DNA of 64,000 nt, from positions 656,214-720,213 of the forward strand of contig JAHDYR010000053.1 of assembly GCA_019828565.1 (NCBI GenBank), read 5' to 3'. The DNA comes from Carpediemonas membranifera BICM (taxonomy: Eukaryota; Protista; Fornicata). Every line of letters starts with the position of its first letter. Within the stretch, counting starts at the first letter, position 1. Shown in pieces: positions 1 through 64,000 of this stretch. Made by a program: the position numbers and the translations under genes. Under the pieces are notes generated by a model. The model was not told where the DNA came from. It worked only from the letters and a program-made list of their open reading frames with translations, and ran no database searches.

Positions 1-1642
1 CAGCGAGTGCGTCTGTGAGCCCTCTCTGGCTCCTGAGGAGGGTAGTCATGTTCCTCTGGGCCTCTAGGCGCTCCATGACGCTGGAGTCGCCCTGGAGAGC
101 CGAAGAGTACTTCTGAGTGATGAAGGCGAAGTACTGTACGTCGGGCAGCAGCACCCCAGGGGTGCGGCCGGCAGTGAAGACGTCCGATGTCGAGTTGACC
201 ACGCTGTGCAGGTTATTACCCTTGAAACACGCGATGAGGTGGACAAACGCCATGCATGCGAACGGACTCTGCTTCCACTGGCTCCGTACGAACATAAACA
301 TCCGCACCGCAGAGTCCACCTCTGCCGCGAGCTGCTCCTTTGCTTCAGCCAGCTGGTCCTTCCATTCTTGGGGCAGCACGTCGTAGTCGATCGTTCCCCC
401 GTCGGACACTGCACCCTCGTACTCCATGACCGTCAGTGGCAGTCTTCTTTCAATAGAGTCGATCTTATCCTGCAGGTGGCGGGTTCGGCGTATGGGGTGA
501 CGAAGGGCAATCTCCGCCTGGAACGGCAGGAGGAAGGGCAGGCGGGAGTATCGGGCAAGGAGGGCTCGGGCGTCGGCGTGGGTTGAGTATTGTATTGCCA
601 GTCGGGCCCTGTAGCGGCGGGATGGGAGCTCGGTGACGTAGTATGAGGCCAGTGGGAGGGCCGTGAGAAGGGCTACGACAACTACGGCGGGGGCGATGGC
701 TATGGGGTGGACGGCAGCAGCGATCGGGAGGAGGGTGAGTGAGGCTGTGAACGTGCGGGCAATGTTGGCGATCATACTGTAGTATGGGATGAACATGGCG
801 TATGGGAGGGCGGCCAGGAGCGTGCATACGGCCATGGCGGCGAGGGTACAGTACTTGATAACGTCGCTGCCACCAATAAGGGAGAGGAGCACGAGGGCGG
901 TCTTGGACAGGACGTATACGGCGTCTACTCGGCCGTGCATGCGGCCAAGGGGGTTTGATGAGTTCATGACGGAGGGGAAGACGAGCAACGCGACAGTGGT
1001 GGCGCATACGACGGTCGTGAGGGCCATGACCGCTGCTGCTGCTGCTGCGAAGTAGCCACCAACCGATGCTGAGCTGAGATACTCTTTGGTGACGAGGACG
1101 AATGCCGACAGGATGGGAACGAAACCACCGGCCAGGAGGAGGACGACCATGAATGTGATGAAACGGACGATCAGCGCGTTGGGTGCCTGTGAGGTCTGGA
1201 TGGCGCGGATGATGAGGAAGCATCCAAGGACAAAGGCGACGAAGACGAGCAAGAGGAGGGCGGCCACGACGGCCACGGCATTGGCGGACAGAGCCATGAT
1301 CATGGGCGAGATGTATACGTAGGAGAAGTACCGCCTGGCTGTGTCGAAGCCGTAGGGGAACACCGCAGTCTCTGGTTGGAGTGGGATTGCCAGGAGTTGG
1401 ATTGTCTCAAGCGAAATAAGAAGCAAAAGAAGGCAGGTGAAGAATGAACCGGAGATACTGCTGCTGGAGAGATATACTAGCTCGAATATGCGGGCTTTGA
1501 ACTGAGCAGTGATCCCCAGGCCGCTGGTAGACGACAAGCCTGAAGACGCCTGTGATAGCGAGCTCTTGGACGTCCCAGAAACACCAGATTCCGCAGAAAT
1601 AGACGGCGCTGTGCTGGAGAGGTCGTCTTCGATCGCCTGCAT
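1..1642 (-). CDS. Multi-pass membrane protein, probably TmcB-like (N-terminal part; continues off the left edge)
   Basis: Open frame from ATG at 1642 (MQAIEDDLSSTAPS...) to the window edge, missing from the ORF track because there is no stop. It has many hydrophobic helices and motifs ETIQLL, NPLGRMHGRVD, IPYY and LPDVQYFAF, which recall TmcB-type N-terminal domains. Confidence 0.6.
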   Translation of the reverse strand, partial: MQAIEDDLSSTAPSISAESGVSGTSKSSLSQASSGLSSTSGLGITAQFKARIFELVYLSSSSISGSFFTCLLLLLISLETIQLLAIPLQPETAVFPYGFDTARRYFSYVYISPMIMALSANAVAVVAALLLLVFVAFVLGCFLIIRAIQTSQAPNALIVRFITFMVVLLLAGGFVPILSAFVLVTKEYLSSASVGGYFAAAAAAVMALTTVVCATTVALLVFPSVMNSSNPLGRMHGRVDAVYVLSKTALVLLSLIGGSDVIKYCTLAAMAVCTLLAALPYAMFIPYYSMIANIARTFTASLTLLPIAAAVHPIAIAPAVVVVALLTALPLASYYVTELPSRRYRARLAIQYSTHADARALLARYSRLPFLLPFQAEIALRHPIRRTRHLQDKIDSIERRLPLTVMEYEGAVSDGGTIDYDVLPQEWKDQLAEAKEQLAAEVDSAVRMFMFVRSQWKQSPFACMAFVHLIACFKGNNLHSVVNSTSDVFTAGRTPGVLLPDVQYFAFITQKYSSALQGDSSVMERLEAQRNMTTLLRSQRGLTDALA

Positions 1643-1976
1643 TAGGATTCCAAGATTCTGCAGGACTTTCTACTTCCGACTCCGAGGTAAAGTTGATAGG
1701 GCGAACCAATCAAATATGCGGATACTTGGCCTGGATGTCGTGCATATCCGGCACAGATGCCTACTTTGACATATTCAGCAACCCAAAATTTGTCATAAAT
1801 CTCAGGATTGCTTCCAATATTTGAGAAATCGAGATGATTTTCCAAAATCAATCGGTAGCAATCCAGCAACCCAACAGCGTAGAAACTGAACAACTAGAAA
1901 TGTTTACTTATACATGCGGCATTCCGCCATTTTCCTATTATACAGCCAATCCGTGAGATATTCTCAAATCTACTCA

Positions 1977-3845
1977 CTAATCCAACGCCATCAGCCGACC
2001 CGCGAGTACCGCCACCGTCGTGCTAAACGTCACCATGTCCTGTTGCCACGGATCCGCTTGCTCCACCGCAGCGTCCAGATCGAGTGTGTCGCCTCCGCCC
2101 ACTAAAGTGCGGAAAAGCTCGGTGAACTCAAAGCGGGTCAGGACCCCGTTCTGGTCGGTGTCATACTGTCTAAACACGCGCCTGATCGTCTGCAGGAACC
2201 TGTCATGGCCTTGCAGCTGGAAGTCGAGCAAGGCGCGGACAAAGACAGGGAAGGGAACCCTTCCGTCAGATGAAAGCACAGCAGCACCGCCAGTCTTGCC
2301 CCGCGGTCTGTTCCCAAGGATAGTGATCACTCCCTCGACGATGGCGGGAACGTCCTCGGCGCGGTAGAGGTACTTGACGATTGAGGTCCATTCTTCCTTC
2401 GTCAGGAGGCCCTTCATCTTCTGGGAAAGTCGAGCTGACACAGCATCGGTGCCGGGCTTCGTGTTCAGCTTCTGGGCAATCAATGCCCGCAACAGCTCCT
2501 TCACAGTCGATTTCAAGTCGTCAAGAACTGTCTTAAACTGCTCGTCAATCTCATTCCGCATAATACGGGCAAACACGGCCACGTCAAGATCCGCAGACTC
2601 GTGCTGGGCGATCGCTTGTCGAATGCTGGCGGCCCAGTCAAGGACAAGTTGCCGGAGACCGTATCTGTGGTTGAGATATGTGTTGACGTGCTGTTCCATC
2701 GTCTCAGGGGGCACACCGCCTGTGCTAACTCGGCTGTCGTATCGTTTCTTCGATTCATATATCTCGGAGATCAGATCCTTTGTCTGTCTTAATGTCAGCT
2801 CCTTGACCTGGCCCGGCTCGTTTGTGCCAGATGCCACATGCCCAGCCTCCTTCTGGCCTCGACTCGGGGTGTGACTCCCAGAAGCAGGCCCAGCCTGTGT
2901 CCTCAGACCACTCGGGAATCGCCCAGGCTGGCCCGATGCGTATGATCCTGCGCCAGGGCTTGAGGTCGACCCCGCTGTAGCACTGAAACCCCGTCCCTTC
3001 CCGGCCTCAGGAGTGCTTGGGTGCTGGGTCGGTGTGCCAGGCTCAGAGCCGTAGCGGAGGCTGAGTGAGGATGCACTCGACGCGTTCCTCCTGTGTGGTG
3101 TGGGCGGGTAGCGGTTGCCACGGACTAGCCCCTTGAGCTTCTCGTTCTGTGACTTGAGCCAGTTGATCTCTTCATTCAGCATGGCGATCTGGTTAGCGTG
3201 GTTACGCTGCATCTGGGTCCTGTTTTCCTCGTGTGTGGTGGTCTCCTGCATCAACTGGTCGCTTGCTGCGAGTAGTTTTGTCAGCTCTGTTCCCCTCGCG
3301 TCTAGTTTCGCCTGAAGAGCCCTGTTCTTCGCCTCTAGTGACTCGTACATGTTGAACACGCCCGCTCCTATGTCGTGGACTGCCCCAGTGAGTGAGGTGG
3401 TGAGTTTCTGCACCCATTCGCCCAGGCGGGGGTAGTTTCTTGAGGCGAGGAGGTCTGAGGCAACGGAGCCGACGCTGTTGGCAACGTCGGCCTTGAGCGA
3501 GGCTAGCTCGATCTCTGCTAGTTCTGGGGCGCCTAGGGCTATGGCGTTGAGGCTGAAGCGGCGTGTGAGTTGCTGAACCCTTTCCTTCATTTCAGCGATG
3601 ATCGTCTTGGCGTCGTTTGGGTTCTCGAGGCCACGGATGGCGAATAGTTGGGGTAGTAGATCCATCGTTGGCTTCACATGTGCCATTCCCCGCTCGTAAT
3701 ACTGCTTGAACAGCTCATCGTCGATACTCGGCTGCTGCTTCACGGGAGAGGCTTCTTCCGCCTCCTTCACGTCTTCTATGTTGCTTTCCTCTCCATTCAT
3801 TCTAATTCCATCGGGCAGCGCGCCGCGCCAATCATCGTCTCCCAT
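1977..3845 (-). CDS. Coiled-coil protein with C-terminal EF-hands (conserved protist protein, possibly TSNAXIP1-related)
   Basis: 622-aa ORF with a coiled coil, ETMEQHVNTYLNHRYGL...RNEIDE block and EF-hand DTDQNGVLTRFE. Confidence 0.7.
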   Translation of the reverse strand: MGDDDWRGALPDGIRMNGEESNIEDVKEAEEASPVKQQPSIDDELFKQYYERGMAHVKPTMDLLPQLFAIRGLENPNDAKTIIAEMKERVQQLTRRFSLNAIALGAPELAEIELASLKADVANSVGSVASDLLASRNYPRLGEWVQKLTTSLTGAVHDIGAGVFNMYESLEAKNRALQAKLDARGTELTKLLAASDQLMQETTTHEENRTQMQRNHANQIAMLNEEINWLKSQNEKLKGLVRGNRYPPTPHRRNASSASSLSLRYGSEPGTPTQHPSTPEAGKGRGFSATAGSTSSPGAGSYASGQPGRFPSGLRTQAGPASGSHTPSRGQKEAGHVASGTNEPGQVKELTLRQTKDLISEIYESKKRYDSRVSTGGVPPETMEQHVNTYLNHRYGLRQLVLDWAASIRQAIAQHESADLDVAVFARIMRNEIDEQFKTVLDDLKSTVKELLRALIAQKLNTKPGTDAVSARLSQKMKGLLTKEEWTSIVKYLYRAEDVPAIVEGVITILGNRPRGKTGGAAVLSSDGRVPFPVFVRALLDFQLQGHDRFLQTIRRVFRQYDTDQNGVLTRFEFTELFRTLVGGGDTLDLDAAVEQADPWQQDMVTFSTTVAVLAGRLMALD

Positions 3846-3950
3846 TGTTCGTTGGAAGAAATTCTACCAACGAAACGACGCCACGAAGCCTTCAGACCTG
3901 TCAAGAAACACACTTTACTACCCCAAGCTATCGATACAACGAATCAAAGG

Positions 3951-5413
3951 TTAAACTTTCATGATACTCCTCGCGAGCTGTGTCCACGCGTCACGTTCCC
4001 TCACGAGGGCCGCACGCCCAGCAGGATCTCTGGGAAGATACTTCGCCCGGTACGCCAGTGCCGCAGCCTCTCTAAGCATGTTATCGATGTCATTGGGCAT
4101 CTCACCGCTCTCAGTGAGCTGCACAAGCTCGCCCTTTCCACCATGTACCATTTCATTGCGACACTGCGCACCGCCAAGCGTTGCAGAAGGGGGAGCAGCG
4201 AGTGCGGAGACCACAGGCAGCCCGGTAACGCAGTGGATGCTGGCGATGCCCTGGAGAGTTGTCACCATGTCACTGTTCCCGATCACAGGCGTCCGAGGTG
4301 GTATGGCCGACGCCTCGAGCTTGTCCTTCGCCTCCTGGGCCTCTGCCTGGGCCTGGGGCGACCGCATGTACTCTGGGATGTACGTAGCAGTGCTTGCTTC
4401 CGCACTGGGGCGGGCGGCCACCGTGCCCATGCCGTTGTCAATGGTGTCAGACGACACAGCGGTTTGGTATTGTGACATCACCTCCGTCTCGTAGTTGGTG
4501 AACCTTGCGCTTGACACAGAAGCCTCCAGGGCGGCCGAGACTAGGTCGGCGAGGAGAGGGTTGCTCAGTCTCGACGGGACGTCTCTTATAAATGGATGAG
4601 CGAGCAGTTTAGCCGCAGTCGGCCGGAATTTCTGGTTCTTAATAAGGCACTGCGCTACGAAGTCCTTGAACACGGGCGTGTAGGGCCCATCCAGGGTGGG
4701 GGCTGGGTCTCTCGGGATGTGGAAGAGGACCCGCATGGGGTGGATGCTCGAGCGGGGTGGGACGCCCTCTGCCAACTCGATGGCTGTGATTCCGAGTGAC
4801 CAGACGTCTGCGCGGCCGTCGTAGCGTTCTTCTTTGATTACCTCTGGGGCCATCCAGTAGGGGGTGCCGACAAAGGTGTTGCGGCGGGCCATCGTGTTGG
4901 TGAGCTGGGCAGAGACACCGAAGTCTGCCAACTTGACCTGGCCGTCGCGGGAGAGGAGTATGTTCCCTGCTATGTAACTGTGGAACGGTGGGACGAACCC
5001 TTGATGTCGCGGTGGATCTTGTATACAGAGTGGATGTAAACAAGGCCTTCGAGGGCAAATCTCATCACGGCGGCAATCTGGCGTTCTTCGAGAGGAGCTT
5101 CAAGAAGGTTCATGATGTCGTTGAGCGAGTTTCCCTCGCAATAGTCAAGGACGATCCAAAGACGGTTGGTGTCGCGATAAGCGCCGATATACCGTACTAC
5201 GTTGGGATGATCGCAGCTCTGGAGGATGTCAACCTCTTTCTGTACCTCGCGGAGGCTTTCATCTTCCTCTTCTGGGTCGATGAAAATGATCTTGGCAGCA
5301 ACAAGCTCTCCAGTCTTCTTGTCGACAGCTTTGTATACAGAGCCAAAGGATCCCTTGCCGAGAAGCTCTTGGAGTTGAAAAAGCTCGCGGGGATCTTGTG
5401 ATGAGATGTTCAT
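3951..5413 (-). CDS. STE20/MST-family Ser/Thr kinase (2 exons; intron 4970-4998)
   Basis: GKGSFGSVYK and GTPYWMAPEV (STE20 signature). Removing the 29-nt intron GTTCG...TTACATAG restores HRDIKAGNILL. Confidence 0.92.
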
Positions 5414-6062
5414 GATGTTGTTGCGACTGTACCTAAACTGCACCGTTGAAAGCACAGCACTCAAGTGGCTATGCCAATGAGGCGTGACTCAGTTTGACTG
5501 CAGTTATAGAGAAAACTGCTCCTCTGCTTCATTAGAGCCTTCTCTGTGCGGATGCCGAGTGTCGATCATTGCCATCAGGATGAATGACAAGGAATGATAC
5601 TCCATTAAGAGGCAACATGGTAGATACCGGGTCCATTTTGGCTCAGTGGTTTAACATCACAAGAGCATGGGACTTCCCTCGATAGTTCATCTTCGTTGAC
5701 GTGAAGTTCCCAGTTGGGGTGGCTCTCCTCACTCAACCCCCTCTCGAACCGGATGATTATTTGACATGACGTCACTGACGATTGTCTCGGAGTGTTATCC
5801 AGGGCAAGGGCTGGTTGATAGTGGTCGCGAGAGGGTGCTTGAATCAGTATATCCAGTGTGTCTTTGTGTCAAGAGAGCAGGGTCGACCCATCGTCAGAAA
5901 GCTACACTGAGCACAGCGCCTCCGCATCTGATTATCCCGATACCCCTTAGATCACTCAGTATTCCACAGCTTCGCGCTCATGCCGCTTGATCCGGAGGAG
6001 GCCCGTGTGTGACAATGCAGAACAAGCAGAAGACATTCAATTTGTTTAAATTACACTCAGAT

Positions 6063-7356
6063 TTACGGATGCGAGCGGCACTGAAGAACGGCAAAAATCC
6101 GTTCAGCCGCAAGCAGAGCCTCTGACTCATTCAAAGTACGCTCGGTCACGTTTTCCGGGGGGACAGCCTCGTATTTGTCGCCAGTCCATTTGTACTGGAA
6201 CTGTACCTTTTGATGCTCACCCGCAATGAGCATGCTGATATTGACAAGACATGTCCTGTCCGCTTGGACCTCCAGACGGTCGCCAATCATGAGGGGGTGG
6301 GTGGCGAGGTCTTCGACGGAGGGGCGATCGCGGCGCTGGCAAAGGCAGCTCTGGATGAAGTCCCGGACGGTGGCGTCTGTGACAGTGGCTAGTGATTCGG
6401 GGGGGATGCTCTGGGAGACCTTGGCATATAATTGAGACACGTTTTCACACTCTCTATAAGGAATCTCGCCTGTGGCCATCTCGAGGACGCACATCCCGAA
6501 GGCGTATACATCAACGCGCTCATCGTATATCCCTATTTGCATCTCAGGGGCCATGAATTGCGGTGTACCAACAAATGTCTCGGCGTGAGTTTCCTCGAGG
6601 AAGCGTGAGAGCCCGAAGTCGCCGATCTTGACCTTGCCGCTGTCGCTGTCGATTAAGATGTTATCGCACTTCAAGTCGCGGTGTATGATGGGTGGCGTCT
6701 GCCCGTGCATGTAGATGAGGCCCGATAGGATCTGGCTACCATAGTTGGTGATGACGTCGACATCCATGGTCCACCCGTTCTTCCTCATCTGCTTAATATG
6801 CTGGCGCAGGGTGCCGGACATGAGCTCAGTAGCAAAAATGATGCACTCGTCGCCTGCTGTCCACGAGGCGATGAGTGGGAGAATCGTATCATGCTTCATT
6901 GTCATGAGTATTTCAATCTCCTTCAAGAGACTCTCAACCCGAAAAGTGTCGGTTGGAGCATCAACAACGACTTCGTTCCATGCCACATAGACCTGCTCTG
7001 TGCGATCTAAAGCCTTGTAAACTGCCTTGAATGATCCGTGGCCGATCCGCTCAAAACGTTGGAAGCGCTGCTTGTTACTCGACGAACCCCCATATACCGG
7101 CGAAGCCACACGGCCGGATTGAGGGGGCGGCAAGGCCTTTGATGGACCCCCAACCTCCGGGGTGGCCCCGCTGGATCCATCATCAGTCGGTGCTCTTGAA
7201 TCCACGTTGTCACGTAGAGTTTCCTCGTCCTTAATCGGGTCTTTGGGGGGCAGCCAGCCGAAGTAGTCGAAAATCCGGTAAACAGCCAGAAAGACATGTT
7301 AGCAGAAGTGGTATGCCAAGTATAGACAAGATTGCACCCACAAGCTCTACAACCAT
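6063..7356 (-). CDS. WNK-family kinase; 5' end out of frame (see findings)
   Basis: IGHGSFKAVYKA...VAWNE (Lys in subdomain I, none in II), IIHRDLKCDNI, VKIGDFGL and GTPQFMAPE. There is no in-frame ATG upstream of the kinase domain. Confidence 0.8.
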
Positions 7357-7612
7357 AAAACTCGCGGATTGCTGTCCTTTCGTCTGGCTCAAGAGCCTTT
7401 ATTAACCGCAATCGTTTATGATTCATGTAATTACATAAATGGATTGGAGGTGGCATCCAAGGCGGCTAGCAGCCACCACTCAACTCGCCTCCTTTGATAC
7501 ACCGCCCCTCTGCCCAAGGAAGCTCCCCGTTTATGTAAATCCTCCCTGCCAGCAACGAGCAGCCCTACAGGCTAGCGCGTGGTGCGGGGAGCGAGAGGGG
7601 TCCCGCTGGCAC

Positions 7613-7868
7613 TTAATGGGCGGGGTTGTGCGGGCACTGCCCGCTCGCCTTGCGGACAACCTTGAGGTTGCCCTTTGCAAGGCCTCGCGGCGATGTCGAA
7701 GACGAGGTGGTCGAGGGGCCACGGGGTCGAGGAGTCGCCGGCCATGGTTGACTTGCCGACGTGGTTGCGGATCTCGTTGAGGAGCTGGAACGACTTCTCG
7801 CCAACCTCTCCTGAGGCGGATATGACGAACGGGCGGAAGCTGTGGTCGAGGAAGCTCAGGTGGGGCAT
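7613..7868 (-). mobile_element. Degenerate 3' fragment of a non-LTR retrotransposon with restriction-like endonuclease (CRE/SLACS-type)
   Basis: FRPFVISASGEVGEKSFQLLNEI...LVFDIAA/[+1 shift]GLAKGNLKVV matches the REL C-terminal pattern FxPxxxxxxGxxGxxxxxLLxxI...SxxLxxGN. Confidence 0.6.
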
Positions 7869-7871
7869 AAT

Positions 7872-10289
7872 TTACAACCCTTGGTCCTCAAGATCAAGCA
7901 ACCTCTCAGCAATAGCTCCCACGCCCGCGGCCACGGCATCGGCGTCCACATCTCGACTCCGCGGCTGTATAGCGCCACCGTTGTCGACACTGACGAGCAC
8001 ACGTCGGAGGAGGAACCTGAGCGATGTCTCCACCATCTCTGGCCACGAATAGTCGCCAGACTCCAGCTCTGGCAGCATCAGATGTGCCTCAATCGCCTCA
8101 TGATGGCTGCTTTCTGGGAAAATGAGCCGAAGCTGCGCCAGATGTGCGCGAAGACCGGCCAAAAGACTCTGTCCGGCCATGGTGTACTCCTCCCGTGCCC
8201 CATTCATCGCCTCCAACGCCGTCCCGAGACCCACGTGCGCCCTATCCGCGAAGACCATCACTCCCGCATCCTCCACCGGCCTCTTCTCCCGAGTCATCGC
8301 CACTAGACGACGCGACACAAGCCGCACGGCACACTGCCACTGAGCCAGAGTCGATTCGGAGTCACGGACAGCCTGTCTGCGGGACAAGAGGCTTGCTACT
8401 AGTGGCACGAGCGGCCTCACGTCCATAGCTTGGCTCAGAGTGGCTTCGTCTGCCCGGTCGATCACGGCGTTGGGCAGGATATCGGGTAGGACCCGGAAGA
8501 TCAGATCCGCGGCCGCCCATGTCGCTGCGACGATCTTATACTTGCCTGGGCCGTCTGGGTCGGTGATCTGGGGTCGGCCCCGGATGGTCACCCTGCCATG
8601 TGGCATTTTAAGGGTCACCGCGTTCTTAGCCTCGGCCGCAGAAAGCGAGTCGCCCTCGAGCAGACCGCGGAGTAGCTCTGTGAGGTGGCGCTCGGTGGGA
8701 GTCGCGACCATGACCGAGACTACATATTTCTTGAGGCCGACGGGCTTGGGTTCGACTGTGACGTCTGCCCAGGCCGGCTTGAGCACTGATACGGTCTGCT
8801 GCACCGGGAATAAAGCCTCCTGGGCTGAGAACTGGCCTGAGACCGCAGCAGAGATAGTCATCCTGTCGGGTAGACTTGACAGTGAAGTCGAGAGAGTCGT
8901 CGCCATCTTGTTACCTGGGACCAGCATCATCGGTTCAAGCACCACAGACTGGCCGCCAGCCCACGCGACGGTGAGGCCCTCGGTGCTGAACGACGCGCCG
9001 GCCTCAGAGGAAAGCTCCACTGCAATATCCAGAGTCACATCCGAGTCGTCGATCATAAGTGCAAGAGCGAGGGTCGGCCCGACAGGTGGGGGTGGCTGGG
9101 CCTGCCTCAGCTCTGCCCGGAGCTCTCGCCGCCGAGCTTCCAGCGCAGCATACGTTTCTGAGGTGATCGTTTCGTCGGGTGGCTGGGCAACTCGGGGAGT
9201 CGTGCCTAGACAGTCGAGTTTCAGCTTGCCCTCGGTCGTGAGCGAGACTAGACCGCCCGTAAGAGGGCCGCGAGGGGCATCAGTGTATCCAGAGATAGAT
9301 ATGACCGTATCTCCGGTAGATATGTCAATCTTTGACCGCCAGAGGAGTGTCAGAGCTGGATCGGTCCTAACACGCCGGAAGATCCATATCTGCCCGTCCG
9401 CCGAGGCCATTACAATGTTATACGAGTCTCTGGTCCAGTTAACCACTGACAGAGCCGCAGGGCAGCGGTCTCTCGATGCCCCTGCGAGGGCGATGAGGTG
9501 CTCACCCACGACAACACGGCCTGTGGTCGGGGTGACCACTAGAATGGAGGTGGGTAGCGCTACAATGATCTCCGGCTGTCTCACGGTGGAGTTGGGTGTG
9601 ACTGCCATCGCGAGGACCTCGTCTTCAAACACAGACGTCCAGGTGGGCACGGGCAGTGTCTGGCCGCCGAGCTGGGCCGCTGGGTAGGCTGAGATGTTGT
9701 ATGCGCAGTCAGCCATGAGGAGGTGGCTTGAGGCTACGGCCATTGGTCCTGGAAGAAGGAAGGCGTCGCCGAGGAGGTGGGATGTAAGACCCGTGGACGC
9801 GGATACGACTGAAAGAGTCGCATCAATTGATTGGACAGCTACTGTGAGCGGGCTGCGGGAGATTACGGCGAGGTTGACGGCCCTGTTCTCAAGGGGGAGA
9901 ATGTTGGCGCGGGCAAGGGTGTACTGGCCCATAGCGCTTACGTAGGACTCGTCAGAAATCTCGGTGCCTGCCTTCTGGAGGGTATAAAGCTCAATGTTGT
10001 CTGGGTGAAGCACAAGGAGCTGAGCGGGAGTGGTCTCGTCGGCATCGTCTTTCTCGGGCTCGATATGGACTTGCAGGACGGGCTGGGGGAACGAATGCTG
10101 CAATATAAGGCCACCAGTGTCATCCTTGGAATCCTTCGAGGGCTGGAAAATGCTGAGAACGCCCTCAATGGAGCATGTGACGATTTGCTCGCCATGCTCG
10201 GGGTCTAAGCGGCCTCTGGAAATGGAATTCACGTCAAAATCCCCAACTAGGTCGCTTTTCCAGAGAGTTGTGTTCGTGAAGAGCGCCAT
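7872..10289 (-). CDS. BBS9: BBSome subunit BBS9 (PTHB1)
   Basis: N-terminus MALFTNTTLW...DFD...IVTCSIEGVLSIFQP, FLLPGP and LVSLTTEGKLKLDCLGTTP resemble BBS9. Start placed at the first ATG, 10289. Confidence 0.8.
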   Translation of the reverse strand: MALFTNTTLWKSDLVGDFDVNSISRGRLDPEHGEQIVTCSIEGVLSIFQPSKDSKDDTGGLILQHSFPQPVLQVHIEPEKDDADETTPAQLLVLHPDNIELYTLQKAGTEISDESYVSAMGQYTLARANILPLENRAVNLAVISRSPLTVAVQSIDATLSVVSASTGLTSHLLGDAFLLPGPMAVASSHLLMADCAYNISAYPAAQLGGQTLPVPTWTSVFEDEVLAMAVTPNSTVRQPEIIVALPTSILVVTPTTGRVVVGEHLIALAGASRDRCPAALSVVNWTRDSYNIVMASADGQIWIFRRVRTDPALTLLWRSKIDISTGDTVISISGYTDAPRGPLTGGLVSLTTEGKLKLDCLGTTPRVAQPPDETITSETYAALEARRRELRAELRQAQPPPPVGPTLALALMIDDSDVTLDIAVELSSEAGASFSTEGLTVAWAGGQSVVLEPMMLVPGNKMATTLSTSLSSLPDRMTISAAVSGQFSAQEALFPVQQTVSVLKPAWADVTVEPKPVGLKKYVVSVMVATPTERHLTELLRGLLEGDSLSAAEAKNAVTLKMPHGRVTIRGRPQITDPDGPGKYKIVAATWAAADLIFRVLPDILPNAVIDRADEATLSQAMDVRPLVPLVASLLSRRQAVRDSESTLAQWQCAVRLVSRRLVAMTREKRPVEDAGVMVFADRAHVGLGTALEAMNGAREEYTMAGQSLLAGLRAHLAQLRLIFPESSHHEAIEAHLMLPELESGDYSWPEMVETSLRFLLRRVLVSVDNGGAIQPRSRDVDADAVAAGVGAIAERLLDLEDQGL

Positions 10290-10341
10290 TTCTCCCCAGA
10301 AATGCGAGCGAATTGTGCGTGCACTTTTAGGATTCTCCCCT

Positions 10342-10385
10342 TGTGCAATTGAAGGGTCAAACAATGTGTTTACACTGCGCAACAC
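10342..10385. repeat. 44-bp dispersed element, copy 1
   Basis: TGTGCAATTGAAGGGTCAAACAATGTGTTTACACTGCGCAACAC, 43/44 identical to 39196-39239. Confidence 0.9.
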
Positions 10386-10491
10386 CCCTCGGAGGAAGGT
10401 ATTTAGAGATGTTTACTGGGGTTTCATGTGAAGAAAGCTTTAGACTCAACAATTCTAATCCTGCGCGGCACACTACCTCCACTAACCCACT

Positions 10492-10773
10492 TCAGCCCTC
10501 GTCTGTGCCATCGGGCTTTCGTGCTTTCAGTCGTCGGTCTGCACGAAAAGATGCGTCGTCCATCGTCTGTGTCGAACGCTGCTGTCTTCTTTCGCGTCTG
10601 TGCTCGTCTGTTACGCGCTCATCTGTCGTCCATTGCCGGCGTCTGAAGCTCATGTCGTCGTCGTCTTCGTCATCTTCGTCTGTTGTTGAATTCTGGGCAC
10701 CCAACACGACATGGTCGCATAGCACCCGTACCATGTGCTCCTTTACTCGTTGGGAGACTGCTCTTATCGACAT
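10492..10773 (-). CDS. Small acidic/Arg-rich hypothetical protein
   Basis: 93-aa ATG ORF with a DEDDEDDDD tract filling an intergenic gap; no recognised domain. Confidence 0.35.
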   Translation of the reverse strand: MSIRAVSQRVKEHMVRVLCDHVVLGAQNSTTDEDDEDDDDMSFRRRQWTTDERVTDEHRRERRQQRSTQTMDDASFRADRRLKARKPDGTDEG

Positions 10774-10855
10774 TCACTTCTGGTCAAAAGCTGCCGGCAT
10801 GCCTTCTCGAAATGTGGTTCACACAGATTCCGTTAGAAGGCTCCATTAGAATAGA

Positions 10856-11703
10856 ATGTGCGCTGTGAAGGCTCTAATGGTGAGTAAGATCAGCTCGAAG
10901 AAGCACAGCGATCCTGCCTACGATCTGCACCGCAAGAAGCTCTTATCCATGAAAGCCTCCGTTGATAACAACGGCCCGAAACCATCCAGGCACCAAAGCG
11001 ACAATAAGAAGAAGAAAATGCTTCAGGATGACCGATATCTAGAAATACAGCGCGAGAACAATATTCTCCTCGGCAAGATGTCGCGCATCATGGCAACTCG
11101 GGGTGGAGTTGACAATTCTCCACCAGCCCACGGCCCCTCGAGCAGCCTCATCCGGTCCCGCCGCATCCGCGAGCTTGAGGCGATCACGGTGGAAAACACT
11201 CGTCTCCTCCGTCGCCTCCAAGATAAGAAGCCGACAATCTCTCGCGTCGCTCTCGAGAGGGACTTCCAGATCAGCGAAAAGCGTGTGAGGGACATCTCTG
11301 AGTTTAATACTGCGGGGACGACCCGACACAGAAATGCTGGCCTGGACGCAGACGGAGCGGGGGAAGAGGAAAGGATGTGCTCGACCTGGGGGCACTCGAC
11401 GCACAGGCAGAGGCTGCGTGCAGGGTGGATGAAGTCGTCCAGGATGAGCAGCCGGTAGTGACGGTGGTTGTCGCCATGGATGCGGTCGAGGAGGATCCGA
11501 CTGCGGATGAGTCAGACTCGTCGTCGAGTTCGTCAAGCTCAAGCTCGTCCAGCTCGTCCACCAGTTCGGACTCTGAGGACAAGGAGGCAAAAAGGGCAAG
11601 GAAGGATGAGAAAAAGGCCAAGAAGATGGCTAAGGCTGAGGCCACGGACTCGGACAGCGCCCAATCGAAGTCATCGAAGTCGAGTGGTTCCGACTCTGAC
11701 TAG
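10856..11703 (+). CDS. CFAP97/Hemingway-family flagellar protein, apparent frameshift near 11360-11375
   Basis: YDLHRKKL...VDNNGP...EIQRENNILLGKM...ITVENTRLLRRL...KP fits the CFAP97 domain. The Ser/Asp/Lys-rich tail lies in another frame (11377-11703). Confidence 0.75.
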
Positions 11704-11941
11704 ACTGCGGGTGACAAAGAATTTCGGAAATATGATAAAGCTCAAGCTGATTGCGTGTCGAGAAAGGACGTTACCTGGTTGGAGCATGGACAGAATTTCA
11801 TAAGTCTTTGGTGATGGTCGGTGTGTGTTAAATCTGGCAAAACTATAAAAGGCAGCAATTAAAGCCGGCATGCGAACAAAATGATATGAGGAGGGCCATG
11901 CTTCGAGTTTCTGCTTAAGCGTCGACCTTTGCTTGGTCAAC

Positions 11942-11959
11942 TTTTTTTCATGAAAAAAA
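11942..11959. promoter_or_regulatory. Palindrome TTTTTTTCATGAAAAAAA upstream of RPS21
   Basis: Perfect 18-bp palindrome about 30 bp before the ATG; a similar motif lies upstream of RPS30. Confidence 0.4.
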
Positions 11960-11988
11960 TAGCCTTTGAGCCGAGATCACCTAGTTCC

Positions 11989-12339
11989 ATGCAGAACGCC
12001 GCTGGCCAGATTGTCGATATCTATATCCCCCGTAAGTGGTTTGTATTCCCGTGGCATGTCGTTATTTGTGATTCTTCAGCCTTTCCCTGGCGATGAATTC
12101 GTTTTTGCGGTTATGCACACGTCCAAGCGTCATTATTACTCAGCGCTGCTTCCAACCGCATCATTGGCCCCAAGGACCACGCCTCTGTCCAGCTCACCCT
12201 CGTTCACCTTAATGAGAGCGGCATCATGACTGGCAAGGCTTCCACCTTCGCCTTCTCCGGCCACGTCCGCGCTAGCGGCAACGGTGACAGCAAGATCAAC
12301 GAGGTCATGCGCGAGAACGGCTTCATGTCCCAGCACTAA
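11989..12339 (+). CDS. RPS21: 40S ribosomal protein eS21 (intron 12039-12143)
   Basis: Spliced product MQNAAGQIVDIYIPRKC|AASNRIIGPKDHASVQL... is typical eS21; not present in the ORF track. Confidence 0.95.
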
Positions 12340-12684
12340 ATGTATTGAGGTCCATTGGCCGCAGTGTGAGCTTTATCCACGGAGGGATTCCACCCATTGT
12401 TGAGACTCTCAGCTGGCCGTGTATGCAGCAGGATGTGAGAAGGAGTCCTGGCAGCAATATTATCCTATTTCTCTCTCCTACTCGTGCCGTCCCACACTTT
12501 GCTTTCATGGATTATTGTCCATCAAAAATTGCAGACGCAGCGCAAAAATCTACAGACGTTAGCATGTGATGTACCATACTGTTATAGCAGACACAAATCG
12601 TAGAGAATGACGTTTAAACCATTTTTGCAACAGTGAGACGCAGGAGGTTCTTCTCCTTTTTAGAGAGCGAGATAGACACGAATC

Positions 12685-13305
12685 ATGGGTTCCGCCGCTT
12701 ATCTTTCCGCCATCTGGAAGCACAAGCAGTCTGATGTCATGCGTTTCCTTTTCCGTACCCGTGGCTGGCAGTACCGCCAGGAATCCGCGATCAACCGCGT
12801 TTCCCGCCCCACTCGTCCCGAGAAGGCCCGCATGCTTGGCTACAAGGCCAAGCAGGGTTACGTTGTCTACCGTGTCCGTGTCTGCAAGGGTGGCCGCAAG
12901 CGCTCCCTCGTCAAGGGCATGGTTCACGGCAAGCCCCGCAACCAGGGTGTCTCCGAGCAGAAGTCTTTCCGCAGCCTCCAGACTGTCGCTGAGATGCGTG
13001 CCGGCCGCCGTCTTGGCTCTCTCCGTGTCCTCAACTCCTACTGGGTGAACTCCGATGGTTCCTACCACTGGTACGAGGTCATCCTTGTGGATCCCAACCA
13101 CGCCGCCATCCGCAACGACCCCGCTATCCAGTGGATCGCTGGCTCCGTCCACCGTCACCGTGAGCTCCGTGGCCTGACCTCCTCTGGCCGCAAGGGCCGT
13201 GGCTTCCGTTACCACCACCACGGTGCCAACCACGTCATCGGTGGCTCCCGCCGTGCTGCCTGGCGCCGCAACCAGACCACTATCATGTGGCCTCGCCGTT
13301 CTTAA
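12685..13305 (+). CDS. RPL15: 60S ribosomal protein eL15
   Basis: KQSDVMRFL...[18 protein letters not shown]...LRVLNSYWV...HRELRGLTS. Confidence 0.98.
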
Positions 13306-13510
13306 GTTCTTTAAACTTCTCGTGGCGCATGTCCTTTGTTTCGTTTTATCATGACTTGCAGTAGGTGGCTCAGTATCCCACCATATACCAAGGCACGCTT
13401 GCGAGCCAGCAGCAATCTTGAGTCATTCGCAAACTGAACACGTAGCCGGGCCAATCGCGACGCTCCAAAACCCGAACCGTTCGGAGAACCCACCACGACG
13501 TGCGCCCACG

Positions 13511-15364
13511 GCCTTCATCGCGTGGTGCCGGTCCGCCGCCGCATGCTGCGTGCAGAATTTTCGGCTTAAAGTGCGTACAAGACAACGCTACAGAAACCAG
13601 CAGAGATGCCCGCGTTGCCGAAGGTAGGACTTGCACAGCTCGCGAAGGAAGGAACCCGGCAGATGGCCGGCGAGGAAGGTGTGATGGGGAACATCGGAGC
13701 GTGCCACGAGCTGTCGAAGCTGGTGCGCAGCTCTCTCGGCCCCAAGGGCATGAACAAGCTCGTCGTGAACCATTTGGGCAAGAGCTTCCTCACAAAGGAC
13801 TCCGCTACGATCATCCAGGAGCTCGAGCTCGAGCATCCCGCCGCCAAGCTCATTGTCATGGCCGCGCAGGACCAGGCGGTAGAGATGGGCGACGGCGCCA
13901 CGAGCTCGATCGTCTTCGCCGGTGAGCTGCTCAACCAGGCCGGCGACCTCCTCAACCAGGGCCTCACCGTGCAGGACATCCGCCGTGGCTTCGAGCTCGC
14001 CACGACCCACATCCTGAAGGAGCTTGAGAGCGACGTGGCCATCGCCGACAACTTCACGGACATCACCAAGGAGAACGTCGCGCGTCTCGTCGACCCCGTC
14101 GTGTCGTCCAAGCTCGGCGACCTGTCTGAGGTCGTCTCGCCCCTCGTCGGCGAGGCCGTCGAGACCGTCGCCCGCAACGGCAAGTTCACTCCCAACAGCA
14201 TCCAGGTCGCGAAGCTCATGGGCGGGCACCTCAGCATGTCTGCGGTCGTCCGCGGCGTCGTGATGCAGCAGGTGAGCCGCACCTCCGTGACCGAGCTGAA
14301 GGACGCCAACATCGCTGTGTACGCCTGCCCGCTCGACTACGAGGAGATGGAGACGAAGGGCACGGTCGTCCTGGAGACGGCCGAGGACCTCAAGAACTAC
14401 TCGAACAAGGAGGAGAGCCACATGGAAAAGCTCATCCAGGACATCGTCGACGCGGGCGTCAACACCATCGTCGTCAACGGCTCGATCGGCGACCTGGCGC
14501 TGCACTACTGCGAGATGAAGGGCCTCATGGTCATTCGCATCCACAGCAAGTTCGAGCTCCGCCGCATCGCCAGCAGCGTCGGCGCCTCTGTGCTCGTGAA
14601 CCTGCTGCCGCCGTCGGCCAAGCAGATGGGCCACTCCGACGAGATCTACACGAAGGAGTTCGGCGACGTCACCGTCACCATCGCCCGCAACAACCTGAGC
14701 ACGACGTCGTCCGGCATCGCCACCGTCGTGCTCCGCGCCGCCACGAAGAACCTCATCGAGGACGTCGACCGCGCGGTGGCCAACGGCGTGAACACGACGT
14801 ACCACATGACCAAGGACCCCGTCCTCGTCGCGGGCGGCGGCGCCATCGAGATGTTCCTCGCGCACAGCCTGCTGCGGCTCGCGGACAACACCGCGGACCT
14901 CTCGCAGTACGCCATCCGCGCGTACGCCGTCGCGCTGCAGCAGATACCTCGCGTGCTCGCCGAGACCGGCGGCATGGACGCGACGACCGTCATCGCGAAC
15001 CTCATGGTCGCGCAGGAGGAGGGCAAGACGACGATGGGCGTCAACATCAGCGACATGCGCGACCCCCTGCTGGACATGAAGGCGGCAGGCGTCCTCGACC
15101 ACAGAGGAACGAAGTACCACATGCTCCAGGGCGCCGCCCAGGCTGCTGTGACGGTGCTCAGCGTAGACCATCTCATCATGAGCAAGCAGGCCGGCGGCCC
15201 CGCTCCTAGGGGGTAAGGCTTTGTAAATACGGCTCATTTACGTTTGGAGGTCGAGCAAGGACGGCGAGGCAGATGCGATGGCCGCCACCAGCGCTGACTC
15301 AAGACTGACTGCACGCGTAGACCGGAGTTGACTTGGTCTCGTGGAATACTGCTAACATGCGCCA
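13511..15364 (+). repeat. 1854-bp inverted repeat, left arm (contains CCT8)
   Basis: Reverse complement of 23827-25680; only two mismatches spotted by eye. Confidence 0.95.
13606..15216 (+). CDS. CCT8: Chaperonin CCT subunit theta, copy 1
   Basis: SLGPKGMNKLVVNHLGK, HPAAKL, MGDGAT, ETKGTVVL, SKFELRR and AGGP C-terminus (theta-type). Confidence 0.93.
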   Translation: MPALPKVGLAQLAKEGTRQMAGEEGVMGNIGACHELSKLVRSSLGPKGMNKLVVNHLGKSFLTKDSATIIQELELEHPAAKLIVMAAQDQAVEMGDGATSSIVFAGELLNQAGDLLNQGLTVQDIRRGFELATTHILKELESDVAIADNFTDITKENVARLVDPVVSSKLGDLSEVVSPLVGEAVETVARNGKFTPNSIQVAKLMGGHLSMSAVVRGVVMQQVSRTSVTELKDANIAVYACPLDYEEMETKGTVVLETAEDLKNYSNKEESHMEKLIQDIVDAGVNTIVVNGSIGDLALHYCEMKGLMVIRIHSKFELRRIASSVGASVLVNLLPPSAKQMGHSDEIYTKEFGDVTVTIARNNLSTTSSGIATVVLRAATKNLIEDVDRAVANGVNTTYHMTKDPVLVAGGGAIEMFLAHSLLRLADNTADLSQYAIRAYAVALQQIPRVLAETGGMDATTVIANLMVAQEEGKTTMGVNISDMRDPLLDMKAAGVLDHRGTKYHMLQGAAQAAVTVLSVDHLIMSKQAGGPAPRG

Positions 15365-15798
15365 CTATTGCTTGACCTGGCCGAACAAGGCCTGGGCTAC
15401 TCGACCTCGTCGGATGATGGACAAACCGATTGGGCCAATCGCCAAGCAGACGTCGTTTTCATTCTCTCCTTTCCACCCAACGTCTCCTCAATTGGTACCA
15501 ACCATCTTATCGTCTGTCGGAACTCAAACCAATTCAATTTATCTTGTTCGAACTTCATCATGTCTGAGCGTCGAACAGGCTATGCTCACAGTGGGTCACC
15601 CCAACCAGCCCAGCACCCATTACAACTCGTATGGACCTGTAGATCGAACAGTGCTGAGGCTTACAGCTGTCCAACAACTTCTTTCATATATTGCATGGCT
15701 CAGTCGAGTGCCATGTTTGCACCGATCGACTGGACTCAAACATCCATAAGAAGCTGCTTTACTCTCAAAAAATATTAAACTAATCTGCACCACACGAC

Positions 15799-17349
15799 CT
15801 ACTTGGCGACATCCACGGCCTCACCGCCAGTCACATCCCAAATCCTGTCTCCAACGGCAAACATTCGATCGTCGGCCTCATACAGGTACTTCACACCACT
15901 GACATCAATCTTCATCATCTTCCGCGCTTTTCCAATAATAACTCCGCGTCTCGTCCGGCTTGCCAAGCCCATGACATAAACTGCACCCCGAGTCGTTCTT
16001 ATAAAAGTTGATCCGTCTGCGAAGACGATCTGGGCCGTGTCATCTGGGAACGCAGCCTTCTCGTGGAGAACCTTGTTCACGTTCGACAGCGAGAGTTGCC
16101 TCTTCCCGTTTGTTCCAGAGAGCAGAATATGACCCGTGACTGCGACGATCGCAGAGCACCCGTGCCCGGTCGAGATCCACGCGACGCTGCCTCTGGTCAC
16201 CAGCTGCGGGAGGGTGGTGTCCAATGTCGAGGGCGGTATGGCAAGCTGACCCAGTCGGTTCCAGCCGCACGAGTAGACCGAACCAGAGTCGAGCACGAAG
16301 AACGTCGCCCAGGAATCTGATACGACAAGCCTGGTCTTATCTGGCAAAACTATGGGTTTGAGAGACCTTGTCGGAGTACAAGGGGGCCCGACACCGAGCT
16401 GACCCGAGCGGTTATCACCCGCCCCATACACGGTGCCGCTTGACCCTATAAACCATGCGGCGGCCTCATCAGGCCGCTGTGAGGATGATACAAAGGCGTT
16501 TGAGCACTTTTCCAGGAGCCCGACTCTGCATGGGACAGTGGGACTCACCGTGGAGACGGGCAGGGCCAGAGCGGAGTTATCGCCGACTACATACCACAGG
16601 CTCTCTGTATCCTGCACTAGAGTGAACGTAGGGGCGGGTACGATCGACTGGATGAAGCGATTCAGCTTGAGGAGACGAGGCCGGCCGACAGAGCGGACCT
16701 GGAGGCCCACGCCGAGCATGCCATAGTCGTTGGCTCCACAAGCGTATACCTCGCCCTCCATGCTGAAGTAAGTACGATCATCGCTGCCCCAAACGTTTGT
16801 GAGCCGCCCACGGAGGGGGAGGCGGATTGGATCGGGCTCGAAAGCACGAGGAGAGCCAACACCAAGCTTGCGGCATCGGTTGAGACCCTTGGCGTAAGAG
16901 TCTGGGCCGTATGCGACGAATGTTGACCCAGCGATGTTGAATTCGTTTGCGTGGGACATCATGTGCAGGAAAGTCTTGAAGGAACGCTGGCAAAGGAAAT
17001 AAGCGCCGTCAGGGGCACTGGCGCGCAGGAATATACGGCCAAGGAGGGTGACAGGACAGGACCAGAGCAGGTCTGGGTACGTGAAGTCGTCGGGCAAGTT
17101 CAGTGTCTTGGAAAGATGTATTGGCACTGTTTCCTCAACTGGAAAGGATATAGATAACATTGGCTGCGGTAGAGGGCCCGAATATGTGTCTGAATCGTCG
17201 ATAGGAACCTCCTGGTTATTAAACACAGGTTGTTGCCGTCGTGCAGAATTGTACTCTTGCTTTAAGCGCCGAATCATAGCGCATGATGCATTATAGAGCT
17301 CTGGAGGTATTGAAAAGGACACATCCACCTCCGGTAGCTCCTCAAACAT
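15799..17349 (-). CDS. RCC1/BLIP-II repeat protein
   Basis: Repeats VYACGANDYGMLG, VYGAGDNRSGQLG, VYSCGWNRLGQLA. Start codon uncertain. Confidence 0.85.
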   Translation of the reverse strand: MFEELPEVDVSFSIPPELYNASCAMIRRLKQEYNSARRQQPVFNNQEVPIDDSDTYSGPLPQPMLSISFPVEETVPIHLSKTLNLPDDFTYPDLLWSCPVTLLGRIFLRASAPDGAYFLCQRSFKTFLHMMSHANEFNIAGSTFVAYGPDSYAKGLNRCRKLGVGSPRAFEPDPIRLPLRGRLTNVWGSDDRTYFSMEGEVYACGANDYGMLGVGLQVRSVGRPRLLKLNRFIQSIVPAPTFTLVQDTESLWYVVGDNSALALPVSTVSPTVPCRVGLLEKCSNAFVSSSQRPDEAAAWFIGSSGTVYGAGDNRSGQLGVGPPCTPTRSLKPIVLPDKTRLVVSDSWATFFVLDSGSVYSCGWNRLGQLAIPPSTLDTTLPQLVTRGSVAWISTGHGCSAIVAVTGHILLSGTNGKRQLSLSNVNKVLHEKAAFPDDTAQIVFADGSTFIRTTRGAVYVMGLASRTRRGVIIGKARKMMKIDVSGVKYLYEADDRMFAVGDRIWDVTGGEAVDVAK

Positions 17350-17593
17350 GCGAATGAACCTTGTGGTGCTCCCCGCAATAGATCTCGAGATTGACCCTCG
17401 AGGAGATCTACGATCCTCCAACCATAACACTCCACCCACGCCCCTACTTACCCCCACGTCTTGCACCCGCCATTGATCCCAACCATGCATGACACCCACC
17501 CCATGGACCCAGCCTCTGAAAGCCATGATGAGGAAAGCAGCGCGTAGCAACGAGCATACAGGTGTTTACGGCGATACTATGGTACAACAGTGA

Positions 17594-18862
17594 CTACTCC
17601 CCCTCCTCTCTGAGCTGCTGCTCCCGCTGCTTCAGAGTCATCATAAATCCGACCCAGTGACCACGTGGGGGGCCGTCAGGTAGACACTCGAGGTCTAGCA
17701 GCGCCCCGTTAGTCCCATCAAAGACACTGAATACCAGGCCAGGGTCGAACACATAGCCCTTGGGCCATTTGGCTGGGTCTGCTTTGAGGGCCTCGAGAGA
17801 GGGCGTTATTGCTCCAGAATAGATGCGGTCGATATTTGCGACGGTCATGGAAGTCAGCTTGGCGCTTCCAGAGTAATCGCCCTTCTTTCTTGCCTTCTTG
17901 ACCTCCTTTTCTGGCCCGCAGAATATAACCATCGAACCAGGATCCTTGACGTCACCATTAGCTCCAAGCATCACCTCTACGGGCTTGACGGTCTTACGCC
18001 GCGTGTGCATGAGTATTGGGATGCCGAGGCCGGTGGTGAGGCGGGAGAGCATCGTGTTGAAGTCCACAGAGGAAATGACGTTCGTACTGTCGTTCCAGTC
18101 CTGCGGGGGCTCATCCTCGATGAACGGGAGCCCCTTGCTCTCTGCCTTCTTCTTGCGTGTGGCCTTTTCTCTTTCGAGCTTGGCTTTTTCTCTCGCCAGC
18201 TCGCGCTCTTTCTTCTCCCTCTGCCGCTTGGACCGGGGAGTCTCCAGCGCCTCAGGGGAAGTAAGCGTGTTCGTTCTCGACCGTACCGAGGGCGTGTGGG
18301 GCTCGCTCTCGGCCCCGGCAGTTCGAGTTGGGTCGTCCTCGTCGCCAGAACCGACAGTGCCGGGTACAGCAACCTTGTACTCGCCGCTTAGAGCACGCTG
18401 TACAAGTCTGTCCCGTCCAGCAGGCGTGGGGATCATTGCCCGCAGGTCGGAGTGGAGTTGAAGGGCGGCAGCGTCGCCGTCGGCTGCAAGGTGGATTCGC
18501 TCGACAGGTTTGCCGCAGGAGGTGCACCAGATCACACCGAGATCGAGGCCGATGTAGAGGCTCTCGCTAAACTTGCCAGTGGTGGCAACCTGCCGGGCCG
18601 TCAGAAGGTAGTGCTCGTTGGCGTGGTCATTCGTGCGCCCGCCGCAATATAGCTTGATATTGTCGACATTGATACCTAGCCAGAGGTCAAATGACTTAGG
18701 ACACCCCTCAACAGAGCATTTGTGACCCTTTTGAGCAAAAGCAGTGCGTACCTTCGAAAGATAGGCGTCTCTGTCGATGGCGTACATACTATATGCCAGC
18801 TGTACAAAATGAGGGCAAGTACTGCCCGAATTCACCGGCTTAAGCACCGGGTTTTCCTCCAT
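17594..18862 (-). CDS. Protein with degenerate ZnF-UBP-like domain, coiled coil and C-terminal PH-like domain
   Basis: CPH...C-x4-C...LWL...CG...HANEH...IWCTSC. C-terminal IDRIYSG...FSVF...LDL pattern resembles PLC-type PH domains. Confidence 0.6.
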   Translation of the reverse strand: MEENPVLKPVNSGSTCPHFVQLAYSMYAIDRDAYLSKVRTAFAQKGHKCSVEGCPKSFDLWLGINVDNIKLYCGGRTNDHANEHYLLTARQVATTGKFSESLYIGLDLGVIWCTSCGKPVERIHLAADGDAAALQLHSDLRAMIPTPAGRDRLVQRALSGEYKVAVPGTVGSGDEDDPTRTAGAESEPHTPSVRSRTNTLTSPEALETPRSKRQREKKERELAREKAKLEREKATRKKKAESKGLPFIEDEPPQDWNDSTNVISSVDFNTMLSRLTTGLGIPILMHTRRKTVKPVEVMLGANGDVKDPGSMVIFCGPEKEVKKARKKGDYSGSAKLTSMTVANIDRIYSGAITPSLEALKADPAKWPKGYVFDPGLVFSVFDGTNGALLDLECLPDGPPRGHWVGFMMTLKQREQQLREEGE

Positions 18863-19179
18863 GGACGTGGACGGCGTAGTTGTGAGCAAATCTGACAAAA
18901 CAAACTGGCGGAATCGAGCTGTATGGGCAGAGTTCACAGCCTTTTGTCGATACTCTGGGCCTCATACACCTTGATTATAGAAAAAATCGCTCAAGTTTCG
19001 CCAGCACAATATGACATGATAACCGAGAGTCAGAGGAGATCGAGTTGAAAGCGCCCCATACAATCCAGCACATAGACGTCCGGCAATTTGTTACCGACGG
19101 AAATATCCTGAGCTGTGAATCCTGGGTCCAGCAAGTCCAACCCAAACCTGCGCACAAGAGAAGTATCGAAACCAACGGA

Positions 19180-19873
19180 ATGGTGCTTAAGAGAGGTAAC
19201 AAATCGTTCGCGAAGACCGGAATGTCGCCAGCTGATGCGAAGGCTATGCAGATTCAGAACAACATTAGCCAGAAGACTAATGCGATGACCAAGCAGATCG
19301 AGATCATGGAACGGCAAGCAGTTCAGTACAAGAATGAAGCTCGGTATGTATTTGAACTCACCATCATAACATAGGGCTGCTCTTCAGGCTGGAAACAAGA
19401 CTCTTGCGGCGGCAAAGCTGAAGCAAGCTAAGGTCGTCACCACACAGGCCGCCCAGCAGCGGAACATGCTCAATAACGTGAACACGATCAACATGGCCAC
19501 GCAAAACGCTGCCAACGCCAAGGAGATTGCTCAACTTATGAAGCAGTCAGCCGCAGTTCTCTCCACAGTCGGCATTTCCATCGACGACATCGAAGACCTC
19601 ATGGACGAAGTGAGCGAAAAGATGGACGAGGTCGACCAGATCATGGACACCCTCGCCCGCCCCATCCGCGAGGACTTTGGGATGGAAGCGGAGGTCGATG
19701 AGGAGCTTCAGGCTATGGAAGCCGAGCTGCAGCAGGAGATGTTCGCGAGTGCCCAGGCGTCGACCACGGCACCTGTTGCGGCAGAGGCAGAGGCTGCTGC
19801 GGCGCCGAGTGCACCCGTCGCGATGCCCACGGCGACTGACGAGATGAACAACCTCGAAACCATGTTTGACTAA
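19180..19873 (+). CDS. ESCRT-III Snf7-family protein (intron 19344-19374)
   Basis: Removing the 31-nt intron GTATG...TAACATAG joins two ORFs. IDDIEDLMDEVSE...LARP...DEEL is Snf7-like. Confidence 0.88.
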
Positions 19874-20054
19874 TAAAGGTGTGTAGATGACGGACATGAG
19901 CGGAGATGAACACAGCAATGCGGCGAGGCGTCGCTTCTTGCGTGTTACAGCTGCCGTGTCAAATCAGGCAAAACATCTGCCCAAGCAAGACTTTACACAA
20001 CAACTAGAGAATAACTACACCGTCACCTAGCCACCTGACCGACTATATACAGAC

Positions 20055-20941
20055 CTACCCCAGAGTCTTGGGGCTCCCGATGAAGAGAGGGCCTCCGAAG
20101 GCAAGGTCAGCAGAGGGTGACTCGGGGCAGCCGAACATGAGCGCCATGCGGACATGTCGCCACTCCCGGATGACGTTGGGATCAGAAGGGACGATTGACA
20201 CTGCTTTGGCGGCCAGAGACATTGCCATATCGTATTGCTTGAGCATTCGAAGTGCTTGAACCTTCCGAGTGATCGCAACAACATGTGCCGGCGACCGGGC
20301 AAGGATTTGGTCACAGTAGAGTATTGCAACGTCGAACGACCGCGTCATGAGCGCCGAAGTCGCGGCAGACAGTGTTATAGCAATGTAGAGAGACACCCTG
20401 AACGATGTATCCGAACCACTAAAGATGTCCCGATGGTCTCGCTGCCCGTGCTGGCGCTTCTTGTTCTCGTGCTCTTGGAGAGTTATTAGACGCAGGGCAT
20501 CTTCGTATGTGTCAAAAGCTTGGTGAAAGTTGCGGTTGTAAAAGAAATCGTCGCCCAGTGACTGAAAGACGAGCGAAGAGCAGATCTGTTGGGTTAGTGT
20601 GCTTGTAGGAAGCGTCCTGAAGTTTGTCAAATCCCGCTTTTCGATGAGCGTTAGCTTGACGTTCATGTCTGATGGCGCAAGCTGTTCCTTTTCGCCAGGG
20701 AGATGAAGCACGGCGCCTCTGTGGACAAAAAGAGAGATAGATCCGCCTACTGGAAGCGTAATGATCCGACCAAAGAATGGATAGCGTTGAACTTGGTAAG
20801 AAAAGAAGGAATCTCGCACGTACTGTCTGACTGCCAGAGGTAATACTTCACATAGTGGTTAGTTGAAGCCCAAAAGGTTACTACATAACAGGAATGGAGC
20901 TTCTTAGCCCCGAAAGTGGGAAGCGGGGGCATTTGGGACAT
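20055..20941 (-). CDS. TPR-containing protein (intron 20792-20823)
   Basis: GDDFF...A...Y...AL and CDQILARSPAHVVAITRK TPR helices. A 32-nt GTACG...TTACCAAG intron links them to the ATG at 20941. Confidence 0.7.
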
Positions 20942-21251
20942 GTTGCAATTTTGCAAAAACTGCACCAACCTGTAAGGCGTCTCAACAACAAGATCTCACT
21001 CGAATCGGGGCTGTATTGGTCTTAATGATGACTACCATGCACCTACTATAATCAGGTATGAGTGTCATCTCCGCGGAGCCGAGGCGAGGGCCAGACCTGG
21101 AATTGGGTGGTCGGCATCTCAGTGTTATGCAGATATAACCAGATCAGTTTATGTAATCTATGTAATCTATCGCAACAGCACTGTGATGAAGGAGTGGGCA
21201 TCGTCTCGAGCCGACCAGACAGACTTCTAAAACTCAGCCAGGCTCAGAGAC

Positions 21252-21905
21252 TCACACATCGTCCGACTCCCTTTCAAACCAAGCGCTGAGGGTGGCTCCA
21301 GGCTCATTGAGAGAGCTAACCCCAGTCAGATCGAAGCAGGCCACATCCTCGTCCTCGTCTATCGCGGCAGGAACAGCGGTATGGTAGTACCCAACACCAG
21401 CAGAGCCAGGCTCTACCCATGTTGAATCAAACGCCTTCGTTGTTGGCTGTCTGGCCGCCGCCACAGCGACAGATATGTCCCTTGGGGCAGGCGATGCTTG
21501 AATACGCTGGGCAAGACGCCGGGAGAGGGTCTGGGCAAAAGAGATGAAAGAATCCCGGCCAAGAGGGTCTATGAACGGACGGGTGGAGACCCTGACGCAG
21601 AGGGAGTAAGACACGACGCCGGGCTTCGAGAGAAAGTGGATGGAGAATGTTGAGGTGGGTGAAACTGAAAGCAGATGGATGAACTGCATCGCTGTGCGCC
21701 GAAATGTGGTTATCAGATTCGCGTTCGCTGAATTGTTTGGGATAACGACTGCAGTGCAACGAAAACTGGGTATGAATTCCCTTTTGGCAAGTGAAATATC
21801 TACGGCTGACGCTGAAATACGGCATAATTGGAAGATTAAGTCTTCAATGTCGCCAAGAGCAGGACCATACTGCATATGACGTTGCCATCTCCAGGAAAAC
21901 TGCAC
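21252..21905 (-). CDS. Hypothetical protein
   Basis: 217-aa ORF with no recognised domain; 5' end uncertain. Confidence 0.4.
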   Translation of the reverse strand: MQFSWRWQRHMQYGPALGDIEDLIFQLCRISASAVDISLAKREFIPSFRCTAVVIPNNSANANLITTFRRTAMQFIHLLSVSPTSTFSIHFLSKPGVVSYSLCVRVSTRPFIDPLGRDSFISFAQTLSRRLAQRIQASPAPRDISVAVAAARQPTTKAFDSTWVEPGSAGVGYYHTAVPAAIDEDEDVACFDLTGVSSLNEPGATLSAWFERESDDV

Positions 21906-22108
21906 GACTCACTCGACTCGACTCGATTGCGTCGACCCCAGAGTACGGCCACGATCCTGGCGGGCTTGGAGAGCATGCTAATGCCTCTGGTTTGTCGGTT
22001 GGATGATGCAAGTCTTGCGTTGAGATTCGCTTGCCGTTCTCGCCGACAAAACCGCAACGGCCGCCATATATGCAGCTATTTAACAATTATCAGTATCAGG
22101 CGATCCAA

Positions 22109-23035
22109 TCATCTGAAGAGCATCTCGAGTGACCCCGCCATGCCAGTCACACCAAGCCCGAGGCCGTCGCTCGAGCTACCGCACCGAGGCACAATGGGCG
22201 AGAACTCGGGCAAGAAGAGCGAGTGTCTGGCCCTGCCTGAGCGCTCCATTGTCTGGTAAACAGCTCTCGTTGCGGGCGTGATGGCGGGGGTAGCATCAGG
22301 CCGGACACGTATCTGGCTCACGCACACGGGGCCCCTCGCGTCGCTGTACATCGGGATCGGGCGGGTTGGGGTGAGACCCAGCTTGATTGCGGGAATATCC
22401 GGCGGCGGCTCGGGCTGGGTGCTTTGGCTGTTGAGTCCGAGGGGGTCCTGGGACAGGCCAGTCTGGACGCACTCCGGCACAGGCACATGGCTTGTCGGCG
22501 ATGTGATGGGGGCGACTTCACTGGTGTCCAACTCGTGCTCGACCCAGCCGGGGAGCAGCTGGGAGCTTTCAGTGGGGACGACCGAATCCCGCTGGGAAGG
22601 GAAGGGGATAGCCGAGGCAAGGCGTGGGGATTCCAGTTCAATGGAGCACATGGCATTGAGAACGTCAGGCGTGTTGGTTCCGAAGCGGAACTGGGAGAAG
22701 CCTTGTGCCTTGCTACTTTCAATGTATCGAAGCTCCGCAATCCCAGACTGGGACTCGTTTGTAGACTGTTGGGAATGTGATTGAGATGAATCTGTGAGTA
22801 TGATGTTCTTCTCGTCGAAGAATGGGGGGTTAGCGGTGGAGTGGTACAGAGGTGTGACCAAGGAGTGCTGGGAGTTCTTAGCATCTACACATGGCTCTAA
22901 GAACGTTACACCAGGGGTTTCCTTGTTGTTGGGCCAGTTCTGGCTCATATTTGGAACGACAACTGGATGGCGCAAGCTGCTTGGCGCTATTTCGCCCCGT
23001 CTCATAAAGCACGATATATCGCTGACTGAGACCAA
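22109..23035 (-). CDS. Ser/Pro/Gln-rich hypothetical protein
   Basis: 308-aa ORF, low complexity with many SQ motifs; start uncertain. Confidence 0.45.
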   Translation of the reverse strand: MVSVSDISCFMRRGEIAPSSLRHPVVVPNMSQNWPNNKETPGVTFLEPCVDAKNSQHSLVTPLYHSTANPPFFDEKNIILTDSSQSHSQQSTNESQSGIAELRYIESSKAQGFSQFRFGTNTPDVLNAMCSIELESPRLASAIPFPSQRDSVVPTESSQLLPGWVEHELDTSEVAPITSPTSHVPVPECVQTGLSQDPLGLNSQSTQPEPPPDIPAIKLGLTPTRPIPMYSDARGPVCVSQIRVRPDATPAITPATRAVYQTMERSGRARHSLFLPEFSPIVPRCGSSSDGLGLGVTGMAGSLEMLFR

Positions 23036-23358
23036 TCATGCCCTAAGCGCCCGGCAGTGCACCTCATGGATCGTTTAGGCTCAAGTTTGTTTTCGGTGCT
23101 GACTTGACCCGTTATATCATGTTGGCAGCGCTGGCAACGGACGGTGGCAGAGGGCTTGAGCAGGCATGTGTAGGGTTTCAGCAACACATTGTTGCGGAGG
23201 TGAGGCCGTGAGCGTCAGAGGTTGAAGCGACCATGCAATGTTGAACGAAGATCGAAATTGAACATAAATGACCCCACAGCTTGTTCAGAGCCCTTTACCT
23301 CCCCGATCGCTCCTCCCATTCTTGGTTTCGGCCCGGGGTAATGAAGTTTACTTAGCGC

Positions 23359-23581
23359 TTACTGGGACTGGGCGTTGGGGCCACGGGGCTTGCCCTGGGT
23401 GGCAACAACGTTGACGAAACGCTTGTTGTAAAGGAAACGCTTCTGGGGACGGCCAACGAGGCGCTTCTTCTTGTCCTCCTGAGGCTCAACCTTGGGAGTC
23501 TGTGTAACGCTGAAAGCAAAAGCGACAAACCTGGTTTCTGACCTTACCGGCACGCGCGAGGGAACCGTGAACCTTGCCCAT
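23359..23581 (-). CDS. RPS30: 40S ribosomal protein eS30 (intron 23500-23530)
   Basis: Spliced product [17 protein letters not shown]|[12 protein letters not shown]...YNKRFVNVV...GPNAQ. Confidence 0.96.
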
Positions 23582-23826
23582 TCTGTGTAAGCTCAAACTG
23601 CTTTCGATTGTACAAACAGATCGCTCGAACTGAACAGGTCTTTTTTCATGCACTTTTTTTTCGTGGAAAAAAGATGAATGGCCCAGTCTGGATCAATGGC
23701 ACCAAGCTAGACGGTGAGCGTACGCTCAAGCATTGTAGTACGCTGGCCGAACCATCTGGGGGCGGAAGGTTGACAGCTAATCACTCCATCGTCTGGCAAC
23801 TCGGGCAAGATGTGAGATCGCTGAAT

Positions 23827-25680
23827 TGGCGCATGCTAGCAGTATTCCACGAGACCAAGTCAACTCCGGTCTACGCGTGCAGTCAGTCTTGAGTCAGCGC
23901 TGGTGGCGGCCATCGCATCTGCCTCGCCGTCCTTGCTCGACCTCCAAACGTAAATGAGCCGTATTTACAAAGCCTTACCCCCTAGGAGCGGGGCCGCCGG
24001 CCTGCTTGCTCATGATGAGATGGTCTACGCTGAGCACCGTCACAGCAGCCTGGGCGGCGCCCTGGAGCATGTGGTACTTCGTTCCTCTGTGGTCGAGGAC
24101 GCCTGCCGCCTTCATGTCCAGCAGGGGGTCGCGCATGTCGCTGATGTTGACGCCCATCGTCGTCTTGCCCTCCTCCTGCGCGACCATGAGGTTCGCGATG
24201 ACGGTCGTCGCGTCCATGCCGCCGGTCTCGGCGAGCACGCGAGGTATCTGCTGCAGCGCGACGGCGTACGCGCGGATGGCGTACTGCGAGAGGTCCGCGG
24301 TGTTGTCCGCGAGCCGCAGCAGGCTGTGCGCGAGGAACATCTCGATGGCGCCGCCGCCCGCGACGAGGACGGGGTCCTTGGTCATGTGGTACGTCGTGTT
24401 CACGCCGTTGGCCACCGCGCGGTCGACGTCCTCGATGAGGTTCTTCGTGGCGGCGCGGAGCACGACGGTGGCGATGCCGGACGACGTCGTGCTCAGGTTG
24501 TTGCGGGCGATGGTGACGGTGACGTCGCCGAACTCCTTCGTGTAGATCTCGTCGGAGTGGCCCATCTGCTTGGCCGACGGCGGCAGCAGGTTCACGAGCA
24601 CAGAGGCGCCGACGCTGCTGGCGATGCGGCGGAGCTCGAACTTGCTGTGGATGCGAATGACCATGAGGCCCTTCATCTCGCAGTAGTGCAGCGCCAGGTC
24701 GCCGATCGAGCCGTTGACGACGATGGTGTTGACGCCCGCGTCGACGATGTCCTGGATGAGCTTTTCCATGTGGCTCTCCTCCTTGTTCGAGTAGTTCTTG
24801 AGGTCCTCGGCCGTCTCCAGGACGACCGTGCCCTTCGTCTCCATCTCCTCGTAGTCGAGCGGGCAGGCGTACACAGCGATGTTGGCGTCCTTCAGCTCGG
24901 TCACGGAGGTGCGGCTCACCTGTTGCATCACGACGCCGCGGACGACCGCAGACATGCTGAGGTGCCCGCCCATGAGCTTCGCGACCTGGATGCTGTTGGG
25001 AGTGAACTTGCCGTTGCGGGCGACGGTCTCGACGGCCTCGCCGACGAGGGGCGAGACGACCTCAGACAGGTCGCCGAGCTTGGACGACACGACGGGGTCG
25101 ACGAGACGCGCGACGTTCTCCTTGGTGATGTCCGTGAAGTTGTCGGCGATGGCCACGTCGCTCTCAAGCTCCTTCAGGATGTGGGTCGTGGCGAGCTCGA
25201 AGCCACGGCGGATGTCCTGCACGGTGAGGCCCTGGTTGAGGAGGTCGCCGGCCTGGTTGAGCAGCTCACCGGCGAAGACGATCGAGCTCGTGGCGCCGTC
25301 GCCCATCTCTACCGCCTGGTCCTGCGCGGCCATGACAATGAGCTTGGCGGCGGGATGCTCGAGCTCGAGCTCCTGGATGATCGTAGCGGAGTCCTTTGTG
25401 AGGAAGCTCTTGCCCAAATGGTTCACGACGAGCTTGTTCATGCCCTTGGGGCCGAGAGAGCTGCGCACCAGCTTCGACAGCTCGTGGCACGCTCCGATGT
25501 TCCCCATCACACCTTCCTCGCCGGCCATCTGCCGGGTTCCTTCCTTCGCGAGCTGTGCAAGTCCTACCTTCGGCAACGCGGGCATCTCTGCTGGTTTCTG
25601 TAGCGTTGTCTTGTACGCACTTTAAGCCGAAAATTCTGCACGCAGCATGCGGCGGCGGACCGGCACCACGCGATGAAGGC
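23827..25680 (-). repeat. 1854-bp inverted repeat, right arm (contains CCT8)
   Basis: Reverse complement of 13511-15364. Confidence 0.95.
23975..25585 (-). CDS. CCT8: Chaperonin CCT subunit theta, copy 2 (identical protein)
   Basis: The 536-aa translation is identical to 13606-15216. Confidence 0.93.
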   Translation of the reverse strand: MPALPKVGLAQLAKEGTRQMAGEEGVMGNIGACHELSKLVRSSLGPKGMNKLVVNHLGKSFLTKDSATIIQELELEHPAAKLIVMAAQDQAVEMGDGATSSIVFAGELLNQAGDLLNQGLTVQDIRRGFELATTHILKELESDVAIADNFTDITKENVARLVDPVVSSKLGDLSEVVSPLVGEAVETVARNGKFTPNSIQVAKLMGGHLSMSAVVRGVVMQQVSRTSVTELKDANIAVYACPLDYEEMETKGTVVLETAEDLKNYSNKEESHMEKLIQDIVDAGVNTIVVNGSIGDLALHYCEMKGLMVIRIHSKFELRRIASSVGASVLVNLLPPSAKQMGHSDEIYTKEFGDVTVTIARNNLSTTSSGIATVVLRAATKNLIEDVDRAVANGVNTTYHMTKDPVLVAGGGAIEMFLAHSLLRLADNTADLSQYAIRAYAVALQQIPRVLAETGGMDATTVIANLMVAQEEGKTTMGVNISDMRDPLLDMKAAGVLDHRGTKYHMLQGAAQAAVTVLSVDHLIMSKQAGGPAPRG

Positions 25681-25771
25681 TACAACCTGCATGAGACACC
25701 ACATCTCTCTCCTAGGCTCTGCTCCGCTTTGGTATCCACAGTGCAGGTTACGCGAACTTTCCAGCAGCACA

Positions 25772-27700
25772 ATGGCCGGAACGAAAATTAAGAAGAGAGC
25801 ACAAAAGGTCGTTGAAAAGCCTGCAGAAGTAATCAAGCCAGCGGATCAGTTGCAATTAGGGCCGAAGGAGCTCGAGGAAGAAATCACTCGCATGCTTCGC
25901 AGTGATAACCCCCAGGCGCCCGACAACACCATCCTGTTCAACTTCAATGAACAACACTTCGTTGCATCGACGAACACAGACAAGAACATCCACCACTTCT
26001 CCCAGGACACGATCCTCATCGGGCAGAGTGGCGCCGAGGCCGAGCAGGAGGAGGAGTATCTCGCCATGAAGGCCGGCGACAAGGAGACCAAGCAGGACGA
26101 TGCTGCGGACGATGTGTCGGAGGCCCCCGAGGGCGACACCGTCCTCCGCAACCGGTTCAACTTCAGCGAGCGGGCAACGCAGTGCTTCACCTATCCGTAC
26201 AAGGATAAGAACGTTACGACAGAGGCCCCCCGCATCATCGAGGTCCGCGGAACAGTCGACCAGTCCGTCATTTATGACGCATACATGGCCGACGCCCGCC
26301 GGAAGGAGGCCGCCCCAGCTGCCTCTGCCGACACAGCCAGCACGGACGTTACCGTCCTCCCGTCCACCGAGCCCCACGGCACCAAGGCGGAGCTGGGCAC
26401 CGAGGCCCTGGGCCCCCTTCACCTCATGGAGCGGATGATCTCCCAGAACACGCTGAGCTCGGTCATCGCCGACTATAAGTTCTTCGAGAACCCTGCAGAC
26501 GCCAAGGACCGCAGCCGCGGCTCCATGCTCCCTCTCTGGAAGTTCAAGTACGATCGCGCCTCAGCCAAGGCCGTGACGGCCGTCGCTTGGCACCCCGAGC
26601 ACCCCGACCTGTTTGCCGTGGCATACGGCACCCGCGCCTTCCTACTCGAGGGCGCCCACCCCCAGTCGTTCATCGCCGTGTTCTCCCTGACCCGCCCCCA
26701 CTACCCGGAGGCCGTCATCGTCACGCCCGCAAACATCTGCAGTGTCGCGTGGAACCCCATCGCACCATCCCAACTCGCCGCGGGTCTTTACTCTGGAGAA
26801 ATCGCAGTTTACGACATGGCCCGGGCCCCCGCGCTCCCCACCGACACGCCGACCCAGCCGCTGGCCAGGTCGACAGCCCGCAACGGCAAGCACCTTGAGG
26901 CGGCCTGGGCGGTGACGTTCTGGGCGGACTCTGTGGGGCGGGGGATGGACATTTACTCGACCTCGACTGACGGAACCGCGGCCTGCTGGACGGTGGCAAA
27001 GACAGACATCAAGCGGGCCTCGCAGCTGCCCCTGCACGACGGCGGCATGGTGCTTGCCTTCAACCCCGGATCTGACCACCATTATCTGGTCGGCACGTCG
27101 TCGGGCACTATCCTGCTCTGCTCAAAGGCGTACACGACCCACTATCTGCGGGAGTTCAAGGGCCACACCCTGCCCGTGTCCGGTCTGAGCTGGAACCGGT
27201 GGATGCCTGACCTCTTCCTCTCCGCGGCGGAGGACTGGGCCGTAGTGCTCTGGGACTCCAAGAGAGACGCCCCCATCGCCAGGTTCGAGCTCGATGTGCC
27301 GGTCCACTCGGTTGCTTGGTCGCCTGCCACGTCCACCGTCTTCGCCATCGCCAGGGCTGATGGGAAAATCGCAGTTTATGACCTGGCTATCAACAGATAC
27401 CGGCCTGTGTGCCAGCACACGGTCTGCCCCCACCGGGTCACCACCATCGCGTTCAGCGAGACTACTCCCGTCATCCTGGCTGGCGACGAGAAGGGCGTGA
27501 CCCACGTGCTGAAGCTCTCGCCCAACCTCAGACAGAAGGCGGTGTTCGTGCCGCCCAAGCCCAAGCCCGGGCAGCCCCCAGTCAAGATCAGTCCAGAGGA
27601 GATTGCCCGGCGTTCTGAGGCAATGGAGAAGGAGAAGCTTGAGGACTTTGTGAAGTTCGCAATCAAGAGCAATATTGCTGCCGGCATGGAGGGACAGTAG
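25772..27700 (+). CDS. DNAI1: Axonemal outer-arm dynein intermediate chain (DNAI1/IC78-like)
   Basis: LRNRFNFSERATQ, MERMISQN, LPLWKF, PDLFAVAYG, WD40 repeats and LKLSPNLR. Confidence 0.9.
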   Translation: MAGTKIKKRAQKVVEKPAEVIKPADQLQLGPKELEEEITRMLRSDNPQAPDNTILFNFNEQHFVASTNTDKNIHHFSQDTILIGQSGAEAEQEEEYLAMKAGDKETKQDDAADDVSEAPEGDTVLRNRFNFSERATQCFTYPYKDKNVTTEAPRIIEVRGTVDQSVIYDAYMADARRKEAAPAASADTASTDVTVLPSTEPHGTKAELGTEALGPLHLMERMISQNTLSSVIADYKFFENPADAKDRSRGSMLPLWKFKYDRASAKAVTAVAWHPEHPDLFAVAYGTRAFLLEGAHPQSFIAVFSLTRPHYPEAVIVTPANICSVAWNPIAPSQLAAGLYSGEIAVYDMARAPALPTDTPTQPLARSTARNGKHLEAAWAVTFWADSVGRGMDIYSTSTDGTAACWTVAKTDIKRASQLPLHDGGMVLAFNPGSDHHYLVGTSSGTILLCSKAYTTHYLREFKGHTLPVSGLSWNRWMPDLFLSAAEDWAVVLWDSKRDAPIARFELDVPVHSVAWSPATSTVFAIARADGKIAVYDLAINRYRPVCQHTVCPHRVTTIAFSETTPVILAGDEKGVTHVLKLSPNLRQKAVFVPPKPKPGQPPVKISPEEIARRSEAMEKEKLEDFVKFAIKSNIAAGMEGQ

Positions 27701-28115
27701 AGCGATCTGTGGGCGCGAAAGAAGACTGAAGTGTTGGTAAACTTTCCCGTGACAGCATTCTAATTTACGGTGGTGGAGGTCGATATTTCACAGGCAACCG
27801 AATGGCCAACCAGTTCACATGACAGGTTGACAGTTTCCCTCATAGTTTACCGTTTTGCCTTCAACTTCGACCCGGCCAAATGCCCCCGGCCGCTGTTGCC
27901 GAGCGCCTGTCCTTCATCGCCGCATCCTTTGCTCAACCATCATCGCCAGAAGGCTATTCATTCCAGGAAACGCCGCCATTGATCGCTTTCGAGCTCCGGC
28001 TCTCACAATAGGTTGTGTTGATCACAAGGCCGTGGTACAGAGCTCAATGTCGAGTGAACTGGACGATTGGGCAGCTGTCCTCCGGTGGAGAGCGGAATAC
28101 ACCAGATGTACGAAT

Positions 28116-28406
28116 CTATAGCCCGAGATGGGTAACCACCCGGTTTAGGGTGTCGGTAATCGCGTTCAGCTGATTCTCAACACCAGTGAACCTTCTGTCG
28201 ACCGTTTCCTCGAAATGCGTCATTCTATCCTCCATCCGGTCCATTCTCGTCTCGAGAGTGGAAACTCTCTCCTCAAGGGTCATTGGCATGTCTGGTATGT
28301 CCTCTGCCGTATCCTGCGAATTCGGTGAGGAGTCCGCGGGAATGGCCTGCTGCTCCACAGGCGCGGGCGGATGAACCTGCGGATCACTGTGTCCACGCGA
28401 ACGCAT
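28116..28406 (-). CDS. Small coiled-coil protein
   Basis: 96 aa with heptad run LEERVSTLETRMDRMEDRM...RFTGVENQL. Confidence 0.5.
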   Translation of the reverse strand: MRSRGHSDPQVHPPAPVEQQAIPADSSPNSQDTAEDIPDMPMTLEERVSTLETRMDRMEDRMTHFEETVDRRFTGVENQLNAITDTLNRVVTHLGL

Positions 28407-28574
28407 TTCTGTTGCCGTATCCTGTAAAATTTCAAAATTTCATCAGCCGTGGAGGCCGTAGTAATGGCTGCCCGCTGCCTCACATGCGGCTGCGCGGTGA
28501 CAACCTGTGTTAGACAACGCTACAAACCATTCGTGTCTTATCCTGCGCAAGAACCATTTCTGCCTTCCACGCAC

Positions 28575-29789
28575 ATGGGCGCTTCTGGCCATAGCTTAGT
28601 TGCTATCCTTTCTCTCATAAGCTTTATATTTGCGTATGAGCTGCTGGTGATCAACGACGTCCACTATAGCCCTTATTACAAGGAAAAGTCCTCCTCCTCC
28701 TCCTACTGTGAGAAAGAGGTCCCATCTGCAGCGGTAGCGACATTCGGCAGGTACAACTGCGACGCTCCGATGTCTCTTATCTCTGCCTCGTTGGATGTCA
28801 TTGTCGACGAGGTCCCTAACCCGTTCATGCTCCTCATCGGCGGCGACCTTGCCGGCCACACTGCCGTTTCATGGGAGCAGACGCTTCAGTCAATCACAGA
28901 TGTGACGAATGAGATCACGAAGCGCTACCCCCATGCCTATGGCATCCCCGTCATTGGAAACGACGACGGGTTCCCCGACTACCACATAACACCCTCCATC
29001 CTGGCGGATCTGGCATCCGCATGGAGCAAGTGGCTCATGCCATCAGAGCAGGAGACTTTCAAGGTCGGCGGCTACTACAAACGCGAGGTTTCTTCATCTC
29101 TGCACATTATCGTCATCAACACGCTCGTCGTCATCTCCCGGTACAACCAGGGTGATATGACCGCCAAGCAGTTCGCATGGCTCGAGTCTGAGGTCGCCAA
29201 GAGCTCCGCTGCCGGCGCGTCTCTCGTGCTCGTCGGCCACATCCCGCCCGGGGTCAACGGATTCGACCAGGTTGACCCATGGACGGCGGCAGACTTCAAG
29301 CGGTTCAGCGAGATAGTCAAGAAGCACGAGGAGAGCTTTACGGGCATGTATTTCTTCCACGAGCATGCAGACCTCCACCGCGTCTTCGGGTCCATCCCCA
29401 TGTTCATCTCGCCCTCGATCACCCCCACCTTTGGGAACAACCCGTCGTTCAGGACGATTGAGTGGGACCACGAGGGAAATCTGGTGGATTTAACTCAATA
29501 CTACTCTGATTTGATGCATGCCAACTATGCCGGCAAGGTCGAGTACAGCATTGAGTATAAGATGAGTGAGCTTTACGGCAGGTACATGGATGGCGGCAAG
29601 GCCACTGCTAAAACGATCAAAGCCATACAGCAGGCGATCTTCGACGATGGGGAGTATTGGGCAGACTATTTCGGCCGGTCGATGACGGAGAACGCGGCCA
29701 GTGGGCGGGCTGCGTATGGCTGTGCCATGGTTGTGGGGTCGAATGAGGAGTATGCCTCATGTCTGTCGAAGTATCCGTGGAAGAATTAG
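28575..29789 (+). CDS. Acid sphingomyelinase-like phosphodiesterase (SMPDL3-like metallophosphoesterase)
   Basis: Signal peptide, NDVH, FGRYNCDAP, GGD, GND, GHIPPG, HEH and PSITP...NNPSFR. Confidence 0.88.
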   Translation: MGASGHSLVAILSLISFIFAYELLVINDVHYSPYYKEKSSSSSYCEKEVPSAAVATFGRYNCDAPMSLISASLDVIVDEVPNPFMLLIGGDLAGHTAVSWEQTLQSITDVTNEITKRYPHAYGIPVIGNDDGFPDYHITPSILADLASAWSKWLMPSEQETFKVGGYYKREVSSSLHIIVINTLVVISRYNQGDMTAKQFAWLESEVAKSSAAGASLVLVGHIPPGVNGFDQVDPWTAADFKRFSEIVKKHEESFTGMYFFHEHADLHRVFGSIPMFISPSITPTFGNNPSFRTIEWDHEGNLVDLTQYYSDLMHANYAGKVEYSIEYKMSELYGRYMDGGKATAKTIKAIQQAIFDDGEYWADYFGRSMTENAASGRAAYGCAMVVGSNEEYASCLSKYPWKN

Positions 29790-29967
29790 AGGGCTCATAA
29801 ATTTTGCAATTTGCCTGGGTTGGCTGTTTTTCGGGATGTACTGGGCGGGTATTGAATATGTCTGCAGCTGACACGCTTGGACTCGGATACTGGGTCGTTA
29901 TGGAGGCGCTTGAGGCTGTTTTGCAGGAAACGGGTGTTCGTAAAAAGCTGGAAACGCGGCGTTGTCC

Positions 29968-30644
29968 ATGGACGGGTCTCGTGCAGGACAATCGGAGTTT
30001 ATTATGGGCGGTTCTTCTGATGGGCAGCAAGGTATGTCTGCAAAGAACTTCGGAGTGCACACTCTCAATCGTTTAATGGAATCCGACCAAAAGTGCCGCG
30101 TCACCGCCCAGAAGAACCGACCCGACGTTTCAGTCCTGGGTATGCACTAATTATTAGCTCTTACACAGCTCTTGGCCTCGATCTGAACACTCTCGACCTT
30201 CGTTTGACAGGGATGGATCCTCTCTACCCGCAGCTCGGGACCGTGTGGGCGAAAACACCACCGGACGTCAACCGCATCAACAACGACGTGTACACGCCCG
30301 CATGCTACGATATTAGGCCCCCACACGATCTGTACAAACACGTCCACCGACTCGAGGAGCCTTCTCTTTTTTACGCATTTTACGGCATGCCCGGCGATGA
30401 GATGCAGCTAGCAGCTGCCGGTGAGCTCTACCGTCGCGGGTGGCGGTATCACATGGACAGCATGGTCTGGTTCCTTCCTGACGGAGCACAGCCGCCCATG
30501 GTCCACGAGAGGTACCAACAGGGCAAGTTCCATTACTGGGACAAGGCAAAATGGTGCCGCGGCGTGCGCGATAGTATGACGCTCATCAGCGACCAGCTTG
30601 AGGGCGAGCCCGAACTTCCCGATTTTATGAAGAGGGCTGCGTGA
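29968..30644 (+). CDS. NOT2: CCR4-NOT subunit NOT2 (intron 30140-30168)
   Basis: FG...L|ALGLDLNTL, LFYAFYGMPGD...QLAAAGELYRRGWRYH...WF (NOT box). Confidence 0.85.
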
Positions 30645-30902
30645 TAGCGTTGCCGCATGTTAAATAGGTGCATGCTGTATGCCTTGATGTGGTCGCGCCG
30701 TTGTTGGCAGCGTCGGAATGCCCTTGAAAGAGCTTCCCCGGCATGGGTGACAGAGGCTCGAGTTCCGGAACACCTGTCAAGGCTGACTCACAGTATTAGT
30801 AGCAACGAATGACGACGCTAGACCATCTAATGCAGTGCTACGCCGACCAGCACTGATTAGTCAGCTCAACCAGGAAACAGCACTAAGGGCGGCTATTTAA
30901 CA

Positions 30903-31418
30903 TTACTGGCTCGCTTCCGCCTTACGCTGAGCGATAAGCTGGTATGTCATCTGGAGGTTCTGGTTCTTCACGTTCACGGCCTCGTTGAGCTTGCTGAGCT
31001 GCTCGGTAAGCATCTGTGCCTTCCGCTTGAAGAAATCCTGCGCCGCAGCAACAGTGTATTCAGCAACGAAGCCGGTACCGATGTCAACAAGGACCTTAGA
31101 GTTGTCCTTCACGACAGCGGGGACGTATATGCTCTCGGTGACGGGGATGAGAGCCTCCTGGCCAACCTCCTGCTGCGAGTAGGATTCGATGGCGTTCTGA
31201 GCACCGTTGAACTTGCCAAGAATGAGCTGAAGCTCTGTGTAAAGCAAAAGTCGTTGTGAACAAACGCTTAAGGTGCTTGCCAAGCTTTTCGAATTCTGCC
31301 TCTGTGTTACTCGTCAAAGAACAAAAAACGAACCGAGCTGTTCCTTCACCATGTTAAGCTGATCAAGCGGCATGGTGGTGATATCGATCTGTTGCCCCAT
31401 GGGGTTCGCATCCGCCAT
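30903..31418 (-). CDS. PFDN5: Prefoldin alpha subunit 5 (introns 31235-31265, 31302-31333)
   Basis: Spliced product ...LDQLNMVKEQLE...LIPVTESIYVP...VLVDIGTGFVAE...AQDFFKRK. Confidence 0.9.
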
Positions 31419-31595
31419 TTTCACGTCAGAAATTGGGTTTCACGCACTTTAACCACAGTCGATTTTGAGTCGAAGTGAAGAAGCATGCCAGTAAGATGAC
31501 ATATAGCAGAAATACAGCCATGCAAGGTGCTTAGATGCTCCACTGTCGCGAGTCACCGCTTCTGTTGTTTTGCCGGATTTGGCGCATTTCGGCCG

Positions 31596-33608
31596 ATGAG
31601 CGCTAAGCGACCCGTCGACGAGCCTGTTTCGCATATCCCGTATCTGGATAGCACAAAATGGGCGGAACTTAACGTATGTGACCGGAAAAGCCTCGCTTGT
31701 CATCTATTTCTCACACAGATCCGCGAAAAGACCGCTCTTCACCAACGCGACGCCGTTTTGGCCAAGCTTCGCGAGTTCCAGGAGTACGAGGCAAAGCGCA
31801 AGATTGAGCTTGACGAGGCCTATCGTCGTGCCGAGATTTCCGAGCAAGGCTTCAAGCTCCTGCTCGACATGGTGAGGACACTCCATGCCCACGTCACAGC
31901 CGCCATTGGCAAGAACTGCGTCCCCTCCCCTAGGGACATGGCGTCGTTCTCGAACTCTGTATTCGGCCTCTTCGCTGGAGCTGTGGCGGGTACTCTTGGC
32001 ATCGAGGACACCGACCAGGCTCTGAACACGCAGTTTAAGAAGCTCTGCCTCCTCTGTGACGGCATCCAGCGCAGCCAGGCCGGTAACCCGCAGTATTCCT
32101 CCGATCTTGTGGCAGCATTGCTCGAGACTAAGGAGAAGTTCATGAGTATGGTCGAGAACGAGACGGCCAAGGCTGAGAACGACCGGCTCCAGCGTGAGCT
32201 CACCATCACTGACGACAAGCTCAAGCTTTCTATCCAGCAAGCCGACCTTTTCCGTCAGGATAAGAACCGTCTCCTTGCCCTGAAGCGGAGGCTTGAGAAG
32301 GAGAACTCGGAGCTCAAGACGCAGCTTAAGAACTCAGCCACAGCCGCCCCCTCTGCTTCTATCAAGTCCGAAGCCAGTGATGACCTCAGACTCGAGAGTG
32401 CATCCCTCAAGGCCCAGCTGGCCGACCTCAAGCAGCAGGTCAAGCACCTCCAGGAGGAGGACGAGAAGGCTGTGAGGAAGCTCATCGACGAGGACGTCAA
32501 CGAGGCCGGCAACCAGCCCCCCAGCATTGAATCCATCAACGTGGAGAGAGAAGCGTGGAACAAGGAGAGAACCGCCCTGGAGCAGCAGGTTCGCGCCCTC
32601 AAGGAGACCGTGGCCGCCCACGCCAACGCCACGTCCACTCCTCCGCCCAGCCTCCTCGAGGAGATCAGCAGACTCCAGACAGCCCTCTCCACACAGCAGG
32701 AGCCTGCCCCCGTCGCCCCGGTGGTCAAGGTGGAGATCGAGGAGACCGCCAAGGCTGCGTTAGAGACCGCAGACAGACTCCGGGGTGAACTGAAGAGCGC
32801 GACTGAGAAGCTCGCGAAGTGGGTTGCCGGGCATGACGGGGACGACGCAGACATTTGGGAGGAGCTCGCCAACGACGTTACAACCGCGACTGAGTCAAGA
32901 GACCGCGCCCTCGAGGAGCTCCAGTCGGCTAGGGAGCAGATCGCCTCAAACGCTACACAGGTTCTCGAGCTCAACACCAAGATTCAGGCAGCTGTTGACA
33001 AGGTCAAGGTCGTCTCCTCAGAGAAAGAGGCCGCCGAACAGAGGGCCGGGAAGGCCCTGGTCGAGCTGGACGGGGCGAGGGAGGCCATGGACAAGCTCCG
33101 CGTGGAGATCGCAGATTCGGTCCACTCCAGACTGATGAAGGAGGCTGAGACCTCAGCCGAGACTGCCAGGGCGGCAAACCTGGAGCAGAAGCTGCTACAG
33201 CTGCGCCAGGATAAGAACCGCGTGGAGAGAAAGCTTGCTACTCTCGAGAAATGGAAGGAGCACTTTAACGACGCCCTAAGGCCGAAGAACAGCGAGATCT
33301 CGGACCTGGGTGACAGAATCACAGGGCTGGAGGCCGAGAAGAGAGAGCTGCTCAACATTCTCCGCGGCAAGACTGGCGCCGACGGTCAGGCTGTTGACTT
33401 GACTTCTCTGGTGATGAAGTACGAAGGTCTTGCAAAGTGCCCCATCTGCAAGCAGAACCCGCGGCAGAGGGCTCTTCGGAAGTGCGGTCATACATTCTGT
33501 AAGAAGTGTCTTGATGACCGCGTGGCCACGAGAGAGCGGCACTGTCCCTCGTGCAATAAGCGGTTCGATGATACACGCGATATTATGCCTATCGTCATCC
33601 AGACCTAG
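31596..33608 (+). CDS. BRE1: BRE1-like E3 ubiquitin ligase (long coiled coil + C-terminal RING)
   Basis: C-terminal CPIC...KCGHTFC..C...RERHCPSCNKRF, the BRE1-type RING. Probable in-frame intron 31674-31718. Confidence 0.75.
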   Translation: MSAKRPVDEPVSHIPYLDSTKWAELNVCDRKSLACHLFLTQIREKTALHQRDAVLAKLREFQEYEAKRKIELDEAYRRAEISEQGFKLLLDMVRTLHAHVTAAIGKNCVPSPRDMASFSNSVFGLFAGAVAGTLGIEDTDQALNTQFKKLCLLCDGIQRSQAGNPQYSSDLVAALLETKEKFMSMVENETAKAENDRLQRELTITDDKLKLSIQQADLFRQDKNRLLALKRRLEKENSELKTQLKNSATAAPSASIKSEASDDLRLESASLKAQLADLKQQVKHLQEEDEKAVRKLIDEDVNEAGNQPPSIESINVEREAWNKERTALEQQVRALKETVAAHANATSTPPPSLLEEISRLQTALSTQQEPAPVAPVVKVEIEETAKAALETADRLRGELKSATEKLAKWVAGHDGDDADIWEELANDVTTATESRDRALEELQSAREQIASNATQVLELNTKIQAAVDKVKVVSSEKEAAEQRAGKALVELDGAREAMDKLRVEIADSVHSRLMKEAETSAETARAANLEQKLLQLRQDKNRVERKLATLEKWKEHFNDALRPKNSEISDLGDRITGLEAEKRELLNILRGKTGADGQAVDLTSLVMKYEGLAKCPICKQNPRQRALRKCGHTFCKKCLDDRVATRERHCPSCNKRFDDTRDIMPIVIQT

Positions 33609-33785
33609 GGCTGGCTGCTGTCGAGCTGTGCTTTTGTGAATAAAGAATCTTAGACTCGTGACTTGTACCAGTTGATGGGCAGTGATGAGCTCAGCACCGG
33701 GTCCCTGTCAATTCATAATGTGCCATGGATCAACGCAACCCATCCTATGGAGGTCCCCCCCCCCCAACTACGCTATGAACAACAT

Positions 33786-34982
33786 TTACTTCTGCCACAC
33801 GATGTTGGGGCCAACCTCCTCCCACTCCTGCTTGGTGATCCACGCGTCGTTGTTGCTCGCCATCACCTGACCGAGCACAGCTGCGCCGATGAACACAAAG
33901 TGCTTGCGCCTGGGAGGGTCCTCGATGTTGATCTTGAACGGTACCTGGCTGAAGAGGTCGTCGCGGCCCTTGAGCACCTTACGGATGTACAGCTCCTTGA
34001 GATCAACCCCCAGACGATAGGGGAGCCCCGGGAACATCGAGCTGCCGCCAGACAGGACGATGTGCTCGTAGAAGGAGGAGCGGACATCAATGTCGGAGTT
34101 CTGGATGACGTTGAAGAGAGCCTCAGCCATGCCGACGGACTCAACGTCGATGAGGTCCGGCTGGAAGAGGACTTCGGGCGCCTGGAAGCGCTCTTGGGCA
34201 CACTTGATGGTGCGGCCGTCAGGGAGGTTGTACGTCTCGACGAGGGAGGTGGTCTCGAGGGCGAGACGCTTCTCCATCTCCCAGTCGGAAGCGGTGTAGC
34301 AGAGCTTCTCCTTAAGCTCGCGGATGACTTCAAAGTCAGCGGTGGAGTTGAAGGCATAGCCACGGGCCAGGAGGAGCTTGATCAGATAGCGCGTGATGTC
34401 GCGGCCGGCGACGTCGATGCGCTTGATGAGGTGGTGGAGGACGTAGCCCTCCGACACGGGGACAATGTGGGTCACACCGTCGCCAGAGTCAATGACGACG
34501 CCGGACGTCAGGCCCTGGGCGTATAGGCACAGCTTGGCCTGGTATTCTACAAAGCAGCCCTGGAACTGATAGTCCTCGAGCATTGTCTCGACCATGCGCT
34601 CGCGGTTCTTCTTCGGGTTCATCGGGGCCTCGGTAAGCACGATGCGGCGCTCGGTAGGATCAACCTTGAGCTTCTCGTTGAAGGTATAGTCCCAGAGAAG
34701 CTTCATGTCGTCCCAATCCTTGATGACGCCGTGCTCGAGCGGGTGCCGCAATTCAAGCATCGAGCGAACGGGCGTGCACTCATCGCCGATCCTGTGTTAT
34801 GTGGAGAGGTTGCTGATTACAAACATGACGTCCTTGAGCTCAACATCAAGGAGCTCTTCCTTGAAACGAAGAGTGGGGCGGCCCAGGAGGGCGGGGAAGG
34901 TGGAGGTGGGGAAATCGTCGCCAGCGAAACCGCATTTGACAAAACCTGTTCCATTATCACAAATTACGGCCGGGAGATCCAT
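33786..34982 (-). CDS. ARP2: Actin-related protein 2 (intron 34792-34824)
   Basis: [46 protein letters not shown] and IEDPPRRKH. Confidence 0.96.
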
Positions 34983-35199
34983 ATATTGTTGGCCTTTGGG
35001 TTCTGAGAATGATGGTGTTGAAGAAAAAACGAAGACACGAATCAAGTGAGCTGCAGGCTAGATGACGTTGGCAGAAGCAGCTTGGACTGTCTAGACACGC
35101 GCAGGCTTTTCTCCGCAACCCCATCGCATTCGCAAATCTGACAAAACCCAAGAACTGCGAAGCTCCCAACTGATGATGTCAAACTCACAATAGCCGCGT

Positions 35200-35791
35200 T
35201 TACATCTGTTGCAGGAACTGAATCAACCCTGCAAGCGCCCTTGACCTATGGCTGATTGTGTTCTTCTCCTCATGCGACATCTCAGCGAAGGTCTGCTCCT
35301 TCCCGTCAGGCTGGAAGATTGGGTCCCATCCAAAGTAATTGCCACGGGGAGGCACGATTCTACCCTGGCAACGGCCCGGGAAGAGGTGGACTTCGTGGCC
35401 AGGCCCGTCAGTGTATCCAAAGATGGTCTGTGAGTACGCAGACTTGTCCTCGAAGCCAGCAAGGATGGTGTTGAGACCTTCATGGCCGAGCTTCTTCAGG
35501 AAGTCCTTGATGTATGGTCCGGGCTGGGTGAGGGTGGAAGGAAGGCGGACAAACGAGGCCGTGGAGGGCGTTGAAGCAAAGAGAGGTGTCTTCCACAATA
35601 GTGGGGCCCTTGATACTTTCAGCTGCAAGTCTAGTCTTCTCTCTGCAGATATCTTCGGGTTCACCTTGAAGCTCGGGGAGATCAACGTCGTGGTTCTCGA
35701 TCTCAATACCCTCGACCTTGCCAAGCATTGCCTTGACTTCTGCGAGCTTATTTTTGTTACCGGTCACGAATGTGAGAGTCTTAGAAACCAT
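35200..35791 (-). CDS. ITPA: Inosine triphosphate pyrophosphatase (Ham1 family; intron 35524-35554)
   Basis: [23 protein letters not shown]|[15 protein letters not shown] and KNTISHR. Confidence 0.96.
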
Positions 35792-36078
35792 CGTTTGCTA
35801 TTTGGAGACTCGGGTTCCCGTCAGGTCGATTCTGTCATAAAATGCACATTAGTTATGTTGTCTGAGGTTAGTGCTAGCCCGAGACTCCAGACCGACAGCA
35901 CGCAGTTTTCAAGTATTTTATTCAGCTCAACATGGTCCGGCGACATAGTAATAATGAGACACAAAGTCAGACGCGGCTTCAGCATCTCTCATAGCCGTAG
36001 CGAACTCCCCCGCCCCAGAATTGGCCCTGGCATCTCATATCCGCTGAAGTCTTTGCTCAGTCTTCCGACGCAATCAGC

Positions 36079-37344
36079 ATGAACCTCTTTCTCTTTGCGG
36101 TACTTTTCGCCACAGTTCTATGCACGTCATCGCTGCCACACTTCCTTGTTCACTTTATGGAAGAAATCACTCTTCCAAACTCCACGCTTGGCGACAGCTT
36201 CGGAGCCTCCATCATAATCAACAAGAATGTCTTGTACATCGGCTCCCCAGGAGGGACGTTAGACACTGGAAACGTATACATCTACAAACGCTTCGGCTCG
36301 AAGTGGCACATCGTCTCTACGATCTGCCCGCACACTCAGCCTATAGGCAGCTACTTTGGACGAAGCATGGCCCTCGCCAACGACTACCTCTACATCGGAC
36401 AGCCCGACATCAACTTCGACACCGGCTCTGTGTCTGTATTCGCGATGAGTCGCCAGGGGCTTGAGTGGCACGATGCCACGACCATTGTACCCACAGATAT
36501 GCCGCATCACTCTTATTTTGGGTACAACATCGATGCTAGTGGAAACACACTCATCGTTGGAGCATACGGCTTCGACTCATCACGCGGCATGGCCGTTATT
36601 TACGAACACGAGCAGAATAAGGGCGTATGGTCGAGAACGGCGGAGCTACAGGACACATGGACGAAACCGGGCGACCACTTCGGGTTCTCCGTGGCCGTGG
36701 AGGGCGACATAGCCGTCGTAGGGTCCTGGTGCACCGCCCACTACGGCCTCCTCTGCAGCGGGTCCGCCAAGGTCTTCGAACGCCGTTCCCTGTCTGGCGT
36801 CACCGACCTGCACTGTTCCGACTTGGTGGAGTCAGGAATAGAGTCATGGGTAATGACCCAAGTCCTCGAGCCGACTGTACCAGAAGCTGGCGGTCGGTTT
36901 GGATATTCAGTGAAGCTACACGACACAGTCATCTACGCCTCGATGCCGGGCCAAGTGAACACGCCCGACGGCAGCGTCATTGTGTTTACCCGACCCGCGG
37001 GACAGGACCGTTATCACCCAGCCCAGCTGATCCTTGCTGAGAGACCTGGGCAATCAGATGATGAAGACGAGGCCGACACCACCAACAACCGCTTCGGCAC
37101 GTCTCTCTCAGTCTCGCCCCGCGGTCTGATCGTTGGAGCTCCCAGTGAGGGGCCCGGCAAGGCTGGGGCCGTTTTCTGGTTTATAGGCACGCCCGGCAAC
37201 TTCACGCAGCGGTACAGCTTGACTGCCGTGGGCGATGATCACGTTCTGTTCGGATCAACGGTGGAGTTTGATGGCGACTTTATCGCTGCTTGGGCCCGAA
37301 ATGATGACGGACCTTCATCCGTGATGACCTATGTCATCCAGTAA
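36079..37344 (+). CDS. Secreted FG-GAP repeat beta-propeller protein
   Basis: Signal peptide and repeated FG.S(V/I)...(V/I)GA(P/Y)...G.(V/A).(V/I)(F/Y) units. Confidence 0.85.
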   Translation: MNLFLFAVLFATVLCTSSLPHFLVHFMEEITLPNSTLGDSFGASIIINKNVLYIGSPGGTLDTGNVYIYKRFGSKWHIVSTICPHTQPIGSYFGRSMALANDYLYIGQPDINFDTGSVSVFAMSRQGLEWHDATTIVPTDMPHHSYFGYNIDASGNTLIVGAYGFDSSRGMAVIYEHEQNKGVWSRTAELQDTWTKPGDHFGFSVAVEGDIAVVGSWCTAHYGLLCSGSAKVFERRSLSGVTDLHCSDLVESGIESWVMTQVLEPTVPEAGGRFGYSVKLHDTVIYASMPGQVNTPDGSVIVFTRPAGQDRYHPAQLILAERPGQSDDEDEADTTNNRFGTSLSVSPRGLIVGAPSEGPGKAGAVFWFIGTPGNFTQRYSLTAVGDDHVLFGSTVEFDGDFIAAWARNDDGPSSVMTYVIQ

Positions 37345-37430
37345 GATTAGACCGACTAGTAAAGCCATTCCTTCATGTTACTCACGTACAATCAGCCAAA
37401 AAGACATTTACAGCGAATAATACAATACAA

Positions 37431-39152
37431 TCACCCCTGCTTGTTCACCATAATCACATGCCGCCTCGACTGGTGCGGATGGCCTGGGTGCAACCGGCTG
37501 CTCCCTTGGGTCACGGGCCGGGACGCTGTGCGGGGCAGGCGAACGGGCGCGGTCGGCAGCCCCCCGCCAGTGGAAGGGCGCATGGAGCTCAGCGCTAGCT
37601 CAGGCACAGATGAGTCACGACGCGGGGTTGAGGGGTTCCGATACGGCTCGACCGTTGTGGTAAAGGCGTTATTGACAATATTGCTCCCCGGATGCGGCGG
37701 GGTGGGAGGCCGACTTCCAGTAGCAGGCCTTGAATTACTCAAAACTGCCTTATCACCACCAAGCATGGCCGTGCCGTTCCGTGTCGGCGGCAGGGCCCCA
37801 GCATATCCCATGCTCTGCGGCCGGTCGTCCAGGAGATGTGTGAACGTCTGGAACAGGCTTGGGCGCTTGCTGAGAGAGGATGACCGGACGCCGTTCCGGC
37901 TAAGGCCTGAAGGTGTCATTTCCCTGAGAGTCTCGGTGATGTCGACCTCGTTCGTCAGGCGGGAGTCCTCGGCAAGAAGCACACGCTGCTCTAGGGCCAC
38001 GAAACGGGCATCACTGGCCTTGGCGTCGGCTGGGTTCTTCATGATGAGCTTCACAAGCCTTTCCTCCACCTCATTGATGTGTTCTTGCAAGTCCGCAGTC
38101 CGTCTGGCCTCCCGGTCGATAGCGGCCTTCTCGAACTCCCTATTGGCCTGCCGGGTATCGTTCAGTGTGTTTCTCATGTCCTGTACCTGGATGAGCAGAT
38201 TGCTGGTCGCCACATCAGATGATTCGACGCGCTTCACACACTCCTGCGTCTGGATGCTGATATCAGCTATCCTCTCGCCCGTAGTGAGCAGACCCTGCTC
38301 GTGGTCGTCGATGGCTTCGTTCACCTTCGAGAACAGCTGTTGGGTTTCACGGTGGCGGGTGTCGGCAAGGTGTCGCGCCTCATCGAGTGCAGAATACGTC
38401 GAGTGGGTCTTCTTAATGTTCTCGTTCAGGCTGCTGTGGACCCTGCCGAGCGTCGTCTTCAGCTGGTCGGCCCTATCAGCCGCTGCCTGATGTCTGGCCG
38501 AGTTCTCGTCCTGGTACGCCGCCCACTCCTCTCTCTCTGCCTTGTGGGTGTGATCCATGTCGTCCAAGGTCTGGTTGACATCTGACAGTGTGGTGTCCAT
38601 GCGAGTCAAGTCACTGGTAATCACTCCATCACGCTCAAGCTGCTCAGAGTGCTGGCGTATAACCCGTTTGTCCAATGTGGTCAGCGCCTGGTCGAGCTCG
38701 TGGCGCTGGCTCTCTGCAATAGCGAGTGTCTCGTCCAATCGCCGACGTTCGGCGTTGGCTTGGTCCTCTAGGTCGTTCTGGGCTCGTTTGATTGCGTCGT
38801 GCGTGGCTGCCAGCTCGATCTTGTTATCTTCAATGTGCTGGGCAAGCCCCTCTGCGTTGTCTTTCGCCAGCTTCTCGGTTTGGGCCAGTCTCTTCTCCAT
38901 TTCGCCCATCTTTTCCGTCATTTCGAATGTGTACTATCGTTAGCAGTTCAGAGGTGGACAAACCTTCTTGAAGCGGGTATCCAGGTCATTTGCATGGTCT
39001 TTCACTTGCTGAAGTGTCGCATTGGTATTGTTAACCCATGTGACTAGGGGATTTAGCTGTCCTAGCAGAATTTGGATCGTCTGTGCAATAGGCGTTGGAA
39101 TATTCTTCCATTCCGACGGTACATAGGATGGGAGATCAAGTGAGAAACTCAT
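37431..39152 (-). CDS. Long coiled-coil protein with Pro/Ser/Arg-rich tail (intron 38934-38963)
   Basis: A 30-nt GTTTGT...CTAACGATAG intron joins 38940-39152 to the 496-aa ORF. Confidence 0.75.
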
Positions 39153-39195
39153 CGGGCGCGAGATCGGCCACGGTGCAGTTTAGCCCATTTGCCCA

Positions 39196-39239
39196 TGTGC
39201 TATTGAAGGGTCAAACAATGTGTTTACACTGCGCAACAC
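39196..39239. repeat. 44-bp dispersed element, copy 2
   Basis: 43/44 identical to 10342-10385, same orientation. Confidence 0.9.
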
Positions 39240-39717
39240 TGCCCTTTCTCCCTCCTACTCACGTCTTAAGTCTGTAGGGAGATCGTCTTCTCCAGGGCTT
39301 CCACAAAGCGTCTTCTTCGTGGACGTCAGCACAGCTGCAAACATCACAATCGCTCACACATCGTCTCATTGTCTTCTATTCCACATTAAATTCACTGCTA
39401 CACTTGTATAGGCTGGTAATGGTGTTCATCGTCGGCTCTTATATGTCATCTTCATCAATGACCAGCTGCACACCTGTAGTGCGCAACAAGATGGAGATAT
39501 ATACGATCAAAGCCTCCATCAAGCAAGCTTTCAGACAGAACTACACCGAAGAACGGAGAGTGGGGGATTACGCCGCAGCAAAATATCTCTACTCATGCCT
39601 GCTGGCCCGGCTCGCGGTTGAATGCTATGCGCTCTGCTGCCGGCCAAGAGACTCAATGACCGATCGTGCTGCACTGGGGCGCTGCTCTCGGTCTGGTGGC
39701 TCCGGGGTTTGACTCGA

Positions 39718-41841
39718 ATGACTTCTGTCGTGTGTCGGCCGATGGATCCGTGGGAGACCTTTTGCGATGACCTTGACGCCAATCTGGGCGCAGATAAGGG
39801 TGTTATGGTTGGTGTTTCCGCATCCAACGTTGTAGAGTATGATCCCGCCTTCCGCGACGTTAAACAGGCATCCGAGGCTCCACAGAGCGTTTCAAAGGCC
39901 GAGAAGAAGCAAAACAAGCTAAAGCTGGCTCATAGGGATATACCAAAGCTAGAGGTTGTGCCCACTCCTTATCGCGAGGCTCCCAGCGTCGTAGCCCGTA
40001 CTGACGAGGAGGTCGAGGCCTTCAGAGCGTCGCACTCGATCGAGATCGACGGCACAGACGTCCCGCACCCGATCAAGCGCTGGGATGAGGCCGGGTTGAT
40101 TAGCGCCGTCCTCCATAAGTTTGTCAGCGAGGGCTGGAAAGAACCCACTGCAATCCAGTGCCAAGCTCTCCCGGTCGTCATGACGGGTAGGAACCTCATA
40201 GGTATAGCAGAGACTGGTTCAGGAAAGACTCTGGCGTTCGTTCTTCCCATGCTTCGGCACGTTGCGGCTCAGACTCGAAGCAGGGGCCGTGGAAAGCCGG
40301 CCATGCCTGTCGCCGTCATTCTATCGCCCACACGAGAGCTCGCCCAGCAGATATCAGACGTGATTGAGAAGTTTGTCGGCCTATACAAGCCCGAAATCCG
40401 GCTGGCCACATGCATTGGGGGCGACTCCATCGACCGCGACATCGGCAAGTTCAAAGCAGGCGTTGACATCGTATGTGCCACGCCAGGCCGTCTGGTAGAC
40501 ATTCTAACCATCCAAAACTGCAAGGTAGCGAACCTCCATCGCGCTTCGTTCGTCGTTCTCGATGAGGCCGACCGAATGTTCGACCAAGGGTTCGGGCAGC
40601 AGGTCAAGACCATCTTACGATGGGCGCCCAAGGAGAAGCAGACCGTCATGTTCAGCGCCACTTTCCCACGCGAGATGGAGATCCTAGCACGCGACACACT
40701 GGTCAACCCGACCACTAAGAAATCTGATTATGTTCGTATCCGGATTGGCGGTGTAACCAAACTTTCGCCATTGATTCAGCAGCATGTGAAAGTCGTTGAG
40801 CACTATGAGAAAATGACCCACCTTGCCGCAGCCCTGAGAGAACACGTCGTCGGCGACCAAGCAGCAATTGTATTTGTCAACGAGCAAACTGATGCTGACA
40901 AACTGTTCCAAGCGGTCAAGAGTGAGATCCCAGATATTAGATTCGGTGTATCTCACGGTGGCAAGATCCAGGAAGATCGAGAAGCCGCCATGGAAGCTCT
41001 CCGAACCGGCGAGACCCAGGTTCTCATTGCCACGTCAGTCGCAGCCCGCGGCATCGATGTAGACAAGGTGCGGCTCGTCTTCAACTACGCCGCCCCCGAC
41101 CATCTTGAGGACTACGTCCACCGTTGTGGAAGGACTGGTCGGGCAGGGACGAAGGGCGTGGCGATTACCATGGTCACTGCCGCGGACGAGGCGTCAGCAG
41201 AGCCCATCGCCTTCTCCTTGGCTGATAGCGGGGTAGCCGTGCCGCATGAGCTTTGGTACCTCGTCGCCGCCCGCCGATACCGCGTTGCGGCCGGCCATGC
41301 CAAAAAAAAGCACTCCGGGTTCGAAGGTCGTGGGTTCAAATTCAGTGCGTTGGAACAGCGGAAGGTAGCTGAGGAGCGCCAGAAGAAGGCAGAGACAGCT
41401 GACATTGAGGTCGAAGAGCTCGAGACAGAGCAGCCAAAGAAGAAACATGTCGCTCGTGAGAAGACTTTTGTTGACCGACTCGACCCAGCTCTGCTCCAGA
41501 CAGCCAACGACATCGCTCGCCGCCTTGCTGAGGAGTCCAACCAAGAGTTCAGGCCCATCGATCAGTACCGCATTCTAATACCCGCGGGTCAGCTCGATAC
41601 GACAACGCGCGGGTCTGTCATGCAGGCAGAGTTCAAGGAGGAGCTCAGCAGCAAGTTTGAGTGCAATCTGGTGCTACGTGGCACTTATATTAGCGGGGGC
41701 ACGGGCGCTGAGAGAGCGGCGGCGCAGCACTTCATCTTGACTGGAAGAAACGCGGGCTTGCTGAGGGCGGCGCGGGATCTTGTCAAGGAGCGGATCGGGG
41801 AGGTCCAGGCCAAGGGCGGGGGTCGGTATTCGTTTGAATGA
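39718..41841 (+). CDS. PRP5: DEAD-box RNA helicase PRP5/DDX46
   Basis: AETGSGKT, PTRELA, TPGR, DEAD, SAT, HRCGRTGRAG, plus DDX46-type DPWETF, GFEGRGFKF and C-terminal GRY. Confidence 0.85.
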   Translation: MTSVVCRPMDPWETFCDDLDANLGADKGVMVGVSASNVVEYDPAFRDVKQASEAPQSVSKAEKKQNKLKLAHRDIPKLEVVPTPYREAPSVVARTDEEVEAFRASHSIEIDGTDVPHPIKRWDEAGLISAVLHKFVSEGWKEPTAIQCQALPVVMTGRNLIGIAETGSGKTLAFVLPMLRHVAAQTRSRGRGKPAMPVAVILSPTRELAQQISDVIEKFVGLYKPEIRLATCIGGDSIDRDIGKFKAGVDIVCATPGRLVDILTIQNCKVANLHRASFVVLDEADRMFDQGFGQQVKTILRWAPKEKQTVMFSATFPREMEILARDTLVNPTTKKSDYVRIRIGGVTKLSPLIQQHVKVVEHYEKMTHLAAALREHVVGDQAAIVFVNEQTDADKLFQAVKSEIPDIRFGVSHGGKIQEDREAAMEALRTGETQVLIATSVAARGIDVDKVRLVFNYAAPDHLEDYVHRCGRTGRAGTKGVAITMVTAADEASAEPIAFSLADSGVAVPHELWYLVAARRYRVAAGHAKKKHSGFEGRGFKFSALEQRKVAEERQKKAETADIEVEELETEQPKKKHVAREKTFVDRLDPALLQTANDIARRLAEESNQEFRPIDQYRILIPAGQLDTTTRGSVMQAEFKEELSSKFECNLVLRGTYISGGTGAERAAAQHFILTGRNAGLLRAARDLVKERIGEVQAKGGGRYSFE

Positions 41842-42479
41842 AAGGCTCATGATTGTGTTTTGGTTTTAAAGTATGTGTCAAGCCATGCTCCGTTGCTGGT
41901 GGACGGCTTCGAGGTCAAGTTTGGTCTTGATTCAAGAGCAGCCTCAGTGGAAAGCACGCCAGTATGACCTGTATGACGTGGACGCCGTGATTCTTAATCT
42001 CGACCGATCCGCTCCTTACCCTTTACGTGAGTTGGCTCACAAATGGATTATTCAATCCAGGGCGTGTCTGGATACACATCGTATTAGATCCTTTTCCTTA
42101 GTGGACGGGCGGCAGCGATGGAACACCCTCAGTCGGCCCCAGACCGGACGCCATAGTTACTCGACACCGCTGAGCCAAAGGGAACCCAGTCAAGCAAGGG
42201 TGGACCCAATCCCAGAGTCGGGGTCAGCTCAACAGAGAGAAACGTGTGGCATCGACTGCGTGATCCCGACGCTATTGATAAGGCAGTTGACGATGTCAGA
42301 CTCGTCTACTATGTCCCTTCAGCGCTGATCTGTTCATGTTCTTGCAGATACTGGTTTAGCAGCGTTTATTAACCATCGCCGACTCAGACCTCTGATCGAC
42401 GCAGCAGGGACAAGCACAGCTCCGGTTCATTTACATGACCAACCTCGATATACATAGGAAAACAGTAAATCACCACACC

Positions 42480-45059
42480 TCACCGCCGCACGCTAGCAAG
42501 CATCGACCCACCAACAATGCTCTCACCAGGCTGCCCCATCATACTCTGCTGCCCCTTATTACCCTTCATACCGAGGGCCGAGGCCAAGCTATTGAGCCTC
42601 TTTCGTCCAACTATCCGCTGCAGCTTGGTGTTCCGGAACGAAGTGCCCCGGCTCTGCCCAGCGACCATCTTGGCGGCCTTCTTCGCTTCATCGTCAAGGG
42701 CCACGAGCTCAGCCCAATCAAGTGTTTTCCCGAACTCCTCAACGTCGTCAAACAGCTCTCCGAATTCACCAGCTGATATTGGCGCCATAAGTTGTGACCG
42801 GAGTCGAGTCGCTTGCTTGAGCAGCTCGTGGACGATGCGTACCGACTGGGGCGACTTATACGGGTCTAGCGAGCCCTCGAGCGAGCCCAGCCACACGGTA
42901 AACGCGTCGAAGGTCTGGTCGCCTTGTCTCAGAATCGACCGGTCGAGGAGGCGGTTGGCGATGCTGAGAATCTTCAGACGGGCCGGCTCCGTCTGGGCTT
43001 TGCGCCACAGTCGGCGAAGCTGGGTGATGGTCTCCTTGGTGACACTCTCGTTGAGTCTGCACGAGTGGTATAACCGCTCCATGTCCGACATCTCCTGATG
43101 GCGTTGTCCGCTGGTGAGGTTTTGTAGAACGCTGCTGAGATCCTTTGTGTGAGTGATCCACGGCGCCCTGTACATCGCCAGCGTCTGGTTGACCTCGATA
43201 CGTCTCCTGCCGATGTTACGGTCCATCTGTAGTGTGACGAACGCCTTTTCTGTGAACGGAGGTTGTCCGCTGAGCTGAGTGAGCAAGTCAACGATGCCCT
43301 GGGCCTCCTCGGTGTGGAAGGGGAACAGTCTGAACACCGAATCCTCCGTGAACAGCGATACGTAGCAGGGCTCGCCGTTATGCCCGAAGTTGGCAACAGA
43401 TCCAGCGACTTCCTGTGCTCCGACGAGGGCCGTGTCGGGCTCAAGCTGGGATGGGTGTATGGTGCCGAAAGTCCACTGAGTAACCTCGGGATACCTAACC
43501 ACCAGCTGGGCGTCGAAGTCCTCGACCCGCTCATCGGTCATCAGCGTGACCAAAGGTGTCCAAACGATCTCAGCGCGCATGATACGGAGCACACCTGGCA
43601 CTCTGGCGGTCATGACTTCCTCATCGACACCAGGATCGGTCGACCCGACGCCCACCATACGCCTGATGTTCGGGTCAAGCTGGAACCAGATGTCGTCGAC
43701 GAGACATAGCACCTTGTTAGTCGTGTCGGTAGGCAGGTACTCGAACACCTCCGTGCGCGGCTTGGAGAGCGTTGTAACCACATCCTCGATGGCCGCAGTG
43801 GTTGCCACCTCGCTCTGCTGAGGCCGGTGCGTGTTGAAGTTCGCGGTGGGGTCTGGAACCATCTCAGGATCGGGCACATGGTCCGCGGGCTTGATGGTCG
43901 TCGAGACCAACGAGTCCTTAGGCACAAAGCTGAAGAGATCGATGGCATCCACCGTGGAAGAGGCAGTGCCGCTGCGAAGAAGCGCCTTAAGGTTGACGAG
44001 ATCCTTCCAGTAGGGCGACGCGATGCCGGACTTCTCACGCTCACGCTCGCATTGTCTCAGAATCGTATCTACGTTGGTCGAGAGCGTATCTATCAATCTC
44101 CATGCAGGAGGGTGAGATCTGATCATGCGTTGCAAGAATGGAAGCCACCATGTAACCTTACGTGTTTTGTCAGCGACACTGTGGTTGGGGAAGATCAGGA
44201 GATACAACCGCTTGATCAACATCAGATATATATCGGTTCTTGTGTATGTATCAGCTATGCGGGATTGCAGCCGGTCAATGTCAAGGGGGTCAGGTTCAGT
44301 GAAGGGCAGCACGTCGATCACTCGCCACACCTTATAATGCTCGCTGACTGGCGCCGAGAGGACCATTCTGAAACGTCTGCGGGCAAGCCATGAGCGAGTG
44401 GATGCCAGGAGGAGGGGCACCATGTCCTGTGTGGGTTGGTAGGAGAGGAGCTCGTAGCCGTAGCCCTGGGCCTGTTGCGAGAGGTCATCTCTTGCAAGGA
44501 TTGCCTTCGCGTTGGAGAAGATACGGATTCGAGCGATCGATGCTTCGTCAGCGACCAGCCAGTCGTCTCTGTCGATGATATCTACCATCCACCGACACAT
44601 GTTCTCTACAAAGGTGTTGAGGTGCTCAGTTGGGATGTCCTTCTCGAGTTCGCTCGATAATAGCTGGGCCCAGGCATCAAAAACGTCGACAGCGGGGCGG
44701 GTGCCGGCAATAGCGCTGAAGCTCGGCAGACGCTGGTCGGGCTTGTAGTTGGTGAACTTCGCGAACTCGCTAACGAGGGGGTTTCGCTTCTCATCGACGC
44801 GGCTGCTTTCTTGGGCAAGGATGCGCTGTTCTTCTGCGTCATTTGTGATGACGAAGTCGCATTCTTCAAGGTATGAGAGTGAATCGTCGACGAAGCCGCG
44901 GAGTTCCGCGACGGAGTAGCCCTGTTCGTTGTACAGGCGCTCAAAGAACTCACTGAACAGCGCCATCGGCTCCTCCACGAAGAATTCAAAGATCTCATCC
45001 AGTTTTCGTTTCTGGACGTTCATGCCCGTTACATCCAGGTTGAGAATAGGAACAGGCAT
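42480..45059 (-). CDS. Large hypothetical protein (possible IQ-like motif)
   Basis: 859-aa ATG ORF. TRSWLARRRF resembles the second half of an IQ motif; nothing else recognised. Confidence 0.75.
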   Translation of the reverse strand: MPVPILNLDVTGMNVQKRKLDEIFEFFVEEPMALFSEFFERLYNEQGYSVAELRGFVDDSLSYLEECDFVITNDAEEQRILAQESSRVDEKRNPLVSEFAKFTNYKPDQRLPSFSAIAGTRPAVDVFDAWAQLLSSELEKDIPTEHLNTFVENMCRWMVDIIDRDDWLVADEASIARIRIFSNAKAILARDDLSQQAQGYGYELLSYQPTQDMVPLLLASTRSWLARRRFRMVLSAPVSEHYKVWRVIDVLPFTEPDPLDIDRLQSRIADTYTRTDIYLMLIKRLYLLIFPNHSVADKTRKVTWWLPFLQRMIRSHPPAWRLIDTLSTNVDTILRQCEREREKSGIASPYWKDLVNLKALLRSGTASSTVDAIDLFSFVPKDSLVSTTIKPADHVPDPEMVPDPTANFNTHRPQQSEVATTAAIEDVVTTLSKPRTEVFEYLPTDTTNKVLCLVDDIWFQLDPNIRRMVGVGSTDPGVDEEVMTARVPGVLRIMRAEIVWTPLVTLMTDERVEDFDAQLVVRYPEVTQWTFGTIHPSQLEPDTALVGAQEVAGSVANFGHNGEPCYVSLFTEDSVFRLFPFHTEEAQGIVDLLTQLSGQPPFTEKAFVTLQMDRNIGRRRIEVNQTLAMYRAPWITHTKDLSSVLQNLTSGQRHQEMSDMERLYHSCRLNESVTKETITQLRRLWRKAQTEPARLKILSIANRLLDRSILRQGDQTFDAFTVWLGSLEGSLDPYKSPQSVRIVHELLKQATRLRSQLMAPISAGEFGELFDDVEEFGKTLDWAELVALDDEAKKAAKMVAGQSRGTSFRNTKLQRIVGRKRLNSLASALGMKGNKGQQSMMGQPGESIVGGSMLASVRR

Positions 45060-45234
45060 GGTGAACGTCGTGATTCTTAAAATGCCGAAACCACAAATAT
45101 ACGGCTGACAGCCGCTTGTGGTCGCATTGCAACACTCTTCCGGCTGACTAGGCTAACCCAGCGCACATGAGCCCCAGTAATTTTGACGACATCATTTTTT
45201 TGACCATACAAAACGACAGAACCACAGCCAGACA

Positions 45235-46146
45235 ATGAGCAGCATTGATGAAGGCATTGAGAGGCTATATGGCGGTAATTATCTCGACGAAAAGCTAGTT
45301 ACTACGATTTGTGAGCGCGCGAAGGAGCTTCTTACCTCTGAACAGAACGTCGTACACGTACACAGCCCAATCACCGTCGTCGGTGATATTCACGGGCAAT
45401 TTCATGATCTAATGGAGCTTTTCCGCTACTGTGGCAAGGCGCCTGACACCAACTTCCTTTTCCTCGGAGACTATGTCGACCGCGGCTACTATTCCGTCGA
45501 ATGCGCGACAATCTTGCTCACGCTGAAGGTGCGCTACCCAGGTCGTCTCACCCTCCTCCGCGGCAACCACGAGTCACGCCAGATCACCCAAGTCTACGGC
45601 TTTTACGACGAGTGCGTCCGTAAGTATGGCTCAGTTGTCATTTGGAAGATGCTCACCGAGCTCTTCGATTTCCTCCCTCTAGCAGCTCTAATTGAGAATC
45701 AGATCCTGTGCCTCCACGGCGGCCTCTCCCCCGCCATCGAGACGATCGACAACATCCGCACCCTCGACCGCGTCCAAGAAATCCCACACGAGGGACCGAT
45801 TTGTGATCTCGTGTGGTCGGATCCGGACGACCGGTCGGGCTGGGGCATCTCTCCCCGCGGGGCCGGATATACATTCGGTGCGGATGTCTCCCAGACTTTC
45901 AACCGTGTGAACCAGCTGAGTCTCATCGCCCGCGCCCATCAGCTGACCATGGAAGGGTACGCCTGGGCCCACGACAGGAACGTCGTCACCATCTTCAGTG
46001 CCCCGAACTATTGCTACCGCTGCGGCAACCTTGCCGCTATCCTGGAGCTCGGCGAGAACCTGCAATACACGTTCCTCCAGTTCGACCCCGCGCCGAGGAG
46101 GGGAGAGCCTCAGGTGGCTCGTCAGGTGCCCGACTACTTCGTGTAG
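45235..46146 (+). CDS. Ser/Thr phosphatase PP2A catalytic subunit (PP2A/PP4/PP6 group)
   Basis: [29 protein letters not shown] and [13 protein letters not shown]...PDYF. Confidence 0.95.
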
Positions 46147-46647
46147 GGGCCAGCATGCTAAATGTGACATATTCGTGTTCTGGTCTTGGTTGGGCATCGC
46201 CGACATGTCTAGTTCCGTTCTAACGATTGGAAGGTGTAGCTGCCTCGAATATAGTATGCTAACAGTGCATGTGCCGTAATACTGTTCGTATCTGGTCGTC
46301 TTTGTTTGTGGCAAGCGACTATCTCCAATCTACTCGAGATTTTGGTGACATCAGAAAAAAAATAAAGGCCCTATACACATTCTGCAATGCTCATTGGGCG
46401 GTATGCCCCTCTGATTACAGTGAGCGTGGGTCATGCAAGAATTTTGGACACTTTTTCATGCCAGAATTTTCCGCACTTCCACAAACAAGAAGCAAATGTT
46501 TGTAACCATTTGTCCCCACGCTCTGAAAACTCCGTCAGCGTAGTTTTTAGCTACTCTAAGCATATTGGCAAGTTTTTTCGCTTGGCTTTGCTCATCGGCA
46601 GTATCAGAGTTCCAGACCAGTCCGAAGAAAATCATTACACAGTCAAA

Positions 46648-48000
46648 ATGCGTGAATGCATCTCTATCCACATTGGTCAGGCCGGTGTCCAGATCGGTAA
46701 CTCCTGCTGGGAGCTCTACTGCCTCGAGCACGGCATCCAGCCCGACGGCCAGATGCCCTCTGACAAGACCATCGGTGGCGGTGACGACGCCTTCAACACG
46801 TTCTTCTCTGAGACTGGTGCCGGCAAGCACGTTCCCCGCGCCGTCTTCGTCGATCTCGAGCCCACCGTTGTCGATGAGGTCCGCTCTGGCGTCTACCGCC
46901 AGCTGTTCCACCCCGAGCAGCTCATCTCCGGCAAGGAGGATGCTGCCAACAACTACGCTCGTGGCCACTACACCATCGGCAAGGAGCTCGTCGACCTCGT
47001 CCTCGACCGTATCCGCAAGCTTGCTGACAACTGCACTGGCCTCCAGGGCTTCCTGATCTTCCACTCCTTCGGTGGTGGCACTGGCTCTGGCTTCGGCTCC
47101 CTCCTCCTCGAGCGCCTCTCTGTCGACTACGGCAAGAAGTCCAAGCTCGAGTTCGCTGTCTACCCCTCCCCCCAGGTCGCTACCGCTGTTGTCGAGCCCT
47201 ACAACACCGTCCTCGCCGCTCACTCCATGCTCGAGCACTCTGACTGCGCCTTCATGGTTGACAACGAGGCCATGTACGACATCTGCCGCCGCAACCTCGA
47301 CATCGATCGCCCCACCTACACCAACCTCAACCGCCTGATCGCCCAGTGCATCTCCTCGATCACCGCCTCCCTCCGTTTCGACGGTGCCCTCAACGTTGAT
47401 CTCACTGAGTTCCAGACCAACCTTGTCCCCTACCCCCGTATCCACTTCCCCCTCTGCTCCTACAGCCCCATCATCTCTGCTGAGAAGGCCTACCACGAGC
47501 AGCTCTCCGTTGCCGAGCTCACCAACGCTGTCTTCGAGCCCGCTAACTCCATGGTCAAGTGCGATCCCCGCCATGGCAAGTACATGGCCTGCTGCATGAT
47601 GTACCGCGGTGATGTCGTCCCCAAGGACGTCAACGCCTCCATCGCTACCATCAAGACCAAGCGCACCATCCAGTTCGTTGACTGGTGCCCCACTGGCTTC
47701 AAGGTTGGCATCAACTACCAGCCTCCCACCGTCGTCCCCGGCGGCGACCTCGCCAAGGTCCAGCGCTCTTGCCTGATGATCTCCAACACCACCGCCATCG
47801 CTGAGGTCTGGTCCCGCATGGACCACAAGTTCGACCTCATGTACGCCAAGCGTGCCTTCGTCCACTGGTACGTCGGTGAGGGTATGGAGGAGGGTGAGTT
47901 CTCTGAGGCCCGTGAGGATATCGCTGCCCTCGAGAAGGATTACGAGGAGATCGGCGCCGACACTGCCGAGGAGGAGCAGGAGGAGGAGTTCGAGTACTAA
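46648..48000 (+). CDS. Alpha-tubulin
   Basis: MRECISIH start at 46648, GGGTGSG, K40 in SDKTIGG and C-terminal EEFEY. Confidence 0.99.
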
Positions 48001-48217
48001 GCGAATAAACCTTGCTTCTTTGTCTAGCTTTCCTGTTGTCGTTTATTGCTCGTGCCAGTGATCCCGAGGGGCCGAGACGTCTCAGTTCGTTGGACCGCAC
48101 AGTCACTCGAGTCACCACATCAGTTGACCACACCAGTATAATGCCCTCAGCGGAACACATGGTTCACACTGTACCGCTTGTGCCTGCCACCCCAACATGA
48201 CTGGTAACAACAGTCGT

Positions 48218-51160
48218 TTAATCGTCGTTCTCCTCCCGGAAGTTAATAAACATGCGGCAGTTCCTTGCCCCGCAGTGGCACCGCACACGCTCCTTTGCTG
48301 ACACATAGGGCAGTTTGTAATCATACGTGATCTCCTCACCCGGCTCAATATCCCTCTTCGCCTTAATGTAAATCGTGCGCGTGGCCGTATTAGAGCTAGC
48401 TACGCAGTTGGGGTCGCAGCAATGGTTGATAAACCTCGCGTAGTTGCCCCTCTCAGTCGCGTCGATCGTGTGGTACCCAACTCTGAAGAGATAAGTGCTC
48501 ATATTCAGGTCTACATAGTGCTGATCGCGTTTCTCCGTCATCACATTGCCCTCGAGGATCTCGCCAACATACTCCACTATCGGGTCGTCCTGCCGGATCG
48601 GCTCGGTCGCGAAGAGACCCCAATCGTGGATTGGGGACCTGCCGTACGCCACCTTGGCGTGTGGGGCAGCGGCTTCGATGCCGGGGGCGTCGCGTTGGAT
48701 GCCGCGGGTGGCTCTTACCATACTGCTGCCGGCCACAGCGACCGAGGGTTTCCTCATCGCCCGCTGGCCGCCAAAGAACTTCTGTCGCCATGCCCACTGG
48801 GTCGCCATCTCCCGCCGCTGCTCCTCGAACACCATCTTGAGCTCCGCACTCTGTCCCGCTGAATCCACGGCGTCGTCGAGGTGGTCCTGGTATGTCTTGA
48901 AGGTTTTCGCCCGGAATGACCCCCTGTCGCCGGGAATGCCGAAGGACTGGACCATCATTGGGGCTACGTCGTCTTCCCCAAATCCGTTGTGCTCGTAGTC
49001 TTGGTTGTCACTCGCAAACCAGCCAGTTGCGGCGGTCCGGAAGAATTTCCAGTCATCCGGGGTCAAGTCGTCGACCGTCAGCAGAGTCCCAGCCTCCATT
49101 AGCCGCTTAAATGCCCGGTACTTCAGGTTAATGGCCATGCAGCCGTCCTCTTGCTCCCTTTTCTTGCCCGTCTTGAATGAGTGGTTGAGGCGGGTTATGA
49201 TCAGTGACCACGCCTCCGCCTTGGCCCGTCTGGCTTCACTGGCATTGGACCTCCCGTCAGTCGCCTTGGAGAATGCAGCGGCGAGGTTGTTCCTGTATGT
49301 CCCGTTGCATTCATTCGTGTCCATGTAAGCAATAACGGACCAGCTGCGGCAGGGACGAGAAAAGGCGTAGCCAGGCAGCTTCTGGTTGAAGTTGTAGCAT
49401 GTTACTGGGGGCGGAAGGTCGTCCAGCTTGAAGCTAGCCTCCCTGTAGCTGGAGTGGGACGGCTCACGTTGGGCCAGCACCTTTTGGATGACTTCTCTCG
49501 GGTCGGTGTCGACAGTGAACCGGGCCACGGTCTCGCTGCCTGCGTGCTCCTGGGCGGCCTGCTGCATGGAAGCGGCCTGGGCCTCGGCCTTAGCTCGTGT
49601 GGCAGCCCTCGCCGCGTCTCTCACCTCTTGCTCTGCCTTACGCGCCGCCTGCTCTGCCAGCATCGCTTCCCGCCTCTTCTGCTCATGTGCCATGCGGATC
49701 CTCTGGTCCTCTTCTTCCAGCCTGCGCGTCTCCTCCTCTAGCTTGCGGCGCATCTCCTCCGCCTCGTTCTCCTGCTCTTTCCGGGCCAGATCCTCCTCTT
49801 CCTTTCTCTTCATCATCAAGGCCATCTGTTCCTGCTGACGAGCCCGCATATCCTTCTTGATCATCTCCCGGATGACGTCGAGCTGATCCAGCGAACATGT
49901 CGGGAGTTCAGGCACAGAAGGAGGGCGGGAGGATAGAAAGTCGGGCTTCACCCACTGAAACAACCACTCGTTGCTTGAAAGCGGCAGGATAAAACTCGGG
50001 TCGGCCTGTTTTGTGTGGGTGGCAATCACGCCACATAAATTGTCGATGTGCCGCGTCACGTGGGAAACGTTGAGGAGCAACCCGTTAAGAGTTAGGGCCA
50101 TCGCCATGTCCTCGAGGCTGGGGAAGCCGACCGCTGGCACCGTGTGGCCTTGGATAGTTGTGACGCGTGTGATGGAGTGCGGAAAGACGCGGATACCAAC
50201 GCGGTCGAGGAGATACGCGATGTAAGGGTCCATGGAGTCTGGGCAGTGACGTATCAGCATGTGGAGGGGGAACCGGCGTCTGTATGCGGCATAATCTGGC
50301 TCAACAGGGAGCGGTCGGGCGTACAGCGGGGCGTTATCCCTATCGAACTGCGGACGACTCCATTCCTTCGGGATGATAGGGAATGCGATTGAATCGTATC
50401 TATCTAGCAGCTGGCGGTCCGCATTCAGCAGTATCTGGATGATTTCATACGCCTGCCACCACTTGATGGGTTTCTTCTCCCGCGGTGTTACAATCGGCGG
50501 CGGGTCTGCCTCAGTCGTGGCCACGGCAACAAGAGGGTCTCGCTGGAAGGATGGGTCGCCTGCGGTGGTCGTGATGAAGACGAAATAAGGCCGGCCAGAT
50601 GCGTCGTAGAGTCTGTGCATCTCTTCCTCGAGGTGGTTGTAAATTGACTCGGGGCTGGATGTGTACTGTGTCGGCATGATGAACCAAACATGCTCCATGA
50701 TCAAGGCCCGCTTCAGAGAGAAGAAACGCTCCCGTTCGGGCTCCTTCTTTGCTGCATCCAGTACAGGGTACAGCGGTGGTGAGGGACGGTCGTAGCGCAT
50801 GGATGGTGCGCGCATGGTGCCTGTATATTCTTTGAATATGTTGTTGATGTCCGCCATGGTGAGGGGTGGGGGCTCTGGGGCGAAGACGGCGTCGAAGTCA
50901 ATCTCGTCCTCGTCGTTCTCTTCGTCAGTCTGGGTATCGGTGACAGTGAGCTCCGTGTAGTTCTCCCTATCCACGCTTCCTATGCTGATGAACCATTGCC
51001 CCTTCTGCGAGTCCGAAACGGGGAGAGCAGCAGGAAGAAGCTTCTGGTTCTCTGGGAGGAGTCTGGGATCTTCTGACTCACTGAAGATGGCTGAATTCTT
51101 CTGTAACCACGCTTGGTAAAGCGGCTGTGCTCCTTCTGGCAAGCATTGAACCTGTCCCAT
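48218..51160 (-). CDS. SET1: SET1-like histone H3K4 methyltransferase
   Basis: SPIHDWGLFA, EYVGE, YLFR...IDAT..GNYARFINHCCDPNC, GEEITYDYK and post-SET CHCGARNC. Start uncertain. Confidence 0.85.
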   Translation of the reverse strand: MGQVQCLPEGAQPLYQAWLQKNSAIFSESEDPRLLPENQKLLPAALPVSDSQKGQWFISIGSVDRENYTELTVTDTQTDEENDEDEIDFDAVFAPEPPPLTMADINNIFKEYTGTMRAPSMRYDRPSPPLYPVLDAAKKEPERERFFSLKRALIMEHVWFIMPTQYTSSPESIYNHLEEEMHRLYDASGRPYFVFITTTAGDPSFQRDPLVAVATTEADPPPIVTPREKKPIKWWQAYEIIQILLNADRQLLDRYDSIAFPIIPKEWSRPQFDRDNAPLYARPLPVEPDYAAYRRRFPLHMLIRHCPDSMDPYIAYLLDRVGIRVFPHSITRVTTIQGHTVPAVGFPSLEDMAMALTLNGLLLNVSHVTRHIDNLCGVIATHTKQADPSFILPLSSNEWLFQWVKPDFLSSRPPSVPELPTCSLDQLDVIREMIKKDMRARQQEQMALMMKRKEEEDLARKEQENEAEEMRRKLEEETRRLEEEDQRIRMAHEQKRREAMLAEQAARKAEQEVRDAARAATRAKAEAQAASMQQAAQEHAGSETVARFTVDTDPREVIQKVLAQREPSHSSYREASFKLDDLPPPVTCYNFNQKLPGYAFSRPCRSWSVIAYMDTNECNGTYRNNLAAAFSKATDGRSNASEARRAKAEAWSLIITRLNHSFKTGKKREQEDGCMAINLKYRAFKRLMEAGTLLTVDDLTPDDWKFFRTAATGWFASDNQDYEHNGFGEDDVAPMMVQSFGIPGDRGSFRAKTFKTYQDHLDDAVDSAGQSAELKMVFEEQRREMATQWAWRQKFFGGQRAMRKPSVAVAGSSMVRATRGIQRDAPGIEAAAPHAKVAYGRSPIHDWGLFATEPIRQDDPIVEYVGEILEGNVMTEKRDQHYVDLNMSTYLFRVGYHTIDATERGNYARFINHCCDPNCVASSNTATRTIYIKAKRDIEPGEEITYDYKLPYVSAKERVRCHCGARNCRMFINFREENDD

Positions 51161-51351
51161 CTCGCGCGCGCAAACCACCCGCAGATTATGAATTAGGATT
51201 ATGTAATCGCTGCAATGCCGAAAAAGGAGTCTACTAAGGGCCGTGTAGGACCGTGCAGCAGCATTGGGGAGCCCTGCTGGCCTCGAGGGGGTGTCAATCA
51301 AAATTTGGTTTTGATGCGCGAAAATCGAAGCTTCGGCTACTATTGGCGTGA

Positions 51352-54300
51352 ATGGGCTGTCAGAGCTTGTTTAAACGACTGAACATGCTGAGCGATAAGC
51401 CAGATTGCTCAGTTTTCCCACCTCGCCGCAATATCAGCGAGCTATACCACATTGACAGCAGCATTAAGCGGAACTCCCTCAGCCTGAAGGGCAAGATCTC
51501 GGAAATGCGCTTTTCCGGCCCAAAGAACCCATGGATAGAGAGTAACGGGCTCAAGGGGCGTTATCTCTACATCCAGCTTGCCCCGGACCTTTCACGCCTC
51601 GGCCCGAAGCCGCATTTCTCTCTCTTCGTCTACCTGAATGTCAAGGGCTCAGCGTCAATATGCCTACGCATCTCCAACCTCTACCAGTCCGCCTCACACG
51701 ATACACGTCAGCACGTCAGCATTGTCCCTGTTACGCTTGACAAATGGGCCACCATCGTTGTAGACCTCCATGAACTGGTGACCGGAGTCCACGGGAGAGA
51801 CGCACACCTGTCGGTACGTCAAGTGCACATCAACTCGTCATGCGCGGTTCACGACGTAATCACTTCCGACGAACTTTATGACCCCGATCGTATGCCGACT
51901 GAGCTGTGGCTCCCCAGGCCCGCAGGGATGGCATACAGCGCGCTGTTTGACTGGATCGTGGTCGACACGACGACCCGGCCAGTCATCGTGAAGTCGACCC
52001 CGCGGACAGTCAAGCGTGGGACGAAGAAGACGGCGCCAACTCCAAAGCAGACGACGCCTCCGGCGACTGTTCCATCACCCGCTGATTCCACACCCGAGAT
52101 TGTGCCTGCTGTAACTGAGCCAACGACACGCCCCAAGTCGGCGAGAGCCAAGGGCAGCAGACCGAAGTCTGCGCCGGCTGTGGGCAACGATGCGGATACA
52201 CAAACCACCCCCATGATCGCCCAAACACCACAGATCGCCCAGCACTCGTCTAAACCCCACCCTAAATCCAGCAGGAAGCCCGCAAAGAAGTCACCATCCG
52301 GCCTGACACCGCTGCTCAACGCACTGCCTGTGGCACCGACATCACCGCCCCCGCCCCCGGCCGCTGTTCCCTCCCCCTTTGGCCAGACTGCCGTACTCGG
52401 TCAGGCCGGGAATAGTGCAGTTTTTGACTCAACCGGCCGCACGCTAATTTTCCCAGCCGGCGACAGGCTAGCTGTCCTGGCCCTTGATGACATGACTCAG
52501 CCCCGCAAGCTGCTCGAGGCCCACGGCGCGGCTGTCATTGGCCTTGGGTCGGCCGTTCATAGGGACCTGGTGGCCTCTGTCGACTCGTGCATGACCCTAC
52601 GACTCTGGAACATGGAGCTGTGCGCCTGTGTGGCTAAGGTTCAGCTGCCCGGCTTCCCCTCCCGCCAGCCCCGGGCAGTGATCGCGGTATCCGACTTTGG
52701 CGAGGCCGTCCTGGTAAGCGGCCGGGATTCACAGGGCAGGATGAGGACAGTGCTCATTGGCACTGCCCTGCTCGTTGCTAAGACCCCAGCCCACACCGTG
52801 TCTGGCCTCGTGCTGCCCCTGGCCACTCCCGTGTCTCTGCCGGTGACCACCCTTGATATGAGACGGGTCAACAAGGCTGAGGTCGGGCTGACCTGCCCGA
52901 TACTGCCTGCTGAGAACCCGGAGACCACCGCTGAGGCTGACCAGGTCTCTCCGGTGTTCTTGAGGGCCACAGACGTCTGCAGTGACCTAGAAGAGCCGAA
53001 GAGCATCTCTTTCCTGCCGACATCTAATGACAAGTTCGTCATCGCCCAATCGAACGCGATCAGATTCTGTCGCCACCATATGGGGAATATTCGGCATATC
53101 AACTTCCCCATGACCGGTGTGACCGGCGTTGCAGTCAGTCGAGTCAACACGGACGCGATACACGTGGCCACAACAACAGGTCTGACCGATATTTCAATAT
53201 CCGACCGCTCAATCCACCCCTTCCGCGGCGAACCGCTCGATGCCGTTGTCACCACGTCCACAAACTTGGTCACAGTCTCATCAGCGGGTGTGCTGTGTGC
53301 CCACGACCGTTTCTCAGTCGAGCTCGGCCCCGTCGTCTTCATCGCCGCCTCGCCCCTTGACACCCACGTCGTGACGGTCGGCGTTGACAGCACTGTCACA
53401 CTGGTCTGCCTTGACACACACGCCTCGACTAGTCTAGTGCGGTCCCATACGAAGCCCGTGTCGGACGCCTGTACGGTTGTGACATCGTCAATGTTTGTCA
53501 CGTGTGGCCTCGACCGGTCGGTCAGGCTTTGGGACAGTGACACACTGCAGCAGCGCGTGGAGTTCTCCTTCGGCGATGAGACCACGACAGTATCGTTGTT
53601 CGGTGAATACATACTCTCGGCAAACGGCACGAAGCTCAACATCCTGTCCCCAGAGACACTGGGCGCGCTCCATTCGCTCGAGCTGTTGAGCTCTGTCGCA
53701 TCAATCACACCTGATCTCGAGCACGCCAGAGTGTACGTCGCCACCGCTGACGAGACCGTCGCGGCCATCGCCTTTGATCACGGCGAACCCGCCGTTGCTA
53801 AGTTGACTAAGCACGTTATCTCGCCCCAATGCAAGCGCTGGGGCATCACAACCGGCCCCGGCGCCATCGTCACCATCGCACCCTCCCACGCCCTCCTATG
53901 CGTGATGGCTCGCCCCAGCCTTGCTGTCCAGCACGTTATCAAGCTGAGCAAGGAATACTTGGCGGTCGCGGTTGCTTTCTGCGGTAGGGACACCGTTGCC
54001 GCATTAGTGCACAAGGGAAACGACAAGAATTTCTCCATCCACATCTATTCCATATCTACCGGTCACCGTGTATCCTCACAGCCGCTCGGCCTGCTGGCGG
54101 GCTACCCCGAGGAGGTTTTCCGCTACTACACGGGCGAACATCCCATGCCGCCCCTGCTGGTGTCCCCGGACAACAGCCTTGTCTTCGCCCCAGGCCCTGC
54201 CATCGGAAGTCTCTGGGTCGTTGATGTTTCCGGACAACTACAGCCGACTCCGGTGACTCTGTGTGGGTCGACTATTTCCGGCATGGCATTCCAACTCAAC

Positions 54301-54624
54301 GCGACGACTCCGTCCATGCTCGTCTGGTCGATCGAATCGGCTGTGTCCTGGGTCATCGAGTACAAGGCTCCTGTCAGGCCGGACTTCAGCGCTCTGATTG
54401 ATGCACACATGAATGAGGGGCTTCGAGAGGAGCAAGCAAGTCCCGAGCCGGCTCCCCCGCCAAAGCCTGTGTTTGTCACGCATTTGTCGGATGCGATGAA
54501 GGAGATTGTGTCTGGATCTGCGGATCCAGTAGCGGTCGAAGATTTGGCGGGTCGCGTGCAATCTATGATGAGTAACTTTGAGACTCGGCTCAAGATGATG
54601 GATGGCGACGATGAAGAGGCCTGA
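51352..54624 (+). CDS. WDR90/POC16-like centriolar protein (CFAP20-like domain + WD40)
   Basis: N-terminal LKGRYLYIQL...LRISNLY...WATIVVDL...C.V..V.TSD.LY (CFAP20/DUF667-like), a low-complexity linker, then WD40 (RSHT...CGLDRSVRLWD). Confidence 0.7.
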   Translation: MGCQSLFKRLNMLSDKPDCSVFPPRRNISELYHIDSSIKRNSLSLKGKISEMRFSGPKNPWIESNGLKGRYLYIQLAPDLSRLGPKPHFSLFVYLNVKGSASICLRISNLYQSASHDTRQHVSIVPVTLDKWATIVVDLHELVTGVHGRDAHLSVRQVHINSSCAVHDVITSDELYDPDRMPTELWLPRPAGMAYSALFDWIVVDTTTRPVIVKSTPRTVKRGTKKTAPTPKQTTPPATVPSPADSTPEIVPAVTEPTTRPKSARAKGSRPKSAPAVGNDADTQTTPMIAQTPQIAQHSSKPHPKSSRKPAKKSPSGLTPLLNALPVAPTSPPPPPAAVPSPFGQTAVLGQAGNSAVFDSTGRTLIFPAGDRLAVLALDDMTQPRKLLEAHGAAVIGLGSAVHRDLVASVDSCMTLRLWNMELCACVAKVQLPGFPSRQPRAVIAVSDFGEAVLVSGRDSQGRMRTVLIGTALLVAKTPAHTVSGLVLPLATPVSLPVTTLDMRRVNKAEVGLTCPILPAENPETTAEADQVSPVFLRATDVCSDLEEPKSISFLPTSNDKFVIAQSNAIRFCRHHMGNIRHINFPMTGVTGVAVSRVNTDAIHVATTTGLTDISISDRSIHPFRGEPLDAVVTTSTNLVTVSSAGVLCAHDRFSVELGPVVFIAASPLDTHVVTVGVDSTVTLVCLDTHASTSLVRSHTKPVSDACTVVTSSMFVTCGLDRSVRLWDSDTLQQRVEFSFGDETTTVSLFGEYILSANGTKLNILSPETLGALHSLELLSSVASITPDLEHARVYVATADETVAAIAFDHGEPAVAKLTKHVISPQCKRWGITTGPGAIVTIAPSHALLCVMARPSLAVQHVIKLSKEYLAVAVAFCGRDTVAALVHKGNDKNFSIHIYSISTGHRVSSQPLGLLAGYPEEVFRYYTGEHPMPPLLVSPDNSLVFAPGPAIGSLWVVDVSGQLQPTPVTLCGSTISGMAFQLNATTPSMLVWSIESAVSWVIEYKAPVRPDFSALIDAHMNEGLREEQASPEPAPPPKPVFVTHLSDAMKEIVSGSADPVAVEDLAGRVQSMMSNFETRLKMMDGDDEEA

Positions 54625-54777
54625 GCAGCGAGCGCTGTTTTGTATACCATCGCATCCATGTGATTTAAATATATTCGCGCTCGTGTTTTTACAGTCCAAC
54701 GAGAACTGACAACATGATCGAGCTCGTACCCCACGATGCAGACACCGACTATGATCCCTAAACAATCTTTAAACTTC

Positions 54778-57450
54778 TTACAACAACAGCGTCTTGACAA
54801 CATCCGAGACTCTGAGTGTCACAAGGTCCTCGTAGCGCTGGCCGTTACCGACATAGGCGATCGGGACATTGGTTGTGTGTACCATCGTGATCGCCGCGCC
54901 AACCTTCGTCTCTACGGCATCATACTTTGTCAGCACGATGCCGTCGATCAGATGAGGTGTCGGCCGGTCAGAGTAGGATGCGAGCGCCTCGTTGAACGCC
55001 GTCAGCTGGCTCACAGCCTCGCCGCCAACAAGGGCCTCGCCAACGAAGAGCACGCGGTCTGGCCGAGCAGTGTCGACAAGATTCGTGAGTTGACGCATCA
55101 GGTTGGAGTTACCCTGCATCCGCCCGGCCGTGTCGATGAGCAACACGTCCCTGCCTTGCCCAGTGGTCTCATTAATGGCGAATTTGGCAACATTGGCGGG
55201 TGTGGTGCTGTAGCCCGACTCAATCAAATCAACGCCGAGTCGTGTAGCGTGGAGCTTAAGCTGCTCGATAGCACCCGACCTGAAGGTGTCGCATGCGGCC
55301 ATAGAAACGGTGAGGCCAGCGTCGGTGCACAGCGCGGCGACCTTGGCGAGGGAGGTACTGTTGTGTGTTACGACCATCTCGCGGTTGATGATGAATCGTG
55401 CGTTGCCGTCGATGGTGAAGCCGTAGTAGTCGTCCTCCGGCAGCCGCTCGACCGTGAAGGCCTGGCGGTGTTGGTCAGGCTGGGGGCGGCTGGACTCAAC
55501 CCGCAGAGGAAGGCGGGCCAGGTCGCCCGTGATCTCGCCAGACTTGGTCACGAACAGGCCCAAGGAGCGGGCCATGAAGGCGGCGTCGTCGACCAGACCC
55601 CTGGAGCCGGACTGGTAGCCGTTGGTGTCGACCAGGCCGGCCAGACACTGGCGCCGGGCCTCGGCGGGCCCGTACTTGATGGCTGGGGGAACGCGCTTGC
55701 CGTACGGACGCATGGCCTCGACGGGGTCGCGGTTGGGGAGGAGCTCCTCGATCGCCTCGAGGACGGCGGCGGGGGTGTCCTCGGGCATGGCGTCGTCCCA
55801 GGCGGCCCCGAGCCAGGCCCCGACGACGTATGGGTGGACGGGGACGGCGGGGTCGGCCCGGCCGTGGAAGGAGAGCTCGGGGGCGATGACGGCCTTGAGC
55901 TCGGCACGGATGGCGTCGGGGAGGGCGAAGAAGGATTCGACGGAGATGTCGAAGACGCCGTCCGCCGGGACGTAGAGGGGGTTGCCGGCCAGTGACGCCA
56001 GCCAGCCCTCGGCGACGGCCCTGGTGTCGAACTGCTGGGACTCGAGCTGGATGGCGGTGGCCCCGCCATCCAGACCCAGGCTGAGTCTGTACGCCGCGGC
56101 AGCCCACCCCTTGCCCTCGACCTCGGCCAGGCGCTGGGGTTCGGGCAGGGCTACCGTGAGGATATGGGCCATGTTGCACGTGAACTTTGCCCCACCCTGG
56201 AGGCTGACCCGCGCCATCTCCTGTCGGCCGGTGGTGACACTGCCCACGGTCCTGGGGGTGCCGTCGTCGCCCATCAGTATGTCACCGACGACAACATCCT
56301 GCACGGGCTTGAACTCGCCGTCGGCCATGAGCACGGGCGTGTCCTTGCCGAGACACTTGCCGACGCCGTTCACACCGACGAAAGCAATGACATAGGGCCT
56401 TCCGTTGCGGCGCTCTCTCTTGTGCTGCTCCGCCTCCGCCAGGACGTCGATGGTTCCGTGTGTGGACAGAATACCGGCCATCGTCGTCGAGACGGCCTCG
56501 GTCACGGCCCGGGAAACTCGCATGCCCGTCCTCCCGCCCTGCATGTCCTGGCGTACGCGGTCACAGATGCTGTCGGCAACATCAACGGCCACGTTTCGCT
56601 CGATGAGTCTGCTGCGGAGGGCCTTGAGAGCGCTGCTGACGTCGGCGTCACCCCTGCGGAACATGGAGAGGATGCGAGACGTGCTCTCGATCTCATCGAG
56701 GTTCACATGGTCAGACTCGATCACACGGGACTTCGTCCTCTTGTACGGCCCCTCGGCCTTCTTCTCGGTCTGCTTATGCTCCGTGAGCGCGGCGATCTCA
56801 TCCTTCTCCTCCTGGGTGACCTGGCCGGCCCACTTGCGGCCCTCCTTGCCATCCTTCCCCTTCTTGCCGTCCTTATCTTTGCCCTTGCCGCGAGGGATAT
56901 AGGCCGAGGGGCCGCGGGCCTGCTTCGGTGAGACCCGTGCCATCAGCGAGGTCAGCTCGTCGATGTCAAGAGTCCTGTCTGCCTCTTCGTTGGACGAAGG
57001 GGACGAGGCCGCAGACCCTGTGGGGCCAGCGGCCTTGGTGTTGGCGCTGTTGGCCGAGCCGCCGCCCCTGAGCGATCGGGCAACGATGCGGGAATACTCG
57101 GCGTCGAAGTCAAGTAGCTTCGTCGGGTTATCGGTGATCTTGGCGGGGAAGGCCGCCAGGAACCCATCGGCCAAAGCGGCAAGGATGTCGTCGCCATGCA
57201 TCTTGCTGGCAAGGATGCGCTGGACAATCAAAACAAAGAAAATGCCTCGGACGTTGTCCCGAAGGCACTTGAATGCGAATTGGGAGGCTTCAGGCTGCCC
57301 CTTCTTGAAATCAGCGAGGCTACCTCTCCCAACCAGGTGAAAAGCGATCAATTCGTTGACAAGACACATAAGGGAGTTAGCCTTAGCAGAATCGTCAGCG
57401 TGGTGATAAAGAACAACGCCTCCTGTCGTTGCGACGGTGAAAAGCTCCAT
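54778..57450 (-). CDS. SRPRA: Signal recognition particle receptor alpha subunit precursor containing an intein
   Basis: N-terminal SRX (ATTGGVVLY), NG domain with GVNGVGK|STSLAK, ACDTFRSGAIEQL, IDTAGRMQ, FVGEALVG and IDGIVLTKYD. 558 aa remain after intein removal. Confidence 0.95.
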   Translation of the reverse strand: MELFTVATTGGVVLYHHADDSAKANSLMCLVNELIAFHLVGRGSLADFKKGQPEASQFAFKCLRDNVRGIFFVLIVQRILASKMHGDDILAALADGFLAAFPAKITDNPTKLLDFDAEYSRIVARSLRGGGSANSANTKAAGPTGSAASSPSSNEEADRTLDIDELTSLMARVSPKQARGPSAYIPRGKGKDKDGKKGKDGKEGRKWAGQVTQEEKDEIAALTEHKQTEKKAEGPYKRTKSRVIESDHVNLDEIESTSRILSMFRRGDADVSSALKALRSRLIERNVAVDVADSICDRVRQDMQGGRTGMRVSRAVTEAVSTTMAGILSTHGTIDVLAEAEQHKRERRNGRPYVIAFVGVNGVGKCLGKDTPVLMADGEFKPVQDVVVGDILMGDDGTPRTVGSVTTGRQEMARVSLQGGAKFTCNMAHILTVALPEPQRLAEVEGKGWAAAAYRLSLGLDGGATAIQLESQQFDTRAVAEGWLASLAGNPLYVPADGVFDISVESFFALPDAIRAELKAVIAPELSFHGRADPAVPVHPYVVGAWLGAAWDDAMPEDTPAAVLEAIEELLPNRDPVEAMRPYGKRVPPAIKYGPAEARRQCLAGLVDTNGYQSGSRGLVDDAAFMARSLGLFVTKSGEITGDLARLPLRVESSRPQPDQHRQAFTVERLPEDDYYGFTIDGNARFIINREMVVTHNSTSLAKVAALCTDAGLTVSMAACDTFRSGAIEQLKLHATRLGVDLIESGYSTTPANVAKFAINETTGQGRDVLLIDTAGRMQGNSNLMRQLTNLVDTARPDRVLFVGEALVGGEAVSQLTAFNEALASYSDRPTPHLIDGIVLTKYDAVETKVGAAITMVHTTNVPIAYVGNGQRYEDLVTLRVSDVVKTLLL
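55360..56355 (-). mobile_element. Class 1 intein (332 aa) with degenerate LAGLIDADG homing endonuclease
   Basis: Block A CLGKDTPVLMADG, B FTCNMAHIL, C-like PYVVGAWLGAA, D KRVP, E LAGLVDTNG, H MARSLG, F DDYYGFTIDGNARF, G VVTHN, +1 Ser. Confidence 0.96.
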
Positions 57451-57763
57451 TCTCGAGAACTGTTGACTATTTAGCGCGGCTTAAATAGGCCGTGTCAGAG
57501 GGCTGCTTGTCATGACTCATGGCTGATGAATTGCCGAGGGGTGGGAAGGGCATGCCAGTGGGATGGCTTGGCTCGAGGATCGTCCGGAAACGGGGTTGAT
57601 CTCTCCAGGGCGGGTCAATGTTTGACAGACTTTGGCACGAGCAGCATGACATACAGATGAACATTATCAGTGCATGCCGACGAGTATTTCACATGACATG
57701 AGTCAATGCTCGATCGGGAGCCGCCCATGTCCAAAAACTATGTGACGGAAATAAACGCAGCAT

Positions 57764-58222
57764 TTAGATATCATCGATATCGGAAGGCTCCTCCTCATCA
57801 GCGAACTCGATGCCGTACTCGTCGTTGGGGACGACGCCAAGCTCCTCGCCCTCACGCTCGGCCATAGCCTGCTCCATGGCCTGCTGGAACTCAGCGGGGA
57901 TCTCGCCATACTTGCGGAGAGCACGGGCTTCGTCGGGCTTGTAGCGGATGATAACATCGGCCTTCTCATCCTGGAAGTCGCGGAGAGCGATGAGAACAAT
58001 ATCACCGACGTTGATCCACTCCTTCTTGCGCAACTTGCCGCGGATGTGGCACTGACGCTTCTTGCCGTCAAGGCAGAATGCCTCAAGACGACCGTTGCCG
58101 AGCATCTTGAGAACCTGCGCGTACTCCTGAGAATCCTCCTTGAACTCAAGATCGCGGGAACCCTGATCGTGCTTCTTGCTCTTCTGACGGTTCTTCGCTT
58201 GACCACCCTTTTTGCCAGCCAT
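57764..58222 (-). CDS. EIF1A: Translation initiation factor eIF1A
   Basis: [22 protein letters not shown]...[10 protein letters not shown]...LRDFQD.KADVI and acidic DIDDI tail. Confidence 0.97.
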
Positions 58223-58400
58223 TATACTGTGTTAGGAGCGTTTCAATGGAAAGACGAACAGAAGCAGCGATATGCGAAATGAACCAATCATGCACACTTC
58301 TGGACGAAAATATAAAATTGCAAGCTGCTTTCTAGGGGCACACCAAGTAGATGCTCGGCGTGTGAGTACTTCTGGGCCATCCCCTTCGACCACGCATTTT

Positions 58401-60494
58401 ATGCTTACGACCATGGAGGCGAGCGAACTGACGGACAAGGCCCGCGATCTTCAGTCCGTATGTTTGGGCAAGGCTAAAGAGCTTGAGGAGCTGATCACAG
58501 TTGTGCAGAGGGCTTTTGATAGACGAATGGCCGCCAACGCGCCAATTAGCGCCGCGGAGCAGCGCCAGTACCTCAACCAGTTATTTCCTATCAATGGAAG
58601 GCTAGTAGACTATCATGAGCAGCATTCTAATCTAGAGAAGCGCTTCCATGATTCTCTTTTGCGCCGCAACTCCAACGAGGCCGCCGCGAGCCTCTCCACA
58701 GAGCGTATCCAAGTGGAGCATTCCATTGTATCCAATGCAGTGAAGGGACTGCAGGTTGAATCCAACCACACTAAGGTTGTCCTCCTCGACAGAGCCAAGT
58801 ATCTCCCCCCGCGGATCGAGAGTATTACCGACGCCGCTGACGTCATATACAAGATAGAGGAAGACATAGAGCAGCGTAAGGCGATCATAGCTGACCTGTC
58901 AAAGAAGAACGAGTCATTGGCGATGCAAGTCCACATTGCCAACGCCGCGGCCGACCGCCTTACCAAGGCCCCCAAGGAGGTCGCAAGCATCATCACTCCC
59001 GCGCTGAACAACTTCAAGCGCGCCACTCCCCTGCTGCAAACCGAGCTCACACTGGCCAACTCTGGTGCTGAAGACGAGGCGCTGAAGAAGATGGTACAGC
59101 CTCTACGGTTTCTGATGACCCAGCTGATGTCTGTCCGTGCGCTTGCCAAGGCCGCCCGGGTCAGGACACCGTGGGATTTTACCGTGGAGGCGGGCACTAT
59201 TGACGAGGACGACGACGATGAGGAGGAGGAGGAGGCTGATAGCGACAGTCCAGTGGAGAAAGAACGCTTCGTCGTCGCCAAGGTCGTCTTCACGGACTTC
59301 TCCCCCCATACAGACGACTCGGAGCCTGAGGACGAAACCGACTCAGACTACGACAGCGACGGGAAGAGGCGGAGGAAGCGGACCCAGCGTGATCGGATGT
59401 ACCAGGAGCAGACGAAGCTCGGGGACGATATGAGGAGGGCACGGGCGGCTAGACTCAGGATCCAGGAGGAGCTCAGACGCCACCGCACCATCACCCTGCT
59501 CTTCACGTTCGTCAGCGAGCTGGGACGGGTGCTTGTTCGGTGTCCGGAGGAGGAGGTGCTGCCGTACCTCATCGTCCCGGGGTCTGGGCCCGCTATTGGC
59601 ATAGACGTCCTCTCCAATGAGGTAGTAGCCGCCAATGAGCACCGCGGAGTGCCCTTGAAGTGGGTGCAGGCTCTTGCAGGACTGCCCCAACTCTCGGAGG
59701 GCGCCACTCCCAAGCGGTGTCTCCGGCCTCTGGTCCTGGAGATGCCAGCAATTATCAGCAGGTCCTTCGTTCTCCTAGAGGCTTTAGACGCCCTCGCCGA
59801 CCCCTTCATGGAGAATACACGGCCAAGACATGGTCGCCCCGCCGCTGCACTGGGCTGTGCGGCTCTCAAGGGCTGCCCCCTCGCTGATTTGATCGGAGTC
59901 GAGTCATCAGTGCTTCTGTCGCCGTACGACCGAGCATTGACCCCCCATAGGTTCGCCGTTCCTGTGGCATCGACGGACTTTGTCGTGAAACAGAAGCTCT
60001 CGTGCATTGTGGCAACTGAATCCGTTAACCACGAGGATTGTGCCTATCAGTATAGCTTTGTCGCCTTTATCGCGGTCGCACCAAACTCGGACAAGGTCGT
60101 GCTCGCCGACTTCAAGATCCTCAGGCCCGACGGGACCGGAAACATCGCTACACTGCCGTTCAACGGACAGAGGCTCGCTGCGTATCAACGTGCGGTGATT
60201 TCGCACGTTAACCGCGTCGTTTCACGATCTTCCTCCCCAGTCGTGAAGAAGTCTGTCCTGCTGGCTCAGACGCTGCATCTGTGCACCGCTTCCCTTGCGG
60301 TGGGGCTGTTCTTCCACGGCGAGCTCAGCATCAGACGCGACATCCATCGCCTGGCCCTGTTGACCAACCCCTTCTCGGAGTTCGCGGCGACCGGCCCTAA
60401 CAATTCACTGTGGCTCAGAGGCCGGCGCCTGCTGCCCCCCATGGAGTGGGTGCAGGCCCGGGGAGGGTCTCCCAGCCTGGTACATGTCCGCTGA
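58401..60494 (+). CDS. THO complex subunit 5 (THOC5/FMIP)-like protein
   Basis: IEEDIEQRK...PALNNFKRATPLLQ...MVQPLRFL, an acidic patch plus KRRRK, and GVPLKWVQALAGL (compare THOC5 GHPYxWVQxLxGL). Confidence 0.6.
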   Translation: MLTTMEASELTDKARDLQSVCLGKAKELEELITVVQRAFDRRMAANAPISAAEQRQYLNQLFPINGRLVDYHEQHSNLEKRFHDSLLRRNSNEAAASLSTERIQVEHSIVSNAVKGLQVESNHTKVVLLDRAKYLPPRIESITDAADVIYKIEEDIEQRKAIIADLSKKNESLAMQVHIANAAADRLTKAPKEVASIITPALNNFKRATPLLQTELTLANSGAEDEALKKMVQPLRFLMTQLMSVRALAKAARVRTPWDFTVEAGTIDEDDDDEEEEEADSDSPVEKERFVVAKVVFTDFSPHTDDSEPEDETDSDYDSDGKRRRKRTQRDRMYQEQTKLGDDMRRARAARLRIQEELRRHRTITLLFTFVSELGRVLVRCPEEEVLPYLIVPGSGPAIGIDVLSNEVVAANEHRGVPLKWVQALAGLPQLSEGATPKRCLRPLVLEMPAIISRSFVLLEALDALADPFMENTRPRHGRPAAALGCAALKGCPLADLIGVESSVLLSPYDRALTPHRFAVPVASTDFVVKQKLSCIVATESVNHEDCAYQYSFVAFIAVAPNSDKVVLADFKILRPDGTGNIATLPFNGQRLAAYQRAVISHVNRVVSRSSSPVVKKSVLLAQTLHLCTASLAVGLFFHGELSIRRDIHRLALLTNPFSEFAATGPNNSLWLRGRRLLPPMEWVQARGGSPSLVHVR

Positions 60495-60726
60495 GGGGGT
60501 GTCGATGATATATAAATGCCCCGGTCCGACTACTGTTTTCTCGCTGATTCATTTGGGAGATGGCATGGTTCTTTCGTTGGCCAGACGCACTCATCTAGTC
60601 CGCACCTCAAACTACCACAATGCAATGACGATGCCACAATCTCCACTGTTGACCCTGCTCTCTCCCATAAAGCTGCCGCCACGTCTCCAGTCATATTTAC
60701 ATTATACATGTATCGGGCTATCCGGA

Positions 60727-61821
60727 TTACTCGTCGTTGTTGCCACGAAGCGTGTTGAGGGCAGCAAAGCGTGCCTCAAGGCTCTGCTCCACTGAGCTAA
60801 ACGGAGAACGCTGACCTGACTGCCCGAAGACGTTGCCCGCGGGTGGCTGAAGGGGGCTAGGTTGTCCGCTCCCGCTGTTGACATTGGGGAACATGGGCTC
60901 CTCAGGCTCGGGTCTGACCTCGGGCTGGGGCTCGGGCTTTGGCGAGGGGGGCGGGGGCTGGGCAGGCTCGCTGGGCGGCATGGGCGGGGGGTTGGACGGC
61001 GCCAAGTCCTGGGGTTGCGAGTAGTGCTGAGGCGGGGCCTGAGGCTGCCAGGTCTGGGCGGCTTGTCCCGAGGGATACATGCCCTGGGCTGCGGCGTAGT
61101 ACTGCTGCTGCTGGGGCTGTCCGAAGGGGCAGGGATCGACCGTGGACTGCGGAGGGGCCTGTCGAGGGTCATATGCAGGCTCGACGTTGTAGCTGTGGGT
61201 GCCCGGGTTAACGGTGGCAAAGTCTGGCGCGTGAATAGGCTGGGGGTCAGAGGCGATGTCGGGAAGCTGCTCGTCGGGGATGATGGCCGAAATGTCGATC
61301 TGGCGCTCAGCGGCGAGGGTGCGGAGGCTATGCATGACGAGCGACATATCGGGGATCTTGGCCTGGAGCTTGCTGATCACATAAGGGTCGACGAACCCGT
61401 CCTTGTTCTCTAGCACGGACTTGACGAACTTCTTGCCGTACTTCTTCATGAAGTCCTCCTTGATGACGGCAAACTCCTTGATCTCTGACTCCTTGGAGGC
61501 CCAGATGACAGTGCAGACGGCCTCTCTAATAGACTCGGGGCATGCAGGCTCGCTTGTGACGAGGTGAAGGCGTGCGGTAATCAGCTCCAAGTATCCTCGG
61601 AGGATCTCGTTAGCCTCCATCAGAAACTCCTCGCGAATGATCTGTTCCTGCTTAATTCTGGGAAGCTGAATGCTCTTCCCCGCCTTCAGGAGGCCGACGA
61701 TTGCGTTGGTCTCTTGAGAGACAAGGTTCCTTTTCGTGTTCTGGCTGATGTTAATCCGAGCTTGGGCTTGTGCGATATGCATCTTCAAGTTCAGTTCATC
61801 TTTGGAGTTAAACGAGGGCAT
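60727..61821 (-). CDS. IST1: ESCRT-III-associated IST1 homologue
   Basis: EQIIREE...EIL..YLELI.AR, EAVCTVIWA, KYGKKF, a Pro-rich linker and C-terminal MIM LEARFAAL. Confidence 0.88.
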   Translation of the reverse strand: MPSFNSKDELNLKMHIAQAQARINISQNTKRNLVSQETNAIVGLLKAGKSIQLPRIKQEQIIREEFLMEANEILRGYLELITARLHLVTSEPACPESIREAVCTVIWASKESEIKEFAVIKEDFMKKYGKKFVKSVLENKDGFVDPYVISKLQAKIPDMSLVMHSLRTLAAERQIDISAIIPDEQLPDIASDPQPIHAPDFATVNPGTHSYNVEPAYDPRQAPPQSTVDPCPFGQPQQQQYYAAAQGMYPSGQAAQTWQPQAPPQHYSQPQDLAPSNPPPMPPSEPAQPPPPSPKPEPQPEVRPEPEEPMFPNVNSGSGQPSPLQPPAGNVFGQSGQRSPFSSVEQSLEARFAALNTLRGNNDE

Positions 61822-62103
61822 TTTCTTTCGTTCTTGTTCTTGCTCGTTTGGGTGCGGATCGCAGATCTGACCCCAGACTATTTCCGGGAGGCAGTCTGCG
61901 AATTGAGTGGATGTTAGAGGTCTGAAGGGAACGCTACCTGACAATGCTCATGGTGTAAAGTTCAATTTCGCCTCGGTTCCCATTTCAACGCCGTAAATGT
62001 GAATGTGAAGATCAGACTGAAGAGAAACTTGCTATCACTATCACTGACAACAGCTAATTCTCTTCTGCGGGACCCGCGGGCTGTCGTTGCACCCGCGCAC
62101 TTT

Positions 62104-63388
62104 ATGCAAAATTCAGCACCGAAATCGGCAGTGATCACAGCTGGCTCCTCATACCAGATGCTGCCAAACAATCTTAGTGCAAATTCTCCTATTTCATCTC
62201 AAAATGCAAGGCCAGCTCGCTCAGCCGACGAACCCAAATCGATACGCGGGGCTGTTGGCTTTCCCCCGGTTCCAGCGGATGGCGTGAGCACCATGATCAC
62301 CCAAAAGACGTTCGAGATTCCACTAATTTACAATGCTAGCCCCAAGTGGCGCACAAGCACTGCTGTATGTTTAGATCCACCGTCATTCCCTAACACAGCT
62401 CAAGGAGCAGCGGAAAGCCGACTTCCTCCGCGGCACCCAGGAGACCATACGCCAGACCGTCCAGTATTACAAGACGACAGCCCAGCGCCAGGTCGAGAAG
62501 GAGGAGTTTGAGTTCAAGCGAGACAGCAAGGCCGGAAAGATGACCCGGACCGAACTACTGGAGAAGAGGCGGCAGGAGGCACTCAACCAGTCCCATAAGA
62601 GCCCTCCAGAGTTGCCCAAGTTCACTGGCCTTGACCAGCCATTCTATAACGTTCTCACGATGACTGCCCCGCCCGGATCAACGGCCACAACTCGGAACTC
62701 AAGGCGAATGGCGATAGCGGCAAAGCACAGGAAGAAGCTGGACTTCACCGACGAGGAGGAGCCCAGCCGTGACGACCCTCACAAGGTCAACTGGCGAACG
62801 AAGACTGTCAGCAACAAGGTCGGCAATAAGATCCCGAGGTTCGATCAGGTTGACGGGCCGCTGCAGTCAGCGAAGATCCCATACCCCTTCCCGCTCAGGC
62901 CGGGCCGAAAGCACTCGGCCAAACCTCGGTTCACGACGACGATCGACCGGACAGATAGTGAGGTCGGATTCATCGATGCCATGGTCCGAGACGCATCTAA
63001 TGAGGAGATCATAGGTCCAATGTACTCATCATTTACTCCGGATAACATCTTCCGCGAGCCCCAGCTCCCAAAGCCCAAGAGAGACGTCCCGCCGATCAAC
63101 AAGGAGGCGTCAGAGGCAGAGGCAATGATCAGGCCGGTAGAGGCCATTGCACCTGAAGCACTGGGCCAGAGGATGCAGGCTGTGGTCCTTGGCCGCAGCA
63201 TTGCACCAAGGGGGTCACGGATCATGCGGTTCGATCTCCAGGCCCTGAAGAGTGGCAGAGTTGGTGAGAATCCGCGGGTTAGCGATGCCGGGGTGAGGCC
63301 TGGGCAGCTCAAGAGGCCCGTGTCATGCCCGCCCGGTTCTGTGCGGATGGGCGGGTTCGATCGCATGTCTCATCTCTCAGTCAGGTGA
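62104..63388 (+). CDS. Hypothetical basic protein (intron 62365-62398)
   Basis: A 34-nt GTATGT...CTAACACAG intron joins the 61999 ORF frame to the 62540-63388 ORF. Confidence 0.65.
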
Positions 63389-64000
63389 GTCGAGGCACCC
63401 CCGCCAGCCAGCAGCATTGTAAATCTGGAGCGATGGAGTCGGGTTGACTGTAGTTGTGCGATTTGGCATGAAATATCTGATATTATCTGATATTTGGGTT
63501 TGGCTACACCGAGATTTCGGCACTCAAGAAGAAGATGGGATCATCGCACTCCAGAACCCTTGCTGGTGTCTATACAACCACTCAGGATATCGAAGAGGAA
63601 TCTAACCAAACGATTGAGCTTACATCGAAGCGCAGGACTCATCGTGCTAGGTAAAAACGCTATAGTGAGCTTATTGCGCACGCAATAAAAGGATACAACC
63701 GCGAAATCACTGCTTAATGGACGCATCAGTGTTGGCGTAGGAGCTTGTATGAACCAATTTCATGCTTCCGCTCGTCATTTGGCTTTTCACACATACATCT
63801 TCCAACGAATGGATGGAATTCAGGCACCACTCACTGGCAGACGCGAGGTCTGATTGTGTACAAAGCAACATAACAATATGGGCCTGGTTCTGTGAACGAG
63901 TTTCAGGTGGATTTGGACCCACGTCGGCCGCATAGCAACTCTGATTGAACGACGGTGTCTTGCGCCAAGTTTTCAAACGATGCCAGTCCAGTATGTCTCA

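What the first reader, a model, noticed from the sequence alone, without database searches (positions are those of the whole stretch)
55360..56355. Intein in the Walker A motif of a nuclear SRP-receptor alpha GTPase
Seen: an in-frame 332-aa insert begins with Cys (CLGKDTPVLMADG), ends with His-Asn (VVTHN) and is followed by Ser. Removing it rebuilds the SRalpha P-loop GVNGVGK-STSLAK exactly. Established: C1/HN/S+1 is class 1 protein splicing, the GK|S/T Walker A junction is a recurrent intein site in NTPases, and eukaryotic nuclear inteins are rare (VMA1, PRP8, RNA polymerases and a few protist lineages). Inference: SRalpha is a host I do not recognise as a standard intein carrier. ER targeting here would depend on protein self-splicing, which could make it a conditional switch.
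Basis: partly seen in the sequence, partly recalled or inferred. Interest (0 to 1): 0.92.

Follow-up and report, generated by a model that had tools for sequence, protein, structure and literature searches.

The report
Recombining intein in SRP receptor gene
The protist Carpediemonas carries a self-removing protein insert (an intein) in the GTP-binding loop of its only SRP-receptor gene; that host and site are already on record in other eukaryotes, but this copy has a dead DNA-cutting part and has swapped DNA with near-identical inserts in unrelated genes, which bears on how such inserts reach new genes.

Summary
Observation confirmed: a 332-aa class-1, VMA1/PRP8-type intein (Pfam Hom_end_hint 7e-22; model matches PI-SceI) splits GVNGVGK|STSLAK of the single SRalpha gene. 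The genome is Carpediemonas membranifera. The novelty claim fails: GenBank KAJ5073537.1 (Anaeramoeba ignava, named 'intein-containing SRP receptor alpha') and Rhizophagus SRalpha carry inteins at the same site, and PMC10710043 names the Rhizophagus one and describes P-loop hopping. Nothing supports a conditional switch. What stays interesting: this intein is no close kin of those SRalpha inteins (AU p=0.012). It belongs to a clade of nine Carpediemonas P-loop inteins, none of which keeps both catalytic aspartates. It is 97% identical in DNA to an intein in a SNF2 gene and is mosaic with those in a DEAD-box gene pair (28% divergent over nt 1-195, 2-3% over nt 196-795; p=0.0005). That shows ectopic recombination between non-allelic inteins in a genome without Ku/NHEJ, and means near-identity alone does not date the jumps. 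I found no paper reporting Carpediemonas inteins.

The parts
54778..57450 (-). SRalpha (SRP receptor alpha) gene, 890-aa precursor, intronless, single copy in the genome
56356..57450 (-). N-extein, aa 1-365: longin-like N-terminus (weak Pfam SRP-alpha_N, E=0.039), linker, N domain, first half of Walker A
56356..56376 (-). Walker A first part GVNGVGK; DNA ends TCGGCAAG, 8 nt shared with the SNF2 host site
55360..56355 (-). Intein, 332 aa, class 1, VMA1/PRP8 (Hom_end_hint) type; GC3 0.895 versus 0.72-0.76 in the exteins
56353..56355 (-). Cys1 nucleophile (block A)
   Evidence: invariant in 75 inteins
56164..56175 (-). Block B N61-x-x-H64
   Evidence: N61 and H64 invariant
55981..56142 (-). Accessory three-strand-plus-helix subdomain (intein aa about 72-125) at the place of the PI-SceI DNA recognition region; AP2-like fold, weak evidence
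   Evidence: Z 4.2-4.6 to AP2-fold chains, 3.9 to PI-SceI domain I; aligned relative P0016 has Pfam AP2
55546..55839 (-). Degenerate LAGLIDADG remnant: block C Asp is Ala184, block E Asp is Asn245, C-E spacing 61 aa versus median 95.5, no beta-saddle predicted between the two helices
55360..55467 (-). Blocks F and G, ending His331-Asn332
55357..55359 (-). Ser+1, the C-extein nucleophile and the Walker A Ser
54778..55359 (-). C-extein, aa 698-890: rest of the SRP GTPase domain (DTFR, DTAGR, TKYD motifs)
56161..56355 (-). Mosaic segment 1 (intein nt 1-195): 1.0% from the SNF2 copy, 28-29% from both DEAD-box copies
55561..56160 (-). Mosaic segment 2 (nt 196-795): 1.9-2.7% from all three other copies; 145 nt identical in all four
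55360..55560 (-). Mosaic segment 3 (nt 796-996): 7.0-7.5% from all three other copies, which differ by 3% among themselves

Best explanation
A working, constitutively splicing class-1 intein that is a selfish passenger. The 890-aa precursor is translated with the insert; Cys1, block B His64, His331-Asn332 and Ser+1 excise it and join Lys365 to Ser698, restoring the GTPase P-loop (inferred from intact residues, not shown). It reached this site from another P-loop gene of the same genome lineage, not from the SRalpha inteins of other eukaryotes (tree, moderate support). Its own nuclease is dead. Since insertion, the copies in SRalpha, SNF2 and the DEAD-box gene pair have exchanged DNA by ectopic gene conversion through host homologous recombination: the mosaic is shown, the repair pathway is inferred.
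For: All splicing residues conserved, confident Hint fold, single essential-type host, insert retained in probable RNA contigs. Four copies 91-97% identical in DNA, none elsewhere above short patches. Starred clade 99/91 of nine Carpediemonas inteins, all at GK|S/T sites of SRalpha, SNF2, DEAD-box, AAA, Rad51-like, midasin-like, SMC6 and kinesin genes; SRalpha-site inteins as one clade rejected, p-AU 0.012. Breakpoint at nt 195-196, max-chi2 125-157, permutation p=0.0005; fourfold sites 19/27 versus 7/156. SRalpha-SNF2 divergence is uneven, 13/789 versus 15/201, Fisher p=8e-5 with the boundary chosen after seeing the data. The midasin/SMC6/kinesin subfamily is patchy too (runs test p=0.0002). 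The DEAD-type start joined to the shared body is in independent read contigs (loose end at 56178). Both catalytic Asp lost, versus 54 of 87 outside relatives that keep both. No Ku in the genome (PMC8516963). Multi-copy inteins have GC3 0.80-0.89, single-copy ones 0.66-0.82, which fits GC-biased conversion.
Against: No protein-level proof of splicing. The tree rests on 104 columns and the bootstrap had not settled; grouping with the Anaeramoeba SRalpha intein alone is not rejected (p=0.128). Direction and donor of the exchanges cannot be fixed. The runs are only guessed to be RNA. The GC3 contrast rests on two families.
Confidence: 0.72

Rival explanations
1. Recent endonuclease-free jumps: the SRalpha and SNF2 copies are 97% alike because one was copied whole into the other's empty P-loop recently, by host repair using the 8-nt TCGGCAAG microhomology, after the nuclease had died.
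For: Identity runs to the first base of the intein and 8 nt into the flank; dS 0.073; no member of the nine-copy clade keeps both Asp; no intact relative in the genome; closest orthologue lacks the intein.
Against: Conversion between older resident copies gives the same picture and is shown to occur; the last 201 nt are 7.5% apart; the 3' flanks share 1 nt; GGCAAG at 9 of 10 host sites is not clearly above background (p=0.054 with the codon-pair frequency).
Confidence: 0.3
2. Classical homing by a promiscuous LAGLIDADG nuclease: the ancestor invaded all these P-loop sites while active, then each copy decayed; the shared dead state in the four close copies was spread later by conversion.
For: Established homing cycle; intact relatives at GK|T/S sites are common in viral and metagenomic proteins; PMC10710043 proposes promiscuous nucleases. 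Compatible with the best explanation, it differs only in how the first insertion happened.
Against: Needs loss of both Asp in every subgroup (A/N, T/N, A/S, A/A), whose fourfold sites are saturated; the sister eukaryotic inteins in the 94/90 group are also degenerate.
Confidence: 0.45
3. Conditional switch: splicing is regulated (redox, temperature, metal) and gates ER targeting.
For: Single-copy gene, P-loop cut before the Mg-coordinating Ser, so unspliced precursor should be inactive (inference). Conditional splicing is known for some prokaryotic inteins (own knowledge).
Against: No junction-near cysteine; the same intein sits in unrelated hosts; orthologues lack it; SRalpha was invaded by unrelated inteins several times.
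Confidence: 0.06
4. The insert is removed as an RNA intron, or is an assembly artefact.
For: A GT..AG pair around the insert would remove 999 nt in frame.
Against: That cut gives GVG-N-TSL, losing the invariant Walker A Lys; the insert is an open, conserved intein with dN/dS about 0.2; read contigs bridge both junctions and show no skipping joint.
Confidence: 0.02

Closest known systems
Anaeramoeba ignava SRalpha intein (GenBank KAJ5073537.1, P0121)
   Same: Same host, same site GVNGVGK|STSLAK, same C1/HN/S+1, same Hom_end_hint type, degenerate nuclease
   Different: 275 aa; only 44% identical over the N-terminal splicing part; lies elsewhere in the tree
Rhizophagus and Funneliformis SRalpha inteins (PMC10710043 Fig. 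4B; GBC16724.2, GBC03987.1, CAG8494396.1)
   Same: Same site GVNGVGK|STN; paper infers intragenomic transfer between SRP receptor and IF-2 in that lineage
   Different: 420-436 aa, about 42% identical in the N-terminal part, separate branch
Anaeramoeba cluster-1 P-loop inteins (PMC10710043 Fig. 6B)
   Same: Related inteins in the Walker A motifs of non-homologous genes of one genome
   Different: Here the copies are 91-97% identical in DNA, mosaic, nuclease-dead, and in a genome without NHEJ; the main text I read reports no such breakpoints (its supplement was not available)
Saccharomyces VMA1 intein PI-SceI and fungal Prp8 inteins
   Same: Fold, block A/B/F/G residues, DNA-recognition insertion in the splicing domain
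   Different: PI-SceI keeps both acidic residues and a full nuclease; 454 versus 332 aa; different host and site
Unnamed metagenomic eukaryote SRalpha inteins (P0006, P0007, P0009)
   Same: Same site; share the extra subdomain; same wider 94/90 group
   Different: 33-35% identical; direct sisterhood with this intein rejected weakly (p-AU 0.037)

Membership tests
Class-1 intein | In-frame insert in a conserved host motif, absent from orthologues | tested here: met
Class-1 intein | Cys/Ser1, block B His, terminal His-Asn, Cys/Ser/Thr+1 | tested here: met
   C1, H64, H331, N332, S+1
Class-1 intein | Hint fold | tested here: met
   Pfam PF05203 over cut-off; model and Foldseek
Class-1 intein | Retained in the mRNA | tested here: inconclusive
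   Contigs bridge both junctions, cover only the gene body, no skipping joint; runs only guessed to be RNA
Class-1 intein | Protein splicing yields ligated exteins | not testable with these tools
   needs MS or a reporter assay
Active LAGLIDADG homing intein | Acidic catalytic residue in blocks C and E | tested here: not met
   Ala184 and Asn245; criterion from PMC8966425
Active LAGLIDADG homing intein | Full-length nuclease domain with DNA-binding beta-saddle | tested here: not met
   C-E 61 aa versus 95.5, E-end 88 versus 116; no strands predicted between the two helices; no Hom_end or LAGLIDADG_3 hit
Allelic SRalpha-site intein lineage | Same insertion site as known SRalpha inteins | tested here: met
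Allelic SRalpha-site intein lineage | One clade with the other SRalpha-site inteins | tested here: not met
   p-AU 0.012 for all together; pairing with Anaeramoeba alone not rejected, 0.128
Conditionally splicing intein | Splicing depends on a stimulus | not testable with these tools
   no cysteine trap visible

The most novel reading that the evidence does not exclude
Nuclease-dead inteins still spread between unrelated P-loop genes in Carpediemonas, by host homologous recombination on microhomology, and the dispersed copies evolve in concert like a repeat family; the SRalpha/SNF2 pair is a recent such jump in a genome that lacks NHEJ and Rad51A.
Probability: 0.3. Interest if true: 0.78.

Novelty: new member of a known kind. 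Interest (0 to 1): 0.47.

Why it matters
As an SRalpha intein it adds one more organism to a known host and site. Its value lies in intein mobility. PMC10710043 leaves open whether non-allelic spread needs promiscuous nucleases, NHEJ or gene conversion. Carpediemonas has no Ku, no nuclease-intact member of this clade, about 17 inteins of this type (more than the four of the richest eukaryote known before Anaeramoeba), and copies close enough to read recombination tracts at the DNA level. The mosaic also warns that intein trees and 'recent jump' claims can be distorted by conversion between resident copies. One intein that apparently works in three unrelated extein contexts may be a tolerant tool for protein engineering.

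Tried and rejected
RNA intron: rejected. Novel host or site: rejected. Intein-free SRalpha paralogue: none, the only other hit is SRP54 at 30%. DNA target signature GGCAAG: 9 of 10 host sites, but background is 0.46-0.61, p=0.054 or 0.005 depending on the baseline, so not claimed. Nuclease-intact clade member that could act in trans: none found; the one element with both Asp (C8:698305) is a distant type at a Cys site. AP2 identity of the accessory subdomain: no Pfam hit, no pairwise match, Foldseek nothing, VIA Z under 5, so only a resemblance. Finer mosaic within nt 196-996 of the four copies: runs tests mostly not significant. The two DEAD-box copies are a recent host-gene duplication, counted as one site. 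Papers: no hit for inteins in Carpediemonas or for recombination between inteins; the PNAS supplement was not held. Three Pfam calls failed on wrong coordinates and one tree call on a group error (54). The joined (spliced) SRalpha was not built or searched; its pieces were searched apart by reference.

Full report
Observation. The minus-strand ORF 54778-57450 encodes 890 aa. Residues 366-697, window 55360-56355, are a 996-nt insert that starts CLGKDTPVLMADG, ends VVTHN and is followed by Ser, between FVGVNGVGK and STSLAK. Pfam gives Hom_end_hint at 7e-22 for the insert and SRP54 plus SRP54_N for the host. PI-SceI and Prp8 inteins are the best solved relatives. A model from a 75-sequence alignment has pLDDT 94 and matches PI-SceI at E=8e-21. 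C1, N61 and H64 are invariant in that alignment; H331 and N332 nearly so.

Organism and host. The genome has 24,237,836 bases in 69 contigs, matching C. membranifera in PMC8516963 Table 1 (24.2 Mb, 69 contigs, 57.1% GC). Proteins from other loci of this genome are named C. membranifera in GenBank. SRalpha is single-copy. The closest orthologue found, P0122 from assembly GCA_002919055.1, is 64% identical in the GTPase part and has no insert; I take it to be C. frisia from its GC and contig size, which is an inference. It matches human SRalpha at 1.8e-61. Neighbours are ordinary eukaryotic genes: SET-domain, CFA20/WD40, eIF1A, THOC5.

Expression. Contigs of two public runs, guessed to be RNA, cover 54807 to about 57440 and nothing beyond the gene. 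One bridges the 3' junction and one the 5' junction with no differences, and no joint skips the insert. A GT..AG pair could remove 999 nt in frame but would turn GKS into GN and lose the Walker A Lys. Protein splicing is therefore the only route to an intact P-loop; that it happens is inferred, not shown.

Novelty of the host. It is not new. GenBank KAJ5073537.1 is named 'intein-containing signal recognition particle receptor subunit alpha precursor' of Anaeramoeba ignava and has its insert at GVNGVGK|STSLAK. Rhizophagus SRalpha has one at GVNGVGK|STN and Funneliformis starts one at the same place. PMC10710043 names an SRP-receptor intein in Rhizophagus and reports inteins moving between the Walker A motifs of unrelated Anaeramoeba proteins. 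Three metagenomic eukaryote SRalpha genes also have one here.

Origin. The nearest relatives are in the same genome: inteins in a SNF2 gene (97% aa) and in two DEAD-box genes (92%, 91%). The DEAD-box pair is a recent duplication of the whole host gene, so there are three independent sites. About 17 loci carry Hom_end_hint. In a tree of 115 splicing domains the window intein sits in a 99/91 clade of nine Carpediemonas inteins, all at GK|S/T junctions of P-loop genes, while other SRalpha-site inteins fall in three other places. One clade for all SRalpha-site inteins is rejected (p-AU 0.012); pairing with the metagenomic ones is weakly rejected (0.037) and with Anaeramoeba is not (0.128). The alignment has only 104 columns, so independent invasion is likely, not proven.

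Nuclease. Against PI-SceI, the block C Asp is Ala184 and the block E Asp is Asn245 (these blocks carry the catalytic aspartates, PMC8966425). Fifty-four of 87 outside relatives keep both acids, with median spacing 95.5 aa against 61 here; none of the eight clade members aligned keeps both (the ninth is a frameshifted duplicate). The model keeps the two helices but no strands between them. No intact clade member was found in the genome. An extra three-strand-plus-helix subdomain (aa about 72-125) lies where PI-SceI has its DNA recognition region and resembles AP2 only weakly.

Mosaic. The four close copies are not uniformly diverged. SRalpha and SNF2 differ from both DEAD-box copies by 28-29% over nt 1-195 but by 2-3% over nt 196-795; the break is at nt 195-196 (max-chi2 125-157, permutation p=0.0005), and fourfold sites differ at 19/27 before it and 7/156 after it. 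SRalpha is 1.0%, 1.9% and 7.5% from SNF2 in three successive segments. The DEAD-type start joined to the shared body appears in independent read contigs, so this is unlikely to be a polishing error. The midasin/SMC6/kinesin subfamily is also patchy (runs p=0.0002). Multi-copy inteins have higher GC3 (0.80-0.89) than single-copy ones (0.66-0.82), and the unconverted DEAD-type start has fourfold GC 0.67-0.69 against 0.90 in the shared body; this fits GC-biased conversion but is only suggestive. Flanks share little: 8 nt upstream for SRalpha/SNF2, 1-3 nt downstream. The genome has no Ku hit, in line with PMC8516963, which reports no NHEJ, alternative end joining present, Rad51A lost and two Dmc1.

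Mechanism. Shown: intein anatomy, site, dead-nuclease signature, four near-identical non-allelic copies, recombination breakpoints. Inferred: constitutive class-1 splicing restores the GTPase; the element came from another P-loop gene of this lineage; host homologous recombination exchanges DNA between the dispersed copies. Open: whether the first insertion used a then-active promiscuous nuclease (0.45) or happened without one (0.3). Because conversion is demonstrably at work, 97% identity cannot by itself date the jump. A conditional switch has no support (0.06): no cysteine lies near the junctions and the same intein serves unrelated hosts.

Earlier notes and verdict. Unchecked notes of this scan already describe P-loop-hopping, nuclease-dead inteins at SMC6, kinesin and a Rad51 paralogue of this genome; I reached that reading before opening them and confirmed it independently; a word search for the mosaic found nothing. 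I found no paper reporting inteins in Carpediemonas, but the PNAS supplement could not be read. Verdict: real; new member of a known kind; interest 0.47, resting on the recombination evidence and not on the host. The joined, spliced protein was not built or searched; the pieces were searched apart.

Noticed in passing
G000:C39:730310-731416 (L066), 18 kb beyond this intein; and C4:170096 / C4:191247: Two pairs of same-clade inteins lie about 18-20 kb apart (SRalpha with an AAA ATPase; DEAD-box with a midasin-like gene). Rough chance of two such pairs is 0.02; may hint at local hopping.
   Followed up: partly
L070 (C63:831996-833191) and L071 (C63:823650-824846): Duplicated kinesin genes with the same intein; one copy is 1196 nt, i.e. 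frameshifted, a real pseudogene or an assembly error.
   Followed up: no
L068, L069, L071: Midasin-like, SMC6 and kinesin inteins (87-90% nt identical) are also mosaic.
   Followed up: partly
L076 (C8:698305 and C8:701061, minus strand): Two neighbouring VMA-type intein-like ORFs; the first keeps both LAGLIDADG aspartates and ends HN|C, the only candidate active nuclease seen.
   Followed up: no
L073 (C15:279763-280638): Intein-like ORF followed by only four residues and a stop, with no P-loop upstream; sister to the Ski2 intein. Possibly a stranded or free-standing copy.
   Followed up: no
L063 (C54:605708-606739): A further intein-like region of another type (PF14890, below cut-off) ending VHN|C in an unrecognised 909-aa ORF.
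   Followed up: no
L074, L075, L077, L072: Inteins in a G-alpha P-loop, VMA1, a Na/K-ATPase and Ski2 (1914 nt, nested); several already noted by the scan.
   Followed up: no
L048, L049, L050 (metagenome contigs): An unnamed gene-dense eukaryote lineage with SRalpha inteins at the same site and conserved neighbours; related degenerate inteins sit in kinases (HRDLK|S), AAA ATPases and DDX6 of metagenomic eukaryotes, hinting at another intein-rich lineage.
   Followed up: partly
P0005:36-536: A metagenomic protein with two inteins three residues apart (THN-SGK-CLGK), flanking one Walker A motif.
   Followed up: no
window 56344-56364 (minus strand): The flank TCGGCAAG is repeated in intein codons 2-4 (GTCGGCAAG|TGTCTCGGCAAG); 9 nt in the SNF2 copy. 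May be chance.
   Followed up: no
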